From Promethearchaeati archaeon SRVP18_Atabeyarchaeia-1 (GTDB lineage: Archaea; Asgardarchaeota; Atabeyarchaeia; Atabeyarchaeales; Atabeyarchaeaceae): a DNA stretch of 64,000 bases. The notes beneath the pieces are model-generated. The model saw only the letters and a list, made by a program, of their open reading frames with translations, was not told the origin of the DNA and ran no database searches. The stretch covers positions 2,336,001-2,400,000 of the forward strand of contig CP147779.1 in assembly GCA_037308085.1 (NCBI GenBank), written 5' to 3'. The translations under genes were made by a program, and so were the position numbers. Position 1 is the stretch's first letter. The number at the start of each line of letters is the position of its first letter. Shown here one piece after another: positions 1 through 64,000 of the stretch.

Positions 1-8233: not shown

Positions 8234-9544
8234 CTATTCCTTAGTCGCGATCTCCCATTCAACAGGTGTTATTTCCCTGAGGCATTGTTGGACTAACTGG
8301 TCGACGCCCAGATGTTTCTCGAGTTCCTCCACCACTTGAATGTCCCCCCGGATTTGCGGGTGATCCGGCACACCCCAGCACGGTAATAAGGTGATGGAGG
8401 CCGCGGGCGCGGTGCCGATCTGGCGTGCGAGCGCTACGACCTCCTCCTTGTCGAATCCAAACAAGGGGCGGTGCACCGGGATGGTAACCACGCTATTCAG
8501 GACCATGAGGTTTTGGGCGGTCTGACTAGCCTGCTCCCCGAGGATCTCCCCTGTCACGATCCCCTTCGCCCCGTACATGTGCGCAACCTGTTCCGCGACG
8601 CGATACATCATGCGCTTGCATAACAGACACGTCACGCCCGCCCGCGCCCCTTGGGACGTGAGGGCGGTCAGGACCTTGCCATAGGGCATCACGAAAACGA
8701 GCGGTTTCGCAGATTGGCCGCGCATGTATTCCACTATGACTGCTACTTCCTTCAAGGCATTTGAGCGCACGGATCCTTCGGACTCCCCACCGCTGGCCTC
8801 CTCCTGGGCCGGGTTCATTATGACGAAGATGAGGGGCGCGCCGCGGCGCATCGCCATCCACGCGGCGACCGGGGAGTCGAAGCCCCCGCTGACGAGGGCA
8901 ACCAATGGATCTTCCAGTCCCAATGGGAATCCCCCGGGCGCTTTAATCCGTTCCGCGGAGATAAAGGCCGCGTTCTCGAACACCTCGATCTCGAGCTGTT
9001 TCTCCCGCTGGCACGCCCACGGCCCCATGGTCCAGCGCTCTTCCGCCCGAAAGCGTTTCTTTGAAAGGTCCTTTTTCCCCTTGGCAGGGTCGTTTTCTTC
9101 TTGGGAAAATTTGTCGCACAAGGCGAGAATCTCTGCCTTCCACTGCTTTTCATCAACGGGGGAGGAATCGATGGCCCGAATGGCGATTTTTTTCGTGCGG
9201 GGGTATAACCCGTGGGCAAGCATGAGCTTGGCTGGTACGGTGCGCGTGGAGGTCTTGTCGCTCAGCGGCGTGTGGAAGCACGGAGAGATGGTAGAAATTC
9301 CAAAGGTCCGCCCGACGACGGAGACGATGGCGGGCACGTCCGCTTCGACCGGTTGCCGGGGCACGAGGTAATAGCGGCCGGGGCGCATGATAATTTGGAG
9401 GCGTTTGAGCATGTCCCCGTTCCCGGTCGCCGTGAAGGCGTTCTGGATGTTCCGCCGGAGCAATGACTCGAGTAGATCCTGCGTTTGGGGGGACTTGATC
9501 CCAAATTCACCGGTGAACCGAACGAGCACGCTATTGTAGATCAT
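8234..9544 (-). CDS. thiI: tRNA 4-thiouridine synthase ThiI
   Basis: VRFTGEFGIKS, PGGFPLG, PP-loop SGGFDSP, CLLCKRMMYR, TGEILGEQASQT, RPLFGFDKEE. Confidence 0.9.
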   Translation of the reverse strand: MIYNSVLVRFTGEFGIKSPQTQDLLESLLRRNIQNAFTATGNGDMLKRLQIIMRPGRYYLVPRQPVEADVPAIVSVVGRTFGISTISPCFHTPLSDKTSTRTVPAKLMLAHGLYPRTKKIAIRAIDSSPVDEKQWKAEILALCDKFSQEENDPAKGKKDLSKKRFRAEERWTMGPWACQREKQLEIEVFENAAFISAERIKAPGGFPLGLEDPLVALVSGGFDSPVAAWMAMRRGAPLIFVIMNPAQEEASGGESEGSVRSNALKEVAVIVEYMRGQSAKPLVFVMPYGKVLTALTSQGARAGVTCLLCKRMMYRVAEQVAHMYGAKGIVTGEILGEQASQTAQNLMVLNSVVTIPVHRPLFGFDKEEVVALARQIGTAPAASITLLPCWGVPDHPQIRGDIQVVEELEKHLGVDQLVQQCLREITPVEWEIATKE

Positions 9545-9769
9545 GATACCTATCCCTTAGGAGAATGAATCCTTTAAGTCCTTTGTGCTAAATGGCCCTT
9601 TTTGCGGCGGTTTTTGGGATCACTCTTCGGGTACCCATATTCATTTAGGTATGACCTGATGAAGAAACCGCAAAAGAACTTTCCGCGGTGGGGTCGAGCA
9701 TTGGAGTCCCCTGTCATCAAATGCTGGCAGAAGGCAAAAAAAAGAGGAAATGGAGGTTTTTAAAGTCCA

Positions 9770-9792
9770 CATACCTATGTCTTTAATACTTT
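9770..9792. repeat. 23-bp direct repeat, copy 1 (CATACCTATGyCTTTAATACTTT)
   Basis: One mismatch to 10099-10121; contains pseudo-palindrome CATA-CC-TATG next to an AT-rich TATA-like block. Confidence 0.75.
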
Positions 9793-10098
9793 ATCAGGCG
9801 AATCAAGGAAATCCGCGGGATGCGGTCTGAAATCATCGAGGATTTGGGCTGACGGCGCAAAGCAGTAACAGCTTTAGAGGACTTCCTGCAAGGGCGCGCA
9901 GAATTGAGTCTGCTAGACAATACTCCCTTTTTGATACCAACCTTGACGGCAGGCACAAATCCCGGATCCAAACACCGCGATTCTGTGGCGCAAAGCTACG
10001 TATTCTTCAATAGGGATCTAACTTACTAGGGGCGAGGAACGAACCAACCGGCCGTCTTGCGAAAACCAGACAAAAGAGGGGGGAGTTCTTGAAGAACG

Positions 10099-10121
10099 CA
10101 TACCTATGCCTTTAATACTTT
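10099..10121. repeat. 23-bp direct repeat, copy 2
   Basis: One mismatch to 9770-9792. Confidence 0.75.
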
Positions 10122-10167
10122 GTTGAGATCGGTGCTGTCACATCTGCGGTTGGCATGCTTTCATATG

Positions 10168-10340
10168 GAAGGTTCTTATGCGCACGCGTGACCTACCAAC
10201 CCCTCAAAGGGTGTTGGCTTCCTGGTTCATGGACCGAGCTTGCCTCGACGTGTGGCGGCCGTTGAGGCACCTCAGAGGCGCCGGGGTAGAGGCTTCGATC
10301 TCCGCAGGCGTAGATTCGGCGCGCACCATACCTATTGCCG
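10168..10340 (-). ncRNA. Putative TnpB omega-RNA (reRNA) scaffold plus flanking guide GCGUGCGCAUAAGAACCUUC; 5' end approximate
   Basis: Right-end sequence GCCTGCGGAG...CCTCTAC...GCAAG...ATGAACCAGGAAGCC...GGTAGGTCAC has the layout of IS605/IS1341 right-end RNAs; expression is inferred, not shown. Confidence 0.5.
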
Positions 10341-10418
10341 AGACCGATGCATGTTCCTCTATTTGAACCCGCGATTCACCCCACCCCTCAAAGGGTGTGG
10401 GCTTCCTGGCCCGCGTTC
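10188..10418 (-). mobile_element. Non-autonomous IS200/IS605-family element (PATE) with both ends and the 3' tail of tnpB
   Basis: Two copies of the subterminal hairpin CAGGAAGCC(A/C)ACACCCTTTGAGGGGT(T/G)GG; inserted 3' of TTAC (10422-10419); ends in TCAC (10191-10188); no target duplication; interior encodes IGMVRAESTPAEIEAST...QARSMNQEA, like TnpB C-terminal tails. Confidence 0.85.
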
Positions 10419-10480
10419 GTAACAGAACCTTGAGATCAGCACCTGCAGAGTCTGAGAAGCTATTTGGAGTCGTCGCGAAT

Positions 10481-11062
10481 TTGGCAAAGAAGAATTTTGG
10501 AAGCAAACCGCTTCTTCTCCCATTTCCAGTCACTATTGTGGGGGCAGAAGTTGATGGAAAACCTAACTTCATGGCGATCGGTTACATCGGGATAATCGAT
10601 GACACGCCATCGATGGTCGCACTGGGATCGCTGAAGACCCATTACACGAATAGAGGTATTATTGAGAACAAGACGTTCTCTGTAAACATACCTTCGGAAG
10701 AGATGATTCAGATCACTGACTACGTGGGGGTGGTTAGCGGAGAGAAGACAGACAAGTCGAAGCTATTTGATGTTTTCTACGGGAAGCTGAAGAATGCGCC
10801 GATGATACAGCAGTGTCCACTCAACCTTGAGTGCAAGGTTCTCGATATTCTGGAGAAAGGGGGTACGTACTACAACATCATTGGCGAGATTGTCGAATCT
10901 TACGTCGACGAGGAGTGCATGGTTGGCAAGTACCCGGACCTGGAGAAGGTGAAACCTATGGTCTTTTCGGTGGTTGGTGGCAAGTACTACTCAGTCGGGA
11001 AGTATCTTGGCGCGATGGGGAAAGCGAGCAAGGATTTCAAGTATAATGGCAGAGAACAGTAA
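10481..11062 (+). CDS. Flavin reductase / flavoredoxin family protein
   Basis: PFPVTIVGA, GKPNFMA, HYTNRGI, FSVNIPS, APMIQQCPLNLECKV; start moved to TTG 10481 because the longer ORF begins inside the mobile element. Confidence 0.88.
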   Translation: MAKKNFGSKPLLLPFPVTIVGAEVDGKPNFMAIGYIGIIDDTPSMVALGSLKTHYTNRGIIENKTFSVNIPSEEMIQITDYVGVVSGEKTDKSKLFDVFYGKLKNAPMIQQCPLNLECKVLDILEKGGTYYNIIGEIVESYVDEECMVGKYPDLEKVKPMVFSVVGGKYYSVGKYLGAMGKASKDFKYNGREQ

Positions 11063-11262
11063 ATCGTAGCTGCAGCTGCGCCGTTGCGACGCCAACCTTT
11101 AGCTTTGGCCCTTCGCCAATCCATGAATGAGTTCGGCTCAGATTCGGGTTCCAGTTGCCGAATGTGAGTGAGGGCTCATCCCCAATTGACCGTAAGCTGT
11201 AAATAAATCGTAGAGTCGTAGAGATTAACTAATCAAGCAAGAGCGATCCGGAGGCGTCGGGA

Positions 11263-12417
11263 ATGTTCAAATGCCCTCAGATATACTACGGAACCGGTTC
11301 ACTCGACAGGGTTGCATCCCTCAAGGGAGACCGCGTTCTAATAGTGACGGACAGGAAGATAGAGGAACTGGGACTGGTCGAAGAGGTGCGAAAGCGCCTG
11401 AAAGAGAAAGGCGCAGAAGTGCACGTTTTTGATGATGTGGAACCTGATCCGAAGGACTCGACCGTCGCCGCTTGTGCTAAGGTTGCGTCGGAGTTCAATC
11501 CTGATCTGATTATAGGACTCGGCGGGGGATCCTCGATGGATGTCGCTAAGGGTGCATTCTTTCAGTACGAGCGACCAGATGTCAAGCTCTGTGACATGAG
11601 TGCCTTGGAGAGCTATGGGCTAAGGAGGAAAGCGAGCTTGGCAATGATACCGACGACTTCAGGAACCGGCTCGGAGGCATCGGTTGGATGCGTAATAACT
11701 GATTCGGAAACAGGCAGGAAACTCTCTCTGGCGTGCTTCGAACTGACTCCTGACGTTGCAATCCTGGATCCGTCACTAGCCTTCAAGATGCCGCCCAAGC
11801 TAAGGGCGTGCACAGGAATTGATGTTCTCGTTCACGCGGTTGAGGCTTATGTTGCTAGTATGCACAATTTCTTCGCCGATGCGCTAGCCCTCAAGGCGAT
11901 TCAGACGGTGTTCCAGTACCTTGAGAAGTCCGTCAGGACGGGTGACCAAGAGGCTATGGAAAAGATGCACTATGCTGCAACTCTTGGAGGAATATCAATG
12001 ACCAACTCCGGCCTGGGCCTAGCACATGGAATAGGACACAGTATCGGGGCGCTCTTCCATATACCTCACGGAGCAGCAGTCGGCTTCGCCCTCCCTTACA
12101 TAATTGAGTTTTGTTCACAAACATCTAGGAATAGGTTCCTAGAAATACTTGGATCCCTCGGGGTCACCGGTGTTGATTCCGACAACGCGGCGAAGAGGCT
12201 TTCAAGCATTGTCAAGGAATTGATGATCAAGATTCAGATCCCACCAACACTGAAGGGCATAGGCGTCAGCGAAGACAAGTTCAGGAAGATGATACCCAAG
12301 CTCGTGGAGTTCTCGGAGAATGATGTCACGTCAATTACTAGCCCAAGAAACGCCACCACGGAAGACTTCCAGAAAATCCTAGAATACATGCTCAAGAACA
12401 AAACCGTCGACTTCTAG
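11263..12417 (+). CDS. Iron-containing alcohol dehydrogenase
   Basis: GLGGGSSMDVAK, PTTSGTGSE, GIDVLVHAVEAY, GLAHGIGH, HIPHG. Confidence 0.95.
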   Translation: MFKCPQIYYGTGSLDRVASLKGDRVLIVTDRKIEELGLVEEVRKRLKEKGAEVHVFDDVEPDPKDSTVAACAKVASEFNPDLIIGLGGGSSMDVAKGAFFQYERPDVKLCDMSALESYGLRRKASLAMIPTTSGTGSEASVGCVITDSETGRKLSLACFELTPDVAILDPSLAFKMPPKLRACTGIDVLVHAVEAYVASMHNFFADALALKAIQTVFQYLEKSVRTGDQEAMEKMHYAATLGGISMTNSGLGLAHGIGHSIGALFHIPHGAAVGFALPYIIEFCSQTSRNRFLEILGSLGVTGVDSDNAAKRLSSIVKELMIKIQIPPTLKGIGVSEDKFRKMIPKLVEFSENDVTSITSPRNATTEDFQKILEYMLKNKTVDF

Positions 12418-12519
12418 CGGGGGGGATCAGCCACACACTTACTTTCCTCTTCCCTTTCTTTGACGGCAACTATATCATCATTGTAGAATCAAATCAGTAT
12501 TCACGTTGGAAAGTGCGGA

Positions 12520-15456
12520 ATGCCACGTGGCAAAGTCGCTTTGAGAGTCTCTTCAAAAGTGGAATGGGCAAGGAGGCCGAAGGTTATGGCTCGAGTATCC
12601 AAGAATGTATCACGAATAGAAGGGTTCCCTTATCCGAAAGATGCTAAACTTGCAGGGAAGTTTCTCACTGACTTCTTCGAGCTGTTGGGTAAGAACAAGG
12701 AGATTCTGAGATCATGGGTGGAACTAAGAGCCCTGTTTCAGATCCACGTCGAGTCCCCTGAAGTCCTTGTGTCAATTGACACTCTAAGTGGAAAAGGCAT
12801 GCGAGTGTCTCTCGGAGAAGCCAAAGGAACTCCTAACGTGATCATGACTCTAAATGCTAATACATTTCATGAACTATATTCCGGCAAATTGAGCACTTTT
12901 CAGGCGTTCGGATCAGAAGCAGTGAGAACTGATGGCGACCGGAGTCTCGTAACAAGAATGACTAAGACTCTGCCACAGAGCATCAAGGCATATACGGATT
13001 ACTGCAAGGGGCTTGGGATTCATGTCGAATCGCTAGAGAGTGAAGCCACCTCCAAGGCAGCTTTGGAGGAGAGAGCCAAGGCCGTAACCCAAGGATCGCG
13101 AACCGAACGACTCAAGAAACTATTTCTACGTCGGCAGAGGGAGATCTGTGTCGAAAGAGCGCGTTACTACACAGAGTCGTACAGAAGTACTGAGGGAGAA
13201 CCAGCGGTTATTCGCCAAGCCAAGGCACTGAGAAACGTGCTTGACAATCTCCCAGTACACATCTACGAGGACGAGATGATAGTTGGCAACATTTCGAGCA
13301 AGCCTCTGGGAGCGGGGGTCTATCCTGAGACAGTGCTGGGTCCTAGAATAGAGGGCGAACTCAATAGGATAAGCCAAAGAAGCACAAACCCCTTCACCAT
13401 AGGTGCGGGAGAAAAGCGCGAACTCCAAGAGAGTATATTCCCCTATTGGCGGGGAAAAACCATCATCGACCTAGCTAGGAAGTATTGGTCCAAGGAAGTT
13501 GCCGATCTTTTTGACAGACTGGGAGTCTTCATTTTCACCGAGATTGGTGGCATAGGACATATGCTGATAAACCACGAGCGCGTTCTCAGAATCGGACTCA
13601 ACGGAATAATCGCGGAAGCTAACAGACGCAGAAAGGGGCTCCTGAAAGAGGACATGTCCGGAGATCCAGGGAAACAACAACAACTCGAATTCCTTGAAGC
13701 CGTTGAGATCGCGTGTAAGAGCGTGATCGACTTCGCAAGGAGATACGGCGGGCTAGCGGAAGAGCTTGCTGGAACCGAAAAAGATCCTGCGAGGCGTGGA
13801 GAACTCGAGGAGATCGCCAGAATATGTCTAAAGGTGCCAGAGAACCCAGCAGACACTATCCACGAATGCTTGCAGGCGATGTTCTTCACCCATATTGCAT
13901 GTCAAGTCGAGAGTTGGGAGTCAGCCATCTCAGTCGGAAGACTAGATCAGTTCCTAAAACCGTACTACGAGGCAGATCGACAAGCTGGAAGAACGGACGA
14001 AGTGAAAGCCCAAGAATTGTTTGAATGCTTCTTCTTGAAGCTTTCCTCGGTGATACCATTATTTGACGCGGATGCCTCCATAGCATTCGCCGGATTGACA
14101 GCCTTCGCAAATGTCGTCATTGGAGGAGTCGACAAGGATGGAAACGACGCTACAAATGATCTGTCCTATGTAATCCTGAATGCCGTGAAAAGGATGAAGA
14201 CCCCGCAGCCAAACTTTGGAATTCGAGTTCACGAGACTTCGCCCGAAAGACTTCTGACTGAGGTCTGCCGCGCTGCCTTAGAAATGGGAACTCTACCTCA
14301 TGTTTTCAACGACAGGTTGGTCATCAAGTCGATGGTCAACAGGGGGATACCGATAGAAGAGGCGAGAAATTACGGGATCATCGGCTGCGTAGAACCCGCC
14401 GTTCCAGGCAGGAGCTTCACCTCATCAGACGCGGCGCTCTTCAACCTTGGACTCTGCCTTGAACTCGCCTTGAACGATGGCAAAGCAAGATTGATGTCAG
14501 GGCAGATAGGACCACAGACGGGTAGCCCCGCGTCATTCACCTCGATGGAAGGCGTCTTGAATGCATTTGCCCAGCAGGTTCAGTACCTTATCAGGAAAAT
14601 GGTTGAAGGACTCGATGTACTAGCCAGAATCCATGCCGAGGTGAAGCCTACACCCTTGGCCTCATCATTGACCGATAATTGCCTAGCGAGCGGCAAAGAT
14701 CTCACCCGCGGGGGCGCAGTCTACAACTTCACCGGACCACAGGGAGTTGGACTCGCGACGGTTGCGGATTCGCTTGCGGCAATCGATCAACTTGTCTTCA
14801 GAGACAAGAAGGCAACCATGGATGAAATCTCGAAAGCTCTAAGTAAGAACTTCGCAGGTTACGAGCCACTAAGGCAGATGCTGATCAACTCGGCGCCGAA
14901 GTATGGGACGGATAACGACCTCGCGGATACATATGCCCGCCAAGTGGGCGAGATCTTCTGCAAGGAGATTGAGAAGTACCAAAACCCTAGAAATGGGCGG
15001 TATCAGCCGGGCTTGTACTCGGTGACGATGCACTTGACGTTTGGTATGCTGACAGGAGCACTGCCGAACGGGCGCAAAGCAAGCAAACCGCTGTCGTGCG
15101 GGGTAACACCCGAACCTGGAACAGCTTCTTTCGGACCGACTGCGCTGCTCAGGTCGGCGGCGAAGTTGAATTACGAGCTTGTGTCAAACGGCGCCGTGTT
15201 GGGTCTAAAGTTCAGTCCGAGCACGTTCCGCGGTGACGAGGGCCTACGAAATCTTGGATCTTTAGTTGAGTCCTTCTTCAGGCTCGGTGGAATGCATATC
15301 CAAGCCAACTTCGTAGGCCGCGAAACTCTACTCGCAGCGCAGAAGTGTCCTGACGAATATCGCGACCTAGTTGTTCGAGTTGCAGGATATAGCGCGCTGT
15401 TCACCGATCTCGACAGACTGGTACAGGATGAGATTATTGCGCGAACCGAATTCTAG
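12520..15456 (+). CDS. Glycyl radical enzyme (PFL2/PflD/dehydratase-like) with N-terminal SCP2-like domain
   Basis: ICVERA, RQAKAL, SVGRLDQFL, PQPN, GCVEP (14383-14397), GALPNGRKA, RVAGYS (15376-15393); extra N-terminal ~180 aa with an SCP2 pattern; start may be 12586. Confidence 0.9.
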   Translation: MPRGKVALRVSSKVEWARRPKVMARVSKNVSRIEGFPYPKDAKLAGKFLTDFFELLGKNKEILRSWVELRALFQIHVESPEVLVSIDTLSGKGMRVSLGEAKGTPNVIMTLNANTFHELYSGKLSTFQAFGSEAVRTDGDRSLVTRMTKTLPQSIKAYTDYCKGLGIHVESLESEATSKAALEERAKAVTQGSRTERLKKLFLRRQREICVERARYYTESYRSTEGEPAVIRQAKALRNVLDNLPVHIYEDEMIVGNISSKPLGAGVYPETVLGPRIEGELNRISQRSTNPFTIGAGEKRELQESIFPYWRGKTIIDLARKYWSKEVADLFDRLGVFIFTEIGGIGHMLINHERVLRIGLNGIIAEANRRRKGLLKEDMSGDPGKQQQLEFLEAVEIACKSVIDFARRYGGLAEELAGTEKDPARRGELEEIARICLKVPENPADTIHECLQAMFFTHIACQVESWESAISVGRLDQFLKPYYEADRQAGRTDEVKAQELFECFFLKLSSVIPLFDADASIAFAGLTAFANVVIGGVDKDGNDATNDLSYVILNAVKRMKTPQPNFGIRVHETSPERLLTEVCRAALEMGTLPHVFNDRLVIKSMVNRGIPIEEARNYGIIGCVEPAVPGRSFTSSDAALFNLGLCLELALNDGKARLMSGQIGPQTGSPASFTSMEGVLNAFAQQVQYLIRKMVEGLDVLARIHAEVKPTPLASSLTDNCLASGKDLTRGGAVYNFTGPQGVGLATVADSLAAIDQLVFRDKKATMDEISKALSKNFAGYEPLRQMLINSAPKYGTDNDLADTYARQVGEIFCKEIEKYQNPRNGRYQPGLYSVTMHLTFGMLTGALPNGRKASKPLSCGVTPEPGTASFGPTALLRSAAKLNYELVSNGAVLGLKFSPSTFRGDEGLRNLGSLVESFFRLGGMHIQANFVGRETLLAAQKCPDEYRDLVVRVAGYSALFTDLDRLVQDEIIARTEF

Positions 15457-15513
15457 CTCTCCCTGATGATCCTCTTTGAACCTTCAAATGATAACGAAGA
15501 GGGGCACAGATTC

Positions 15514-15861
15514 ATGAAGATCCGGCTGGAGGAGGGAAAGGTCAAGGACACGATCGAACATGTGGACAAACCTTCCTTCACCGTCCTTGACTTCATCGAA
15601 ATGTTCAAAGCTCTACATCCAGATGACTGGGATCAGCTTGCAAAGAGATTCGGTGGATTTGGCGAGAAACGGAGATATACGGTCAATACCTATTTCTCCA
15701 ATCGACTCGACGCGTACTCGCAAAAGCCTACCTCGCTTCTGGTTCCTTTTGTAAGGTACAAGCAGGGGGGATTCAATGACTATAGGAGGACGACGGAGGA
15801 GGAGAGGAAAGTCTTTGGTAGTCCTTGGATAGCCATGTTCAATAAGAGGGAAAAGGCGTGA
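15514..15861 (+). CDS. Hypothetical protein
   Basis: Clean ORF with GAGGGG upstream and protein-like composition. Confidence 0.6.
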   Translation: MKIRLEEGKVKDTIEHVDKPSFTVLDFIEMFKALHPDDWDQLAKRFGGFGEKRRYTVNTYFSNRLDAYSQKPTSLLVPFVRYKQGGFNDYRRTTEEERKVFGSPWIAMFNKREKA

Positions 15862-15878
15862 GTAGCTAGGACATGCAA

Positions 15879-18800
15879 TTACAGAGTTGTCACTTGAATC
15901 GGTACCGCGACGCCGATCATGGTCACATCGTACATGTCGTACATGATGGTGTAGAGCTTGCACCGTCCCTTGGCAGTAGCCAGTATATCTAGAACTATGC
16001 CACCATCGGTAAGGGGTTTTGAGATTGTCTGAATGTTTACACCGCCCTCGAGAAAAGCCATGTTTGCCGCTAGAAATACCTTCGCTATAGGACATATCGA
16101 GTGATCCTTTGGCACAAGTGATAGTTGTACTCGCTCCCCCAGCTTCAGTGTAGTCTTGGGAAGTTTTGCTTCGAAGTTGAACATGGACTTTATCTTCTTG
16201 TAGTCTATTGTTTCCACTCCATCGAGCCTGACTAGGAGCTTGGTGCCGGCCCGAAGTCTTCTGTTTTCAGATGATTGGTCGCTGCCAGCCTCGTCATCAA
16301 GCGCGATTGTTCTGGCTACATTCCGTGAATCCAACCCGTAGTCTTTCTCTGTCAGCGTGACTGCTCTTGTCGGATCATCTTTTGTATGCGTGAAGTAGGC
16401 GAATTTGGGCATACTATCGAAGCCCTCCATTGTGGCGAAGAGTTCGATTAGTGCGCGCGTATCAGCCGTAGAATTCAGCCTGCCTGCTACGAGCCTCTTG
16501 GCGACGAACTTGAATCCCTTCTTAAACAGCATCTGGTGTCTGACGTCATTCGAAGGGCCAAGCACACGAAGTGCCGTCGCTGTCGTCTCGAGACTTCCTC
16601 CCCAAGTCGATTGGGACGCTTCCCAGTGGACTTCACTTCCCCCTGCTCCTTCGATGGCTCTTGATTCGATCAGCTTGAGTGCATCCTTCCGCTTTCCCTT
16701 GTCGCCTACATGTAGCGCTATGTTTGCCGCGTCCTCCACAGTCGACATCGGAGCCGCGAACTTTTCATTGAGTGGGAGAAGTGCGTTATCATGTACGTCT
16801 CTCTTCACAAGTTCCTGTATCGGCCTCTCAACAAGTGGAGCCGTATCCATCTTGAACTTCTCTACCTCCATGAGGGGAGCGAGGTTCTTCAATACTTTTC
16901 TTGTGACGTCGGGAGAACCATCCTTGGCACCCTCCCAGAGGGAATACATGCCATCTTGCTGGAGGAACTTCGCCATTCTTGAGAGACCAGAACTGATCAT
17001 TTGTGTTATTTCCTGTGATGTTTCGCCGAATTTCCATGCGACGGCGAGTCCACACAGCTTTGCACTTGTCTGCTCGGCGCATCCATATGGATACTGAACA
17101 AGGGCTCTAACCGAATCTGTGAGTATCGCTTTCACAGATCCATACACGAAGACTCTCTTTCCAGCGCCGATCTGTAGCTCTTCATTCTCTTCCAGCATGC
17201 TGAGAGCGGAAACCGTTACTCGCTCACTAGCTTGTGCATTGACTTCTTTTGTCATCAGGTCGCTGCCAATCGTCGATGTTAGCTCGGCCTCGACAACCCC
17301 AGGTCCGGGCAGCTTGAAGTCCCTGATGCCGTCACCCTCGACTTCGCCTTCGTAGGAGCTTCCGTCAGGGAGCCTAATTCGCAGACTTCCTTTTCCTTCG
17401 GCAAGGTGGTAGATTGCTTTCCCATAGTATTCGTCGCCATAATCTATCATCGAAGGTATGTCTAAATCAACCACGACACTCTTGTCGGCTTCCACGCTGG
17501 CAGACTTTGAGATATAGTCGACGCCGGTGAATGCGTAGACTTGCACCTTCCAGCGTGTTATCGTGTCTCCGAGCTTGATGCGCTCCTCGTGAACACCATC
17601 CATCTCGATGAGCTTGTATGCTAGTAGCTTAGGGAACCAAGCTCTTCTTGGCGTTACAGTCATTGCCGCCTGCACCGTTGTGGTAATGACAGTTGTCAAT
17701 TTGTCTCTATCTGCCATGTTGTAAGCGCCGACACCCACGGCCATCAGTTTCGCCGGGGTGGGTGATCTGGCAGAAAATGAAGGTGGTGGCGCGGCCATCT
17801 TTGCCATTGGTGCACCCGCGGCCATCATGTGAGCCAAGGGACGTACCGCTTCTTCTGCTTCAACCTCATGTACCTCTTTGCGTTCGATGAATTGCTCCAT
17901 CAGCTCCTGGATGCTTGGAAGCGCCCGTAAATGGTTGTAGATGTCTTTTCCGAGCTTTCCTGTAATATTCTCGGTGTCGAGTCTCTCGTCGAATACCATG
18001 AGAAGGCACTCAGCCTTTCTGTTTGATTCGAGAGTTATCGTCACCTCTTCGCCTGGCTCCGCTTTCTCAGGAGCCCTGATCTGCAGTTTGAGAGTCTCGG
18101 GGTGAAACACGACACTTCTCCCTTCAAACAAAGTGCTCTCATCGGCGTTGATCATGCATCCGACGAAGACAATCTGGTATGGAGCGCTATTATCAAACGA
18201 TAATTCTAGACCCTCTTTTGCAGAAGCCTTAGATGCTTGCCTAGCCTCACCGGTGAAGGGGTTAACGGTGTATACTGAGAGGTAGTCGAGGTTTCTAGTC
18301 ACCTGAACCTCGATCTTCTCCGACTCGGCGTTCCTGACTATGACAGGCGTCGTCGAGGCACCTCGTGGTGCCCAGTTGATCCCGCGAAGACTCCTCCCAT
18401 CAGGAATCGGGACTAGCGCCATATTCACGATCTCACCCAGGTTGCCGACCTGGATCTCCTGGCGTTCCTCGACTCTTGTGGACTGAAGCGTGACGGAAGC
18501 TGTGTTCCCGTCCGGAGTGGAGAATTCCAGTCTGAACGGTCCAGTGTGTCCACTTAGGCGCCATTGGAACCCAAGCGATCCGTTTTTGGCGTCGAAGGAC
18601 TTCTCCTCAACGACGACTTTGCAAAACTCGCAGTATAGTCCGATTCTAACGGAACCAGTGTAGGGCTGGTTGAGAACAGTCATCTCGAACTCCGCATCTA
18701 GGGCGTCACCACTGATAACTTGCTTCTTGATCTGGGCCAGCATGGGGCTGAGGGTGTGCTGGGCTATTGTGAAGTCACAGCTGAAGGTCTTCCTCTCCGC

Positions 18801-19241
18801 CTCAGTTGCCTTGCCAATCTTCCGCTCTGACGTAGTGGTTACTGCCGCAGTGTATTCACCCGTTTCCTCCGCGCCTCTTAGCTCATAGACATATACTCCA
18901 TAGTCGTCGAGCGTGAAGTCGTCGCTCGTCATAGCACGCTTGCCTGCAAACATGACCTCCAAGTGGGCAGTGTTGCGCCCACAGCCCGGCGATGCAATAA
19001 GCAGCCTCACGACGTCACCAGGATTGTAGACTCTCCTGTCCGATACGACTGCACCGAAGGCAAGAGGACCAATCTTGGCGGGCGCATAGGTCTGCCCCTT
19101 GATCTTCAGATCCTTGCCTAGCTCCCCTATTCTCGGGTATATGACCCGATCATCCAGGTCATAAATGAAATAATGCCCGACCTTAACTCCTTTCGCTGCA
19201 CCACCACTTTCTCTCAACAGTATCACGCTCCGCATTATCAC
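15879..19241 (-). CDS. Alpha-2-macroglobulin-family thioester protein
   Basis: SDRRVYNPGDVV (MG2-like), LDDYGVY, A/M/P-rich bait-like segment, RAWFP, DTITRWKV, YPYGCAEQT (GCAEQ at 17070-17084), GMYSLW, LETTATAL, NSTADT. Confidence 0.88.
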   Translation of the reverse strand: MIMRSVILLRESGGAAKGVKVGHYFIYDLDDRVIYPRIGELGKDLKIKGQTYAPAKIGPLAFGAVVSDRRVYNPGDVVRLLIASPGCGRNTAHLEVMFAGKRAMTSDDFTLDDYGVYVYELRGAEETGEYTAAVTTTSERKIGKATEAERKTFSCDFTIAQHTLSPMLAQIKKQVISGDALDAEFEMTVLNQPYTGSVRIGLYCEFCKVVVEEKSFDAKNGSLGFQWRLSGHTGPFRLEFSTPDGNTASVTLQSTRVEERQEIQVGNLGEIVNMALVPIPDGRSLRGINWAPRGASTTPVIVRNAESEKIEVQVTRNLDYLSVYTVNPFTGEARQASKASAKEGLELSFDNSAPYQIVFVGCMINADESTLFEGRSVVFHPETLKLQIRAPEKAEPGEEVTITLESNRKAECLLMVFDERLDTENITGKLGKDIYNHLRALPSIQELMEQFIERKEVHEVEAEEAVRPLAHMMAAGAPMAKMAAPPPSFSARSPTPAKLMAVGVGAYNMADRDKLTTVITTTVQAAMTVTPRRAWFPKLLAYKLIEMDGVHEERIKLGDTITRWKVQVYAFTGVDYISKSASVEADKSVVVDLDIPSMIDYGDEYYGKAIYHLAEGKGSLRIRLPDGSSYEGEVEGDGIRDFKLPGPGVVEAELTSTIGSDLMTKEVNAQASERVTVSALSMLEENEELQIGAGKRVFVYGSVKAILTDSVRALVQYPYGCAEQTSAKLCGLAVAWKFGETSQEITQMISSGLSRMAKFLQQDGMYSLWEGAKDGSPDVTRKVLKNLAPLMEVEKFKMDTAPLVERPIQELVKRDVHDNALLPLNEKFAAPMSTVEDAANIALHVGDKGKRKDALKLIESRAIEGAGGSEVHWEASQSTWGGSLETTATALRVLGPSNDVRHQMLFKKGFKFVAKRLVAGRLNSTADTRALIELFATMEGFDSMPKFAYFTHTKDDPTRAVTLTEKDYGLDSRNVARTIALDDEAGSDQSSENRRLRAGTKLLVRLDGVETIDYKKIKSMFNFEAKLPKTTLKLGERVQLSLVPKDHSICPIAKVFLAANMAFLEGGVNIQTISKPLTDGGIVLDILATAKGRCKLYTIMYDMYDVTMIGVAVPIQVTTL

Positions 19242-19501
19242 AAATAGAACAGAAATCCGCCAATACCGACTTCGATGGAGTCGGAGTCATTGTAGCATCC
19301 TGAGAACCTGACCCCATTACACTGTTGGTGGGATCAGCAGTTTGCCAAATAAACTCTTCGAAAAAGAAATCGCCTCAAAGCGCCACAGTCTGAGATATAT
19401 GTGGATTGCTTGCGAGTTATGAAAACGCTTATATCCGAAAATCTGACATAGACTAGACAGGGTTCTGGCCATCCGAGAGCAGACGGACGTCCGCTCCGGC
19501 G

Positions 19502-21682
19502 ATGCAGAGGGGGACAATAGTGAAGAGAGGAAAATGCCTCTTCTCAACCGTCATTATTCTCTTTATTCTAGTCACAGTGGTGTCGCCCATGGCGGGCGAA
19601 ACCAACCCTGTGACCGGGAAATCACAAGCGGCGTCTGGGAAGACAGGGCAGGACCCAGCAGGGTTCGGCGCGGGGGTGCCCGCCCAAAGAGATCCGGCAA
19701 CTCCCGTGGGCTCTGACACTAATTGGTTCGGAGTGACTTTCCCAAGTGGGCACTACTACAGCTTTTACCAGATTCAGACGCCATACGGTGTAGGTCAACA
19801 TATCGACACCGTAGGAACCAGCGATTATAACTACACCTTTATGGGTTGCACGACGGCAAACTATACGGTCGACTCCAGTGGGAGCATACAAGTAACTGGC
19901 TGGTTCAGGCAGTACGATATACTACCTCCCGATGCACTCGACCACAGAGTGCTGGACATCTACGTGCTGGATGCAGGCACTCTTGCTCATATCCTGAACC
20001 AGCACATCCTTAACGGCACTGATGGGACTGGGTGGGTATACAAGAACGTGACAGTAGATGGGTTGACCCCTGGAGTGACGGTGAAGATAGGATTCGGTAT
20101 GGGAAAATGGTGGACTGCAGACTGGCAACTAACACGTGAATGGGTAATGCTTAGTAACGCCAGTAACGGCACCGTAGTGTCCGGAAATGCTTCTTGGACA
20201 GGAACGACGAACCCGGGTGGCTACCACTACAACTTATATCAGGTCCCAACGCCCTACGGCCAAGGCTGTCACATCGACAGCGCGGGTAGCAGCAGTGTAC
20301 CAGCCCAAGGCGGATACGACTTCTTCGCCTTCAGCAATGTGAGCTACCCGGTCGGTAGCGACGGAGGCATAGAGGTGCGAGGCTACTTCAGGCAGAGTGA
20401 CATATTTGATTCCTTCACGATGCCTGGAAGGAGAGAAGTGAGAATATTCATTATGTATTCAAACGATAATGCCACGATCGTCAAGCAGCTGCCAGTCATC
20501 AGTTACACCTACGGTACTGGCTGGGTGCACAGAGAAGTAATGGTTACTGGGTTAAGCCCTGGAAGCCTTGTCAAGATAGGCGTTGGAAGACACGACGGCT
20601 GGTCCACCGACTGGCAATTGACGGCCGAATGGGCGGCAATAGAGGTCGTAGGCAATGTCTCCTGGAGTAACATGACAGGATCAGGCCCGCAAGTGACCAG
20701 TCCAGTAGGTAACTACTGTAACTTCTATCCGATCATAACGCCGTATGGTCCGGGCCACCATATTGACACTAATGGGAGTGGCGGCAACCCCAACAACTAT
20801 GCCTTCTACGGCTGCACTCTTGCAGACTACCCTGTCGGCAACGATGGAAGTCTAGAGGTTAAGGGACACTTCAGGCAAGATGATTCGCTGGCGCCGCTCC
20901 TTTTCCCCCAAAGGAGACTTCTCTGGGTTTTCATCATGTACTCTGGTGACAACTACACGATAGTACGCGAACAGATAGTCCTCAACTATACTGATGGAAC
21001 AGGCTGGTTGTACAGAGATATTACCATCAACGGTTTGACGCCAGGGAGTTTCGTCAGGATAGGGTTTGGCAGGTACAACTGCTGGTCAACCGACTACAAG
21101 TTGGTAGTGGAGTGGGCAGGAGTAGAGATTAGCAGCCCAACTTGGGGTCCCTTTGGCGCCGGTGGAGGAGGAGGTGGAGGAGGCGGACTGGGCGGCCCTG
21201 ATTTCACGCCAAATCTCGTTTTGATCATTGCATCAGGTGGCACGTTGATAACGGTCCTGGGCATTCTCGTCGTTGTATCCAGACGCAGAGCAGGAGCGTC
21301 ACATCGCGAAAATGCGCCTCAGAGAGATTTGCGAATGCGGATAGAGCCACAGGAGACTCGCGCCGTTCTCGTCCCTCCTTCAATGAGGTGTCCAAGTTGT
21401 GGTGGCGCCATCGAGCCTCCAGATTCAGCGTATTGCGTACACTGCGGCACAAAGCTTCAAGCACCCGCTGCAGGGAACGTGACCGCCCGACAGAGTGAGA
21501 CCTCAAGCACCCTCAAGGGCTGCATGATTTGCGGAATGCAAATCAAGGGGAGTGATATAGCAGTAAGGTGTCCCTACTGTGGAAATAGGGCGCACAGGAT
21601 TCATATGCTCGAGTGGCTTCATGTGAAAGATTACTGCCCAGTGTGCCAAAGGCACCTCGATGAACAGGAATTCGGAGAATAG
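19502..21682 (+). CDS. Single-pass membrane protein: signal peptide, three ~155-aa extracellular repeats, poly-Gly linker, TM, Zn ribbon, C-terminal RING-like finger
   Basis: Hydrophobic N-terminus; three TPYG.G.HID...G.FRQ.D...GTGW...GL.PG..V.IG.G...W..D..L..EW units; TM followed by RRR; CPSC..CVHC; CMIC-x12-CPYC-x3-AHRIHMLEWL-x5-CPVC. Confidence 0.85.
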   Translation: MQRGTIVKRGKCLFSTVIILFILVTVVSPMAGETNPVTGKSQAASGKTGQDPAGFGAGVPAQRDPATPVGSDTNWFGVTFPSGHYYSFYQIQTPYGVGQHIDTVGTSDYNYTFMGCTTANYTVDSSGSIQVTGWFRQYDILPPDALDHRVLDIYVLDAGTLAHILNQHILNGTDGTGWVYKNVTVDGLTPGVTVKIGFGMGKWWTADWQLTREWVMLSNASNGTVVSGNASWTGTTNPGGYHYNLYQVPTPYGQGCHIDSAGSSSVPAQGGYDFFAFSNVSYPVGSDGGIEVRGYFRQSDIFDSFTMPGRREVRIFIMYSNDNATIVKQLPVISYTYGTGWVHREVMVTGLSPGSLVKIGVGRHDGWSTDWQLTAEWAAIEVVGNVSWSNMTGSGPQVTSPVGNYCNFYPIITPYGPGHHIDTNGSGGNPNNYAFYGCTLADYPVGNDGSLEVKGHFRQDDSLAPLLFPQRRLLWVFIMYSGDNYTIVREQIVLNYTDGTGWLYRDITINGLTPGSFVRIGFGRYNCWSTDYKLVVEWAGVEISSPTWGPFGAGGGGGGGGGLGGPDFTPNLVLIIASGGTLITVLGILVVVSRRRAGASHRENAPQRDLRMRIEPQETRAVLVPPSMRCPSCGGAIEPPDSAYCVHCGTKLQAPAAGNVTARQSETSSTLKGCMICGMQIKGSDIAVRCPYCGNRAHRIHMLEWLHVKDYCPVCQRHLDEQEFGE

Positions 21683-21715
21683 TCCCCAAGAAACACTTTT
21701 CCCTGAGTGCCTTCG

Positions 21716-22177
21716 CTACGCGGGCAGGGCATGAAGTAGAGTGAGTTTCAGGTTCTTTACTCCTTTTTTGCTTATCATCGTTTCGGAGACTTTCTTGAGT
21801 TCCTTTGCCTTGCCCTCCATGGCTATGATCTCCATGCAGTTATGCTCGTCGAGGTGAAGATGAAGCGATGCCTTCACCGCTACCGCTGAGTCGTGCTGAA
21901 TGTCAATGAGCTTGTCAACCAGAGACCTAACCGCGTGATCGTAAACCATTGAAATCGTCCCCACCAATATGGCATCCTCATCAGTGGTCCACTTGCTTTC
22001 CAGAATGAAGTTTCTGAGGGCCTCCCTGATTGCTTCTGACCTCTTGAAGTACCCCTTCTTCCTTGACGTCTCGTCGAAGCTGACCAGCAGGTCTTCAGGG
22101 AGACTCATGCTTATTCGAGTGATCTCCTCCTCCGAACTTCCCTTTTCGTTTCTCGAGGCGAACATCCTTCCACTCAA
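21716..22177 (-). CDS. nikR: Nickel-responsive regulator NikR
   Basis: RISMSLP, RSEAIREA, YDH, IQH, HLHLDEHNCMEII. Confidence 0.93.
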   Translation of the reverse strand: MSGRMFASRNEKGSSEEEITRISMSLPEDLLVSFDETSRKKGYFKRSEAIREALRNFILESKWTTDEDAILVGTISMVYDHAVRSLVDKLIDIQHDSAVAVKASLHLHLDEHNCMEIIAMEGKAKELKKVSETMISKKGVKNLKLTLLHALPA

Positions 22178-22356
22178 ACCCCCATCAGCGTGAAAAGGCA
22201 GCGAGCTTCTCTCTTAGGTCTTCACGATGGAGTAATATTATCTTGCATGTATTTATGTGACTAGTATTACAAACATCAGGAGTCTTATTACTGGCTTCGA
22301 CGGGAGTCTCAAGACATTCAATGACCTTCCATTTGGCGATGCCATTATGGACGCCG

Positions 22357-23427
22357 CTACTCTGGCGTGCTGCCTCTCTTGGCGACAACAATTTGATCAG
22401 TGTTCAAGTTCATTACTATCTCAGCTATGTCGCTTGCGTATTCAGCTGCCCTTATTATGCTCTCAATCATCAGTGTGAGCCCTGCCACTTCTTGGATGTG
22501 AGTCTCGGCAAGGACCGAGTCCATTAACTCCTTCTTCAGCGAGGCCACTTTCTTTGCTTTCCGAACTACTTCTTCGGCAAACCTGAAGTCTCTTTTGAAT
22601 AGGGATTCTATTGACTCGTCGAATGCGGAGACTGCTGCCAGACTTGTCGACTCAATCTTCTTGAACATCTGACCATCTAAGAAGTGTTCCAATATCGTGA
22701 TGTTCCTCGCTATTTCGACTGCGTGATCAGCTGTTCTCTCTACAAATTTCGTTATTAACCTGTACGCGAGACACTCCTTACCTGTGGTCAGACCGATCCC
22801 CCGAAGTACGTTCATATCTTCGACTGCTGCCTTCAGTTGACGGACAATGTACAGGCCAAAGCGGTCGACTTCGTCGTCTCTGTCGATAACGTCTTTGGCG
22901 GATTCTCTATCGAGTTCCTTCAAGGCAGATAGCGCATCCTTGTGCATCGAAGATGCGATGAGACTCATTCTTCTGAGAGCACTTTGGACCGAAAGCTCCG
23001 TATAGCTAAGCAGCACTTTGATGGTGATCTCATTCTGGGAATCAGCAATGATCTCTGTGCCCATCAGCTTTCTTCTAGCGACGTCTTTTATTGCATTTCT
23101 TTGACCCGGGGGCAGCCGGTGTTTCTCTTCCCTAACGCTAATCGCGTTGTAGCCTACTAAGTAAAGGGAGATGATCTTTCTCATGATTGATTCAGGGTCA
23201 TCTGTCGCCTCGACTCCGACCAAGGCATCCATAGGACCTCCGGGTTTCCTCAGCCCTTCTGGGACTATCGATAAGCTGTTATCATTTTGAGTTATCAAAG
23301 CTACTTGGCTCCCTTTCTGTAAGCCCATCTGAGTGACCCATTTCTTTGGCAGGGAGAGAATGAACGTTGAGTCTCCTGTGACTTGGAGTTTCCTTACTTC
23401 TCTTTTCTCAGTCCATACTTCATTCAT
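22357..23427 (-). CDS. Archaeal phosphate uptake regulator (AbrB-like domain + PhoU repeats)
   Basis: RKLQVTGDSTFILSLPKKW, SLYLVGY, DDEVDRF, ERTADHA; divergent from pstS. Confidence 0.9.
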   Translation of the reverse strand: MNEVWTEKREVRKLQVTGDSTFILSLPKKWVTQMGLQKGSQVALITQNDNSLSIVPEGLRKPGGPMDALVGVEATDDPESIMRKIISLYLVGYNAISVREEKHRLPPGQRNAIKDVARRKLMGTEIIADSQNEITIKVLLSYTELSVQSALRRMSLIASSMHKDALSALKELDRESAKDVIDRDDEVDRFGLYIVRQLKAAVEDMNVLRGIGLTTGKECLAYRLITKFVERTADHAVEIARNITILEHFLDGQMFKKIESTSLAAVSAFDESIESLFKRDFRFAEEVVRKAKKVASLKKELMDSVLAETHIQEVAGLTLMIESIIRAAEYASDIAEIVMNLNTDQIVVAKRGSTPE

Positions 23428-23467
23428 TTCATTCTCACCGCTTCGTTGGTTAACAGGTTTTACAGCA

Positions 23468-23526
23468 TATATATTATCAATAGTCTTCCATAGTCGTCTA
23501 TATTCTACCTGGATTTCCTATATAAG
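23468..23526. promoter_or_regulatory. Putative phosphate-regulon operator/promoter with 10-bp phased repeats
   Basis: ATAGTC (23480), ATAGTC (23490), ATATTC (23500), ATATAA (23520, TATA-like) between the divergent regulator and pstS. Confidence 0.45.
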
Positions 23527-23577
23527 GCTGTCTCCATCTATGTTCATGCGTAAGAAAACAAGTAGGAGAAAAGAGAG

Positions 23578-24705
23578 ATGAACTACAAGAAGATAGCCAT
23601 CATTGAAGTGTTTGCAATAGTAGCAGTAATAGGCGTCGCATCATTCGTCATTGTAAACTCTGGAGCACCCGCACCCGTTAACATAAGCGGAGCAGGAGCA
23701 ACATTCCCAGCACCGTTGTATCAAGAGTGGAGTCAACAGTATCAGAGTCTTACAGGCGTTAAAGTAAACTACCAAGGTATCGGAAGCGGAGGCGGCATAA
23801 CACAGTTCAAGGCTAAGACTGTCGACTTTGGGGCAACTGATCCTCCGATGGGAGCACCTGACTGGGCCGCCGGAGATTTGCACGTCCCGACAGCCATCGG
23901 CGGTGTCGTGATAATCTACCATATCTCAGGACTACTACCAAGTGCGAGTGCTAAACTAAACTTCACTGGAGCGATCATATCTGCCATTTACGAGCAAAAC
24001 ATAACGCACTGGAACGACGCGGCACTCACAGCGATCAATCCAGGTCTAACACTGCCCAATACGTTGATAGTGCCAGTCCACAGATCAGATTCAAGCGGCA
24101 CAACCCAAGTCTTCACCAGCTTCCTCTCCAACGAGAGCTCAAACTGGAAGACTCACTACGGTGCGGGCAAAGTCATTAGCTGGCCATCGTCCGGAGAAGT
24201 GGGTGGATCAGGAAACCCAGGCGTTGCCGCAGGCGTGCAACAAAACGATAATTCTGTGGGCTACGTTGAACTCACATACGCGCTGTCAAACTCTATCAGC
24301 TATGGCAAAGTGCAGAACGCCGCAGGAAAGTTCATTGATCCGAGCCTGGCGAGCCTCCAAGCAGCTGCTAACGCATGGTCCTTCAATCTTCCTCCTGGAA
24401 ATGAGAGCTGGGCAAACGTACCATCCTTCTTCAGCTTGAGAGCCACAGGAGTTGTCCCAGACGATGCGTACCCAATAACTAACCCCACGTACATCATTGT
24501 CTACAAAGACCTCAGCGTCGTACCTGGCATGACCCTAGCCAAAGCCAAGGCTCTGGCATACTTCCTCTGGTGGGGAGTACACGATGGACAAAACTACTGT
24601 GCAGGTCTTTCATACGTCAAGCTGCCGGCAAGCGTCGTACAATTAGACGAGGCAACGCTTCAAATGATGACCTTCGGCGGAACACCGCTTCTTCCGTGGT
24701 CCTAA
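23578..24705 (+). CDS. pstS: Phosphate ABC transporter substrate-binding protein
   Basis: GAGATFPAPLY, YQGIGSGGG, DFGATD, HRSDSSGTT, GYVE, AYPI. Confidence 0.96.
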   Translation: MNYKKIAIIEVFAIVAVIGVASFVIVNSGAPAPVNISGAGATFPAPLYQEWSQQYQSLTGVKVNYQGIGSGGGITQFKAKTVDFGATDPPMGAPDWAAGDLHVPTAIGGVVIIYHISGLLPSASAKLNFTGAIISAIYEQNITHWNDAALTAINPGLTLPNTLIVPVHRSDSSGTTQVFTSFLSNESSNWKTHYGAGKVISWPSSGEVGGSGNPGVAAGVQQNDNSVGYVELTYALSNSISYGKVQNAAGKFIDPSLASLQAAANAWSFNLPPGNESWANVPSFFSLRATGVVPDDAYPITNPTYIIVYKDLSVVPGMTLAKAKALAYFLWWGVHDGQNYCAGLSYVKLPASVVQLDEATLQMMTFGGTPLLPWS

Positions 24706-24808
24706 CAGACCCAAATTCCTCATTTTTTGCTTCTTGAATTCAAACTAAGCTAATGAATGGGTGTTAGCCAAGTCTTAAACGATTATTCGGAATTGGGAGA
24801 CGAGACGA

Positions 24809-25849
24809 TTGGAGAAAGGGAAGGATACCAGAAATTTCCGTTCTCGATTGCGTCGTGCATCCAGTTTATTTTCGAGAGAGAGAATCAAGGGAGTCTTCTC
24901 CAAGGGGCAACTCAGAGGAGGTCATCTATTCAGAAACTTAGTTGCCCTAATGGCATGCAATGTCTTCCTAATTCTGGGCATCATGCTCTACAAGTTTGTG
25001 GGTGGAGCTTGGTTGTCAATCACCTCCTATGGATTAGGGTTCCTCGGGGGTACGACATGGCAGCCGTTTCCACCTAATCAGCTGGCTGCCCCGGTTTTCG
25101 GAGCGCTGCCCCTCATTTATGGCACCCTTGTCACGTCTTTGATAGCCCTCATCATTGCGGTGCCATTGAGCTTGGGTATAGCATTGGCGCTTTCGGAGTT
25201 CGCTCCGAAGCGATTCAGTTATGTAATCTCGTTTCTTGTGGAGCTTCTAGCCGCAATCCCAAGCGTCATCTACGGTCTCTGGGGGATTTTCATCCTCATT
25301 CCGTTTCTGCAGCAGGATGTGTACCCTCAGCTCCAGTCGGTTCTTGGTTTTCTCCCATTCTTCCAGGGGCCGATACTAGGCTCCAATGTGTTGACTGGCA
25401 GCATTGTACTGGCGATAATGATTATACCCACCATATCCGCAGTATCAAGAGACGTTTTTGCCGCAGTTCCTGGCAGCCAGCGGGAAGCAGTAATCGCGCT
25501 GGGCGCTACAAGATGGGAAGCCGCGAAAATTGTGGTCAGCTACGGTCGCTCTGGCATCGTCGGTGCGATTATTCTAGGTTTGGGCAGGGCGGTTGGGGAG
25601 ACAATGGCGATCACAATGGTAATTGGTAATTCATTCAATATGTTCAGCTCGCTTTTCCAGCCTGGCTACACTCTGTCGTCAATCATAGCAAACGAGTTTA
25701 GAGAGGCGAGTTCTCCACCAGTCTATATTTCGGCACTGATAGAAGTGGGCCTTGTGTTGTTTGCCCTCGCTTTGGTCATTAACATACTGGCTAGGATAGT
25801 TATTAGGGGTACAATGAAAAGAATCGGAGGAGCTGAGAACTTAAGATGA
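24809..25849 (+). CDS. pstC: Phosphate ABC transporter permease
   Basis: FGALPLIYGTL, ELLAAIPSVIYG, GRAVGETMA. Confidence 0.95.
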   Translation: MEKGKDTRNFRSRLRRASSLFSRERIKGVFSKGQLRGGHLFRNLVALMACNVFLILGIMLYKFVGGAWLSITSYGLGFLGGTTWQPFPPNQLAAPVFGALPLIYGTLVTSLIALIIAVPLSLGIALALSEFAPKRFSYVISFLVELLAAIPSVIYGLWGIFILIPFLQQDVYPQLQSVLGFLPFFQGPILGSNVLTGSIVLAIMIIPTISAVSRDVFAAVPGSQREAVIALGATRWEAAKIVVSYGRSGIVGAIILGLGRAVGETMAITMVIGNSFNMFSSLFQPGYTLSSIIANEFREASSPPVYISALIEVGLVLFALALVINILARIVIRGTMKRIGGAENLR

Positions 25850-26691
25850 ATCGCAAAGCGTTCAGAAGAATCAAGAATCTAATGATGATTTCACTCTGCT
25901 TTCTCGCTCTTATAATCGCACTAATTCCGCTTATCAGCATTCTATGGGAGACCGTTACGAGAGGAGCCCCAGCGCTGAACCTGAACTTCATCTTTCAGGA
26001 GCTACCGCCTCTAGGTCAGGCAGGCGGCGGAATCGGTCCGGCAATTGAGGGAACGCTGGTAATCGTAGGGCTCGCCTCCCTGATCGGCGTACCCATCGGA
26101 GTTGTATCTGGTATATTCCTAGCAGAATTTCCCAACAATAGGCTTGCGTCGGTCGCGAGATTCTTTACTGATGTCCTAACTAACATGCCTTCCATAGTCA
26201 TCGGCATACTTGGATGGGCACTCATAGTAATCGTAATTGGGTGGTCTGTGCTTGCAGGTGCCGTTGCCCTGGCAATAATGATGATTCCAATAGTAACAAG
26301 AACTACGGAAGAAGCAATCAAACTGGTCCCTGCCTCTATGAGGGAAGCAGCAATAGCACTGGGCATCCCGCAATGGAAGGCCTCAACGACCGTCGTCTTG
26401 AGTAGCGCTAAGAAGGGGATAGCAACGGGCGCTCTGCTTGCCGTTGCGAGGATTTCCGGTGAGACTGCTCCACTCCTCTTGACCATTCTGGGAAGTAGAT
26501 TCTGGCTTAGCGGGCTTACTGAACCTGCTACAGCTTTACCGCTAGCAATATACAACTTTTCAGGATCCCCCTACGGGGTTGACTTGGCGAGAGCATGGGG
26601 TGCGTCTCTGATCCTGATACTAATCGTTCTCTCAATCAGCGTCGTCGTGAGATACTTCACAAGAGAAAAATATGGAGGAGCAAACAGATGA
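25846..26691 (+). CDS. pstA: Phosphate ABC transporter permease
   Basis: [35 protein letters not shown]. Confidence 0.95.
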
Positions 26692-27446
26692 GTTACAAGG
26701 TTGAAATCCAAGCCTTAAGTGCTTGGTTTGGGGAGCACAAGGTTCTAAAAGACGTGAACATGAGCGTGAGAGCAAACGCCGTCACAGCCATAATAGGTCC
26801 TTCCGGATGTGGGAAAACCACTTTCATAAGGTGCCTAAACAGAATGCATGAGCTTGTCCCAGGAGCGCGGGTCTCCGGAGCAGTTCTTCTGGACGGCGAA
26901 GACATCTATAGCAATGGCACGGACCCTGTCACAATAAGAAGAAGGGTCGGGATGGTTTTCCAGAAGCCAAATCCATTCCCCATGATGTCTGTCTACGACA
27001 ACGTCGCTGCTGGCTTGAAGCTGAACGGAGTGGGTGACAAGAAGAGGCTGGATCGGATAGTTGAGAGAACTCTTAAGCTGGCAAATCTCTGGGATGAGGT
27101 CAAGGATGAATTAGAGAAATCGGGCGCCAGTCTATCCGGTGGACAGCAACAGAGACTGTGCATTGCAAGAGCGCTGGCCGTGGAGCCGGAACTCCTCCTG
27201 ATGGATGAGCCATGTTCAGCTCTTGACCCTTCTGCGACCTCAAGAATAGAGAACCTGATACGCCAGCTCAGAAAGAACTACACTGTAGTCATAGTCACGC
27301 ACAATATGCAGCAAGCTGCCCGAGTGTCTGACTTCACAGGTTTTCTCTATTTGGGAAAACTCGTCGAGTACGGAGATACAAGAATGATCTTCGAGAACCC
27401 CAAGAACAAACTTACAGAGAATTATATCACGGGGAGATTCGGTTAG
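26688..27446 (+). CDS. pstB: Phosphate ABC transporter ATPase
   Basis: [46 protein letters not shown]; start at ATG 26688 overlapping the pstA stop. Confidence 0.96.
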
Positions 27447-27456
27447 GTGAGAAAAT

Positions 27457-28098
27457 ATGAGCAGACTAATCGACGATGGATTGAAACAACTCTCCAATCT
27501 CCTAGGCAAGATGGGTGAGTTGACCGAAAAGACAGTCTCACTTTCATTCGACGTAAGCACAAGAGGAGTAGACTCCGCTGATAGGGTTAGGGTGTACTCT
27601 GAAACGCTAATCTCCTCAAGCGAAGAGATCGAGGAGAAGTCGACCGAAGTTATTGCGAGATATCAACCCGTGGCCTCTGATCTGAGAACCATAAGGGCTT
27701 ACATGAAGATCGCATACGACCTTGCTAGAATCGGCAGATATGCATGGGACATATCATTCATCTACAAGAGATTCAACATTAGCTTCGAAGAGTGTTCACT
27801 TCCCTGGTTACCCTTGACGGAAATGATGAAAGAAGCGCAGAAGATAATTCAAATGAGCGTCGAGGCGATTACAAGAAAGGACTTGAAGCTCGCTAGGAAA
27901 ATAGGCGAAATTGAGAGCGGAATTGATAAGATGTATATCGACTCCCTGAACAAGCTTGTTGATCAAGCACCAATCAAAACCAAATGCGTAGTCGCAAATC
28001 TCCTATTCGTGCGGCATCTTGAGAGAATCGCTGACCACGCGGCTTACATAGGGGAATCAGTAATATATCTCGTTACGGGTGAACGCGCCAACTTGTGA
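27457..28098 (+). CDS. phoU: Phosphate signalling protein PhoU
   Basis: ARYQPVASDLR, LERIADHA; directly after pstB. Confidence 0.92.
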   Translation: MSRLIDDGLKQLSNLLGKMGELTEKTVSLSFDVSTRGVDSADRVRVYSETLISSSEEIEEKSTEVIARYQPVASDLRTIRAYMKIAYDLARIGRYAWDISFIYKRFNISFEECSLPWLPLTEMMKEAQKIIQMSVEAITRKDLKLARKIGEIESGIDKMYIDSLNKLVDQAPIKTKCVVANLLFVRHLERIADHAAYIGESVIYLVTGERANL

Positions 28099-28832
28099 CG
28101 GAACCTAGAGCTGGAAAAGCTGCCATCAGAAAGCATGGGGTGTTTCACTTGAAGTATGAAGCCATAATCTTGTGTGGTGGAGAAGGCTGGAGACTGAAGC
28201 CAGATGAATGGACGCCCAAGCCTTTGCTGAAAATCACCGAAACCGAGAGTCTGTTGGACATGCAGGTGCGCTGGCTCGTAGATAATGGATTCGACAACAT
28301 TGTGCTTGCATCAAATCGCTCCTTTCCAGAGTCAGATATGTTCACGAGCCGAAAGGTTCAGATGTGCACAGAGCGGAAAAAGCTGGGGACTGGAGGCGCG
28401 GTAAAGAGGGCAGCCGTTCTCATCGACACCGACAGATTCTATGTGATGAACGTTGATGACGTGGCTTTCTATGACCCGAGAACGCTCTATGACAGGGCTA
28501 CGACTGGCGCTGCAATACTCTTGGCAAAACCTAGGCTGCCCTTCGGGAAGGTAACTCTACAAGGAGACGACATAGTTAAAGGCTTTGAGCACCGCCCTAT
28601 TCTCGACATGTGGGTCAGCGCAGGGCACTACGTCTTCTCCAGCGGAATAGTGGAAAAGTACTTCCCCGCCTATGGAGACTTTGAGCACACGGCAATGCAG
28701 CAGATTGCAGGAGATAATCTTCTGCGGGGCCTCAAGTACCCGGGAGACTGGCTGACCCTAAACACTGCAAAAGACCTGATCGCAATCCAGGAATACATGA
28801 AGAATATGAAGGTCTCAAGGAAGCATGGATGA
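28095..28832 (+). CDS. Sugar-phosphate nucleotidyltransferase family protein
   Basis: AIILCGGEGWRL, PKPLL, LGTGGAV, VMNVDD; start may be later (about 28149). Confidence 0.85.
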   Translation: MTEPRAGKAAIRKHGVFHLKYEAIILCGGEGWRLKPDEWTPKPLLKITETESLLDMQVRWLVDNGFDNIVLASNRSFPESDMFTSRKVQMCTERKKLGTGGAVKRAAVLIDTDRFYVMNVDDVAFYDPRTLYDRATTGAAILLAKPRLPFGKVTLQGDDIVKGFEHRPILDMWVSAGHYVFSSGIVEKYFPAYGDFEHTAMQQIAGDNLLRGLKYPGDWLTLNTAKDLIAIQEYMKNMKVSRKHG

Positions 28833-28838
28833 AAAAAC

Positions 28839-29210
28839 TCAAGTCACGTATGATTCTATGAGTGGCTTTCCGCCCTTTCTTCTCCGCTCCCTCTCGCGTT
28901 CTTCTGAGTCGATATACGCCTTCAGTTCTACCATAATCCCCTCAACGATCTTCTCTAAGCGCTCGTGATTCTTCTCTTTCTCATCCTTGAGTACCTTCCC
29001 CAGATCCTCGCAAGGGTACTCGGCGCCCCCAGCGAGAGCAAAGATCTGCCTGAATCTAAGAAGCAAGTAGTCTTCAATACGCTTTCGCATATGAGGCTCA
29101 AGGTCCTCAATTCTCTCTGCAAAGAAGATGGAGGTGTACTTGTTGATCAGATCACCTATAACAAGAAGAGACTCGTTACTCAAGGCTCCTCTGTCCTCTC
29201 TCTCCCACAC
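28839..29210 (-). CDS. Hypothetical helical protein
   Basis: ORF with protein-like composition, convergent on the pst operon; start uncertain. Confidence 0.55.
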   Translation of the reverse strand: MWEREDRGALSNESLLVIGDLINKYTSIFFAERIEDLEPHMRKRIEDYLLLRFRQIFALAGGAEYPCEDLGKVLKDEKEKNHERLEKIVEGIMVELKAYIDSEERERERRRKGGKPLIESYVT

Positions 29211-29280
29211 GGGAATGCTATCAGGAAAAGATCACTCTACTCTAATATTAGCTAGAGTTCAGATATATATCTGCCGAGAA

Positions 29281-29348
29281 GGTTCCGTTAGGCGCACACA
29301 TAAGAACCTTCCATATGAAAACGTGCCAACCGCAAAGGTAACAGTTCC
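29281..29348 (+). mobile_element. 68-bp IS6-like MITE, copy B (uninterrupted)
   Basis: Perfect 8-bp duplication GCCGAGAA at 29273-29280 and 29349-29356; TIRs GGTTCCGTTAG / GGAACTGTTAC; 56/68 identical, without gaps, to reconstructed copy A. Confidence 0.85.
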
Positions 29349-29517
29349 GCCGAGAACAAAGCCACGCGTAGGGTCCCAGGGGCACGCTTTCTCTCAGCCC
29401 TCCCACCCCGTTGCACAAGTTGAGGCAGACAAGAGAGTTGCCACAGAACCGGAACTGATAAGAATGTGAAAAACCTGGATCATCCGGTTACCGAGTGTTC
29501 CAGGGGATATGTCTACT

Positions 29518-30261
29518 TCAGGTGAGCGTTTTCGTCAATCTCACCTTATCCGAGCCTTCCCTGGCGATTATCCCTTTTTGTTCAAGGGACAGAATCGTCC
29601 TGACTGCCAGCGCCGGTGGAACTTTCGTGGCTTTCTTGAGTTCCTCGATGGAGGCGACGCCGTCTCCTTTGACCAATCCAGCGATTATGGAGATCTCTGC
29701 CGGCTCCTGTGTTGCTTCAGTAAGCAGAAATTCAGCTACTGGTTCCCTCTCGACCAGCTCCTTTATCTTCTTTTGAGCCTCCTCGAATCCCGCTCTTCTT
29801 TCTTGAAATTCCTTCTCGTTGGACGCTCTTGTCTTCTCGATGCCAGTTTCAACTTCATTGATGGCGCTTTCCAGTTTTTCGCTTTCCAGTTTCACGGTTT
29901 CCATCTTGGCCTTGTATTGCTTGAGCGTATCCTCTGTCCTCAACAGCTCCTTTGAGGTGGAACTATTCTCTGAGGTCAGTGAGGATATCTTTCTCTCCAG
30001 CTCCTTTACTTGTTGCTCAGACGAGTTTATGATCGATCTTAGACTCTGCTTCTTCTCCTCAAGTTTGGCAATGCTCTCATCATGTGTAGCTATTCTCCGG
30101 TCAGCCTCCTGTAATTGGACATCAATCTTCTCAGCTGTCTCGAGTATGGTCTTGGACTCCTCAGAGAATGAATAAACGACCGCCTCTATTGATTTAGTCA
30201 GCTCAGCTATCCTTGACTCGTTCTGCTGAATGACCTCTTTCAATCTTTCAGTTTCGGACAT
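29518..30261 (-). CDS. Long coiled-coil protein with C-terminal winged helix
   Basis: About 165 aa of E/K/S-rich heptads, then ASIEELKKATKVPPALAVRTILSLEQKGII; ATG 30261 has GGAGG upstream (alternative start 30291). Confidence 0.75.
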   Translation of the reverse strand: MSETERLKEVIQQNESRIAELTKSIEAVVYSFSEESKTILETAEKIDVQLQEADRRIATHDESIAKLEEKKQSLRSIINSSEQQVKELERKISSLTSENSSTSKELLRTEDTLKQYKAKMETVKLESEKLESAINEVETGIEKTRASNEKEFQERRAGFEEAQKKIKELVEREPVAEFLLTEATQEPAEISIIAGLVKGDGVASIEELKKATKVPPALAVRTILSLEQKGIIAREGSDKVRLTKTLT

Positions 30262-30287
30262 TTTAGTGTAGCCTCCGACGTTTATTC

Positions 30288-31055
30288 TCATATTTCCAAG
30301 GGGCGAAGGACTCTCACCTCGCCTGACGTGGAGTCGTATGAAAGCACCCCTCTTCTGACGAGATTCCTTACTGTGTTCTCAATCTCGACGAGTCTCGATT
30401 GAGTCATTCTCTGAAGATGCTCCATATTCGTTGACGGCTGGCCCTCAAGGATCTCTAAGATCTTTAGTTCTGGCAGAGCTATCACCTTCTCTCTGACAAG
30501 CAGCCGCAGAGCCTTGTGATGAGCCTCCATTGCTGAGAGTTTGGTCAATGCTTCTTCGTGTGACTTTCTTAGTGAGTCTATCTCGAATTGATGCTTCTTT
30601 GCCATCGACTGCAGGTCCTGTCTGAGCTTCTCAACCTGGCGTTTCTTCTCGCCAACAGAATCTTCCAGTCCGACTAGCGCGCTGACATCTTCCGATGCCT
30701 CATTCTTCTTTTCCGCTAGCGTTTGCCTAAGCTCTTCGACTCTTGAAGACATCTGTGCGGCGTTGGAGTTCCTCTCAGAAATAGTGGACTCAAGCTGTGA
30801 GCTTCGCTTCTCGAGTTCAGCGACGTCGCCTTCAAGCTGTGCAATCTTTTTCTGCCCGTCCTCCTCGGTCTTGCCTTTGTCTTTAAGCCTGCCTTCAAGG
30901 CGTTTCACGAAATTTAATGCAGAATCTACTCCCAGCGATATGCCGGACGCCTCCCTGTCCACAAGGGCGGATAGCTCCTTCAGCAAGATCTTCTCCTTGC
31001 TAAGGGAAACTGCTAGGCTTGAACCCTCGGTCAAGATTGATCCACTCCCATTCAA
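30288..31055 (-). CDS. Long coiled-coil protein with C-terminal winged helix
   Basis: Heptad-rich body, then PELKILEIL...MEHLQRMT...IENTVRNLVRRGVL. Confidence 0.75.
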   Translation of the reverse strand: MNGSGSILTEGSSLAVSLSKEKILLKELSALVDREASGISLGVDSALNFVKRLEGRLKDKGKTEEDGQKKIAQLEGDVAELEKRSSQLESTISERNSNAAQMSSRVEELRQTLAEKKNEASEDVSALVGLEDSVGEKKRQVEKLRQDLQSMAKKHQFEIDSLRKSHEEALTKLSAMEAHHKALRLLVREKVIALPELKILEILEGQPSTNMEHLQRMTQSRLVEIENTVRNLVRRGVLSYDSTSGEVRVLRPLEI

Positions 31056-31240
31056 GAATTAGAAATTCATCTGATAAGCTATCAGATGGCAAGACTGATA
31101 TTTAAGACGCGAAGCCACGTCGGCGCGCTCGGTGTTTACCATTGCGCTTGTCGCAATCTGAGGAGTCTTCTGCTCCAGCAGAGTCACAAATGTGGTTTCG
31201 GTGTCAAAATAGAAAGAGGATTATTGGCTGACCACCCTGT

Positions 31241-31474
31241 CTAGAAGGGAACCCATTTGCTCATTAAGACACCTATGGCCCACAATACAAATGGCACTGG
31301 GAAGAGAGAGGCGATCGTAGTATTGACTTGCCCTATGGGGCTTTCACCTGCACTGATTATTGCCGCGGCAACGCTCGGGGTCGTGATGGAGATGTAAACG
31401 ACAAGGTAAGTCACCGCATAGTAAACAAGTAGTCCCAGCGTGAGTACGACCACGTGTTTCAACCACACGTTCAT
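31241..31474 (-). CDS. Small two-TM membrane protein
   Basis: Two hydrophobic helices; GGTGA upstream. Confidence 0.6.
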   Translation of the reverse strand: MNVWLKHVVVLTLGLLVYYAVTYLVVYISITTPSVAAAIISAGESPIGQVNTTIASLFPVPFVLWAIGVLMSKWVPF

Positions 31475-31731
31475 AGCTAGTTTTCACCAACTTTCTTCTT
31501 ACTGCTTAACCTCTTACCCTTGGTATCTCCAATGATATAAGTATGTTACGTATCATCTATTTAACGGCAACGCAAGGCTTGGCATCGGTCCCTAAGTGCT
31601 CGGGTATCCGGATATGTGCCATTACGTCTTGGGACGGATTTGGGAAAGACTTATATTGTTGCGCCCCTATAAATTTCCTGTGAAGCAATCGGTTACATCC
31701 ACTGCAATTAGTGAACGGATGGTAGATTGAG

Positions 31732-32439
31732 ATGGCAACTAAACCGCTGGTCATGACAATAGCAATTGGATTCATCAGCGTCCTACTGTTCATGATGCTC
31801 CTTACCCTGATCCAATACGTGGCCAGCGTAGGGTTTCACAGCATCTTTGAAACTCTTCCAAACGAAACAATTGAAGCGTTCTTCAGCTCGCAGGCCTTCG
31901 CGAACATCATACTCTTTGCAATCGCCTTTACTCTCATGATAGGTGTGCTTGCCCTGCTAACCCACGGAGCAATGATCAAGGCCGCAAAGAAGTTCGTCGC
32001 AGCTTACGTCGCATTCGGCGTTCTCTTATTCGTGGCGATGGGTATTGCTGGAGTAATGATAGCTCTTGTCCTGACACTGATCTCACTAATGCTCCTCTGG
32101 CAGTTTGCCCTTAAGAACGTGGTATTCAGGACGCCAGTAGCTGGCGCCGAGGAGAACACCGGCTCAGAAGGCGTCGTAGTCGACACAATAGATGACGAAC
32201 AAAATGGCAGAGCGAGAGTAGGTGACACGATATGGTGGGCAGTGTCCTCTGATGGCTCGATCATCGAGAAAGGCGAGCGAGTCCGAGTGGAAAGCACCAG
32301 CAGCGACAAGCTCACCGTGAAAGTCCGCAGAATACAAGGCAGAAGGTCAAAAGGACCTCAACGGAGGTGCCCATACTGCGGGGCTAGTTCCCCTGCCGAG
32401 GCAGACTTCTGCCCCAACTGCGGAAGATCACTGAAGTGA
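31732..32439 (+). CDS. NfeD-like membrane protein with C-terminal zinc ribbon
   Basis: Four TM segments, GSEGVVV...GRARVGDTIWWAVS...IEKGERVRV (NfeD OB fold), CPYCG...FCPNCG. Confidence 0.8.
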   Translation: MATKPLVMTIAIGFISVLLFMMLLTLIQYVASVGFHSIFETLPNETIEAFFSSQAFANIILFAIAFTLMIGVLALLTHGAMIKAAKKFVAAYVAFGVLLFVAMGIAGVMIALVLTLISLMLLWQFALKNVVFRTPVAGAEENTGSEGVVVDTIDDEQNGRARVGDTIWWAVSSDGSIIEKGERVRVESTSSDKLTVKVRRIQGRRSKGPQRRCPYCGASSPAEADFCPNCGRSLK

Positions 32440-32685
32440 CTGAAAAGTCTAGAGATACCACGCAGGGCGCCAAGCTTATCGCCTCAGCCATCAAATCGAT
32501 TCTCTTATCTCAAGGTTCTATCTCGAGACTTCTGAATCTTCCCATCCTTATTTCCGAGATTCGCTTCATTTAGCAGGACTGATTCAGGCAATTCGCCCGT
32601 ATTTCAGTTTTCCTTGAGAAGATGCCTGTTCTCACTGTTTTAACTCCCCAAGGTTTATAATTCAGTGTTGCTTATTCCGCTAAGC

Positions 32686-33378
32686 ATGAACGCAGCTGTT
32701 TTGTGTGACTTCGACGGCACCATCACCGAGGACGACGTCGCCCAACTGATCTTCGACAGATTCGGGAGCCATATATGGTGGGACATAGAAAACAGATTCA
32801 GAAGAGGAGAGATATCCTGCAAGAACGCTCTCATCGGCGAATTCAGCACAGTCAGGGCATCAAGGCAGGAGATTGAGAATTTCGTTAAGAGCAACGTTCT
32901 CATGAATAGCGATTTCAGCCGGTTCGTCGAATCGTGCAGAACCAAGAATGTGCCATTGGCCGTAGTGAGTGACGGACTCGATTTCTACATAGATCTTGTG
33001 CTGAGAGAAGTAAACTTGGACGGCGTAGAGATATACTGCAACAAAGCTGTTTTTGAGGATAACAAAGTAAGGATCAATTTCCCATATGTCAACCCGAGAT
33101 GCGACAAGTGTGGAAACTGCAAGACGCAACACCTAAAGAAGCTCAAGAGCAAGGGATACTTCGTCATGTATGTGGGAGATGGCTATAGCGACATGTGCGT
33201 CGCGAAAGAAGCGGACTTCATAATAGCCAAGAGCCACCTGCTCGATTTCTGCAGGGCGAACAAGATCGCCTGTGCGCCTTTCAGGGAGTTTGGAGAAGTC
33301 CCCGAGCTGGTCGACAAGAGGATCAAAGAGCTAAACAAGTCTCAGCCTAACAACGTTGCCCAGGCGAAGAGTGGCTGA
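32686..33378 (+). CDS. MtnX-like HAD-IB phosphatase
   Basis: CDFDGTIT, VVSDG, CGNCK, YVGDGYSD. Confidence 0.88.
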   Translation: MNAAVLCDFDGTITEDDVAQLIFDRFGSHIWWDIENRFRRGEISCKNALIGEFSTVRASRQEIENFVKSNVLMNSDFSRFVESCRTKNVPLAVVSDGLDFYIDLVLREVNLDGVEIYCNKAVFEDNKVRINFPYVNPRCDKCGNCKTQHLKKLKSKGYFVMYVGDGYSDMCVAKEADFIIAKSHLLDFCRANKIACAPFREFGEVPELVDKRIKELNKSQPNNVAQAKSG

Positions 33379-33720
33379 AAATCGGAGGCCCTCCAGTTAT
33401 CCAGTAAGCACGGTCTTTCAGCTTCTATCTCAAAAGCCGGTAACCCTCCACGGGGCTTTCAGCTTCCAGCACCGTTTTCTCTAATGGGTGAATCTCTGTC
33501 CCGCTTCGGGCAACACTGTCTTTGTTCCCGACAGATTCATGAGACTTTGATTCCACTCACGCAGCTTGCTGAGCAAGCTGCGCGCATACGAGGACCATCA
33601 TAATCTTCAAGCGACTTGGCATCTGACGCATCTACAAGCTTAACTTGGGTGTTAACTATATTCCTGTGTTGGTATTTCTCTGGTTCCGCAGAACACGCCA
33701 ATCGACGGAGGGGCACAGTT

Positions 33721-34512
33721 GTGACGAGCAGCAAGAAACCGAAATGGAGGTTCCTCGGTGTTAGTACAGATAATGGAGCCAGCAACATGGCTGTCGATGA
33801 GGCTATCATGCTGGCCCGTTCTCGCAATCTTGCCCCAAACACGGTTCGCCTCTACAGGTGGAAGCCACCTGCAGTATCGATAGGCTACTTCTTGAAAATC
33901 GACGAGGTTGCAGACCTCGACGCGTGCAGAGATTTGGGAGTGGAGGCTGTAAGGAGAATGAGTGGAGGCGGAGCGGTGTACCACTCCGAGAACGAGTTGA
34001 CCTATAGTGTCATTGTGAAGCAGGATGATCCAGTTGTTCCCGCTGACATGATCGAGCTATACAGGAGGCTCTCCAGTGCAATTGCAAGTGTGCCCCTGAA
34101 GTTGGGATTAGAAGCAAGCTTCGAGCCTGGGCATCCCGGCGTATGCCCGAACATGATCGTGGCTGGAAAAAAGATCAGTGGGAATGCGCAAGCCCGGAAA
34201 AGGGGCGTCGTACTTCAGCATGGAACACTGCTTCTCGACTGTGACCTAGCTGTAATGGCGAGAGTCCTTAGGATTCCATTTGACCTTATTGACGCGAAAG
34301 TTACGACGCTCAAGAGAGAACTCGGCGCGGATCCCGAGCGAGGGCTAGAGGCAATAGCCGACACCCAGCTGATAGAAAGCACGCTCCAAGCTGGATTCGA
34401 GGAATCACTGGGGATCAAGCTTGTCGCTGGGCAACTCAGCGAATTTGAGATTAGCGAAGCCCGGAAACTCAGAGAGAAGTACATGTCTGAAGAATGGACG
34501 AAAATGCGTTAG
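33721..34512 (+). CDS. Lipoate-protein ligase A family catalytic domain
   Basis: NMAVDEA, SIGYF, RRMSGGGAVYH, KKISGNAQ, QHGTLL; start moved to GTG 33721. Confidence 0.9.
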   Translation: MTSSKKPKWRFLGVSTDNGASNMAVDEAIMLARSRNLAPNTVRLYRWKPPAVSIGYFLKIDEVADLDACRDLGVEAVRRMSGGGAVYHSENELTYSVIVKQDDPVVPADMIELYRRLSSAIASVPLKLGLEASFEPGHPGVCPNMIVAGKKISGNAQARKRGVVLQHGTLLLDCDLAVMARVLRIPFDLIDAKVTTLKRELGADPERGLEAIADTQLIESTLQAGFEESLGIKLVAGQLSEFEISEARKLREKYMSEEWTKMR

Positions 34513-34874
34513 TCTACCACATGACGCCCTTCCCGTGATCTTCTTCTACTCCCCACGCCGACACGGGATTGCCCCTCTTCAGTTCTCCTGGTAAACCTCT
34601 TCGCTAGCCCTCGTTCCCTGAGCGAGAACGCTGCTGAGAGTGCAAGGAAGAGCGCCGCTAGAGCCATTGTAGTGTATCCAAGTTCGTTGGGGAAGTAAAA
34701 GAACGATGCAAGCAGTATGGTGAAGAAAAGCGAGATGATAAGATTGAGGGTTGCCACCAGCCTAAGCCGCTTTGCCTTTGCCCAGTACTGGTAATGCTTG
34801 GTCTGAACATGAACCGCAAAGGAGTTGGGACCGTGCAATTCGAGCTCCTTCTTGCATATTGGGCATTCAGGCAA
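34509..34874 (-). CDS. Small membrane protein with N-terminal C2H2-like zinc finger
   Basis: CPIC-x13-HVQTKH, then two TM helices. Confidence 0.6.
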   Translation of the reverse strand: MPECPICKKELELHGPNSFAVHVQTKHYQYWAKAKRLRLVATLNLIISLFFTILLASFFYFPNELGYTTMALAALFLALSAAFSLRERGLAKRFTRRTEEGQSRVGVGSRRRSREGRHVVD

Positions 34875-35012
34875 AGCGAAAAACCCCTATCGCTACCTGA
34901 TCGGCTCTATAGCGATCAGAACACCAATCCTTAATAGCATTGCTATTTATAACAAGACTTTCCCAGAATCGTATGATAAATATACGCAGACGGCACGTAG
35001 GATTTATCAGAG

Positions 35013-36050
35013 GTGAGGTGGAAGTTGAGCGAGTTAGAATTATCACTGAAGAAGCTAGTCGAGGCGATTGGAGTATCTGGTTATGAGGAAAACGTAAGAG
35101 AAACAATCCGGGAAATGCTGCCAGATGACGTTGAAGCCAAGGTTGACACGATAGGAAACCTTATCGCGTCAATTGGAAGGGCAGAACCCCACGTAATATT
35201 CATCGCCCACATGGACGAGTTGGGATACCTGGTCTCGAACATTGAGGACAACGGATTTGTCAGGTTACGGAAGGTCGGGTCACTTGACGACAGGTATATG
35301 CCAGGCAAGATCCTCCAAATCCACACCAGCAAGGGACCCGTCGAGGGCGTTATTGGCTTGCCGCCACCGCACTTGACCCTCGACCCTGAGTCGTTCAAGA
35401 AGGTCCTTCAATATCATGAGCTACTATTGGATCTCGGCACGCGATCCAAAGACGAGACTCTCAGCCTTGGCGTCAGACCGCTTGACTCCATCACACTGAA
35501 GAAGGAGCTGAGAGTGATAAATGGGGTCTTCTTCTGCTGCAGAAGCATTGATGATAGGTTCGGATGTCTGGCGCTCATCGAAGCCCTGAAGAGGCTTAAC
35601 TCCAGACGACCAGAGCGGAAGCTGACCTTCATATGGAGCGTCCAGGAAGAGACGGGCTTAGGCGGAGCCAAGGTCATCGCCAATACCATAAAAGCCGACA
35701 AGGCGATCGCCGTAGACTCATACCCGTCGGGAGACGCGCCTCTCACACAGTTCCACCTCGCACCCAACCGGCTAGGAGATGGCCCGGTGCTCAGAGTAGT
35801 CGACTACGGTGCGACTGCTAATCCAGTAATGGTTGAACGCGTCAAGAAGATAGCGAAGAAACATGACGTGCCACTTGGTGCTGGACCAACAGGTGGATAC
35901 ACAGATGGATCAGTGCTGCAGGAAAAAGGCATCCCTATGGTTCCCATCACAATTCCGGTAAGGTACATGCATTCTCCGGTTGAGATGTGTCACCGCAAGG
36001 ATCTCGAGAACCTCATCGATCTTCTAACTTTCGTTGCAGCTGAAATCTGA
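35013..36050 (+). CDS. M42 family (TET-type) aminopeptidase
   Basis: GVSGYE, AHMDELG, IDDRFG, VQEETG, GYTDG, RYMHSPVE. Confidence 0.93.
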   Translation: MRWKLSELELSLKKLVEAIGVSGYEENVRETIREMLPDDVEAKVDTIGNLIASIGRAEPHVIFIAHMDELGYLVSNIEDNGFVRLRKVGSLDDRYMPGKILQIHTSKGPVEGVIGLPPPHLTLDPESFKKVLQYHELLLDLGTRSKDETLSLGVRPLDSITLKKELRVINGVFFCCRSIDDRFGCLALIEALKRLNSRRPERKLTFIWSVQEETGLGGAKVIANTIKADKAIAVDSYPSGDAPLTQFHLAPNRLGDGPVLRVVDYGATANPVMVERVKKIAKKHDVPLGAGPTGGYTDGSVLQEKGIPMVPITIPVRYMHSPVEMCHRKDLENLIDLLTFVAAEI

Positions 36051-36081
36051 AAAGACCAGAATAGGAGGTTGCGGATAGCAG

Positions 36082-36936
36082 GTGACGGTCTTCGCTGTCA
36101 AGTCAGATGGAGCGAGACAGGAATTCAGTGAGGAGAAGATCATTAGAACGTGCTTGATCCTAGGGGCTACCCAGAAGTCTGCCGAGTACGTGGCTAACAG
36201 AATCCGCGAGCAGGCCTACGATGGCATACGCACCGATGAGATCCTTCAGATGATCTTCAGAGAACTCGAGAAGACGGTACCCGCCGTCGGATACCACATT
36301 GATCTCCGCACCGCCTTGAGTATGATGACTCCTAAACCTGACTTCGAGTGGTTTGCCCAGGCACTGCTGAGAGAATATGGCTATGACGTTGATCCCAGCC
36401 AAATAGTCATGGGAAAATGCGTTGAACACGAGGTCGATGCCATCGCAAGGAAAGAGGGGAGAACCTACATCGTAGAAGCAAAGCATCACTTCGACCACCA
36501 TGCGCTAACTGGTCTAGATGTGCCTCGCATCGCAAGAGCAACCGTGGAGGACCTGACAGACGCCTTCAAAGAGGGGAAAACCCGACTCCAAGTTGAGAAT
36601 GCTATCGTAATCTGCAACACGAAATACTCAGAACATGCTATGCGTTATGCAGAGTGTAGAGGAATCGAACTGATCGGGTGGGGCTATCCCCAAGGACGCG
36701 GAATCGGCAGAATGATAGGTGAAAAGATGCTCTACCCAACAACTTACCTGAAGAACTTGAGCGCCGCGCAAAGAGTCAGGTTCAGCAACAATGGGATAGT
36801 CCTCGTGAAGGATATTGCAGGATCCAACCCAAGAGACCTCCTGCGGAAGACCGGACTGCCAGCAAACCTTATTGATAACATCGTCAGGGAAGCAAGGGAA
36901 GTATTACAGGGCACACCCAGCCCCGAGAAGATCTGA
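36082..36936 (+). CDS. ATP-cone domain fused to Mrr-like PD-(D/E)xK endonuclease
   Basis: VKSDGARQEFSEEKI (ATP cone), FEWF, HEVDAIA...IVEAKHH, NTKYS..A..YA. Confidence 0.8.
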   Translation: MTVFAVKSDGARQEFSEEKIIRTCLILGATQKSAEYVANRIREQAYDGIRTDEILQMIFRELEKTVPAVGYHIDLRTALSMMTPKPDFEWFAQALLREYGYDVDPSQIVMGKCVEHEVDAIARKEGRTYIVEAKHHFDHHALTGLDVPRIARATVEDLTDAFKEGKTRLQVENAIVICNTKYSEHAMRYAECRGIELIGWGYPQGRGIGRMIGEKMLYPTTYLKNLSAAQRVRFSNNGIVLVKDIAGSNPRDLLRKTGLPANLIDNIVREAREVLQGTPSPEKI

Positions 36937-37057
36937 GTCCTCCGGTCGCTAGCCCGAGAAACGCATGCGCAAGGGTTTTTAGTTCTCATATCCCCATCCA
37001 CTGAGTGTCGATGGGGTTTCTCGAGGCAGATTAGCTCCCAGCAGCTTGGTGTCCCAG

Positions 37058-37507
37058 ATGGGTGACATATCCACGATCTCTACTGCAGTCGCGGCAGTGA
37101 GCGTCGTCATCGGCGTTGTCTTCACTGTCTTGGAGATTCACCACTTGTCCAGAACTAGAAGAACAGAGATTATTATGAAAGTCTATGAAAGATTTGGTAG
37201 CAGAGAGATGGTGGAAGCCATGTCCAAAGTCGGCCGTGCCAAGTTTGAGAACTTTGATGACTATGTCAAGAAGTATGGTTTGACGGATGTCGTGTAGATC
37301 GCCGTCGTTCTGGAGGAAGTTGGTGTCCTTCTTGAGCAGAATCTAATCGACATTAATCTAGTTGGCAGCCTCTTCGGTCCTTCCTTGAGCCCGCTGTGGG
37401 AAATAATGCGCCCAGTGATTTATTGCATAAGAGAATCCCTCAAGCAGCCATTTTTCTTCTCGCATTATGAATATCTCTACAAACGAGTCAGCACGCTGTG
37501 GAGCTAA
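37058..37507 (+). pseudogene. DUF4760-like membrane-anchored protein gene interrupted by one in-frame TAG
   Basis: TAG at 37295-37297; the same frame continues 69 codons (IAVVLEEVGVLLEQNLIDINLV...W...P......R.......HYEYLY) to TAA 37505-37507. Confidence 0.7.
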
Positions 37508-37719
37508 GCGCATGCGAGTAAAGAGTTACGTTCAGCAACTTTGCAAAGTTACAAAACCTTCAAAATCCTTTTTTGGTCCTATGGGCGTGCTACTAGTGCA
37601 CAGTTGCCACCGCGTTTGCTTTCTCCGTGTCTGAAAAAATGGTTCCCAGCGTTCAATACCAGAGATGCATAAGCTCATCGAAATGCCAGTCTGGATCTGA
37701 CGAAAAATCTTCTTTGTCC

Positions 37720-38055
37720 TTAACTCTCAACAAGACCTTTCAGTTTGCGTTTCAGTTGTGGGATGTCTCTCTCAACCGTATCCCATACAGCGTCTAGATC
37801 CACACCAAAATAGCCGTGTATCAGCTTGTCTCTGAGACCCGCCATATCTTTCCAAGGTATCTCCGGGCGTTTATCTCTAAGCTCTTTCGATAGTCGCTTT
37901 GTCGCCTCACCAATTATCTCAATTTGCCTCATTACCGCGTCCTGTACCATGTGACCTCCAATGAAGTCTTGGCGTTTCACAGCTCGAGTGTATTCTTCTA
38001 TTCTTGATATTGCGTCCATTATATGATGCAAGTAGACTGAGTCGTCTTTCTTCAC
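37720..38055 (-). CDS. HepT-like (DUF86) HEPN RNase toxin
   Basis: EIIGEA, IPWKDMAGLRDKLIHGYFGVD with intact Rx4H. Confidence 0.92.
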   Translation of the reverse strand: MKKDDSVYLHHIMDAISRIEEYTRAVKRQDFIGGHMVQDAVMRQIEIIGEATKRLSKELRDKRPEIPWKDMAGLRDKLIHGYFGVDLDAVWDTVERDIPQLKRKLKGLVES

Positions 38056-38336
38056 CCGTAAATTACCTCCATTTCCCTCTTCACCGCATCGATCAAGTAA
38101 GGGCTTATGGATTTCTCTGTTAGCAAGTCTACCTTTGTACCCAGGGCTTCAGACAATTCCCTCTCTATTCTAACCAATTCAAGAAGGCTTTTCGTCTCCG
38201 AAAACTCGACGATGACATCTATGTCGCTTTCCGGTTTTTCTTCACCACGGACATAAGAACCAAAGATGGCTATTCTCTTTGCCCCTTGACGCTCTAAGAA
38301 CCGAGTTATTCTATGAAAGAGCTCTTTTCTATTCAT
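38052..38336 (-). CDS. MNT minimal nucleotidyltransferase antitoxin
   Basis: FGSYVRGE, SDIDVIV, KVDL; overlaps the toxin start. Confidence 0.92.
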   Translation of the reverse strand: MNRKELFHRITRFLERQGAKRIAIFGSYVRGEEKPESDIDVIVEFSETKSLLELVRIERELSEALGTKVDLLTEKSISPYLIDAVKREMEVIYG

Positions 38337-38737
38337 TGTCCTCTCCTTCTTAGGTGAATATCCACATTACAGCTGACAGTTCTTACGCACCCTTTCCGGT
38401 TCTCGGCGACTGGGTGACTTAGTACAATGACATGTGGCTTCTCGGTATTTCTCTAGCGTCGAATTGAGCATTGCGGTTCACTTCATCTTAAACTTAACCG
38501 CAATCCGTTATGCAGGAGATCCAAGAAACCTATGTATGCTTCTAGCAAACTCCGTATTTTACTCTTTCCAGCGCGCACTAGATGCTCTTTCATTGTAGCT
38601 GATTCTTTTGTCGATATTCGTATCCAGAGTCTTCAATATGCAAGTCGGTTCTAGTTCGCTAGAGTAAAAAGTTATATCCAAGTAGACTGATTGTTTATCT
38701 CCATGTTTTGAGCTGAGCCAGTTCCTTCACTAGAGCA

Positions 38738-39421
38738 GTGGAGTTGTATAGATTGGGTGAACACTTACTTGGTTGGTTCACAAAACGACGTGAGAGCCAG
38801 ATCCTCAGAATGATAAAGGAGAACGCTGAGAGGGCCCAGATGGTAGCTTCCGAATTCTTTGAAGCCACCAAGAGCTCCTCCAAGGAGCAGGTTGCCCGCC
38901 ACGCCGATGTGCTACACAAGTATGATGATGAAGCCGACAGGGCGAGGAAGAAGATCGAAGGAGAACTCACGAGGGGAGACGTATCTCCGAAGATCAGGGA
39001 AGACCTGCTTCATCTAACCAGGAGACTGGACGCCACGATGTTTCACTGCAAGGATGCCTCCAAAGACCTCGAGATCCTAACTAAGGCACCGGTGAAGGTT
39101 CCAGAGGCACTCTGGTCAAACTACAAGAAACTTGCCGCCAAACTCTATGAATGCGTGTGTGCTATGAGGAACATGCTTCTCTCCCTAATCCAAGCCAGAA
39201 CCGAGGAAACAGAGATGGGCATTGTGCAGGTCGAGAAGTTCGAACATGAAGTTGATGAATTGTATACGGATACTAAGCTTGCTTTCAGCAACTTTGACGA
39301 GGTTATTCCTACTTCCACTTTCCTCACGCTATACGATCTGCTGAAGGAGATAGAGGAAGCCGCAGATAGCTGTGAGTACACGTCCGACCAAGTCAGAATG
39401 GTTCTAATGAGAGCTATATAG
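38738..39421 (+). CDS. DUF47 (PhoU-like) phosphate transport regulator family protein
   Basis: EAD..RK.IE..L, REDL..L...LD, EHEVD, EEAADSCE; start uncertain. Confidence 0.8.
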   Translation: MELYRLGEHLLGWFTKRRESQILRMIKENAERAQMVASEFFEATKSSSKEQVARHADVLHKYDDEADRARKKIEGELTRGDVSPKIREDLLHLTRRLDATMFHCKDASKDLEILTKAPVKVPEALWSNYKKLAAKLYECVCAMRNMLLSLIQARTEETEMGIVQVEKFEHEVDELYTDTKLAFSNFDEVIPTSTFLTLYDLLKEIEEAADSCEYTSDQVRMVLMRAI

Positions 39422-39724
39422 AGCAGTCGGTTCTGACTTTGCCGCTCGTTTTCGGGACGATGCGGGGAGCCGTATGCCAGCAACCCCAGGTGAAGAGGTC
39501 TGGCGCCAGCACGAAGCCGTAGATCCGCTATTCTCTGGCAGGCTTGCTCAAAGCGCTTCAGAGTGTCTCATCACCACGTCCACAATTCTGCGTGACTCTC
39601 AATTTGAATCGCAATTTTGACTAATGTTGGTGTTATTTTGAGCAGAGACGACATGAGGTTTAAATATAGGTTTTCCAGAGTTTCATTTGACCTTGAGATT
39701 TTCTGGTCGAGGGGGACTACGACC

Positions 39725-40393
39725 ATGACCCAAAAGGAAGACGCAAATACCGGCGAAAGTGAGCTTAACATCCACAATATCTACATCATAGTAGATGGGG
39801 TCGTTGTCTTCCACAGGATGTATGGTAGCATTGAGAAGGACTCTGCGCTTGTCAGCAGCTTCTTGGGCGCGATGGTTTCCTTGTCAAGGGAGATCTCTGG
39901 TCAAGGCGTCCTTAAGACTATCGAGATTCCCCCAATGAGGATTGACGCGTTGCAGGTAATGGATTCGCCCCAGGTGCTTGTCGCGGCGGCGACCAGCCAG
40001 GGTTTCCCGGAGTTTGCCGTCAACAAGATCCTCAACAACGTAGCCGAGGTATTCCTGAACAGGTATGCAGACAAGATAGTGACAGTGGGCATGAGAGACC
40101 TTACTGACGCGATGAAGGGTGATGTCCACAAGGCAATAATCGCAGGCGTAAAGGAAGCCGCTCTCCCATACGATCCTACAAACCCAAACCATAGGCGAAG
40201 AGCTTTGCCCCAAGGTCACACATCGATGAAATACTCGTGCCCTCATTACGACTTGAAACTCAACAGTAAATGCAAACTTGACCCAAACACATTCCGCGTG
40301 GCGGACTGCCAAGGTCTTGCCTTCTCAAAGGGAATGCCATGCCCCTTTGCAACCCGAGAAGATGATGGAAAGGAAGGGCAACAAGGGTCGTGA
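39725..40393 (+). CDS. Longin-like domain protein with Cys-rich C-terminus
   Basis: IHNIYII..GVVVF...Y......LVSSFLGAM..LS.EI...L..I...L..VAE.F..RY is the typical Asgard longin pattern; tail CPHY..C..C..CPF. Confidence 0.7.
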   Translation: MTQKEDANTGESELNIHNIYIIVDGVVVFHRMYGSIEKDSALVSSFLGAMVSLSREISGQGVLKTIEIPPMRIDALQVMDSPQVLVAAATSQGFPEFAVNKILNNVAEVFLNRYADKIVTVGMRDLTDAMKGDVHKAIIAGVKEAALPYDPTNPNHRRRALPQGHTSMKYSCPHYDLKLNSKCKLDPNTFRVADCQGLAFSKGMPCPFATREDDGKEGQQGS

Positions 40394-40564
40394 GAGCACG
40401 GTAGCCTGAGAGAATCAATTGGCTGACTTCTCTGGACTCGCGCAAGTTGTGGATCAAAACTACCTAGCTTGATTCATAGATCTTCGTCTTGCCTGCAGGC
40501 GGCATGTTTGGAACAACCTTTTGAGAGTGGAGCGAATCAAATCTGGTTCGCAGATTTGACTCCC

Positions 40565-41641
40565 TCAAGGAGACTTCTCCAGATTCTGCGCGTGCGATTT
40601 GTATTCCTTCATGACTTCGCTCAGCTTGGGGGAATCGAATATCCTCGAGCCGACGAATTCATTTGCTGTTGATGCATACATATCCTCAATAATCTTCTTC
40701 AGAGCCGGATCGAGTCTCTGGGGGGTAGACTTGCAGAGCGTCTTCCAATCTTCAACCCCCTTCTCTTTTGCTTCTTTCTTTGCGTCTTCAACGCCCTTGT
40801 ACCAATCCGTTTTCCTGTAGAACTGCCTTGCAACTTCTTTGCTGACATGCATTCCCTGGTAGGTGAATCTGCACTCGTCCAAGGTGCCGATGACATCTAC
40901 CACCATTGGCTCCCTTGACGGGTCGAAGGCTAGTTCTATTTTTCCGTCCTCGTTCTTGAGTTTAATCTTCGAGGATATCTTCGTGATCAATCTGTCCACT
41001 TTGAGAAGTATTTCCTTGATCTGATCGGCTTCTTCGTCTGCTAGGCTGGCGATCTCCTTCGCCTCGAGCCACGTGATGTATCGGTCTCCTTTCTCAAGTT
41101 TTGTGCTTAGGTCGAACACTGGCTTCTCAAGCTGCTCACCAGGCGTCGGGTAGTGATCTAGCCCAAGATCTCTTGGCTCAATTAGTCCTTGTTCCAAACG
41201 TTTGAACACTGAAGAGCCCTCAGGCAGCCCATTCCGGTAAATGATCTCGAGCGGTATCAAAAAGTTGCCGAGTTCTGGGGTGAAGACAGAGTAGTCGTAT
41301 CTCAGCCCACCGTAGTCGGTCGTATAGGGTTGCGGCCTGATCACATTAACCAAATCGACTTCCATAACATCCGTTGGTCCGTCCAGATCCTTTGTCCGAA
41401 CCCCACATTCTCCATCTGTGGCAACCAGGCCTCTGTAGTGAGTCTTGGTCTTGGTTTCCTTTTCAAGTTGCTCGAAGCAGTATGCACCCATCAGGCATAG
41501 TGCGGCGCCTTTGTCTTGGATCAGGTCAGGCATCTCTCCCCAGTCGAATACTGAGTAGCGATCTGAGAAGTGGAATCTCCCTATCCCCGTCTTATCTCTT
41601 GTGGGTGCATTCAGGACCTCGAGGTCTTTGACGCTCCCCAT
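40565..41641 (-). CDS. purC: SAICAR synthetase, archaeal long type
   Basis: MGSVKD, FSDRYSVFDWG, IPLEIIYRN, STKLE, DGKIE, GTLDECRF, SKEVAR. Confidence 0.93.
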   Translation of the reverse strand: MGSVKDLEVLNAPTRDKTGIGRFHFSDRYSVFDWGEMPDLIQDKGAALCLMGAYCFEQLEKETKTKTHYRGLVATDGECGVRTKDLDGPTDVMEVDLVNVIRPQPYTTDYGGLRYDYSVFTPELGNFLIPLEIIYRNGLPEGSSVFKRLEQGLIEPRDLGLDHYPTPGEQLEKPVFDLSTKLEKGDRYITWLEAKEIASLADEEADQIKEILLKVDRLITKISSKIKLKNEDGKIELAFDPSREPMVVDVIGTLDECRFTYQGMHVSKEVARQFYRKTDWYKGVEDAKKEAKEKGVEDWKTLCKSTPQRLDPALKKIIEDMYASTANEFVGSRIFDSPKLSEVMKEYKSHAQNLEKSP

Positions 41642-41980
41642 ATTTGGATCCCATCTGGTCTATCTTCACATCCTGTAATGTTTTGGCAGAAACCGTACTT
41701 AAGGGTTTGGAGTTTGGCCGATCCGATCACGTAGGCTTCATTTTCGCCAATTGCCTCCAAGCCTCTGATCAATTCCCTGAGCGCATATACCCTAAGCCCC
41801 TAGCTTGCGAGACTCCGCAACCATATCGGATATAAACATGGATTATGAGATACTACTGGGATGACCTACCTGCATTTGTCTCAAAGCAAGTACCATGAGC
41901 CGAATAGGGGTCCCCGATTCGATTAGAATCCGAAGGCATCATTATAAGCATCTGGAATTCTTCTTAGTTATTGATCGAAA

Positions 41981-42454
41981 ATGAGTGCTCAATCTGAAGT
42001 TGTGCGGATGACGGACAAGACGAAGAGACCCACAGAACGAGAAATGGTGGACTTTATTGGTGACCTGGAGAGGACAAGAGCTTGGTCAGATACCAGGGAG
42101 TTCATCGAAACACGCTACGACGTCAAACCCGAACTAAACTTCGGCGGAGCAAAGTACGGCTGGGAGATCCGCTACCGCAAAGGTGGTAAGACACTCTGCT
42201 CGATGACACCTTGGAAAGGCGGGTTTACGCTCCTATTGATTCTCGGCAACGAAGATTCCAAGAGAGCCCTGCAAATGAGAGGCGAGCTAAGCAATAAAAC
42301 ATTAAAGCTGATCAGCAGCACGAAACAGCTTCACGACGGGCGCTGGCTATGGATAAGACCATCCGAAGCCAACGACAAAGAGGACATAAAGAAACTACTC
42401 CAACTGAAGAGGAAACCAAGGAAAGTCGATATTCCCCAAAAGAGAAGAGTATAA
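41981..42454 (+). CDS. DUF3788-like protein
   Basis: GW..RYRKGGKTLC, HDGRWLWI, DIKKLL.LK.KP. Confidence 0.75.
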   Translation: MSAQSEVVRMTDKTKRPTEREMVDFIGDLERTRAWSDTREFIETRYDVKPELNFGGAKYGWEIRYRKGGKTLCSMTPWKGGFTLLLILGNEDSKRALQMRGELSNKTLKLISSTKQLHDGRWLWIRPSEANDKEDIKKLLQLKRKPRKVDIPQKRRV

Positions 42455-42567
42455 TCCAAAACGAATTCGTGTAATACCTTATATCCAAACCTCATACAAC
42501 ATGGACTGCAAAAGGTCAGATGCCGATTCACAGTCCAAGAATGCCACTTCCCATAGTGTGATGAGCC

Positions 42568-43281
42568 ATGTCGAACAGCAGGAATAATGGAAGCTCTGGA
42601 GTCCTATACAGGTTTCACCACTTTGGGATCGATGTTTTACTCCTCGTCGTTCTCATAGTTGTCATAGGTTTCTTTTTTGTCGGTATCATTGGTGGCGCTT
42701 TCACCGCGATTGGATTCAGCCCCTACACGGCAATGTTCATACTTGTGGGTTCACTGCTCGGATCATGGATCAACATTCCGATAGCCAAGATCGCCACCAA
42801 GAAACAAGTCAGTGAGCCGCAGTACGTTGAGTTCTTCGGCATAGTTTTCAGGGTTCCCGGGATTGCCCAAGTGAGGAGCCCAACTATCATAGCGATCAAT
42901 CTCGGCGGCGCAGTTATACCTATTGTCATCTCCGCCTATCTCTTCCTGAAGGTTCCTCAAATACTTCCCATGGCAGCGATCTCGATTGCCATAGTCTCAA
43001 TCGTAATGTTTTTTGTTGCGCGCCCGATCAAGGGAGTAGGGATTGCGGCGCCTGCCCTTGTGGCTCCCTTGGTGGCGGCCACGAGTGCGCTCCTGTTGGC
43101 GCCGATGATGAATGCTTCTTATGTAGCGTACGTCAGTGGCGTGCTTGGAACACTCATCGGGGCTGACCTTGGGCACCTCAAGGACATCTCCAAGAGTGGG
43201 CCGAAGATAGCTGCAATCGGAGGAGCTGGGACATTTGACGGGATCTTTCTCTCTGGGATCATTGCCGCGATCCTAGCTTGA
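42568..43281 (+). CDS. DUF1614 family membrane protein
   Basis: GSWINIP, AINLGGAVIP, GTLIGADL, IGGAGTFDGIFLSG. Confidence 0.88.
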   Translation: MSNSRNNGSSGVLYRFHHFGIDVLLLVVLIVVIGFFFVGIIGGAFTAIGFSPYTAMFILVGSLLGSWINIPIAKIATKKQVSEPQYVEFFGIVFRVPGIAQVRSPTIIAINLGGAVIPIVISAYLFLKVPQILPMAAISIAIVSIVMFFVARPIKGVGIAAPALVAPLVAATSALLLAPMMNASYVAYVSGVLGTLIGADLGHLKDISKSGPKIAAIGGAGTFDGIFLSGIIAAILA

Positions 43282-43391
43282 CGTCGGAGCAGAGATGAAG
43301 ACTTGGCTGTGGACGCGACCCGCGCAAACCTATTATACGCGCACTACGAATAGACTAAGCATCAGAATATGTGTGAGTGGAGTTCAAGATT

Positions 43392-43541
43392 ATGCCTTTG
43401 GAAACGAATGATATCTTGATTGGCGTTGTGATGATCGTCTTCGGCATACTATTCTTCCTCCTGCCCAACTTGCTGCAGTACTTGATTGGGATAGGGTTCA
43501 TAATCATTGGGTTACTGAAGTTCTTACCAAGTAGCAAGTGA
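43392..43541 (+). CDS. 49-aa two-TM microprotein (DUF3096-like), absent from the ORF track
   Basis: MPLETNDILIGVVMIVFGILFFLLPNLLQYLIGIGFIIIGLLKFLPSSK; GGAG upstream, T-rich tract downstream. Confidence 0.7.
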   Translation: MPLETNDILIGVVMIVFGILFFLLPNLLQYLIGIGFIIIGLLKFLPSSK

Positions 43542-44078
43542 TGGCACGCGTCCCCTTGCGGGATGCCGACGCAGTCTTCCCACTTCTTTTTCATTTTCGC
43601 TTCATTTCTGGATAACAGTATATTAACCACTTGCAGAATAGCACCAGATGCAGCCTAGGGGCCCAATTGGGAGTATTTCCTGCAAGGTTCTAAGATGCCA
43701 AAGGTTCGCTGTATGATCTGGACCATCTACACCGTGGATGAAAGGTTCCGAGTTATATAGCCATGGATAGACGTTCGCAGCTCTGGGGATTAATCAGCCC
43801 TAATCTCCTCGCGAGTTGATTGATGCCCTCGTCAGGCCTCCCATGCCCCGCAGGCGGTGATTCTCTGAGTAGAGTGCGTGCCCATCACCTGGCTGCCATG
43901 ACTCAGAACAAGAACTAAGCAGAAATAGAGCGCAGATTGATGAGGGCACGATCGCAATATCCTACCTTCTTTGAAGATTTCTTGCGTTTTTTCCGTTTTT
44001 GCGTCCGGAGGATTTATGAATCATGGGAGCACTATTCTTGCGGGGTCCAATCGTGTCTGTGGAGGCGAAATCGACTAA

Positions 44079-45074
44079 TTGAATAACGGGAAACCCAAGA
44101 TACGGCTGCTATCAATTCTCTTGATCCTTCTGATCGCGTATGGGGCTACAGGCAGCTTCCAGACAGTCGCGGCTTGGTCCGATGGTGGCCAAAGCATCGA
44201 CTCGAACCACATTCAATATGGGACACACGACTGGATCGCAGAACATGCATTACACTTGCTGCCATCAAATGAATCTGGATGGTTGACGAGTAACAGGAAC
44301 ATTTTTCTCTTAGGAACAGAGGCACCGGAATACGGCAACGTGTCATTCAAGGGAAGAAACGGCTACGGGGACATAGAAAACCATCACAACTACTATTCAG
44401 GCCGGTTTCCCAGAGATTGCTTCGATGATTCAGCAGCTGTCCGTGCAGAGCAGGAATTTCAGAAAGCCCTTCTGTGTCTAAGGAACAGCTCATATGACTT
44501 GGCAGCATGGTATGCTGGTGCAATGACCCACTACATATCGGACGTGGGGTCTTGGCCACATGTAATCAGCAACGCGACGCCAAGCCACGCGAGCAAGTAC
44601 GAGGAACAGCTGAACTTGATTACTGATGACTACAGCAAGAACCCGGAATTTCTACTTTCCTGGGCATGGATGCTAAATTCATTTAACACTACTCTTTCGG
44701 TTTCGGTTGAGACAGCATATTCCGTCTCTCTAATGCAAGGGTTAGAAGTCTACTGCGATGGCGGCGGATATCACCCGTGTGGTCCACATCCGGCCGCAAC
44801 GATGGACGCTCAGTTCCAGGACAGTTGGTCAAGCGTAGATGATTGGCCTCTAATCTATCAGGCAAGGGTTGGATACTCAATGACAGATACAATTATGAGT
44901 GTGGCATACGCGCTTCACTCCTTGACGGTTGAAGCAGAGCTCACGGGAGCTTCAGGCGGGTCTACGCCTTCTCAGCTTCCCACTCTGACCTTTGCGATCG
45001 TCTTCATAGCCGTGTTTGGGGTTATGGCGGTAGTGGCAGCTTTTGCTTACAGCGAGCGTAGAAGGCCTAGGTGA
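44079..45074 (+). CDS. Membrane-anchored Zn-dependent phospholipase C / S1-P1 nuclease fold protein
   Basis: Signal peptide, then AWSDGG, GTHDWIA, HHNYY, GAMTHYISD, H...YE; C-terminal TM plus RRR. Confidence 0.75.
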   Translation: MNNGKPKIRLLSILLILLIAYGATGSFQTVAAWSDGGQSIDSNHIQYGTHDWIAEHALHLLPSNESGWLTSNRNIFLLGTEAPEYGNVSFKGRNGYGDIENHHNYYSGRFPRDCFDDSAAVRAEQEFQKALLCLRNSSYDLAAWYAGAMTHYISDVGSWPHVISNATPSHASKYEEQLNLITDDYSKNPEFLLSWAWMLNSFNTTLSVSVETAYSVSLMQGLEVYCDGGGYHPCGPHPAATMDAQFQDSWSSVDDWPLIYQARVGYSMTDTIMSVAYALHSLTVEAELTGASGGSTPSQLPTLTFAIVFIAVFGVMAVVAAFAYSERRRPR

Positions 45075-45139
45075 CGGAACGGCCGCAGTTGCTCCTGCGA
45101 CAGCCACCACCGCTGTTTGGTGGATACCCAGACAGCAGA

Positions 45140-46174
45140 CTAGAACGGGGTAATGGCCACTTTGTTGGCCTCACCGGTCTCCATGAGCTTGAGAGCGTCA
45201 ACGACGTTCTTCAGAGGCATCTGATGAGTTATTATGGCGTTTGTGTTTATCGCTCCGCAGGCGAGAAGCTTGAAGGCCTTCTCAACGTATAATGGTGTGT
45301 GGTGGAAGACGCCCTTGATCGTTAGTTCTTCGTAGTGGAATCTTCTCGTGTCTATGCTGAAGGTTGTCCCGGCTGGTGCGCCTCCGAAGAGTACGCAGGT
45401 TCCTGCTTTCCGCGTCATCTCAATTGCAGCTTCCCAGGTTTTCGGCTGTCCTACCGCTTCTATTACGACGTCGGCGCCTCTACCCTCTGTGAGCTCCTTG
45501 ACTTTGGCAATCTGATCCTCTTTCTCTGCATTGATAATGAAGTCTGCTCCCAGCACTTTTGCTGATTCAAGGCGCTTCGCAGAGAGATCCGATACGATAG
45601 CCCTGCACGTGCCGCTTCGCTTCACAAGCTGAAGCATTAGCAGACCAATTGGTCCCGAGCCTATTATCGTCACAGTGTCGCCCAGGTTTATACCAGCAAC
45701 TGACGCTCCATGCACAACACACGCTAGGGGTTCAAGTAAAGCCGCATCTCTGTAAGAGAGGCTGGCAGGGATCTCGTATGTGTTCTGCCGGACGATGTGT
45801 TCTGGTACCCGGATGTACTCGGCATATGCGCCACTGATTATGTTCTCATTTAGGTGTTCACAGATGTTCTGTCGACCTCTCTTGCAGTAGAAGCATGTGT
45901 TGCACGGGGCGGAGTTGGCTGCGACTACGCGCATCCCCTTCCTGAAAACCTTCACGTTGGAGCCAACTTTCTCAACTGTTCCGGCGAACTCATGGCCCAA
46001 GACCATTGGAAGTTTCTGAACTACGACGGGATGACCTCTCTTGAAAGTCTTAAGGTCTGTGCCACAGGTAAGCGCTACCTGAACCTTCACAAGAATATCT
46101 CCGTTGCCTATCTCAGGTATCTCTGTTTCCTCATACTTCATGATGTTTGGGCCGTAGTACATTGCTGCCTTCAT
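45140..46174 (-). CDS. Zn-dependent (MDR) alcohol/sorbitol/threonine dehydrogenase-like protein
   Basis: CGTD, GHEFAG, CNTCFYC..C, EPLAC, GSGPIG; start moved to ATG 46174. Confidence 0.93.
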   Translation of the reverse strand: MKAAMYYGPNIMKYEETEIPEIGNGDILVKVQVALTCGTDLKTFKRGHPVVVQKLPMVLGHEFAGTVEKVGSNVKVFRKGMRVVAANSAPCNTCFYCKRGRQNICEHLNENIISGAYAEYIRVPEHIVRQNTYEIPASLSYRDAALLEPLACVVHGASVAGINLGDTVTIIGSGPIGLLMLQLVKRSGTCRAIVSDLSAKRLESAKVLGADFIINAEKEDQIAKVKELTEGRGADVVIEAVGQPKTWEAAIEMTRKAGTCVLFGGAPAGTTFSIDTRRFHYEELTIKGVFHHTPLYVEKAFKLLACGAINTNAIITHQMPLKNVVDALKLMETGEANKVAITPF

Positions 46175-46699
46175 CTTGCCTCTCGAACTCAAACTTCTCA
46201 CCCACCTCACATAATCGATGAAAGAATCTGACAGATCAATCAGAAACCGGTAAATAACCAACTGAATTTGGACAGTTCATGCGTCCCCTAAGTATATTGT
46301 GGGATCCCTTTTATATTCTGTCCGTTGTTCACCGCTAAGTCAAGCATAGCTACGATTTTGAAGCTGTAATATGGGAGCATGCCCTTGTCCACTCGAAACT
46401 CGATGTAAGCTCGAGGTTATGCGAGCACGACAGTCAAAGCGAGGAACTACTATCCCATAACCAAATGCTGAATGTCGAACTGCATGAGGATTGAACCAGA
46501 AACAGGAGCTTATAGAAGCTGGTGCGACAGGAACCATTCGCCCGCAACCCTCAACTATTTAAAGACGATTAATTTGTACTAGTGACTCGTAGACTCTCAG
46601 CCCTATCGCCTGAGAGGAATACTAGGAAACCCAGAAGTAGTGGTCTATCCACTTATATCGGAAGGTTTCCACGAGGGAAAAAAGAGGTGAACAAGAACA

Positions 46700-47506
46700 A
46701 TGACCAGATTAGCTGGAAAAGTCGCCATAATAACCGGAGCATCAAGAGGAATTGGACAGGCTACGGCTGAACTCTTCGCCAAGGAAGGAGCAGACGTGGT
46801 TGTAGCGGACGTAGCTGATGGAACTGAGACTGTGAACAAAGTCAAGGCTGCTGGAAGAAAAGCGCTTTATGTCAAATGTGATGTCTCGAAAGCTGATGAT
46901 GTCAATAAGATGGTCGAGGCAGCGATAAAGGAATTCAAGAAAGTTGACATCCTAGTCAACAACGCAGGAATACTACGCGACAAGATAATGTGGAACATGA
47001 CGGAACAAGACTGGGATCTCGTTCTAAATGTCAATCTTAAAGGCTGCTGGAACTGCATGAGGGCGGTTGTGCCAGCTTGGCGTGCTAAAGCAAAAGAGGA
47101 CAAGACCTTCAAGGCAAAGATAATCAGTGTGAGTTCAACTTCAGGGACGCATGGAAACTTCGGACAGACAAACTATTCAGCAGCAAAGGCTGGGATCGTA
47201 GGACTGACCAAGACGGTTGCCAAAGAACTTGCAGCAAGCAACGTCTACGCAAACTGTGTAGCACTTGGATTCATTGAGACGGACATGACGAAAGAGACTA
47301 TGCTCTCTATTGGAGCAAAAACCCCTGAACAAGGTTTCCAGATGCAGAAACAGGCAGAGATTGGAATGGGGCGGAACGGAATAATCGCAAACCAGTACCC
47401 GGCAAAGCCGATCGAAGCTGCGAAGCTCATTCTATTCTTGGCTTCCGATGACTCAGATCTCGTAAACGGACAATGCATTGAAGGTACCGCAGGCTGGAAG
47501 ATGTAG
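46700..47506 (+). CDS. SDR oxidoreductase, FabG-like
   Basis: TGASRGIG, NNAGILRD, GNFGQTNYSAAKAG. Confidence 0.93.
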   Translation: MTRLAGKVAIITGASRGIGQATAELFAKEGADVVVADVADGTETVNKVKAAGRKALYVKCDVSKADDVNKMVEAAIKEFKKVDILVNNAGILRDKIMWNMTEQDWDLVLNVNLKGCWNCMRAVVPAWRAKAKEDKTFKAKIISVSSTSGTHGNFGQTNYSAAKAGIVGLTKTVAKELAASNVYANCVALGFIETDMTKETMLSIGAKTPEQGFQMQKQAEIGMGRNGIIANQYPAKPIEAAKLILFLASDDSDLVNGQCIEGTAGWKM

Positions 47507-47732
47507 GTAACGAAAGCGGAATGGCAGAGCGAATCTCTGAGGTTCCCCTTAGAGATTTAGCTGTTCCCAACTTTCTTCCTTTTTCAGATGATCCTCGACC
47601 TCTAATTAGTACCTTTTCTGGCGGAGAAGGCTGCGTTTTTTCTACATGGAAGAGCTGGATCCACCTGACAGCGAAATCGATTTATGTATGATCCGATGAT
47701 CATATAGTCAAAAGTCACGAGATGGTTATAAA

Positions 47733-47837
47733 ATGTCAAAGAAAGCAAAACCAGCACACAGGAAACCAGCCAAGAAGACTGCTGCAAAGCCAAAGAAGAA
47801 GGAAGGATGGTTCAGCAGACACCTCAAGGAGAAATAG
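47733..47837 (+). CDS. 34-aa Lys/Ala/Pro-rich basic microprotein, absent from the ORF track
   Basis: MSKKAKPAHRKPAKKTAAKPKKKEGWFSRHLKEK*. Confidence 0.5.
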   Translation: MSKKAKPAHRKPAKKTAAKPKKKEGWFSRHLKEK

Positions 47838-47897
47838 GATTAATGAATCGCACCAATACTAGCTATTATCTCTGAGGCGAAAGAGGCTGGCAACTGG

Positions 47898-48091
47898 TCT
47901 GATTTGGTTAGATTAGAACCGAGAAGGGGACTGTTGCGGTTTCTTCCAACGACTGGATTTCAAGGTTTCCAGATGCCTAACAAGAGATGGGCATGGGAAA
48001 GAACTCGGTTACCCATGGAGAAATGGGGAGTGTTTGGGGGACGTAAAATGTCCTCCAAGATCACTGGTAAGCTCAATTTTTCCCTTTTTTT
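47898..48091 (+). ncRNA. Candidate structured RNA (multibranch fold plus U-rich terminator)
   Basis: Seven compatible stems found by eye, followed by TTTTTCCCTTTTTTT; no known family recognised. Confidence 0.3.
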
Positions 48092-48318
48092 AATCCTTTA
48101 TGTCGTCTCTTCAGAGCTCACAATATGCTCTCATGACGCGAGATCGTTCCTCAGAGCACTGGTGAGTCATCTCTGTTTTCAAGTACCGTTTTTGGACTGC
48201 GTCTCCGGTTGAGACCCAGGCAAGCCCTAACGCAGATCATTTTTCGGAAGGTAAAAATAGGAGTTGCTCCAAAATGATAGCCTATCCAGCGACCGTATGG
48301 TGGAGGAGGACAAGCTAG

Positions 48319-50004
48319 TTGTCAAAACAGAGTGTCTACGACAAGAAACCTTGGTTGAAATCCTATAGTGAAGGAATCCCAGCGCATATTGAGTACCCGG
48401 AGGTTCAAATGTTCGAGATTATCGAGAAGGGCGCCAGGGAAATACCAGACCAACCTGCAATATACTTCTTTGGAAAGAAAATAACGTATAGGGAACTCAA
48501 GAATTTAACGGAGAGACTCGCTACCGCTTTCGCAGATCTTGGTGTTAAGAAGGGGGATGTTGTGGCCCTGCATCTGCCCAACTACCCGCAGTTCATAATA
48601 GGCTACTTTGCGGCGTTAAGAATTGGAGCGCTCGTTACGTCTCTTAGTTTGCTGGCAACGGCTCCTGAGGCGAGATACCAGCTATCAGATACTGGTGCAG
48701 AGACGATAGTCCTAGACGAGAGATATATGCCCATATTTCAACAAATAAGGGCTGAAACCAAGATCAAAAGGGTAATCCTCACATCACTCCAAGACTTTCT
48801 TCCAGGAAGACCGCCTGTCCACAAGGAGATCCCTGGTGCGCACTGGCTCTTGGATCTCCTCAACAAATACCAGCCTAACCCACCAAAAGTGAAAATCAAT
48901 CCAAAGGAAGATCCAGCAGTTCTGCAATATACGGGCGGAACAACCGGTGTGCCGAAAGGTGCCATACTGACCCACTACAACTTGTACTCGAACGCAGTCC
49001 AGACAATGACTTGGTATAAGATTCTCATCTACGGAAAGGAAATTAACATGGCTAACTTGCCGCTCTTTCACCTTTTTGGCCAGGAATTGGCTATGAATAT
49101 GGGATTGTATAGTGGCAGTATGATCGTCCTAAACCCCGATCCTCGAGACATAGCTTCTCTGTTGAACCTAATCAAGACAACCAAGCCTACCATAATGGCA
49201 GGGGTCCCCACACTCTTCATGAAGATCGTGGACCACCCTGACGTTACAAGCAAGAAAGTGGATTTTGGTTGTTTCAAGGTTTGCGGTAGTGGTGCTGCAC
49301 CCTGTCCACCGGAGTTGATCAAGAAGTTCGGGAGCATAACCAAAGCTTCACTCATTGAGGGCTATGGTATGACAGAAACCTCACCCGTTGTCACCCTGAC
49401 TCCGATGAGCAAGGACGCCAAGATCAAGATTGGCAGTGTAGGTCTACCAGTCCCAGACACGGAAGTCAGACTCGTTGATATTGATACTGGCACGAAGGAG
49501 GTCCCCTTGGGAGAACCTGGGGAGATCGTGGTTCGCGGACCTCAGGTATTCAAGGGATACTGGAACAAGCCTGAGGAGACGAAGAACCAACTGAAGAACG
49601 GGTGGCTCTACACTGGCGACATCGCGAAGATGGATGAAGACGGATACTTCTACATCGTTGACAGAAAGAAGGAAATGGTCATCGTGTCTGGCTACAAGGT
49701 TTATCCGCGTGAAGTCGACGACGTGTTGTATGAGCACCCGGCTGTTCAAATGGCAGCGACAGTTGGTATTCCAGATCCTGAGAAGCCTGGAAGCGAGAAG
49801 GTCAAAGCATTCATAGTACTGAAACCAGGCTACTCGCCAAGCGAGGAGCTCAAGGAAGAGATCATCCGACATGCGCGCAAATCCCTTGCGCCTTACAAGG
49901 TTCCCAAGTTCATAGAGTTCAGAAATGAAGTTCCCACTTCACTCGTCGGAAAGGTGCTGAAAAGACCACTTAAAGAGGAAGAGCAGAGGAAGATCAAGAA
50001 GTGA
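48319..50004 (+). CDS. Long-chain fatty acid-CoA ligase
   Basis: QYTGGTTGVPKG, EGYGMTE, GWLYTGD, IVDRKK, YKVP, VGKVL. Confidence 0.95.
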   Translation: MSKQSVYDKKPWLKSYSEGIPAHIEYPEVQMFEIIEKGAREIPDQPAIYFFGKKITYRELKNLTERLATAFADLGVKKGDVVALHLPNYPQFIIGYFAALRIGALVTSLSLLATAPEARYQLSDTGAETIVLDERYMPIFQQIRAETKIKRVILTSLQDFLPGRPPVHKEIPGAHWLLDLLNKYQPNPPKVKINPKEDPAVLQYTGGTTGVPKGAILTHYNLYSNAVQTMTWYKILIYGKEINMANLPLFHLFGQELAMNMGLYSGSMIVLNPDPRDIASLLNLIKTTKPTIMAGVPTLFMKIVDHPDVTSKKVDFGCFKVCGSGAAPCPPELIKKFGSITKASLIEGYGMTETSPVVTLTPMSKDAKIKIGSVGLPVPDTEVRLVDIDTGTKEVPLGEPGEIVVRGPQVFKGYWNKPEETKNQLKNGWLYTGDIAKMDEDGYFYIVDRKKEMVIVSGYKVYPREVDDVLYEHPAVQMAATVGIPDPEKPGSEKVKAFIVLKPGYSPSEELKEEIIRHARKSLAPYKVPKFIEFRNEVPTSLVGKVLKRPLKEEEQRKIKK

Positions 50005-50076
50005 GGGGCACAGCCTCAATGTGGGATCCCCTTTCCACTTCATCTACCGCCCTTTTTTTCTGGCAAGAGGCGAACT

Positions 50077-50598
50077 TCATTTCGTCTCGGGTTCAAAGGT
50101 AATCTCTTTGGATGAGACTTGAACAATTCCCCCTTGTCTCACTGTTGAGAGGACTACGAAGGTTGTCGTTTTCTCTACAGATGGACGCAGTCTGATCTTC
50201 TCAATTATCTTTTCGAGTCCAGTTGGGCTCTCGCATATCACCCTAATAACGTAATCGAACTCCCCTGTCACAGAGTATATCTCGACTGCCTCTGCGACTT
50301 CGGACAACTCCCTGGCTACATCCTGTTGGCCTCTCTTCGTATTCACCATGATGAAAGCTGCGACCTGTTTGCCGAGTCTTGCGAGATCTAGATTCACGGT
50401 AAAGCTCTTTATAACTCCCGAGTCGGCCAGCTTCCGTATTCTGTTGCGAACAGTTGTCTCCGACAAGCTGAGTCTCTTGGCTATCTCTGCAGCAGGAGTT
50501 CTTGAGTCGCGTTGCAAGAAGGATATTATTATTCTGTCAGTTTCATCTACTGATGACTCTCTGCCAAGTTCATCAGTAGCTTCGACGTCGGTAACCAT
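50077..50598 (-). CDS. Lrp/AsnC family transcriptional regulator
   Basis: DETDRII..LQRDSR, LSETTVRNRI..L...GVI, VTGEFDY; divergent from ilvE. Confidence 0.93.
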   Translation of the reverse strand: MVTDVEATDELGRESSVDETDRIIISFLQRDSRTPAAEIAKRLSLSETTVRNRIRKLADSGVIKSFTVNLDLARLGKQVAAFIMVNTKRGQQDVARELSEVAEAVEIYSVTGEFDYVIRVICESPTGLEKIIEKIRLRPSVEKTTTFVVLSTVRQGGIVQVSSKEITFEPETK

Positions 50599-50807
50599 TC
50601 CGAGTCTCCTCCCTTACTAAACAAAACTTGGAAAAGTGGACGGCAACTTGGTTTTGATGAGAAGCTGACGAATTTGGTTACTGATTCGACAGCTAATCTT
50701 CACTTCGTGTTGTCCTTTTCCAACTCTCGATTACGTATTAGTTGGATGCACGTCTATAAAAGCTTATATCAGTGGGGCTGTTAGCCTTCGTTTAGGGTGT
50801 GCGGAGG

Positions 50808-51725
50808 ATGTCTTCGAAAGAGTACAGCGTGTATGTGAACGGCAAGTTCTATCGAAAGAGCGAAGCCAAGGTCTCAGTATACGATCATGGACTTCTCTAT
50901 GGTGATGGCATCTTCGAAGGAATAAGATCCTACGATGGCGTTGTCTTCCAGCTGGCTGAGCATATCTGCAGGTTGTACCGTTCAGCTAGGGCGATAAAGC
51001 TCGCAATCCCCATCACGATGGAGGAAATGACGAAGGTCGTTGTCGATACACTGAAAGTCAACAAACTAGGGAGTGCGTACATCCGCCTAATTGTCACGAG
51101 AGGCGCCGGAGATCTCGGTGTAGATCCCAAGAAGTGCACGAGCCCGACGATCATATGTATCGCCGAGTCTATTGAAGGAACCTATGGAAAAGAGGCGCGG
51201 GAAAAAGGGATTCGCGTGGGATTCGTCTCGACAAGGAGGGACGTCGTGGACTCGACTACCCACGAAGTCAAGTCACTCAACTACTTGAATAGTATCCTCG
51301 CCAAGATAGATGCAAATGAAGCGGGCTATGACGACGCCATAATGCTCGACCATAGGGGTTACGTGAGCGAGACACCAACAGCAAATGTATTCATGGTCGA
51401 AGGAGCCGACACGGTGGTCACACCGACCACGGCTGCGGGTATTCTCGACGGCATAACCAGAAGAAGAGTGATGAAGATGGCGAAGCATCTCGGATTCAAC
51501 ATGGTCGAAAGGGACATCACGCCTTACGAGTTCATGAGCGCCGACGAGATCTTCTTGACTGGCACAAAGGCTGAGATGGTCCCGGTGGTCAGTGTAAGCG
51601 GAAGGATGATTGGCGACGGCAAAGTTGGCAAGATTACGAAGCGCTTCCTAGACGAATTTGCGAGAATAAGAGAGGATCCCTCAGAAGGAATCTCTATCGA
51701 TTCTTACAGATCAGAGGGGAAGTAG
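50808..51725 (+). CDS. ilvE: Branched-chain amino acid aminotransferase (class IV)
   Basis: DHGLLYGDGIFEGIR, YIRLIVTRG, KSLNYLN, ILDGITR, ADEIFLTGT. Confidence 0.93.
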   Translation: MSSKEYSVYVNGKFYRKSEAKVSVYDHGLLYGDGIFEGIRSYDGVVFQLAEHICRLYRSARAIKLAIPITMEEMTKVVVDTLKVNKLGSAYIRLIVTRGAGDLGVDPKKCTSPTIICIAESIEGTYGKEAREKGIRVGFVSTRRDVVDSTTHEVKSLNYLNSILAKIDANEAGYDDAIMLDHRGYVSETPTANVFMVEGADTVVTPTTAAGILDGITRRRVMKMAKHLGFNMVERDITPYEFMSADEIFLTGTKAEMVPVVSVSGRMIGDGKVGKITKRFLDEFARIREDPSEGISIDSYRSEGK

Positions 51726-51901
51726 GCAGCCTATCTTCTTTTGGCCGCTAGGTCGCATCGAACAGCCGTACAAGACTCTTTCTCGGCAGACTCTGAAAGA
51801 GCTGCATGGAGAATTGATGCCCAAGTATTTGCGCTTGTAGGTGAGAACAACTAGACAAGCTGCTTCTGTGGAAGGCTTTGGCTCTCCTCTTTCGATTGCA
51901 A

Positions 51902-52627
51902 CTAAGGTGTGCCATAGGTCCTGATCTGGTTTTGCGACGCTTGAGCATTGATCTCCAAGGGAGCTTTGAGCTGTTTTGAGTAGACCAGTACATCATCTTC
52001 AAAGACGACCGAGCTGACTTTTCCGGTGTTGGCTGGTTTTACTTCAAACGTTGCTTCCTTCATGTCCTTATCCTTGTCTACCATTTCGTAGTGACCAAAT
52101 CTTCTTTCGATTTGCTCCCGCGAGGCGAATCTTAGTAGGCCAGTGTCTACGCGTTCATACGGAGATCCTTCGTACAACTCGTATGCAACTTTGAACTCAC
52201 TTGGTATGATGTACAAAGTGTATTTCCATGCATCCTTGTTGCCCTTTATGACAAGTGTGTCATCCTTGATCTCGGCGCTGTCGACGTAGATCACTCTTAC
52301 TTCTTCTGCATCTATCTCTACGATCGCTTTTGCCAAGACGGATCTGAAACGAGTGCGGTGCTCCCATGCCTCGGTTTCCTTCTTCGACGGCATCTTTGTG
52401 AATTCCAGGTGTACATGATTACTTATGTTGGTGCCTTTTCCGCCCTTTTCTCCGATGAATCCATTGAATATATGCTGATTTATGACATCCCTTATGTCGG
52501 GAGTCAGGTTTTCGAACCTAGTATCGTCCCGGTTTTTCCAGTCGATACTTATCCAAGACTCTTTTGGCGCCTTCTTTGCCAATCCAGATAACCCTCCGAT
52601 TACTCTGTCGTAATGTTTGTATTTCAC
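51902..52627 (-). CDS. Hypothetical protein
   Basis: 241-aa ORF with no recognisable motif. Confidence 0.6.
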   Translation of the reverse strand: MKYKHYDRVIGGLSGLAKKAPKESWISIDWKNRDDTRFENLTPDIRDVINQHIFNGFIGEKGGKGTNISNHVHLEFTKMPSKKETEAWEHRTRFRSVLAKAIVEIDAEEVRVIYVDSAEIKDDTLVIKGNKDAWKYTLYIIPSEFKVAYELYEGSPYERVDTGLLRFASREQIERRFGHYEMVDKDKDMKEATFEVKPANTGKVSSVVFEDDVLVYSKQLKAPLEINAQASQNQIRTYGTP

Positions 52628-52785
52628 TCACAGGCGAAGCGCTGGCTTCGCACTAGAATAACCTACTACCTAATAATACTCCTTTTGGGCTTTATCAAGT
52701 ATTTCTAGCTCCCTAGCCTTCAGAAAGTGAATTGATGGGGATTTGGATGAGTTCTCATAATATCTGTGCAAGGTATTATGCTTGC

Positions 52786-55554
52786 TCAAGGATTTCTCCT
52801 TATTCTGTGGGGAGAGAAGAGCATCATCTTTAGAGTACTCACGTGGAACGGAAGTGATTCGAAGGTCACTTCCTGAGTGTTTCCGCTTTTTGCGAGCATG
52901 GCTTTGCTGGTGGTTATTTCAGATTCCTCGCACATATTCACCTCGATAACGCCTCTGATGCTCTCGCTTGCCCTTACCTTGCCGCCGACCTTCTTGCTCG
53001 TAGTATTGTAGACTCTGATAATGATCCCTGACCCGTCTTCGGATCTCTTTATGGCGCTTATGAGTATGTTGTCTGGCTCCATGGTGAGGAAGCTCAGCTC
53101 CAGTGGGAGAGAAACTACCTGTGGAGCTCCAGCCTTGACTACTGGTTCATGAAAGTCGCCGGGAACAATGGCTTGCTCTCCTAACACGGCGAATTCGTGG
53201 TCCACAACCTGCACGGTCCTCATCGGAACCCTGTGCTGCATGGATTGAAGGTATGCCTTTGATTCCTCCCATGTCCCCTTGTGTGGAATTACCGAGTAGT
53301 TGAAGATTTGTTTACCCAAGCACTGCGCACCCGGTGTTGGGATTAGTGGACCAGCTGCCGGCCTTGTCGATAGCTGCTCTTGGGACAGCATCCCAACGCA
53401 TCTGAGCAGGGTTACTGCTATTGTGCCCTCTTGCTTCACCTCGTATTCCATCAGCCCCCTTGTAGCGACAGTGACGCCTTTCTCGCAATCGTCTAGGGAC
53501 ACAAATGACTGCATTGAATGCGTGGGGGCGGGACGCTCAAGCCAATTCTTCCCTTCTGGCATCGCGATAGGTCGCTTTATTACGTGGAAAGCTTGGTCAG
53601 CATTTGCGTGATCAGAGGTTATTCCAGTCGGGAATACAACTCTTAGTCTGTGGTCTCCCGCGTTGTTATCTAGTTCTAGGGTGAAATCCACCCTCGGCAC
53701 ACCTGGGCTGACCGAGACAAGACACCTGACTCGGCATGGCACAAGCTGGCTCGATCTTGTCCTCCTATCTTCGGTGGCTCGCGCCGGGAGGGGAAGCTCA
53801 TATTCTGTTTTCAAGGTGGATCTTGCGGGTCCATTCTCAAGAAGCATAACACTCGCGGTCGAGTTCCTGCTCGAGTACAGTTTATCCTCGCCCGGAGGGT
53901 CGTAGTTGTATTCGTCGCCGACGTCCCCTCCGTCTTCCAAGGTGTTGAAGCCCGAGTAAGTGACCGCCGACGCTTTGTCAGTCAGAGTGATGGACCCGTT
54001 TTTCTCAGCTTTCACGCTGAAGTACTCATTCTCTATCGTATCTGCCTGGTGAGGGGATGAGATGGATTCACCCAAGTCTGCACCCTCCATGCCCGTACCC
54101 TTCTTGGATAGCCACCTGACTCGGTATGTCTTGTATCCGCATGACGGCACATCTTTCGCTAGGAATGCCGCATCGAATACCTTCTCCTTGTACGCTGATG
54201 AGTAGACTCTCCCGATCCTCCTTGTCTGGAGCACCGCAAAAGGGACGGGTTTTCCATCCTGGTCTACGATCTCAAATTCATCGGTACTCTTCTTGGCTAA
54301 GATTGTCGTCTCGACGGCGTCGGTTCTGCTCCAGCCCGATGGATTGAACACAACTATGGCATAGTCCGTTGGATCCAATTTGATCATTGAGGCAATTAGG
54401 CAGAGATCATTCTTCAGGACTGCGCCGGCAAGCTGTTCTGCGGATGCAAACCTAGTCATCATTTCGTCGTATACAGGATCTATTCCACAACCACAGATTG
54501 AGTCATGCGGGTGGCACTGTATGGCGTACTTCCAAGCTTGCCAGATCAGACCTTGGTTGTGTCTCCCGCTTAGGCTCCAAGCCCAAGCGTCGAAGGGTTC
54601 AGCCCATTGCTCCAGAAGAGCTTCTATCTCAGCATTCTTTTGCTTCAAGTATGTCCGGGTGGAAGTCACACCTGTGAGGACAGCTTCGTACTTTGAGCCC
54701 CTAAATTCACCTTCAACAACCTGGAGTGAAGGATTCTCAGCCTTGACGAGTGCGAAGTAGTCTGCGAAGCTCCCTATTCTTACCTCGGTTTCAGGGTTAC
54801 TCCTGTTCACGTTCTGGACTACAAGGGGTATGTGCGGCTGAGCCTCAACGTGATCATTGCCATTCATAAGAAGGATATTTCCCGTTGCAGCCTTCTTTTT
54901 CAACATGTCTATAACTCGGGCTACGTAACCGAGTGCGCTTGCCATGTTTGTGCTCACGTCTTTTAGGTTCGCGTAGTGCAGAACAAGCCAGTGGGTTAAC
55001 ACAGATGTGATTCCGTCTGGAGCACGCCAAGTGAACTCGGATCTTAGGGTTTCTCCTTCATCCCCCATGCCCCTTGTGAAGATAGCTGCGTCTATTCCAC
55101 ACCCGCTGAGGATCTGGGGCATTTGGGCTATCTGTCCAAATGCGTCCGGCATATATCCAACCTTCATCACTTTCCCGTACTTCTGGGCCAGTTTCATTCC
55201 TAGGAGCAGGTTCCTTATGTGAGCCTCACCGCTTACAAGGAAGTTGTCGGGTTGAATATAGGCAGGTCCTATGGCTATTCGCCCATCTCGAATGTACTTA
55301 GTTAGCTCTTGCTCACGTTCTGGTCTGACTTCAAGATAGTCTTCGATTGGTGCCACTTGGCCATCCATGGTGAAACAAGTAAACTTGGGATCCTTTGCCA
55401 AGATGGCGAGGAGGTTGTCCATCATCTTCACTAGGCGGGTCCTGAAGACCTGGAAGGGAGAATACCATTCCCGGTCCCAGTGGGTATGAGGGACCAAAAT
55501 GGCCCTTAGCTTCTTGTTACCCCTGACCTTTGTCGACTGCATTTTGCGCGCCAT
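52786..55554 (-). CDS. Glycoside hydrolase family 38 alpha-mannosidase
   Basis: HTHWDREW, MDGQ, PDAFG, NGNDH, HDSICGC, DVGDEY, TLLRCVG. Confidence 0.94.
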   Translation of the reverse strand: MARKMQSTKVRGNKKLRAILVPHTHWDREWYSPFQVFRTRLVKMMDNLLAILAKDPKFTCFTMDGQVAPIEDYLEVRPEREQELTKYIRDGRIAIGPAYIQPDNFLVSGEAHIRNLLLGMKLAQKYGKVMKVGYMPDAFGQIAQMPQILSGCGIDAAIFTRGMGDEGETLRSEFTWRAPDGITSVLTHWLVLHYANLKDVSTNMASALGYVARVIDMLKKKAATGNILLMNGNDHVEAQPHIPLVVQNVNRSNPETEVRIGSFADYFALVKAENPSLQVVEGEFRGSKYEAVLTGVTSTRTYLKQKNAEIEALLEQWAEPFDAWAWSLSGRHNQGLIWQAWKYAIQCHPHDSICGCGIDPVYDEMMTRFASAEQLAGAVLKNDLCLIASMIKLDPTDYAIVVFNPSGWSRTDAVETTILAKKSTDEFEIVDQDGKPVPFAVLQTRRIGRVYSSAYKEKVFDAAFLAKDVPSCGYKTYRVRWLSKKGTGMEGADLGESISSPHQADTIENEYFSVKAEKNGSITLTDKASAVTYSGFNTLEDGGDVGDEYNYDPPGEDKLYSSRNSTASVMLLENGPARSTLKTEYELPLPARATEDRRTRSSQLVPCRVRCLVSVSPGVPRVDFTLELDNNAGDHRLRVVFPTGITSDHANADQAFHVIKRPIAMPEGKNWLERPAPTHSMQSFVSLDDCEKGVTVATRGLMEYEVKQEGTIAVTLLRCVGMLSQEQLSTRPAAGPLIPTPGAQCLGKQIFNYSVIPHKGTWEESKAYLQSMQHRVPMRTVQVVDHEFAVLGEQAIVPGDFHEPVVKAGAPQVVSLPLELSFLTMEPDNILISAIKRSEDGSGIIIRVYNTTSKKVGGKVRASESIRGVIEVNMCEESEITTSKAMLAKSGNTQEVTFESLPFHVSTLKMMLFSPHRIRRNP

Positions 55555-55613
55555 GCCAAATCCCTCGAATAAAGGAGTAGAGCCCGAAAAAACCAGAATC
55601 CTAAGGAACTCTG

Positions 55614-56150
55614 TTAATAGTCTCTTTTCACTATTCTAGGCTCTGAGGGTCTTGCCGCTCTTCTAGCTATCTTTCGCATCTCAGGCGGAGTCTTCTTTTC
55701 GGCTACCCCTTTCGCGGTTCCTGCTACTCTCCTGTGGCGTTCTGAGAGCCCAGCGAGCTCGTTCTGCGCGCTTGTAAGAACTAGCACGATGTCGCCGCTA
55801 ACCTCACTTATCCTGCTCACCGACCTGATGGCTTTTTCAATCTTGGATATAGCTTGATCTGTGAGTTCGGCCTCACTCGGAATCTCGTCCACGGAGGATA
55901 CCGCAGTTGGCTGCGCTGCCCCTGCCGGTATTCCGTGTCCGAGAATAGTGTTATCAGGGGCTTCAACTGCCCGAATAACAAAATCGTTGTCCACCCAAAC
56001 TGTTGTCGCGTGCATCGGGTCACCATGGATGTAAGAAACTGAGATTGGAAGCCTCTTTGCCTGCTCCAGCATTGAACGGTCTATCCTGACCCTTATGAGA
56101 TCTTGGCACTTTGGGCATTTGAGTTCAAGTGTCTTTTGGCTAATACCCAC
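55614..56150 (-). CDS. Hypothetical protein with N-terminal CxxC/H/H putative Zn domain and helical C-terminus
   Basis: CPKC...IHGDPMHATTVWVD..F.IR; starts 9 nt after the Rab-like gene. Confidence 0.7.
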   Translation of the reverse strand: MGISQKTLELKCPKCQDLIRVRIDRSMLEQAKRLPISVSYIHGDPMHATTVWVDNDFVIRAVEAPDNTILGHGIPAGAAQPTAVSSVDEIPSEAELTDQAISKIEKAIRSVSRISEVSGDIVLVLTSAQNELAGLSERHRRVAGTAKGVAEKKTPPEMRKIARRAARPSEPRIVKRDY

Positions 56151-56159
56151 GGCGCCAGA

Positions 56160-56750
56160 TCACCCCTTGGTCTTTTTTGCCAGATTGTACGCGAGCTCCG
56201 CGACCTTTGCGAAAACGGTGTCGACGTTGAGTCCAGTCTTGGATGATACATCAAAGTAACCATTCAACTTGTTCTTGGCTGAGAACTCACTACCATCCTC
56301 TTGCTTGACCGTTCTCTGATCCTTGAGGTCGACCTTCGTGCCCACGAGTACTATGGGTACGTCGCCTGCGTTCTTCCTGATTATGTCGATCCATTCTGGA
56401 AGGTTCTTTACGCTCTGGAATCGAGTTGAATCAAATGCTAAGATGGCGGCGTTTGCCCCTTTGCAGTAAGCTGGGAGAATGAACCTGAAGCGTTCTTCAC
56501 CACCGAAATCCCAGATCTGAAGCTTTATTGACTCACCGTGCAATTGAACTTCCTTGGAAGCGAAACCAACGCCGACTGTGGTTCTGGTGTCATGCTTGAA
56601 GATGCCCTCACAGTACCTGATTATCAATGTGGTCTTGCCTACACCTCCCTCACCAGCAACGACCAGCTTGTAGACGTACTGTCCCATTGTATGAGGAGCA
56701 ACAGTCTTCTCCCGCGCCCTTTCTACGTCTTTCTTCTCTTTCTTAGACAT
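56160..56750 (-). CDS. Rab-like small GTPase
   Basis: YKLVVAGEGGVGKT, TVGVGF, KLQIWDFGGEERFR, YCKGA, LVGTKVDL, VSSKTG.NV; ATG 56750 follows GAGGTG. Confidence 0.92.
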   Translation of the reverse strand: MSKKEKKDVERAREKTVAPHTMGQYVYKLVVAGEGGVGKTTLIIRYCEGIFKHDTRTTVGVGFASKEVQLHGESIKLQIWDFGGEERFRFILPAYCKGANAAILAFDSTRFQSVKNLPEWIDIIRKNAGDVPIVLVGTKVDLKDQRTVKQEDGSEFSAKNKLNGYFDVSSKTGLNVDTVFAKVAELAYNLAKKTKG

Positions 56751-56961
56751 GGTTCTGATAAGCACCTCATAAGTATGCTGCCGTTATGATCTTTCTAGCC
56801 TATGCCTAAATTACCTTTCGCTAGATGGATTTAAGCCTAGGGAGAGTATTTCGGAAGTCGCAAGGCACGTAATCCGTGTAGGACACCTTCGGAGGACAAG
56901 CGCCTTCTGCCATCCAAGTTTCGCTTGCATTACAGAAAAATATGGGGTAGGGAGACTCCAT

Positions 56962-57720
56962 TCAAAGTATTCCGCTTAGCAACTGCACAATGATAACGTT
57001 GCCAATTAGGTACGGCACAATCGACGCCAGTACACCCATTATCACCATTTCGCCGCCCGACTTCAGCCAATGCTTCATCGTGAAGGTTGACTTCCATACG
57101 CCAATTGCAAATAGAAGAATGTAAGTCACTGCTGCCGCCGCAATAAGCCCTGTCTCAGGGATGTAGGTGAAGAAGAATGGTGTGAGAGGTACCACTCCGC
57201 CGACTAGGAATGCAACGAACATTACTAGCGCTACCTTGACTGGGTTTTCGAATCGTTCTGCTATGATTCCCAGCTCTTCTCTCATCATTACGTCGAGCCA
57301 TATTTTCTTATCTTCGGTTAAGCGGTTGACAATCTGTTCTAACTCTGCTTCCGTGAATCTCGCTTTCTTGCGATATATCTGGCGGAGTTCTTCTTTTTCA
57401 ACGGCTGGGAGTTCTTCCATCTCCCGCTTCTCTATGTTCATCTCGCCTTTGTGGTGTTCGATCTCCGATTTTGACGAGATATATGCGCCGACTGCCATCG
57501 AAATTGATCCAGCGACAACCCCTGAAAGACCTGCAATGATTATCTGGGACCGCAAAAGTGCCCCGCCGACTACGCCGGCCAATAGAGCTAATGTTGAGAC
57601 TGACCCGTCGTTGGCACCGAAGACGATCTCTCTAATGCTTACGCGGCTATGCCACTTTTCTCCTTCTTCGATAGCTTTCCTTGCTCTTTCGACGACCGCT
57701 TTCTTGCTGAGTTCAGGCAT
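56962..57720 (-). CDS. VIT1/CCC1 family iron/manganese transporter
   Basis: VFGANDG, GSISMAVGAYIS, E..EL..IY, MMREELG, GGVVPL.PF. Confidence 0.92.
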   Translation of the reverse strand: MPELSKKAVVERARKAIEEGEKWHSRVSIREIVFGANDGSVSTLALLAGVVGGALLRSQIIIAGLSGVVAGSISMAVGAYISSKSEIEHHKGEMNIEKREMEELPAVEKEELRQIYRKKARFTEAELEQIVNRLTEDKKIWLDVMMREELGIIAERFENPVKVALVMFVAFLVGGVVPLTPFFFTYIPETGLIAAAAVTYILLFAIGVWKSTFTMKHWLKSGGEMVIMGVLASIVPYLIGNVIIVQLLSGIL

Positions 57721-58103
57721 CCACTACATCGCCCTCATTTACGCGACTTCACTACGTCATCGCTTTTAAGCTGTGCTATTGTGGTGAAGGATATCGTGTA
57801 TTCAGAATGGAACGGTTCATCCGAAATTTGTTCGTCTTTCTCTGTGATGCATCGCTCGCCCGATGGCTGGGGCTATCGCCACCGTCATCATTCCCGAGTG
57901 ACCTACTATCAGGCAAAGAAGACATGTTTAATGGGCAGGTGGCAATGAAAGCGAATGTTTCCGTGACTTTTCAGTCGTACAAAAACCTCCTTCCCCCACC
58001 CTCTTTTTTCCCCTGTCCTTCCTAGTCTCGCGTTACTGAAAAGTACTTACAGAAATAGAAACCCAGAAGAGAATTGATGGAGCGAGGTGCGCGTGCTAAT
58101 AAC

Positions 58104-58649
58104 TCATTTCGAGGGCTTTCTAACTATTTCGACTTCACAGCACGAGTCACCCAACGGGATCTTCTTATTGTGGTTAATGGTAAAATCTGTCCCTGGGAAC
58201 GCGCCTTTTAACATCCCGCGAACACTCGCTTGGGTCACCTTGTAGCAGGGCGCTGTTTCGCGGGTCCAGACCTTGCTGACCATTTTCCAGACTTCACAAT
58301 CATTAACTCTGAGGATGGCTCTATTCTCGTCAATACACGAAACTTCGCCTTTGACCCTCATCAGCCTTTGCTGCACTCTGGCCACCACGGGTAGCACTTG
58401 GCAGAATCCGCCTTGCAGGTTCAGCTTTGAAACAATCCTCTTCACCAACCTTTCGGAAAAAGTCTCCCACGCCCTAGCATCAAGATCTGTCGCTGCACTA
58501 ACTCCATACTTCTCCGCTGCAGCGATGAACCACGCTCCATCTAGCCTAAGAAAAGCATAAGTCGCTATATCCAAAAGCGCTTCCGAATCTACCTCTGGAA
58601 CTTTCATAGAAACCACCGTGAGGAGACCACCCTTTTCAGAGAAAGCCAC
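58104..58649 (-). CDS. DUF6125/V4R-like Cys-containing domain protein
   Basis: LDGAWF...E.KYG, NDC, PC, IPLGDSCCE; start may be later (MKVP). Confidence 0.65.
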   Translation of the reverse strand: MAFSEKGGLLTVVSMKVPEVDSEALLDIATYAFLRLDGAWFIAAAEKYGVSAATDLDARAWETFSERLVKRIVSKLNLQGGFCQVLPVVARVQQRLMRVKGEVSCIDENRAILRVNDCEVWKMVSKVWTRETAPCYKVTQASVRGMLKGAFPGTDFTINHNKKIPLGDSCCEVEIVRKPSK

Positions 58650-58823
58650 CTATCTCAATAGGTGGTAGTTTACCCAACTCACTTCTATCCTTTCACCGTT
58701 AGACTCGACGCTTCATCAATGATGGTTACCGTGCTTAATAACTAGTAGCATATCGCGCGCGCACACATGAATACGATAGCTCTTCTCGGGACTTCATTTG
58801 GTGCGTTCTTCCTCGTTAGCTTC

Positions 58824-59531
58824 CTAGCCCCCAAGGAATACGGTTGTCGCAACTATCGCGATGCCTATGAGAACCATTCCTACTCCTACCCTTATCCTGC
58901 TTCTGCAGGTGTATCCCGCCCATTCATACCCTACTGCGAAGAGCAGTCCAATTGCGACAACGTTTGAGAGACGGACTGCCGTCCTGAGGCTTGCTGCGAA
59001 CAGGAAGGGAACTATCACCGGGAACGTGGACGAGAACTCGATCAATAATAACAGTAAGGCGCCAATCACATCGTCTTTGGTTACCCCCTCATCGAGAGGT
59101 GAAGCATGCGCAGTGCTTTTGATAATCTCCCTGGTAATTCGCTTTCTTTCTCTGACCCCCAAGGTTCCGATGACGGTATCCGATAATTCATTTTCTATCG
59201 CATGAGCTGCCGATGGCTTGTCTGGCGCTGATCTGATCATTGAGATCAACTTGATGTGCCTATCCCGTCTAAACGCGCTGGTCAGTGTATACATGACTCC
59301 GTCCACTATGCCCCATGCAGCATTGCAGCCTAAGGCTGCGAAGACTATTGATCTCATCCCTGCGGGAGTATCTGGAAGCGTAATCTCCAAAGTGCTGGTC
59401 ACCGTGAGAACCATGATCAGTCCGAAGATAATCTCCGAAAAACGATCTGCAGGAGACAGATACTTTTCTGAGAAACTCCTGATGGGTTTGGAAAGGAAAT
59501 ACGCGGCCATCCGATTACATCTCCACTGCAA
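58824..59531 (-). CDS. VIT family-like membrane protein
   Basis: EIIFGLIMVLT, ALGCNAAWGIVDG, TFPVIVPF, A.RLSN, LGG C-terminus. Confidence 0.75.
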   Translation of the reverse strand: MQWRCNRMAAYFLSKPIRSFSEKYLSPADRFSEIIFGLIMVLTVTSTLEITLPDTPAGMRSIVFAALGCNAAWGIVDGVMYTLTSAFRRDRHIKLISMIRSAPDKPSAAHAIENELSDTVIGTLGVRERKRITREIIKSTAHASPLDEGVTKDDVIGALLLLLIEFSSTFPVIVPFLFAASLRTAVRLSNVVAIGLLFAVGYEWAGYTCRSRIRVGVGMVLIGIAIVATTVFLGG

Positions 59532-59682
59532 ATGGACAATATATCTTGGGGCACGGCCCCCTACATGGTTATTCCCAGAATATCTCTGGAGAGCGCGCTA
59601 CTTTGTCGGTGAAGGCTCAAACGTGCCTGTTTCTGAATCCCGAGTCAATCATGACGTCATAACCCTGCAAGATCCTGTGCTC

Positions 59683-60107
59683 TCAGTCCGCTTTCTTGAT
59701 GAACTTGGCTATGCATTCTGCAAAGAAGTCAAAATCCTTCAGATTCTGCTTCAGGTGCTCACACAGCTCGTCTGTATCCACTTCCATGTATTTGCGAACC
59801 AGAATGTTCCTGAAGCCTGCGGCAGGGGCAACTTCTTGGCAAAGTCTCTGGGCAGGATATTCTCTTTTCCGAGAACCTCTATTACGTCTTTGTATTCCTC
59901 AGGTTTTTGAAGGTCTTTCATGGAAATGATGATCTCGCCTATGTCCAGCACTGATTCCTACGCTAACTGAAAATTCCTTTCTATAGCACTTCTGACCGTG
60001 TAGTCCGCGTTCAGTCTTTCTTTGGTAATGTCCTTAAAGGATTTGAGGAAATCTACATACTTCTTCATGTTCCTCAGTTTGACCAGTATCTTTTCGCTGT
60101 CCTTCAT
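59683..60107 (-). pseudogene. Inactivated HepT-like HEPN toxin
   Basis: ATG 60107; ERNFQLA*ESVLDI with TAG at 59958-59960; frameshift near 59830; the other frame gives APAAGFRNILVRKY...D to TGA 59683. Confidence 0.85.
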
Positions 60108-60517
60108 GATCCTCTCCTCTCGATTATTCTGTCAAGGAATATGCTTAAGCTTCTTTGTTCGTCGTACCTCCGGTCGAGGTAGTGTGACAATATCCCAGAC
60201 TCTATGTCCGTTTTTTCTCCTACATCTCTTATTTGTAGGATTTTGCCGTGTTTAATGATTTCGTAGTTTAGATCTACTGGGGAGTCATTTATAACCACCA
60301 AGTCTAGTTTGTTGGTTTTCAAGATGGACGATACTACGTTGATTAGCTCAAGTTTTAGTTTCTGTCTCTCCTTCTTGCTTAGTCTCTTGTCCAAGAAGAT
60401 GGCAACGTCTACATCGCTTAGTGGTCCTTGGTTTCCTTTCGCACACGATCCAAAGAGGTATGTGAGTTTAACTTGCTCCTGTTTGGCAAGGAATCGCTGT
60501 AGTTTGTCCATCCTCAT
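60104..60517 (-). CDS. MntA-type nucleotidyltransferase antitoxin
   Basis: YLFGSCAKG, SDVDVAI, DLVVIN, YEIIKHG; ATGA overlap with the HEPN pseudogene. Confidence 0.9.
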   Translation of the reverse strand: MRMDKLQRFLAKQEQVKLTYLFGSCAKGNQGPLSDVDVAIFLDKRLSKKERQKLKLELINVVSSILKTNKLDLVVINDSPVDLNYEIIKHGKILQIRDVGEKTDIESGILSHYLDRRYDEQRSLSIFLDRIIERRGS

Positions 60518-60649
60518 CCCTGTTTCATCCCGTAATAACGGTCTGCGTTTTGCCCTTATTATTTGCTTGCGATGGACACCGGTCAGACCCCAACAAAGCG
60601 AATGTTTTAATAATTGTCTCGCCCTTAATACAGTGGAAGGAAAGTAGCA

Positions 60650-61411
60650 ATGCCTGTAAATGGGTCGAATGAGGTAGGCTCAATGGGAGAACCTACCCAA
60701 ACCTCTAGCACACTTTCGGAGGAAGCGCTATGCGTACTGCAGGCCTACGGGACGTCAACATATGAGCTGGAGGAGACCCTGTTCCACAAGTACATCATGG
60801 TCTGCGCCGCAAGGAAGAGGGAGGAGCCCGCATACTCGGAGAGGGATAAGTTCCATCAGCTTCTGGATAAGCTCTCCGACGTTGGCTACCTCAAACTCAT
60901 AAGCAGAGGGGACAAGCTCTACTGGATGAGACTTCGCTCAGCCCTGGAGCTGGAGGAGGGAGGACAGGCAATCACACCGGAGAAAGCGGCTCAGATCATA
61001 GGCGAAGCAAGGACCAGAAGAGCAGAAGATGAAAAGGAATCGATTCGTCGTGGCAGAGATGAGTCGGCAGAGGTCCAGAAACCAACGGTCGGAGAAATAG
61101 CTGATGTCGTACTGAGCGAGCTACAGAAGAACTATGAGCCTGAGAAACTGAAGAGCTACGTAGCCAGAGATGGGGCTGGAGACATCAGAAGACCAATCAA
61201 GGAGATGCACGAAGCGCTGATTAGTGGTGTCGACGAGTTCAGGCTATACATTGAGAGAAGCATACCGCCTAAGCTAAAAGGTCAGCTTACCTACTTCCTT
61301 GCAACGTGTGGCAGAGACTCCCTGCTAGCAGCACTCGCCATATCTCTAATGATGCCACTCCGGACGTCAGCATCCGTATCTGCCCGAGAAGAACCTAAGC
61401 CTACCCAGTAA
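60650..61411 (+). CDS. Hypothetical protein, possible N-terminal winged helix
   Basis: 253-aa ORF; FHQLLDKLSDVGYL...LYW resembles a wHTH recognition helix and wing. Confidence 0.6.
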   Translation: MPVNGSNEVGSMGEPTQTSSTLSEEALCVLQAYGTSTYELEETLFHKYIMVCAARKREEPAYSERDKFHQLLDKLSDVGYLKLISRGDKLYWMRLRSALELEEGGQAITPEKAAQIIGEARTRRAEDEKESIRRGRDESAEVQKPTVGEIADVVLSELQKNYEPEKLKSYVARDGAGDIRRPIKEMHEALISGVDEFRLYIERSIPPKLKGQLTYFLATCGRDSLLAALAISLMMPLRTSASVSAREEPKPTQ

Positions 61412-61537
61412 TGAGATTCACGCTGAACAAGACATTTTTCTGGGGGGGTTAGAGGTCGACCCTATTCTCCTCTTAGCGTAGGGGACGACAGGAATCCAAA
61501 AAAAGAAAAGGGAAGTTGTCGGAGCGTCCTTTCCGCA

Positions 61538-62950
61538 CTATTTAATCTTCTCCAGTTCCTTTCCCCTGCACTCCAATTTCTCACGGCACGTGGCGAAGTC
61601 TTTTGGATAAGTCCTGTAGACGAGTGTATAGAATAACAGGCAGAAAGCCCATGGGATTACTGCCATGAGGAACATTGCTGAACCCAGCGCTTGGGCTATT
61701 TCGAAATGTCCCATTCCGCTGCCAAACAGGGTTATATCAGTTATGACGCCTACGAAGAAGGTTCCGAGCGCCCCTACTGAACCTTCGAAGACGCGGTCCA
61801 CGGAGAAGACTGATGCCCTTATCTCGGGCTCGAATATGTCACTGAAGATCGAGCTGTTGATTGGTCCGCACCATGATATTAGTAGACCAGTGAGGAACCC
61901 GAAGATCATATACAAGCCGAATGAGTCGACACTCATCGGGATCAACAAGAAGATCACGAACATCATAGGTATGCCTGAGAACACCGAGATCTGTGCTGCA
62001 ATGATTCTGCCACTCTTTGGACGCCACCTTGCTGCCCTGTCGCCAATCCACCCTCCAAGGAAGTTCCCTAGGGCCGCACCCACGGCGATTACCACGAACA
62101 TTATTCCAGCAGTCAGGGGATCGAATCCTATGTTTTCGAACCATTGGACCATGAACATTATTCCATTCCAAGGGATCGTTCCTGCGACACCCTGCGCTAG
62201 TATACAGAGGAATGTGCTGTTCCTTAGAATTCTCCCATAGTCTGAGCGCTTCACCTTGTATTTCTCTGCCTTCTGCCAGGTCAAAGCCTTTGCGAGCTCA
62301 GGTTCAACCCCACCGCGCAGAGGGTCCTTGACAAGCAGCCATACGAGCAAACCGATAATCACGGATACTGTGCTCCATACGACCAAGCCGAACCTCCAGC
62401 CAGTGAAGCCGAAGACCAGCACGCTCGGGTCGAGCGGCATCGCAACCATGAATATCGTGCCTGCAATTGTGCCAATTACTCCGGTTAGCCCCAGCAATCC
62501 GTAGGCTGCTCCTCTTTTCTCGGGGGGGTAGTAGTCCGAGATCAGGGAATTAGTGGTTGGGATGATTACAGCGAGACCAATGCCAGTTATCGCTCGGAAT
62601 ATTAGCATATCGATGTATTGCGAAGAAAGGGCTGTCAGCAGCGTAAAGATTCCCCAGAACCAGCACCCGAATGCAAGTACTTTTCTTCTCGAGTGCCTGT
62701 CACTCCACCAACCCCAAATCGGTGTCGACACCGACTGGAGAACTGACCTGATTGCAGTGACTGAGGCAAGCTGTGTGAAGGTGAGTGGCTGTCCTCTGGC
62801 TGCGAATTCGTTCTGCACGTTCTGGTATACTGTCGGGAATAGTTGCCCGTCTGAGTTGTCGACGATGTTTGCAAGATTCATCGTAGCGTTTGTGCGCCGC
62901 CTGCTGGGTACCTTTACTTTTGCGGTCTTCTGTGTTTTCTCCTTTGACAA
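61538..62950 (-). CDS. MFS transporter (Spinster-like)
   Basis: WGWWSDRHSRR motif A, RAITGIG, SLISDYYPPEKRG, GGWIGDR; about 12 TMs. Confidence 0.92.
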   Translation of the reverse strand: MSKEKTQKTAKVKVPSRRRTNATMNLANIVDNSDGQLFPTVYQNVQNEFAARGQPLTFTQLASVTAIRSVLQSVSTPIWGWWSDRHSRRKVLAFGCWFWGIFTLLTALSSQYIDMLIFRAITGIGLAVIIPTTNSLISDYYPPEKRGAAYGLLGLTGVIGTIAGTIFMVAMPLDPSVLVFGFTGWRFGLVVWSTVSVIIGLLVWLLVKDPLRGGVEPELAKALTWQKAEKYKVKRSDYGRILRNSTFLCILAQGVAGTIPWNGIMFMVQWFENIGFDPLTAGIMFVVIAVGAALGNFLGGWIGDRAARWRPKSGRIIAAQISVFSGIPMMFVIFLLIPMSVDSFGLYMIFGFLTGLLISWCGPINSSIFSDIFEPEIRASVFSVDRVFEGSVGALGTFFVGVITDITLFGSGMGHFEIAQALGSAMFLMAVIPWAFCLLFYTLVYRTYPKDFATCREKLECRGKELEKIK

Positions 62951-63457
62951 ATCCGTTGTTCGCCTCCTTGAATTTTCAAAATCGTACCCATCATGTTTAC
63001 GGAGCGGGTGTATGTTATTAACCAGTTAATAAAGGTTGATGAGAAGAATCAGTCCGTTATATGCAGCACTTATCAGTATGTTGGCTTCCCGCGCCTTTAT
63101 TTGGCTTCACCAAACCAGCCTGGGAGAAAACCCACCCGATAACCTATCAGCTGTGCTTGTTCCGTAGCTTGGATAATTCCGATCTTGGCGTCAGACTGTT
63201 ACATTTCTTTCGTCCCCAAGGAATCCTTTGCAGGCTGACAATCTGCAGACCATGAAGAGTGCGGCGCTACCTGGTGGCGAGCAGTCCACGCGCGCGATTG
63301 ACCTGGCATGAAATGCTGGATCAGCCATAAAGATCCGTTGGGGTTCCCACCCTGCTTTTTTGCCTTATATAGGATGCCTGTGTGATCGCCTCCCAGCCTG
63401 AGACTAGCATCAAGGAATCTCCCAAAGGGAGGCTGAGGAGCCACGAACATCAAGAAT

Positions 63458-64000
63458 ATGATAGTAACCCGCAAGGCGAAGAGTTCTGTCAGGGAGTTTG
63501 AATGGGTCACGGACCACCCTATGGAGTGCCAAGAGGCATTCATCACAAAGCTGGCCAAGAAAAATGGGAACACCCTGTTCGGCAGGCACCACAGTTTCGA
63601 GAGAGTCCGATCAGTTGATGATTATCAGAAGCTGGTTCCAGTCCACGACTATGACGCACTCGCGAAGTACATAAATCTGATAATGAGTGGCGAAAAAGAC
63701 ATCCTTTTTCCCGGCGTACCTATCTGGTGGGCTAAGACCTCTGGAACAACGTCGAAGCCGAAGCTGATCCCCGTGCCGAAGGAGATGATGGATTACATCT
63801 CAAACGTCGGTTCGAGGCTTCTCTATTCATTCATAATGGAAGATCCCAAGAGGAATCTCGGTGCGCTATCTGGTAAGCTTCTTTTTCTCAGGGCTCCTTC
63901 GAGAGTGGAGTGCGTGAATGGCGTCCCCGTTGGCTACATAAGCGGAATATCTGGCGAGACACAATCAAGGTTTGCCAGAGGAATGGTTGTTCCAAGTAGG
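63458..64000 (+). CDS. GH3-family acyl-acid amido synthetase-like protein, truncated by the window end; absent from the ORF track
   Basis: MIVTRKAK...HPMECQE...TLFGRHHSF...DYQKLVPVHDYD...GEKDILFPG.P.WWAKTSGTTSKPKLIP...G.ISG. Confidence 0.85.
   Translation, partial: MIVTRKAKSSVREFEWVTDHPMECQEAFITKLAKKNGNTLFGRHHSFERVRSVDDYQKLVPVHDYDALAKYINLIMSGEKDILFPGVPIWWAKTSGTTSKPKLIPVPKEMMDYISNVGSRLLYSFIMEDPKRNLGALSGKLLFLRAPSRVECVNGVPVGYISGISGETQSRFARGMVVPSR

What the first reader, a model, noticed from the sequence alone, without database searches (positions are those of the whole stretch)
10168..10422. IS200/IS605 mini-element nested in the MITE terminal repeat: a TnpB guide RNA aimed at another transposon family
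Seen: a 231-bp element with both hairpin ends inserted exactly after TTAC, which is part of the MITE TIR. It has lost tnpA and nearly all of tnpB but keeps the tnpB tail and right end. The sequence after its TCAC end is MITE interior (GCGTGCGCATAAGAACCTTCC). Known: the TnpB omega-RNA is the right end plus flanking DNA as guide, and cleavage needs a TAM equal to the insertion motif. Inference: with TnpB supplied in trans, this stand-alone guide would target every MITE copy (and parent IS6) that carries TTAC plus this sequence. That would be RNA-guided transposon-vs-transposon conflict, or a homing route through a multicopy repeat. The insertion also splits the TIR, probably immobilising copy A.
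Basis: partly seen in the sequence, partly recalled or inferred. Interest (0 to 1): 0.85.

Follow-up and report, generated by a model that had tools for sequence, protein, structure and literature searches.

The report
Guide-RNA mini-transposon nested in a MITE
A 231-base IS200/IS605 mini-element that keeps only its two ends, a promoter and the TnpB guide-RNA scaffold sits inside a small IS6-type MITE, but its guide matches nothing else in the genome, so this is an ordinary nested insertion and not a weapon against another transposon family.

Summary
Window 10188-10418 (minus strand) is a 231-nt IS200/IS605 deletion derivative, a PATE. The genome holds 11 copies. Each sits after TTAC (two after TTGC), ends in TCAC (one in TCGC), and has unrelated flanks. 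The element keeps the left-end hairpin, an archaeal TATA box, and about 150 nt homologous to the 3' tail of one tnpB gene. That stretch folds into a covariation-supported structure.

It lies after the TTAC of the right terminal repeat of a 68-nt MITE with perfect 8-bp target duplications. The MITE's repeat is shared with IS6-transposase elements and with many tnpB-only elements.

The interpretation does not hold. The predicted guide (GCGTGCGCATAAGAACCTTC) has no second TTAC-flanked target in the 2.81-Mb genome. Only one other MITE copy exists. It reads TTAG and has three TAM-proximal mismatches, a divergence equal to the rest of that MITE. The parent elements lack this sequence.

As in any IS200/IS605 insertion, the guide matches only its own donor joint. 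Guide-RNA-encoding PATEs that need TnpB in trans are already described (Meers et al. 2023). One intact cognate tnpB exists, but it has no left end. No RNA data were available.

Other first readers of this scan had already noted the IS6-type tnpB elements elsewhere in this genome.

The parts
10419..10422 (-). TTAC target site and presumed TAM. It also forms positions 8-11 of the MITE right terminal repeat GGTTCTGTTAC.
   Evidence: 9 of 11 copies are preceded by TTAC and 2 by TTGC.
10188..10418 (-). 231-nt IS200/IS605 mini-element (PATE): left end, then tnpB 3' tail with guide-RNA scaffold, then right end.
   Evidence: 11 copies with identical boundaries and unrelated flanks. 97% identical to the copy at genome 1679700-1679933.
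10380..10402 (-). Left-end subterminal hairpin GCCCACACCCTTTGAGGGGTGGG.
   Evidence: The same hairpin type stands in the left end of the full-length relative L032.
10360..10367 (-). Archaeal TATA-like box TTCAAATA (TTTAAATA in most copies), about 25 nt upstream of the scaffold start. Presumed promoter of the guide RNA.
   Evidence: Conserved position in all mini copies and in the left end of L032. Promoter function is inferred, not shown.
10188..10336 (-). Stretch homologous to the tnpB 3' end: presumed omega-RNA scaffold, ending in the TCAC cleavage motif (10188-10191).
   Evidence: 82.5% identity to genome 2527105-2527253. blastx matches TnpB residues 376-400 and 403-422, with a frameshift between them. 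Eight-helix structure: 95.1% of cells paired, 13 compensated pairs, 0 of 500 shuffles reach this.
10196..10218 (-). Right-end subterminal hairpin GCCAACACCCTTTGAGGGGTTGG.
   Evidence: (D5).
10168..10187 (-). Predicted guide segment GCGTGCGCATAAGAACCTTC, which is MITE interior.
   Evidence: Position follows from IS200/IS605 and TnpB biology (inference). This is the only perfect match in the genome.
10131..10187 (+). MITE copy A, left 57 nt. It includes the left terminal repeat GGTGCTGTCAC and a stretch 91% identical to the left end of tnpB-bearing elements such as the one at genome 704572.
10419..10429 (+). MITE copy A, right terminal repeat (GTAACAGAACC).
10123..10130 (.). 8-bp target duplication TTGAGATC, left copy. 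The right copy lies at 10430-10437.
   Evidence: The paralog locus at genome 1590475-1590685 has a single TTGAGTCA and no MITE.
29281..29348 (-). MITE copy B, unoccupied, with perfect 8-bp duplication TTCTCGGC at 29273-29280 and 29349-29356. It has TTAG where copy A has TTAC.

Best explanation
The feature is a non-autonomous IS200/IS605 element, a palindrome-associated transposable element (PATE). It arose by internal deletion of a tnpB-only (IS1341-type) element.

What it keeps:
- the left end, with the TnpA-recognised hairpin and the former tnpB promoter;
- about 150 nt of the tnpB 3' end and right end, which encode the omega-RNA scaffold.

How it got here (inferred): a Y1 TnpA supplied in trans inserted it as single-stranded DNA 3' of a TTAC. 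That TTAC happened to be part of the right terminal repeat of a 68-nt IS6-type MITE. The MITE itself sits between the promoter and the start codon of a flavin-reductase-like gene.

What it would do (inferred): if transcribed, the RNA runs on the minus strand from about 10336 through TCAC into about 16-20 nt of MITE interior. Loaded on the single cognate TnpB (genome 2527109-2528380), it would cut only this element's own empty donor joint (TTAC plus GCGTGCGC...) after excision. That would favour restoration from a sister chromosome.

The MITE setting is incidental, because the guide has no other target in the genome.

Shown: the anatomy, copy family, boundaries, tnpB-tail homology, conserved structure and absence of other targets. 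Inferred: transcription, loading on TnpB and cleavage.
For: - Eleven copies share TTAC/TCAC boundaries and have no target duplication.
- The right 150 nt are homologous to the tail of one tnpB. That gene has the RuvC D/E/D residues and Pfam OrfB_IS605 plus Cas12f1-like_TNB domains.
- A full-length relative in a same-genus Asgard MAG (L032, 71% aa identity) has a matching left end after TTAC and a matching right end ending in TCAC.
- The structure of the right-end region holds with compensatory changes across 18 sequences: 95.1% of cells paired against 27-40% in the slid controls, 13 compensated pairs, 0 of 500 shuffles.
- A TATA box conserved in all copies lies about 25 nt upstream of the scaffold start.
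- Three Y1 tnpA genes are in the genome. The element carrying one of them has a right-end terminus nearly identical to the mini-element's.
- The guide has no second site with TTAC and 3 or fewer mismatches, and the same holds for all 11 copies.
- Only 1 of 11 copies lies in a terminal repeat.
- PATEs that encode omega-RNAs and need TnpB in trans are described in PMC10055086.
Against: - No RNA run holds this organism, so transcription is untested.
- The only cognate tnpB has lost its left end and promoter region; it abuts a truncated FGGY-kinase gene. It shares only 82.5% identity with the mini-element's scaffold, so trans-loading is uncertain.
- The left end of the tnpA-bearing element is only about 70% like the mini-element's left end (by eye), so the mobilising TnpA is not firmly identified.
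- About 0.02 insertions of 11 are expected in one of the 25 repeat-borne TTAC sites among 11,876 TTAC sites. The location is therefore mildly unexpected, although this was noticed post hoc.
Confidence: 0.8

Rival explanations
1. One reading: the stand-alone guide, with TnpB in trans, targets the MITE family and its parent elements. This would be RNA-guided conflict between transposons, or homing of the mini-element through a multicopy repeat.
For: - The guide-forming flank is MITE interior and the TAM is part of the terminal repeat.
- A catalytically intact cognate tnpB exists.
- The one other MITE copy has both a changed TAM (TTAG) and three TAM-proximal mismatches, which an escape model would predict.
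- Landing in one of only 25 repeat-borne TTAC sites is unlikely by chance, roughly 2%.
Against: - There are only two MITE copies in the genome.
- No site has TTAC plus 3 or fewer mismatches.
- The parent tnpB-bearing elements lack the TAM and the TAM-proximal 8 nt.
- Copy B's divergence in TAM plus target (4/24) equals that elsewhere in the MITE (8/44), so drift explains it.
- No other mini-element lies in a terminal repeat.
- The exact TAM plus 16 nt gave one hit in JGI metagenome contigs, in an unrelated context; about one chance hit is expected by my rough estimate.
Confidence: 0.05
2. Inert fossil: the mini-element is a decaying remnant that is neither transcribed nor mobilised, and the conserved structure only reflects recent common descent and TnpA-hairpin constraints.
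For: - No RNA evidence is available.
- The only cognate tnpB has no left end.
- Most copies are 80-86% identical, hence old.
- The tnpB-tail reading frame is broken in the mini-element.
Against: - The window copy is 97% identical to the copy at genome 1679700-1679933, while both differ by 14-20% from the rest. This points to a recent transposition.
- The scaffold's 5' half is nearly invariant across copies whose central loop varies, and compensatory changes keep the helices down to relatives with 53-58% aa identity in TnpB.
- The TATA box is kept in all copies.
Confidence: 0.12
3. Regulatory side effect: the MITE plus PATE (307 nt) pushes the flavin-reductase-like gene's TATA box (10108-10115) from about 60 nt to about 370 nt upstream of its start codon (10481). 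It also places a convergent promoter inside the leader. The relevant consequence would then be altered expression of the downstream operon (flavin reductase, Fe-ADH, glycyl radical enzyme).
For: - The paralog locus at 1590475-1590685 shows the uninterrupted promoter-to-start arrangement.
- The PATE's predicted transcript runs antisense towards that promoter.
- DNA contigs from two studies carry the left-end junction of the insertion.
Against: This is purely positional and no expression data exist. It does not compete with the transposon explanation of what the element is.
Confidence: 0.03

Closest known systems
PATEs (palindrome-associated transposable elements) of IS200/IS605, first named in Haloquadratum walsbyi (PMC3119063) and noted in Geobacillus stearothermophilus as omega-RNA-encoding elements that need TnpB in trans (Meers et al. 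2023, PMC10055086)
   Same: No protein gene; both hairpin ends kept; multicopy; inserted after a fixed tetranucleotide; retains the right-end region that encodes the TnpB guide RNA.
   Different: - The host is an Asgard archaeon.
- Copies outnumber the cognate tnpB 11 to 1, and that tnpB has lost its own left end.
- This copy is nested in a MITE terminal repeat.
IS608 / ISDra2-type IS200/IS605 elements with TnpB and omega-RNA (Karvelis 2021; Altae-Tran 2021; both as cited in PMC10691335)
   Same: TTAC target as in IS608; subterminal hairpins; no terminal inverted repeats and no target duplication; the tnpB reading frame overlaps the guide-RNA scaffold and runs to the right end; the TAM equals the target motif.
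   Different: In the full-length form, tnpB runs to within 4 nt of the element end. The window copy has neither tnpA nor tnpB.
IS6-family elements and their MITEs (8-bp target duplication, ends starting GG)
   Same: - The host MITE has GG(T/A)nCTGTyAC ends and perfect 8-bp duplications.
- The same 22-bp repeat bounds two elements that carry DDE_Tnp_IS240 transposases (genome 549276-555829 and 614149-618567).
   Different: - The MITE's left 50 nt are most like the left end of tnpB-only members of this repeat family, not a DDE-encoding IS.
- The MITE is only 68 nt long and has two copies.
TnpB associated with DDE transposons that have inverted terminal repeats (Altae-Tran et al. 2023, PMC10691335)
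   Same: Solo tnpB genes lie between symmetrical ends that also occur around a DDE transposase. The tnpB 3' end lies at the transposon end.
   Different: In the passages I read, that paper names IS630 for its DDE-6 branch and does not name IS6. Here the ends and the 8-bp duplications are IS6-type. This concerns the host MITE's family, not the mini-element itself.

Membership tests
IS200/IS605 (non-autonomous PATE) | No terminal inverted repeats and no target-site duplication | tested here: met
   Flanks of the 11 copies are unrelated on both sides apart from the TTAC.
IS200/IS605 (non-autonomous PATE) | Subterminal imperfect hairpins at both ends, in the same orientation | tested here: met
   GCCCAC..GTGGG in the left end and GCCAAC..GTTGG in the right end, in all copies.
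IS200/IS605 (non-autonomous PATE) | Insertion 3' of a fixed tetra- or pentanucleotide, and a fixed cleavage motif at the right end | tested here: met
   TTAC in 9 of 11 copies and TTGC in 2 of 11; TCAC in 10 of 11 and TCGC in 1 of 11.
IS200/IS605 (non-autonomous PATE) | A Y1 HUH TnpA available to mobilise it | tested here: inconclusive
   Three Y1_Tnp genes are in the genome. The element at 1573364-1575060 has a near-identical right-end terminus, but its left end is only loosely similar.
TnpB omega-RNA | Derived from the tnpB 3' end plus right end, with the guide taken from the flank | tested here: met
   DNA and blastx homology to the tail of the 422-aa tnpB. The same arrangement stands in the full-length relatives L032-L037. 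The guide position is inferred.
TnpB omega-RNA | Conserved secondary structure supported by covariation | tested here: met
   34 pairs in 8 helices; 95.1% of cells paired; 13 compensated pairs; 0 of 500 shuffles; slid controls 27-40%. No Rfam family matches.
TnpB omega-RNA | Transcript present and bound by TnpB; TAM-dependent cleavage | not testable with these tools
   No RNA run holds this sequence. Biochemistry is needed.
IS6-type MITE (host element) | Terminal inverted repeats starting GG and an 8-bp target duplication | tested here: met
   Copy A has TTGAGATC twice and copy B has TTCTCGGC twice; the ends are GGTGCTGTCAC / GGTTCTGTTAC.
IS6-type MITE (host element) | Ends shared with an element that encodes an IS6-family DDE transposase | tested here: met
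   The 22-bp repeat GGTTCTGTTACCTCTGCGGTTG bounds 614149-618567 (DDE_Tnp_IS240, 63.7 bits; duplication 7/8). A variant with 4-6 mismatches bounds 549276-555829 (SWIM plus DDE_Tnp_IS240; duplication 8/8).
   There are zero such sites. The best other site has TTAG and 3 TAM-proximal mismatches.

The most novel reading that the evidence does not exclude
The 11 promoter-plus-scaffold mini-elements could act as a dispersed set of trans-acting guides for the single, left-end-less TnpB, a multi-guide arrangement that foreshadows CRISPR. In that case this copy's guide, drawn from a MITE, would cut unoccupied copies of that MITE in other strains of the population. That would give RNA-guided interference or homing between two transposon families.
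Probability: 0.05. Interest if true: 0.7.

Novelty: new member of a known kind. Interest (0 to 1): 0.3.

Why it matters
This is a clean, well-bounded example of an omega-RNA-only IS200/IS605 derivative in an Asgard archaeon, with a defined TAM (TTAC), a covariation-supported scaffold and a candidate cognate TnpB. It could help workers cataloguing TnpB and guide pairs, or studying how guide modules separate from their nuclease. It does not show transposon-versus-transposon targeting, because the guide has no target other than its own insertion site. The wider context may be more interesting: an IS6-type repeat family with 8-bp duplications that carries tnpB genes, noted repeatedly elsewhere in this genome. 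That is a separate finding.

Tried and rejected
- RNA evidence: the look-up of sequencing runs listed no RNA holder, so expression could not be examined.
- Laying DNA contigs of four metagenome runs gave no contig spanning the whole stretch and no joint across the element. It therefore gave no empty-site evidence. It showed only that the left-end junction occurs in contigs from two studies, and that many contigs break at 10188, which is a repeat boundary.
- Rfam: no family matched except a chance miRNA hit at E = 0.42.
- The single-sequence fold of the right end plus guide was no better than shuffles, z = -0.52. Only the alignment-based analysis was informative.
- Orthologous locus in 30 relatives: none found at the DNA level, so the order of MITE and PATE insertion could not be checked across species.
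- A search of JGI metagenome contigs for the exact TAM plus 16 nt gave one hit in an unrelated context. I take it as chance; my rough estimate expects about one.
- My early reading that the 'MITE' was merely the left end of another IS200/IS605 element (after) was dropped once perfect 8-bp duplications and shared 22-bp inverted repeats were found.
- ORFs overlapping the element (for example 10397-11062 plus strand and 10204-10572 minus strand) were rejected as artefacts. By paralog alignment the flavin-reductase-like gene starts at TTG 10481.

Full report
**1. What is in the sequence**

On the minus strand the region reads TTAC (10422-10419), then a 231-nt element (10418-10188), then GCGTGCGCATAAGAACCTTCC. 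The element starts GAACGCGGGCCAGGAAGCCCAC and ends GGTTGGTAGGTCAC. It has two similar hairpins. The left-end hairpin GCCCACACCCTTTGAGGGGTGGG lies at 10380-10402. The right-end hairpin GCCAACACCCTTTGAGGGGTTGG lies at 10196-10218 (family D5).

A search of the window's own 2.81-Mb single-contig genome found 11 full-length copies at 80-97% identity, plus partial matches to either end. Aligned with 40 nt of flank, all copies share the same boundaries:
- Preceded by TTAC in 9 copies and TTGC in 2.
- Ending in TCAC in 10 copies and TCGC in 1.
- Flanks unrelated on both sides, with no target duplication.

This is the signature of IS200/IS605 single-strand transposition.

**2. What the element is made of**

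The right 150 nt (10188-10336) are 82.5% identical to the 3' end of a single tnpB gene at genome 2527109-2528380 (minus strand, 422 aa). By blastx they match its residues 376-400 and 403-422, with a frameshift between the two stretches. Features of that protein:
- Pfam OrfB_IS605 and Cas12f1-like_TNB domains.
- Sequence matches to solved TnpB structures, including ISDra2 TnpB (8h1j and 8exa, E = 2e-9).
- GIDFG, QDENL and RDLNS motifs, which align to the RuvC Asp, Glu and Asp.
- A reading frame that runs to 4 nt from the TCAC end, so the scaffold lies wholly inside the coding tail.

This tnpB has no left end. Its 5' side abuts a truncated FGGY-kinase gene.

Intact full-length relatives exist in other Asgard archaeal MAGs. 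The closest is L032, in a same-genus MAG, at 71% aa identity. It has a left end after TTAC with the same hairpin, the TGAATGGCG motif and a TATA box, and a right end ending GGGTAGCTCAC. The mini-element is therefore an internal-deletion derivative of a tnpB-only (IS1341-type) element.

The left end carries an archaeal TATA-like box: TTCAAATA at 10360-10367, TTTAAATA in most copies. It lies about 25 nt upstream of the point where tnpB-tail homology begins at 10336. The deletion thus places the former tnpB promoter directly in front of the scaffold. Promoter function is inferred from position and conservation only.

**3. Is the scaffold a conserved RNA?**

A single-sequence fold was uninformative, z = -0.52, and Rfam has no matching family. 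I then aligned 18 sequences: 11 mini copies, the genomic tnpB tail and six relatives from other Asgard MAGs. This gave a consensus of 34 pairs in 8 helices:

| Measure | Observed | Control |
|---|---|---|
| Cells forming a standard pair | 95.1% | 27-40% when partners are slid by 1-3 columns |
| Pairs with compensatory double changes | 13 | 3-8 (slid) |
| Shuffles reaching the observed value, any measure | 0 of 500 | n/a |

The window copy keeps all helices. The last two helices are also the right-end DNA hairpin used by TnpA, so they do not speak for RNA specifically.

**4. The host element**

Removing 10188-10418 restores a 68-nt unit (10131-10187 plus 10419-10429). It is flanked by a perfect 8-bp duplication, TTGAGATC, at 10123-10130 and 10430-10437. 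A second, unoccupied copy lies at 29281-29348 (minus strand) with a perfect duplication TTCTCGGC. A paralogous flavin-reductase locus at genome 1590475-1590685 has the same promoter and start region without the unit.

Its ends belong to a 22-bp repeat, GGTTCTGTTACCTCTGCGGTTG, that occurs about 50 times in the genome. That repeat bounds:
- Many tnpB-only elements of about 1.3 kb with 7/8 or 8/8 eight-bp duplications.
- A 4.4-kb element at 614149-618567 and, in a variant with 4-6 mismatches, a 6.5-kb element at 549276-555829. Both carry IS6-family DDE_Tnp_IS240 transposases, and the larger one also carries a type IIG restriction-modification gene.

The MITE's left 46-50 nt are 91% identical to the left end of one tnpB-bearing subfamily, for example at genome 704572. 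The 'other transposon family' is therefore IS6-type in its ends but is itself largely a tnpB carrier. Other first readers of this scan have noted this family at several places in the genome. TnpB in DDE elements with inverted repeats is reported in PMC10691335, where the passages I read name IS630 and not IS6.

**5. Testing the interpretation**

The predicted guide is GCGTGCGCATAAGAACCTTC. Results of the genome scan:
- Allowing up to 6 mismatches over 20 nt, the only site with 3 or fewer mismatches is MITE copy B.
- Copy B is preceded by TTAG instead of TTAC and mismatches guide positions 4, 5 and 7.
- The next best site, the parent-type element at 704628, has 4 mismatches and no TAM.
- The TAM-proximal 8 nt of the target are specific to the MITE's internal junction and are absent from the longer relatives.
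- Copies A and B differ at 12 of 68 positions: 4 of 24 in TAM plus target and 8 of 44 elsewhere. The rates are equal, so copy B's changes need no escape explanation.
- None of the 11 mini-element guides has a second site with 0 or 1 mismatch.

A search of JGI metagenome contigs for the exact TAM plus 16 nt gave one hit in an unrelated context, which I take as chance.

Only this one of the 11 copies lies in a terminal repeat. Repeat-borne TTAC sites number 25 of 11,876 TTAC sites, so the placement is mildly unexpected (about 2%). It is a single event and was noticed post hoc.

The insertion lies between repeat positions 11 and 12. Neither MITE copy's right end matches the family repeat beyond position 11. 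The conserved part of the repeat is therefore not split, and 'immobilised' cannot be judged.

**6. Mechanism**

The best-supported reading is the standard one. A TnpA supplied in trans inserted the PATE at a TTAC. The genome has three Y1 genes, and one sits in an element whose right-end terminus is nearly identical to the PATE's. If the PATE is expressed and loaded on the cognate TnpB, its guide recognises only the scarless donor joint left by its own excision. [quoted passage not shown] The window copy is 97% identical to the copy at genome 1679700-1679933, while both differ by 14-20% from the other copies. That argues for recent mobility.

Transcription, TnpB loading and cleavage are all inferred. 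No RNA data exist for this organism.

**7. Context and side effects**

The MITE plus PATE adds 307 nt between the TATA box at 10108-10115 and the TTG start at 10481 of a flavin-reductase-like gene. The predicted guide-RNA transcript runs antisense towards that promoter. DNA contigs from two different studies (freshwater sediment and wetland) carry the same left-end junction. No empty site was seen, but short-read contigs break at the repeat.

**8. Verdict**

The element is a new member of a known kind: an omega-RNA-encoding PATE, here in an Asgard archaeon and nested in an IS6-type MITE. The headline interpretation, a guide aimed at another transposon family, is not supported in this genome.

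Noticed in passing
genome (outside the window), e.g. G000:C1:54026-55316, 234279-235571, 326164-327455, 644510-645801, 1171598-1172889, 1251822-1253116, 1697571-1698831, 1808115-1809377, 2173232-2174523: A family of elements of about 1.3 kb whose only gene is tnpB. They are bounded by 22-bp inverted repeats (GGTTCTGTTACCTCTGCGGTTG and variants) and by 8-bp target duplications. The tnpB frame ends inside the right repeat. The same repeat bounds two larger elements with IS6-family DDE transposases (549276-555829, which also carries a type IIG restriction-modification gene, and 614149-618567). Other first readers of this scan have noted the family.
   Followed up: partly
same elements, 8-bp duplications: In the 7/8 duplications, the single mismatch falls at position 4 in four of six cases and at position 5 in one (AATGTTAT/AATATTAT, TCACCGCG/TCAGCGCG, TCTACTAA/TCTGCTAA, CTTCCTCT/CTTGCTCT, TGGTACGG/TGGTTCGG). 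This clustering at the centre of the duplication is unexplained.
   Followed up: no
window 9756-9792, 10085-10121, 7119-7157; genome 1590475-1590519: A repeated promoter-like motif (CATACCTATGYCTTTAATACTTT) stands upstream of several unrelated genes. Several IS6-type elements, including MITE copy A, sit 5-15 nt downstream of such TATA-like boxes. This may be a target preference, or a way of capturing a promoter.
   Followed up: no
genome 2527109-2528800 (L030): The only tnpB cognate to the 11 mini-elements has no left end and directly abuts a 5'-truncated FGGY-family sugar-kinase gene, yet it keeps an intact 422-aa frame with the RuvC residues. It is an immobilised nuclease that is outnumbered 11 to 1 by its guide modules.
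   Followed up: partly
genome 763237-763617 and 868840-869096: Further internally deleted derivatives (381 bp and 257 bp) of the IS6-type tnpB elements. The second has a perfect duplication TCATGTGA. This shows that the family repeatedly spawns MITEs.
   Followed up: no

What the first reader, a model, noticed from the sequence alone, without database searches (positions are those of the whole stretch)
10481..15456. SCP2 lipid-binding domain fused to a glycyl radical enzyme, downstream of an Fe-ADH and a flavoredoxin
Seen: residues ~45-160 read like SCP2 (VSLGEAKGTPNVIMTLNANTFHELYSGKLSTFQAFGSEAVRTDGD), ahead of a complete GRE with GCVEP and RVAGYS. No radical-SAM activase lies in the window. 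Known: GCVE(P) marks eliminase/dehydratase and PflD-like GREs rather than true PFL (CC); these often pair with an ADH that reduces the aldehyde product; SCP2 binds acyl chains, sterols and isoprenoids. Inference: a radical enzyme acting on a hydrophobic substrate such as a long-chain diol, glycerol-ether lipid or alkane, which may be new GRE chemistry.
Basis: partly seen in the sequence, partly recalled or inferred. Interest (0 to 1): 0.75.

Follow-up and report, generated by a model that had tools for sequence, protein, structure and literature searches.

The report
SCP2-domain glycyl radical enzyme, uncharacterised clade
An Asgard archaeon encodes a radical enzyme of the diol-dehydratase type that carries a lipid-carrier (SCP2) domain at its front end; this is one member of a large, widespread enzyme group whose substrate nobody has tested.

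Summary
ORF 12520-15456 (+; 978 aa, probable start at M23 = 12586) has an N-terminal SCP2 domain, a PFL-like barrel and a glycyl-radical domain. The SCP2 fold is backed by profile hits to solved SCP2 domains. The ESM Atlas's own model agrees (TM 0.70-0.72). An Fe-ADH lies directly upstream and there is no activase in the window.

The genome is an Atabeyarchaeia (Asgard) chromosome.

The fusion is not rare. Of the 120 best GRE-domain relatives, 93 carry SCP2, mostly Chloroflexota MAGs plus a few Asgard. All 101 strong long-protein hits to this SCP2 subtype are GREs.

The catalytic set of glycerol dehydratase (Cys433, Glu435, His164, Asp447, Tyr640, Gly763) is kept in 119 of 119 family members. 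The distal pocket is less polar (H281S, S282A, Y339F, Q340A, S642V).

Best reading: a 1,2-eliminase acting on an amphipathic substrate, with its aldehyde product handled by the Fe-ADH. A role as alkylsuccinate synthase is unlikely.

The SCP2 domain has been lost several times without any active-site change, so it is accessory.

I found no paper on this fusion. The scan's first readers noted the same fusion in a sister genome. The substrate is unknown.

The parts
12520..15456 (+). SCP2-GRE fusion gene (978-aa ORF). The probable true start is ATG at 12586, giving 956 aa.
   Evidence: The start is judged from the alignment with orthologues and from the NCBI gene call.
12625..13032 (+). SCP2-like lipid-carrier domain (residues 36-171 of the 978-aa ORF, which are residues 14-149 of the 956-aa form)
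   Evidence: Pfam SCP2 E 4.5e-6, above the gathering score. Family profiles hit solved SCP2 domains: 1ikt/8af3 at E 3e-6 and 4uei at E 5e-7. The ESM Atlas model of residues 14-149 superposes on SCP2 clusters at TM 0.70-0.72.
13033..13098 (+). Variable linker rich in Glu, Ala, Ser and Lys, between the SCP2 domain and the GRE
   Evidence: This stretch is poorly conserved in alignments A2 and A3. It lies between the Pfam domains.
13099..15045 (+). PFL-like ten-stranded barrel (residues 194-842). It holds His347, the ESWESA stretch at 464-469 (Glu467, Ser468, Ala469), Phe529, the Cys loop and Tyr833/Val835.
   Evidence: Pfam PF02901 E 1.3e-203. Residues were mapped to C. butyricum glycerol dehydratase.
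14383..14397 (+). Cys loop GCVEP: catalytic Cys623 and Glu625 of the CXE motif. Asp637 follows at 14428-14430.
   Evidence: The meaning of the CXE motif is taken from PMC13450708.
15097..15402 (+). Glycyl radical domain, with RVAGYS at 15376-15393 and the radical Gly956
   Evidence: Pfam PF01228 E 1.1e-26. The fingerprint RVxG[FWY]x6-8[FL]x4Qx2[IV]x2R (PMC13450708) is matched by the sequence.
11263..12417 (+). Fe-dependent alcohol dehydrogenase, the probable partner that handles the aldehyde product
   Evidence: Pfam. An orthologue at 66-69% identity lies directly upstream of the GRE in L022, L023 and L024, and Fe-ADHs also lie upstream in L030. The best solved relatives are AdhE ADH domains, methanol DH, 1,3-propanediol oxidoreductase and lactaldehyde reductase.
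10397..11062 (+). Flavin-reductase-like (flavoredoxin-type) ORF. It is a neighbour only in this genome, so its membership in the system is doubtful.
   Evidence: Pfam PF01613. tblastn found no homologue in L022-L024.
15466..15861 (+). 131-aa ORF with no Pfam or NCBIfam match and no cysteines. It is probably not part of the system.
   Evidence: Its homologue lies on the opposite strand in L023 and L024, and the ORF in that position in L022 is unrelated.

Best explanation
The gene encodes a glycyl radical enzyme of the 1,2-eliminase (diol-dehydratase-like) kind with an accessory N-terminal SCP2 lipid-carrier domain. What is shown: the SCP2 fold; the GRE fold; the glycine fingerprint; the catalytic Cys; the CXE Glu; and the His, Asp and Tyr that glycerol dehydratase uses. 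What is inferred is the mechanism. One of the two distant activases installs the glycyl radical. Cys623 then abstracts H from the carbinol carbon of a substrate with a vicinal OH or O-linked leaving group. Glu625 deprotonates the hydroxyl and His347 protonates the leaving group. The resulting aldehyde is reduced or oxidised by the adjacent Fe-ADH. Also inferred: the less polar distal pocket (Ser468, Ala469, Phe529, Ala530, Val835) together with the SCP2 domain points to an amphipathic substrate. Its hydrophobic tail or leaving group would be held or delivered by SCP2.
For: The subfamily model TIGR01774 is passed at 776 bits against a cut-off of 678, and no equivalog model is passed. The closest solved relatives are glycerol dehydratase 1r8w (E 9.9e-195), 9rco, diol dehydratase 5i2a and A. 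fulgidus PFL2 2f3o. Identity to C. butyricum GDH is 40%. The residues matching GDH Cys433, Glu435, His164, Asp447, Tyr640 and Gly763 are kept in 119 of 119 family rows. The substitutions are near-invariant: H281S in 114 of 119, S282A in 117, Y339F in 113 and S642V in 119. The roles of Glu435 and His164 are taken from PMC13450708. An Fe-ADH lies directly upstream in 5 of 5 loci, the same gene pairing as the C. butyricum dha operon of GRE, activase and Fe-ADH. This SCP2 subtype was found only on GREs among long proteins: 101 of 102 hits carry PF02901 plus PF02036, and the other hit is a truncated GRE. 22 positions of the N-domain are invariant across 10 diverse members.
Against: The SCP2 domain is dispensable in some lineages. 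25 of 119 rows lack it, at a minimum of 7 places on the tree, yet they keep the same active-site signature. A same-genus genome has the syntenic gene with the domain deleted and no other match to this N-domain at E <= 1e-10. The Fe-ADH looks like short-chain alcohol dehydrogenases, which fits a small aldehyde. Two invariant extra glutamates (Glu341, Glu467) are unexplained and could point to a polar or cationic group. The Fe-ADH neighbourhood evidence comes from one family-level lineage only. No RNA data were available.
Confidence: 0.5

Rival explanations
1. It is an ordinary small-molecule diol dehydratase, acting on a substrate like 1,2-propanediol or glycerol. The aldehyde is reduced by the Fe-ADH. 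The SCP2 domain does not carry the substrate and serves instead for membrane tethering, oligomerisation, gating or regulation.
For: The full diol-dehydratase catalytic set is present. Phe at GDH-339 and Val at GDH-642 are also what the propanediol dehydratase 5i2a shows in the alignment. The Fe-ADH resembles AdhE-type, FucO and DhaT enzymes. The domain has been lost repeatedly with an unchanged active site.
Against: His281/Ser282 of both solved diol dehydratases are replaced by Ser/Ala in 114-117 of 119 rows, and two new invariant Glu appear. No equivalog model is passed. This SCP2 subtype is tied to this GRE clade only and is well conserved. Stand-alone copies also exist, which suggests a ligand-related role that can act in trans.
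Confidence: 0.25
2. It is an alkyl- or arylalkyl-succinate synthase-like enzyme that adds a hydrocarbon to fumarate, with SCP2 holding the alkane. This has been proposed in the literature for PflD-like GREs of A. fulgidus, Chloroflexi and Asgard archaea.
For: Such proposals appear in passages of 10.1101/400804 and PMC8163825. The review PMC13450708 calls the function of A. fulgidus PFL2 debated between glycerol dehydratase and MASS. Our enzyme shares local motifs with 2f3o (FTSSD, E..AIS, TEI.GI.H). SCP2 would suit a hydrophobic substrate.
Against: It lies much further from solved BSS (E 1.6e-90) and MASS (E 1.8e-85) than from dehydratases (E 1e-194). It keeps the CXE Glu and the His and Asp of eliminases. 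At the offset of the fumarate-binding Arg (BSS Cys493 to Arg508, +15) it has Asp and Ala (Cys623 +14 and +15). No small Fe-S beta or gamma subunit gene lies nearby, and the only small downstream ORF has no cysteine. The conserved partner is an ADH.
Confidence: 0.05
3. It is a GRE isomerase or another CXE-type chemistry. One example is ring-opening C-O cleavage as in E. coli YbiW and PflD. Another is C-N or C-S elimination from an amphipathic amino- or sulfo-alcohol.
For: The CXE motif is also kept by the isomerases (PMC13450708). The two extra invariant Glu could bind an amine. YbiW and PflD structures are significant relatives (8yjo E 2e-149, 8id7 E 1.6e-133).
Against: It is closer to GDH and diol dehydratase. 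No Arg/Gln sulfonate-binding set was seen at the positions examined. There is no sugar-phosphate context in the neighbourhood.
Confidence: 0.1

Closest known systems
B12-independent glycerol dehydratase DhaB1 of Clostridium butyricum (PDB 1r8w/1r9d)
   Same: It is the best solved relative (E 9.9e-195) at 40% identity. It has the same Cys, CXE Glu, His164, Asp447, Tyr640 and Gly. It also sits in an operon with an Fe-ADH.
   Different: GDH has no SCP2 domain and its activase is adjacent. His281, Ser282, Tyr339, Gln340, Trp445, His446 and Ser642 of GDH are Ser, Ala, Phe, Ala, Ser, Ser and Val here. Asn156 and Gly280 are Glu here.
1,2-propanediol dehydratase of Roseburia inulinivorans (PDB 5i2a/5i2g)
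   Same: It is a CXE eliminase. The alignment shows Phe and Val at the GDH-339 and GDH-642 positions, as here.
   Different: It keeps GHSIS where this family has E-S-A-I-S. It has no SCP2 domain. My recollection that the bacterial enzyme is associated with a microcompartment comes from no call.
Archaeoglobus fulgidus PFL2/PflD (PDB 2f3o), function debated
   Same: It is an archaeal single-Cys GRE. It shares the local motifs TEI.GI.H, E-x-A-I-S and SFTSSDAAL (E 2e-175). Its function is likewise unknown (PMC13450708).
   Different: It has no SCP2 domain (776 aa). It has Asn/Gln at GDH-339/340 and Met at GDH-642 where this family has Phe/Ala and Val.
SCP2 domains attached to enzymes (MFE-2 SCP2-like domain 1ikt, SCPx thiolase-SCP2 4uei, alkyl-sulfatase C-terminal domain)
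   Same: The same fold is found by sequence profile and by predicted structure. The idea that it is an accessory domain on an enzyme with hydrophobic substrates is recalled, not from a call.
   Different: Here the domain is N-terminal and fused to a radical enzyme. I found no report of such an architecture. Ligand binding is untested.

Membership tests
Glycyl radical enzyme superfamily | C-terminal fingerprint RVxG[FWY]x6-8[FL]x4Qx2[IV]x2R with the radical Gly (PMC13450708) | tested here: met
   RVAGYSALFTDLDRLVQDEIIAR at residues 953-975. Pfam Gly_radical E 1.1e-26.
Glycyl radical enzyme superfamily | PFL-like barrel with a catalytic Cys on the Cys loop | tested here: met
   PF02901 E 1.3e-203. 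Cys623 aligns with GDH Cys433.
Glycyl radical enzyme superfamily | A radical-SAM activating enzyme is available | tested here: met
   Two activases score above the TIGR02494 cut-off in the genome, at 2478502-2479362 and 1424926-1425681. Neither is in the window or next to this gene.
GRE 1,2-eliminases (C-O cleaving) | [quoted passage not shown] | tested here: met
   C623-V-E625, kept in 119 of 119 family rows.
GRE 1,2-eliminases (C-O cleaving) | The acid that protonates the leaving group (GDH His164), plus Asp447 (its role is recalled) | tested here: met
   His347 and Asp637, each kept in 119 of 119 rows.
GRE 1,2-eliminases (C-O cleaving) | Forms an aldehyde from a vicinal diol or beta-substituted alcohol | not testable with these tools
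   This needs an anaerobic enzyme assay.
B12-independent glycerol dehydratase (as an equivalog) | The polar pocket for glycerol (His281, Ser282, Tyr339 in GDH; their roles are recalled) | tested here: not met
   These positions are Ser, Ala and Phe here. Only the subfamily model TIGR01774 is passed.
Pyruvate formate-lyase proper | Two adjacent Cys on the Cys loop, and the TIGR01255 cut-off | tested here: not met
   The loop reads G-C-V-E. TIGR01255 scores 155 bits against a cut-off of 994.
X-succinate synthases (BSS, MASS) | Active-site Arg that binds fumarate (BSS Arg508, MASS Arg492; PMC12358834) | tested here: inconclusive
   Judged by offset from the Cys only: +14 and +15 are Asp637 and Ala638. 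I had no BSS or MASS sequence to align directly.
X-succinate synthases (BSS, MASS) | Small Fe-S accessory subunits encoded alongside | tested here: not met
   There is no Cys-rich small ORF beside the gene, and the 131-aa downstream ORF has no Cys. The neighbours are ADH, ThiI and A2M-like genes.
SCP2 (PF02036) | Score above the Pfam gathering cut-off | tested here: met
   27.4 bits against 21.3 here. 46.7 bits in the sister genome.
SCP2 (PF02036) | SCP2 alpha/beta fold | tested here: met
   The Atlas model of residues 14-149 superposes on SCP2 clusters at TM 0.70-0.72 by query and 0.79-0.84 by target. Profile hits to solved SCP2 domains. Both sides of the structural match are predicted models.
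SCP2 (PF02036) | Binds a lipid in a hydrophobic tunnel | not testable with these tools
HypD, CutC, HpsG/HpfG, IAD, HPAD equivalogs | NCBIfam equivalog cut-offs | tested here: not met
   The best equivalog scores are 605 bits (NF048009, cut-off 1000) and 590 bits (HypD, cut-off 1100).

The most novel reading that the evidence does not exclude
The SCP2-GRE clade is an anaerobic lyase for glycerol-ether or other vicinal-diol lipids. It would use glycerol-dehydratase chemistry on the glycerol head of a 1-O-alkylglycerol, an archaeol-type lipid or a long-chain 1,2-diol. The leaving group would be water or the alkoxide. The lipid chain would sit in the opened, apolar distal pocket and in the SCP2 tunnel. 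The short aldehyde would be passed to the Fe-ADH. That would be the first oxygen-independent route for breaking down ether lipids in anoxic sediments, used by Chloroflexota and some Asgard archaea.
Probability: 0.1. Interest if true: 0.9.

Novelty: new variant of a known kind. Interest (0 to 1): 0.6.

Why it matters
GREs carry out hard anaerobic chemistry. The 2026 review states that whole clades, and all archaeal PFL-like GREs, lack a proven function (PMC13450708). This clade is large. It has a fixed active-site signature of its own, part of which it shares with the long-debated A. fulgidus PFL2. It also carries a built-in lipid-carrier domain, which gives a concrete and testable hint about its substrate class. 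Genes of this wider PflD-like group are currently counted in metagenome studies either as 'alkylsuccinate synthases' or as 'pyruvate formate-lyase'. The residues seen here argue against both labels, which affects carbon-cycle inferences for sediments and wetlands.

Tried and rejected
I relied on PDB profile searches and on the ESM Atlas's own model.

Bacterial context therefore stays unknown.

3. Expression: no RNA holder was listed, and read laying was not run. The supplements of PMC11291895, which may hold expression values for 'pflD', are closed.

4. A riboswitch or other RNA upstream: there were 0 Rfam matches at E <= 0.1 in 9000-16500.

5. A direct alignment to an X-succinate synthase: I looked for one in the plasmid collection. 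The only candidate, the Novosphingobium plasmid GRE in L031, is not an XSS. Its best solved relative is glycerol dehydratase and it has no CXE. The Arg test therefore rests on offset only.

6. The flavoredoxin and the 131-aa ORF as parts of the system were rejected. The first has no homologue in L022-L024. The second lies on the other strand in L023 and L024 and is unrelated in L022.

7. My first impression that the fusion is rare (7 clusters) was wrong. That search was limited by shared words, and searches corrected it.

8. Two papers could not be read because they are not held: PMC4992073 and PMC4957038. What I say of them is recalled or taken from citing papers.

9. Tree caveats. It is FastTree only. 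Rows P0054 (700 aa) and P0055 (631 aa) were dropped as short. 'Unfused' was defined as no A2-HMM hit at E < 1e-20, so some unfused rows may be truncated gene calls: P0138 holds half a domain, and P0086, P0111 and P0122 are candidates. The robust losses are the 17-row clade, P0052/P0053 (checked on DNA in L030) and P0078/P0131.

Full report
WHAT IS THERE

The window is G000:C1:2336001-2400000 of a single-contig genome of 2.81 Mb. On the + strand lie four ORFs in a row:
- a flavin-reductase-like ORF at 10397-11062,
- an Fe-ADH at 11263-12417,
- a 978-aa ORF at 12520-15456,
- a 131-aa ORF at 15466-15861.

These four are flanked on the - strand by ThiI (8234-9544) and an alpha-2-macroglobulin-like gene (15879-19241).

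Pfam reads the long ORF as SCP2 (residues 68-151, E 4.5e-6, above the gathering score), PFL-like (194-842, E 1.3e-203) and Gly_radical (860-961). NCBIfam passes only the subfamily model TIGR01774 (776 bits, cut-off 678). No equivalog is passed: HypD scores 590 of 1100, CutC 550 of 1050 and true PFL 155 of 994.

Orthologues and the NCBI gene call begin at M23, so the protein is probably 956 aa and starts at 12586.

No activase lies in the window. The genome has two above cut-off, one orphan at 2478478-2479404 and one beside another GRE.

IS THE N-TERMINUS REALLY SCP2?

Yes, by three lines of evidence.
- Pfam: 27.4 bits here and 46.7 bits in the sister genome.
- Sequence profiles: a profile of seven orthologous N-termini hits the solved SCP2-like domain of MFE-2 at E 3e-6, over 89 of about 120 residues. 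A broader profile of ten diverse members hits SCPx/SCP2 4uei at E 5e-7 and mammalian SCP2 at 5e-5.
- Predicted structure: the ESM Atlas holds its own model of this protein (pLDDT 0.85). Residues 14-149 superpose on SCP2-domain clusters at TM 0.70-0.72.

WHOSE GENOME, AND HOW COMMON IS THE FUSION?

The one related locus found in reference genomes is 'Candidatus Atabeyarchaeum deiterrae, Atabeyarchaeia-2' (CP147780.1). The window genome belongs to the same family, a wetland Asgard lineage (PMC11291895, abstract in the listing and passages). The DNA occurs in wetland and freshwater-sediment metagenomes of 2 studies, two samples of which may be the source.

A first, word-limited search suggested only 7 fused clusters. 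That was misleading.
- With the GRE part as query, 93 of the 120 best clusters carry PF02036.
- An HMM of the N-domain finds the N-termini of all of these at 1e-36 to 1e-44.
- With a diverse N-domain profile against long proteins, 102 proteins scored E <= 1e-5. Of these, 101 carry PFL-like plus SCP2. The last, P0200, is a GRE cut inside the domain at a contig end.

This SCP2 subtype therefore occurs, among long proteins, only on GREs. Source names that are given are Dehalococcoidia, Anaerolinea(e), Odinarchaeota, Hodarchaeota and Promethearchaeota MAGs. The Atlas adds clusters of similar length, mostly from Thermodesulfobacteriota, but this is a lead only.

Within the Asgard phylum only 4 of 400 genomes, G000 included, have the domain at E <= 1e-10. 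Stand-alone proteins of 126-137 aa with the same signature also exist.

GAIN AND LOSS

I built a FastTree of 119 family rows plus the genome's four other GREs as outgroup. Two short rows had been dropped. The fused state appears from the deepest branch (P0018) through all major clades. The 25 unfused rows sit in at least 7 places and include a well-supported 17-row clade.

One loss can be seen on DNA. G003, which has the same genus code, holds the syntenic locus MBL - SDR - Fe-ADH - Fe-ADH - GRE. Its GRE is 830 aa and keeps 'TSRRDQFLYPD' and the linker end 'PRSKRLKK', but nothing in between. G003 has no other match to the domain at E <= 1e-10. The domain is therefore ancestral to the clade, accessory, and dispensable in some hosts.

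ACTIVE SITE

The best solved relatives are B12-independent glycerol dehydratase 1r8w (E 9.9e-195), 9rco, diol dehydratase 5i2a and A. fulgidus PFL2 2f3o. BSS (1.6e-90) and MASS (1.8e-85) are far behind.

I fetched the C. butyricum dha operon (GRE, activase, Fe-ADH) and aligned its dehydratase at 40% identity. The mapping agrees with HMMER's alignment.
- Kept in 119 of 119 family rows: Cys433, Glu435, His164, Asp447, Tyr640 and Gly763.
- Changed: Asn156 to Glu (119 of 119), Gly280 to Glu (110), His281 to Ser (114), Ser282 to Ala (117), Tyr339 to Phe (113), Gln340 to Ala (112), Trp445/His446 to Ser/Ser (118 each) and Ser642 to Val (119).

According to the review, Glu435 deprotonates the C1-OH and His164 protonates the leaving C2-OH, and the CXE motif marks eliminases and isomerases. 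Phe and Val at positions 339 and 642 are also seen in the propanediol dehydratase row. Glu at 156 and 280, Ala at 282 and the 'FTSSD' stretch are shared with A. fulgidus PFL2, whose function has been debated for two decades.

Fused and unfused rows have the same signature.

NEIGHBOURS

An orthologue of the Fe-ADH (66-69% identity) lies directly upstream of the GRE in L022, L023 and L024, with a second paralogue (56-59%) before it. L030 has two as well. That makes 5 of 5 loci, but all come from one family-level lineage, so the support is weak.

The best solved relatives of the ADH are AdhE ADH domains, methanol DH, 1,3-propanediol oxidoreductase and lactaldehyde reductase. It is 33% identical to the C. 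butyricum DhaT-position ADH.

The flavoredoxin is not conserved. The 131-aa ORF is on the other strand in L023 and L024 and has no counterpart in L022. No riboswitch was found.

HOW IT MOST LIKELY WORKS

Shown: a complete GRE with eliminase-type catalytic residues and a genuine SCP2 domain, with activases present elsewhere in the genome.

Inferred: it catalyses radical 1,2-elimination at a carbinol carbon next to an O-linked leaving group. The aldehyde goes to the Fe-ADH. The apolar distal pocket and the SCP2 domain serve a hydrophobic part of the substrate.

The main rival is an ordinary small-diol dehydratase whose SCP2 domain has another job. This rival gains from the short-chain look of the ADH and from the repeated loss of the domain. 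One variant reconciles both observations: the lipid is the leaving group (ether cleavage), which would leave a small aldehyde.

The succinate-synthase reading found in metagenome papers is unlikely, for these reasons:
- the CXE/His/Asp set is present;
- there is no Arg at the BSS-Arg508 offset;
- there are no small Fe-S subunits nearby;
- similarity to BSS and MASS is low.

NOVELTY

Searches found nothing relevant in 8.1 million PMC papers plus bioRxiv: 'SCP2' with 'glycyl radical' (3 papers, 2 listed, both irrelevant), 'sterol carrier' with 'glycyl radical' (1 irrelevant paper) and 'SCP-2' with 'pyruvate formate' (0 papers). The 2026 GRE review does not contain 'SCP2', 'sterol carrier' or 'fusion'. 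Subscription journals are not covered.

The architecture is visible in public Pfam pre-computations, so it is undescribed rather than unseen. Earlier first-reader notes of this scan flagged the same fusion in this genome and in the sister genome; they are not independent evidence.

VERDICT

This is a real and conserved member of a large, uncharacterised SCP2-GRE clade, and a new variant of a known kind. Its interest is moderate to high as an enzymology target. The claim of new chemistry is open, not shown.

Noticed in passing
G000:C1:1422523-1425699 (outside the window), and the whole genome: The genome has five single-Cys GREs and no true pyruvate formate-lyase. TIGR01255 scores at best 159 bits against a cut-off of 994, and all Cys loops read G-C, none C-C. 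One GRE passes the HypD equivalog (1307 bits, cut-off 1100) and has its own activase beside it. The published reconstruction reads 'pflD' as PFL producing formate (PMC11291895, passages). These scores do not support that reading.
   Followed up: partly
L028 (G077:C157) 895-1338, - strand: A single 148-aa frame joins a piece of the SCP2-like N-domain directly to the C-terminal part of a GRE activase. It looks like a deletion remnant of an adjacent SCP2-GRE and activase gene pair, or a mis-assembly. If real, the activase once lay next to the fused GRE in that Asgard lineage.
   Followed up: partly
L030 (G003:C8) 9369-11861: A same-genus genome carries the syntenic GRE with the SCP2 core removed in frame. 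The first residues of the domain and the linker end remain. This is a natural domain-deletion control.
   Followed up: yes
P0019-P0022 (metagenome proteins, 126-137 aa): These are stand-alone proteins with the same N-domain signature (FPY......Y.(D/E)YL..KG) that end where the linker starts. They may be split forms that partner unfused GREs. Their gene context could not be fetched.
   Followed up: no
window 12520-15456, residues Glu341 and Glu467: Two acidic residues are invariant or nearly so in the family (119 and 110 of 119 rows) at the positions of GDH Asn156 and Gly280. A. fulgidus PFL2 shares them. Their role is unexplained.
   Followed up: no
L023 4424-6381, - strand: In a related metagenome contig, a URO-D-like methyltransferase and a corrinoid-binding protein, plus an SDR, lie just upstream of the two Fe-ADHs and the GRE. 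An SDR is also present in L030. The window has none of these.
   Followed up: no
L031 (Novosphingobium sp. PP1Y plasmid Mpl) 3947-6442: An unannotated 831-aa GRE-like ORF lies on a plasmid of a bacterium that I recall, from no call, as an aerobic aromatic degrader. It lacks the CXE motif, and its best solved relative is glycerol dehydratase at E 1.8e-111.
   Followed up: no

What the first reader, a model, noticed from the sequence alone, without database searches (positions are those of the whole stretch)
19502..21682. Receptor-like transmembrane RING protein (ectodomain-TM-Zn ribbon-RING)
Seen: signal peptide, ectodomain rich in N-glycosylation sequons, Gly9 linker, one TM, a cytoplasmic zinc ribbon and a RING-like finger with the conserved W and CPxC (about 21521-21650). 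Known: eukaryotic ectodomain-TM-RING E3 ligases (RNF43/ZNRF3, GRAIL, plant RMR) ubiquitinate membrane cargo for ESCRT sorting, and Asgard archaea encode ubiquitin and ESCRT systems. Inference: a ligand-sensing surface E3 ligase. It is transcribed divergently from the A2M gene across 260 bp, so the two may form a co-regulated defence or sensing locus.
Basis: partly seen in the sequence, partly recalled or inferred. Interest (0 to 1): 0.75.

Follow-up and report, generated by a model that had tools for sequence, protein, structure and literature searches.

The report
Asgard surface protein with RING tail
An Asgard archaeon (Atabeyarchaeia) encodes a glycosylated single-pass surface protein with three sugar-binding-type modules outside the cell and, inside, a zinc ribbon plus a RING finger of the same family as its own ubiquitin-operon ligase. 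It is probably a membrane-anchored ubiquitin ligase built like eukaryotic receptor-type E3s, and its link to the neighbouring A2M gene is incidental.

Summary
These are an N-terminal signal/anchor, an ectodomain of three 160-aa repeats with 14 N-glycosylation sequons (4.3 expected), a Gly9 linker, one TM helix, a C4 zinc ribbon and a C-terminal finger.

The finger is a true RING. It is 49% identical to the small RING protein in this genome's E2/Ub/E1/ESCRT cluster. A family profile hits only RING-H2 E3 ligases at the top of the PDB, and the AlphaFold model superposes on RNF165 at 1.2 A.

The genome is the complete Atabeyarchaeia-1 genome and holds 23-29 such tails on varied N-terminal modules. 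The tail is found in 145 of 201 Asgard genomes searched, and in the 61 also searched for the E2 it occurs only where the E2 does, apart from one weak match.

The ectodomain repeat is an unannotated CBM4/9/22-like jelly roll, rare in Asgards.

The proposed A2M link fails. The sister genome keeps A2M next to NikR with no RING gene between them.

No activity, ligand or expression data exist. This scan has already found the same class in other Asgard genomes and twice in this one.

Verdict: a probable membrane-anchored E3 ligase, a new variant of a known kind.

The parts
19502..21682 (+). Whole gene: 726-aa type-I-like membrane protein (signal/anchor, 3 jelly-roll repeats, Gly linker, TM, zinc ribbon, RING).
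   Evidence: ORF list and translation. An identical protein, apart from a start 6 codons later, is in the database (P0003).
19242..19501 (.). 260-bp divergent intergenic region shared with the A2M gene. It contains AT-rich TATA-like boxes (e.g. CTTATATCC about 65 nt upstream of the ATG). Promoter function was not tested.
   Evidence: Sequence read. It has no similarity to the NikR-A2M spacer of the sister genome.
19502..19597 (+). N-terminal signal peptide or signal anchor (residues 1-32: basic n-region, hydrophobic core LFSTVIILFILVTVV, SPMAG).
   Evidence: Translation and hydropathy peak 2.48 at residues 12-30. Cleavage was not tested.
19706..20176 (+). Ectodomain repeat 1 (residues 69-225), CBM-like beta jelly roll.
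   Evidence: Internal repeat alignment and HMM boundaries.
20177..20656 (+). Ectodomain repeat 2 (residues 226-385), the copy that was folded.
   Evidence: AF2 model: pLDDT 88, pTM 0.85, all-beta. VIA-align Z 9-11 to CBM22, CBM15, CBM4, CBM11 and porphyran/alginate CBMs. Foldseek hits CBMs and Eph LBD. ESM Atlas neighbours are CBM_4_9 / GH10 proteins at TM 0.60-0.67.
20657..21139 (+). Ectodomain repeat 3 (residues 386-546).
21161..21187 (+). Gly9 flexible linker (residues 554-562) between the last repeat and the membrane.
   Evidence: Translation.
21215..21280 (+). Transmembrane helix (residues 572-593), followed by the basic stretch SRRRAGASHR.
   Evidence: Hydropathy scan and sequence. The positive-inside rule places the tail in the cytoplasm.
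21389..21445 (+). C4 zinc ribbon, CPSCG-x10-CVHCG (residues 630-648).
   Evidence: Pfam DUF7575 31.1 bits and DZR 31.1 bits, both above cut-off when the tail is scored alone. The four Cys are invariant in 91 tails. A ribbon lies within 60 aa upstream of the finger in 101 of 128 representatives.
21521..21646 (+). RING finger of the archaeal srfp type (residues 674-715), with ligand order C2-C2-H2-C2.
   Evidence: 49% identity to the operon srfp. The profile hits RING-H2 E3s in the PDB, led by RNF24 at 1.1e-9. The AF2 RING part has pLDDT 87-95 with a beta-beta-alpha core. It superposes on RNF165 with rmsd 1.1-1.2 A and Z 7.0. E2-contact positions are conserved.

Best explanation
The gene encodes a single-pass, N-glycosylated surface protein of Ca. 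Atabeyarchaeum (Asgard). Its cytoplasmic tail is a membrane-tethered RING-type ubiquitin ligase module.

Shown here:
- Topology and domain order.
- The ectodomain is three copies of an unannotated beta jelly roll of the CBM4/9/22 fold class.
- The tail is a zinc ribbon plus a RING finger of the same sequence family as the small RING protein (srfp) encoded between the E2-like UEV-Vps23/JAB genes and the Ub/E2/E1 genes of this genome.
- The residues that contact the E2 in eukaryotic RINGs and in the tested archaeal srfp are conserved: Val/Ile after the first Cys, the helix Trp, and Pro after the seventh ligand.
- The tail is a portable module, placed at the C-terminus of many proteins with different extracellular or cytoplasmic binding domains.

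Inferred:
- The RING recruits the genome's single canonical E2 charged with ubiquitin. It then ubiquitinates itself or neighbouring membrane proteins at the inner face of the membrane.
- The CBM-like ectodomain binds an external glycan or a glycosylated partner, and so selects where or when this happens.
- The ubiquitin mark is read by the UEV-Vps23/ESCRT machinery or by the proteasome.

The gene is a lineage-specific domain shuffle that sits between A2M and NikR by accident of insertion or loss.
For: 1. The genome has a complete Ub-ESCRT cluster at C1:323409-333300: Vps4, ESCRT-II, EAP30, Vps28, UEV-Vps23, JAB, srfp (zf-RING_2 29.6 bits, above the 27.3 cut-off), ubiquitin, E2 and E1.
2. The finger is 49% identical, without gaps, to that srfp and has the identical ligand spacing.
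3. A profile of 91 tails finds RING-H2 E3s in the PDB: RNF24 at 1.1e-9, then Arkadia, RNF165, EL5, RNF126, RNF38, gp78, Hrd1 and ZNRF3. The alignment puts H-x2-H on RING ligands 5/6 and the Trp in register.
4. The AF2 RING part has pLDDT 87-95. All 50 top VIA-align matches are RING or U-box domains, including RNF165 at Z 7.0 and rmsd 1.2 A over 48 residues (Foldseek).
5. E2-contact positions: V/I 91 of 91, W 87 of 91, P 90 of 91. The same positions (I30, W58) were needed for activity of the C. subterraneum srfp (PMC5654768). A Helarchaeial operon RING E3 was active in vitro (bioRxiv 10.1101/2023.07.25.550441).
6. Phyletic pattern: the tail profile hits 145 of 201 Asgard genomes. Among the 61 also searched for the E2, 48 have both and 12 have neither. 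One has only a weak RING-like hit. In many genomes a top hit lies within 1 kb of the E2.
7. Modularity: there are 23-29 tails in this genome on arrestin, HEAT, SBP_bac_5, FG-GAP and CarboxypepD_reg modules. There are 1039 representatives at E<=1e-3. Of the 148 best representatives other than the query itself, 128 carry the exact finger pattern. In 127 of these it is C-terminal, and 89 have a TM upstream. Their ectodomains include SBP_bac_5, FG-GAP, fn3 and DUF5122.
8. Extracellular location: sequon excess, a basic stretch after the TM, and the CBM-like fold.
Against: - No biochemical activity, zinc content, E2 binding, ligand or expression has been shown for this protein or for any TM member of the family.
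- The canonical linchpin Arg directly after the last Cys is not conserved. It is Gln here with Arg one residue later, and Gly in 43 of 91 tails, so E2~Ub activation may be weak or use other residues.
- On the whole protein, neither zf-RING_2 (19.2 bits) nor Prok-RING_1 (22.2 bits) reaches Pfam's cut-off. The tail alone passes Prok-RING_1 only on model positions 5-32 of 54.
- The co-occurrence with the E2 is partly trivial, because the profile also detects the operon srfp and related genomes are not independent.
- Carbohydrate binding rests on fold class alone, at 6-13% identity.
Confidence: 0.68

Rival explanations
1. The tail is a non-catalytic zinc module. The protein would be a surface adhesin or glycan-binding (S-layer-associated) glycoprotein. 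Its ribbon plus RING-like finger would only anchor it to a cytoplasmic partner, dimerise it, or transmit a signal without ubiquitin transfer.
For: The linchpin Arg is not conserved. Pfam RING models are below cut-off on the whole protein. Zinc ribbons on the cytoplasmic side of archaeal membrane proteins are common (the DUF7575/DZR hits). No activity data exist.
Against: The E2-contact residues are almost invariant across 91 tails, which is not needed for a mere anchor. The finger is a close paralogue of the operon E3. The family was found only in genomes that have the E2. One E2 with more than 20 RINGs is the eukaryotic E2/E3 hierarchy.
Confidence: 0.2
2. One reading: the RING protein and the divergent A2M gene form a co-regulated defence or sensing pair.
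For: The two genes are divergent across 260 bp. A2M has an intact GCAEQ thioester motif.
Against: The complete sister genome G012 keeps FeADH-GRE-A2M-A2M-NikR in the same order, with no RING gene and no remnant between A2M and NikR. None of the RING-tail matches to G012 listed lies near its A2M genes. The 11-kb contig of homologue P0005 has no A2M. The ectodomain repeat was not found in G012 or G023.
Confidence: 0.05
3. The finger is another binuclear treble-clef domain (PHD, LIM or FYVE-like) that reads a peptide or lipid rather than an E2.
For: Foldseek lists the MLL3 PHD6 domain at rank 3, and a FYVE domain appears at E 0.03 in the PDB profile search.
Against: The PHD alignment has rmsd 12 A. 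No PHD or LIM domain appears among the 50 best VIA-align rows, which are all RING or U-box. Twelve of the 13 best profile hits are RING-H2 E3s or RNF4; the exception is a designed zinc finger, Aart, at E 6.8e-6. The RING-specific Trp and the Pro after ligand 7 are conserved.
Confidence: 0.04

Closest known systems
Archaeal small RING finger proteins (srfp) of ubiquitin operons: Caldiarchaeum subterraneum srfp (PMC5654768) and the Helarchaeial operon RING E3 (bioRxiv 10.1101/2023.07.25.550441)
   Same: Same sequence family and same unusual ligand order: C-x2-C in place of C-x-H, and H-x2-H in place of H-x2-C. The paper on the C. subterraneum protein already notes the shifted C3/H4 and an extra Cys. 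The E2-contact Ile/Val and Trp are the same. The finger is 49% identical to this genome's own operon srfp.
   Different: srfps are soluble proteins of about 80-100 aa encoded beside E2, Ub and E1. Here the finger ends a 726-aa glycosylated membrane protein, is preceded by a zinc ribbon, and lies 2 Mb from the operon.
Eukaryotic ectodomain-TM-RING-H2 ligases: PA-TM-RING (RNF13, GRAIL/RNF128, plant RMR), RNF24, ZNRF3/RNF43
   Same: Same layout: signal peptide, glycosylated ectodomain, one TM, cytoplasmic RING. RNF24 is the best PDB sequence hit (1.1e-9). RNF13 and ZNRF3 are also hit at about 1e-3.
   Different: The ectodomain is three CBM-like jelly rolls, not a PA domain. The RING ligand order is C4H2C2 rather than C3H2C3. 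A zinc ribbon is added. There is no evidence of orthology, and the similarity is that of RING-H2 fingers in general.
Pfam Prok-RING_1 (PF14446) and zf-RING_2 (PF13639)
   Same: Both models match the finger. The tail alone scores 30.5 bits on Prok-RING_1 (cut-off 29.1), and zf-RING_2 is matched end to end at positions 3-44 of 44.
   Different: Only positions 5-32 of 54 of Prok-RING_1 are matched. zf-RING_2 scores 23.3 bits, below its 27.3 cut-off, and the whole protein passes neither model.
Carbohydrate-binding modules of the beta-sandwich class (CBM4, CBM9, CBM11, CBM15, CBM22, CBM29) and the Eph-receptor ligand-binding domain
   Same: Same jelly-roll fold: Z 9-11, rmsd 2.6-3.3 A over 120-140 of 160 residues. 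ESM Atlas neighbours carry CBM_4_9.
   Different: Identity is 6-13% and no Pfam or NCBIfam family matches. The modules are not attached to a glycoside hydrolase, and sugar binding is untested.

Membership tests
RING finger (RING-H2 class) E3 domain | Eight Cys/His zinc ligands in four pairs, with spacing compatible with a cross-brace. | tested here: met
   The pattern is C-x2-C-x12-C-x2-C-x4-H-x2-H-x10-C-x2-C. All eight ligands are invariant in 91 tails. Pairs 2 and 3 are C-x2-C and H-x2-H instead of C-x-H and H-x2-C, so this is a variant ligand order.
RING finger (RING-H2 class) E3 domain | Significant sequence similarity to established RING domains. | tested here: met
   The profile of 91 tails against the PDB gives RNF24 1.1e-9, Arkadia 6.7e-8, RNF165 7e-8 and EL5 6e-7. 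The single protein stays below the zf-RING_2 cut-off, at 23.3 against 27.3 bits.
RING finger (RING-H2 class) E3 domain | RING/U-box beta-beta-alpha fold. | tested here: met
   The AF2 model has pLDDT 87-95 with strands 68-70 and 77-79 and helix 80-89. RNF165 matches at rmsd 1.1-1.2 A, TM 0.80 and Z 7.0. The top 50 VIA rows are all RING or U-box. This is a predicted model, not a solved structure.
RING finger (RING-H2 class) E3 domain | Hydrophobic E2-binding residues: Ile/Val after ligand 1, Trp in the helix, Pro after ligand 7. | tested here: met
   I676, W705 and P713 are present. Family conservation is 91/91, 87/91 and 90/91.
RING finger (RING-H2 class) E3 domain | Linchpin Arg/Lys directly after ligand 8, which locks E2~Ub in the closed state. 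| tested here: inconclusive
   The residue here is Gln716, followed by Arg717. Across the family position +1 is Gly in 43 and Arg in 13 of 91. Many active RINGs lack it.
RING finger (RING-H2 class) E3 domain | Binds an E2 and stimulates ubiquitin transfer. | not testable with these tools
   This needs biochemistry. A cognate E1, E2 and Ub are encoded in the genome.
Archaeal srfp (operon small RING finger protein) | Same finger family as the RING encoded in the Ub/E2/E1 operon. | tested here: met
   BLASTP 1e-22, 49% identity over 53 residues, no gaps. The tail profile recovers E2-adjacent srfps in many Asgard genomes.
Archaeal srfp (operon small RING finger protein) | Small soluble protein encoded inside the ubiquitin operon. 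| tested here: not met
   This is a 726-aa membrane protein at C1:2355502, while the operon is at C1:0.33 Mb. It is a paralogue with a different architecture.
PA-TM-RING / ZNRF3-RNF43 receptor-type E3s | Protease-associated (PA) type ectodomain. | tested here: not met
   No Pfam family matches the ectodomain even at E<=1. The fold is a CBM-like jelly roll.
PA-TM-RING / ZNRF3-RNF43 receptor-type E3s | Signal peptide, ectodomain, single TM and cytoplasmic RING-H2 topology. | tested here: met
   Hydropathy, the basic stretch after the TM and the sequon excess outside. It works like these proteins in layout only.
Carbohydrate-binding module (CBM4/9/22-like) | Beta-sandwich jelly-roll fold. | tested here: met
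   Z 9-11.2 to several CBM families. Atlas TM 0.60-0.67 to CBM_4_9 proteins.
Carbohydrate-binding module (CBM4/9/22-like) | Sequence membership in a CBM family, and sugar binding. | tested here: inconclusive
   There is no Pfam or NCBIfam hit and identity is 6-13%. Binding is not testable here.

The most novel reading that the evidence does not exclude
Asgard archaea run a eukaryote-style hierarchy of one E1 and one E2 with dozens of substrate-specific RING E3s. A large share of these are receptor-type membrane ligases. Their swapped ectodomains (CBM-like repeats here; solute-binding proteins, FG-GAP propellers and fn3 elsewhere) would couple what the cell meets outside to ubiquitin marking and ESCRT-dependent removal of membrane proteins. 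That would be a prokaryotic antecedent of receptor down-regulation by RNF43/ZNRF3, GRAIL and arrestin-E3 pairs.
Probability: 0.35. Interest if true: 0.8.

Novelty: new variant of a known kind. Interest (0 to 1): 0.58.

Why it matters
Ubiquitin-dependent sorting of membrane proteins by ESCRT is a hallmark of the eukaryotic endomembrane system. In Asgard archaea, published tests so far cover only soluble operon RING E3s and an ESCRT-I substrate.

A large family of membrane-tethered RING tails with interchangeable ectodomains would supply the missing ligases that could mark membrane cargo. It also offers defined, small, expressible constructs (a 130-aa tail plus the cognate E1, E2 and Ub) to test whether receptor-type E3 ligases predate eukaryotes.

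This member adds an undescribed CBM-like surface domain. It also shows that the family grows by recent domain shuffling.

I found no paper in the searchable library that describes these membrane RING proteins. That does not prove none exists.

Tried and rejected
- Complex prediction of the cognate E2 (alignment A4) with the RING (A2, residues 46-107) gave 'no answer', with scores 0.24 and 0.11 against a mark of 0.32. This is evidence neither for nor against binding.
- Expression: no RNA holder was listed for window 19242-21682 among the public runs.
- Pfam and NCBIfam give no family for the ectodomain.
- The ectodomain query found nothing in the two sister genomes.
- The A2M-RING spacer has no similarity to the A2M-NikR spacer of G012, and no remnant of the gene is visible there. 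Insertion and loss therefore cannot be told apart.
- PHD, LIM and FYVE readings were rejected on rmsd and ranking.
- Literature searches for Asgard transmembrane RING ligases found only general mentions of RING domains among eukaryotic signature proteins (ESPs).
- I did not map the C. subterraneum R69 linchpin onto this protein, because its sequence was not in hand.
Full report
**Observation.** Window 19502-21682 (+) is one open frame of 726 codons. The public gene call begins six codons later at a GTG (P0003).
- a basic N-terminus with a 16-residue hydrophobic core ending in SPMAG (residues 1-32);
- a 534-residue Gly/Thr/Ser/Tyr-rich region;
- a run of nine glycines (554-562);
- a hydrophobic helix (572-593) followed by SRRRAGASHR;
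- a C4 zinc ribbon, CPSCG-x10-CVHCG (630-648);
- the finger C-x2-C-x12-C-x2-C-x4-H-x2-H-x10-C-x2-C (674-715, nt 21521-21646).

The ectodomain has 14 N-x-S/T sequons against 4.3 +/- 1.9 in shuffles (0 of 5000 reached 14). That is about six times the density of long ORFs in the genome, and the tail has one. The basic stretch after the helix and the sequon excess put the repeats outside the cell and the zinc modules inside.

**Organism and ubiquitin system.** The window lies at C1:2336001-2400000 of a single 2,808,651-bp contig. This is exactly the length reported for the complete Atabeyarchaeia-1 genome ('Ca. Atabeyarchaeum') from wetland soil (PMC11291895). At C1:323409-333300 the genome has one cluster encoding the following:
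- Vps4, ESCRT-II, EAP30 and Vps28;
- a UEV-Vps23 fusion and a JAB deubiquitinase;
- an 83-aa RING protein (zf-RING_2 29.6 bits, above the cut-off);
- ubiquitin, a UQ_con E2 with HPN and the catalytic Cys, and a ThiF E1.

**The finger is a RING of the archaeal srfp type.**
- It aligns without gaps to the operon RING at 49% identity (1e-22), with the same ligand spacing.
- A profile of 91 homologous tails (A2; all 12 ribbon and finger ligands invariant) finds RING-H2 E3 ligases as 12 of its 13 best PDB hits. The best is RNF24 at 1.1e-9, followed by Arkadia, RNF165, EL5, RNF126, RNF38, gp78, Hrd1, ZNRF3 and RNF13.
- That alignment explains the odd ligand order. H-x2-H sits on RING ligands 5 and 6, and the Trp is in register four residues later. 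The second Cys of CPxC is ligand 3, and the first Cys replaces the missing His4. The same shift was noted for the biochemically active C. subterraneum srfp (PMC5654768).
- The AlphaFold model has pLDDT 87-95 over the RING, with the beta-hairpin and helix expected. It superposes on RNF165 at 1.1-1.2 A (TM 0.80, Z 7.0), and all 50 best VIA-align rows are RING or U-box domains.
- The one PHD hit has rmsd 12 A.
- The E2-contact positions are nearly invariant: V/I 91/91, W 87/91, P 90/91. The classical linchpin Arg after the last Cys is not conserved; it is Gln then Arg here, and Gly in 43 of 91 tails.
- Pfam on the single protein is borderline.

**The tail is a portable module.**
- This genome has 29 tblastn matches and 23 exact-pattern fingers. 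Many lie in arrays between 2.01 and 2.18 Mb.
- Their N-terminal parts include three tandem arrestin folds, HEAT repeats, an SBP_bac_5 solute-binding ectodomain with a TM, an FG-GAP propeller with a TM, and a CarboxypepD_reg domain with a TM.
- In a library of 1.8 billion representatives the tail has 1039 relatives at E<=1e-3.
- Of the 148 best representatives other than the query itself, 128 carry the exact finger pattern. In 127 of these it lies at the C-terminus. Eighty-nine have a TM upstream and 101 have the zinc ribbon.
- Ten long members carry SBP_bac_5, FG-GAP, fn3, DUF5122 or unknown ectodomains.
- In 201 Asgard genomes the tail profile hits 145, with 1 to at least 23 copies each.
- Among the 61 genomes also searched for the E2, 48 have both and 12 have neither. 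One has only a weak RING-like hit. This fits dependence on the ubiquitin system. However, the profile also detects the operon srfp, and related genomes are not independent.

**The ectodomain.**
- Three repeats of about 160 aa are 42-45% identical to one another. They match no Pfam or NCBIfam family.
- Repeat 2 folds confidently (pLDDT 88, pTM 0.85) as a ten-stranded beta sandwich.
- An exhaustive structural comparison gives Z 9-11.2 to carbohydrate-binding modules (CBM22, CBM15, CBM4, CBM11, CBM29, and porphyran- and alginate-binding CBMs). Reelin repeats and Eph ligand-binding domains score lower, at Z 9.2-10.0 (Foldseek).
- ESM Atlas neighbours carry CBM_4_9 or GH10.
- The same repeat occurs in metagenomic proteins. 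Some also carry the same tail: P0004, and P0005 with an FG-GAP propeller. Others carry reprolysin-like metalloproteases or a weak, sub-threshold PKD match instead.
- Among 201 Asgard genomes it was found in only nine. These are mostly in a family that lacks both the RING and the E2, and not in the two closest relatives.
- It is therefore a mobile extracellular binding module that was joined to the RING tail recently. Sugar binding is inferred from fold class only.

**The A2M link.**
- The A2M gene (15879-19241, -) has A2M, bait-region and TED domains and GCAEQ. It is divergent across 260 bp.
- In the complete sister genome G012 (2,756,679 bp, Atabeyarchaeia-2) the block FeADH-GRE-A2M-A2M-NikR is kept in the same order and orientation. 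About 210 bp and no RING gene lie between A2M and NikR, and the spacers are unrelated.
- The 11-kb contig of homologue P0005 has no A2M.
- The linkage is therefore not conserved, and I treat it as incidental.

**Mechanism.** I read this as a membrane-anchored RING E3.
- The tail would recruit the single canonical E2 charged with ubiquitin at the inner membrane face. It would then mark itself or neighbouring membrane proteins.
- The glycosylated CBM-like ectodomain would provide binding specificity outside.
- UEV-Vps23/ESCRT or the proteasome would read the mark.
- Architecture, homology and genomic context are shown. Catalysis, ligand and downstream fate are inferred.
- The main rival is a non-catalytic zinc tail on a surface glycan-binding protein. 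It is kept alive by the missing linchpin and the absence of any assay.

**What gave nothing.** Complex prediction gave no verdict, and no RNA run holds the locus. Neither counts for or against.

**Novelty.** RING E3s of archaeal ubiquitin operons are known and have been tested (PMC5654768; bioRxiv 10.1101/2023.07.25.550441). I found no paper describing the membrane-tethered, ectodomain-bearing family. This scan has already reported the same class in other Asgard genomes and twice in this genome. This gene is a further member, with a new ectodomain. I rate it a new variant of a known kind.

Noticed in passing
window 15879-19241 (-): The 1120-aa alpha-2-macroglobulin has A2M, bait-region and TED domains and an intact GCAEQ thioester motif. 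No hydrophobic leader is visible at its N-terminus. The sister genome G012 has two tandem copies, 65% and 52% identical to this one.
   Followed up: partly
own genome C1:323409-333300 (locus L028): A complete Ub-ESCRT cluster in one run: Vps4 (MIT-AAA-Vps4_C), ESCRT-II, EAP30, Vps28, a UEV-Vps23 fusion, JAB, an 83-aa RING srfp, ubiquitin, E2 and E1.
   Followed up: yes
own genome C1:2026880-2031514 (loci L066-L068): Three tandem genes each join Arrestin_N/C (Spo0M-like) folds to the zinc ribbon plus RING tail. Adaptor and ligase are thus in one chain. The scan has already reported this (e1-5499672).
   Followed up: partly
own genome C1:1849898-1852381 (L065) and metagenomic P0011: An extracellular solute-binding protein domain (SBP_bac_5) is followed by a TM, a zinc ribbon and a RING. 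The architecture recurs in an independent metagenomic representative. It suggests a nutrient-binding ectodomain coupled to a ligase tail.
   Followed up: partly
own genome C1:1675269-1677248 (L063): A soluble 659-aa HEAT-repeat protein ends in a zinc ribbon and a RING. Its zf-RING_2 score of 27.5 bits is above the cut-off.
   Followed up: no
own genome C1:2.015-2.18 Mb: Most RING-tail paralogues lie in a few arrays: 2016064-2031514, 2154391-2159628 and 2169541-2178528. This points to recent tandem expansion.
   Followed up: no
window 11263-15861 (+): An Fe-alcohol dehydrogenase is followed by a glycyl-radical enzyme with an N-terminal SCP2 domain. The block is syntenic with G012, where the Fe-ADH is duplicated.
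   Followed up: no
Asgard phylum sample: One large Asgard family (f6; 43 genomes sampled for the RING, 6 for the E2) lacks the E2 in all 6 genomes searched for it. It has the RING tail in only 1 of 43, a weak match. Yet it holds most of the genomes that carry the CBM-like repeat in other protein contexts.
   Followed up: no
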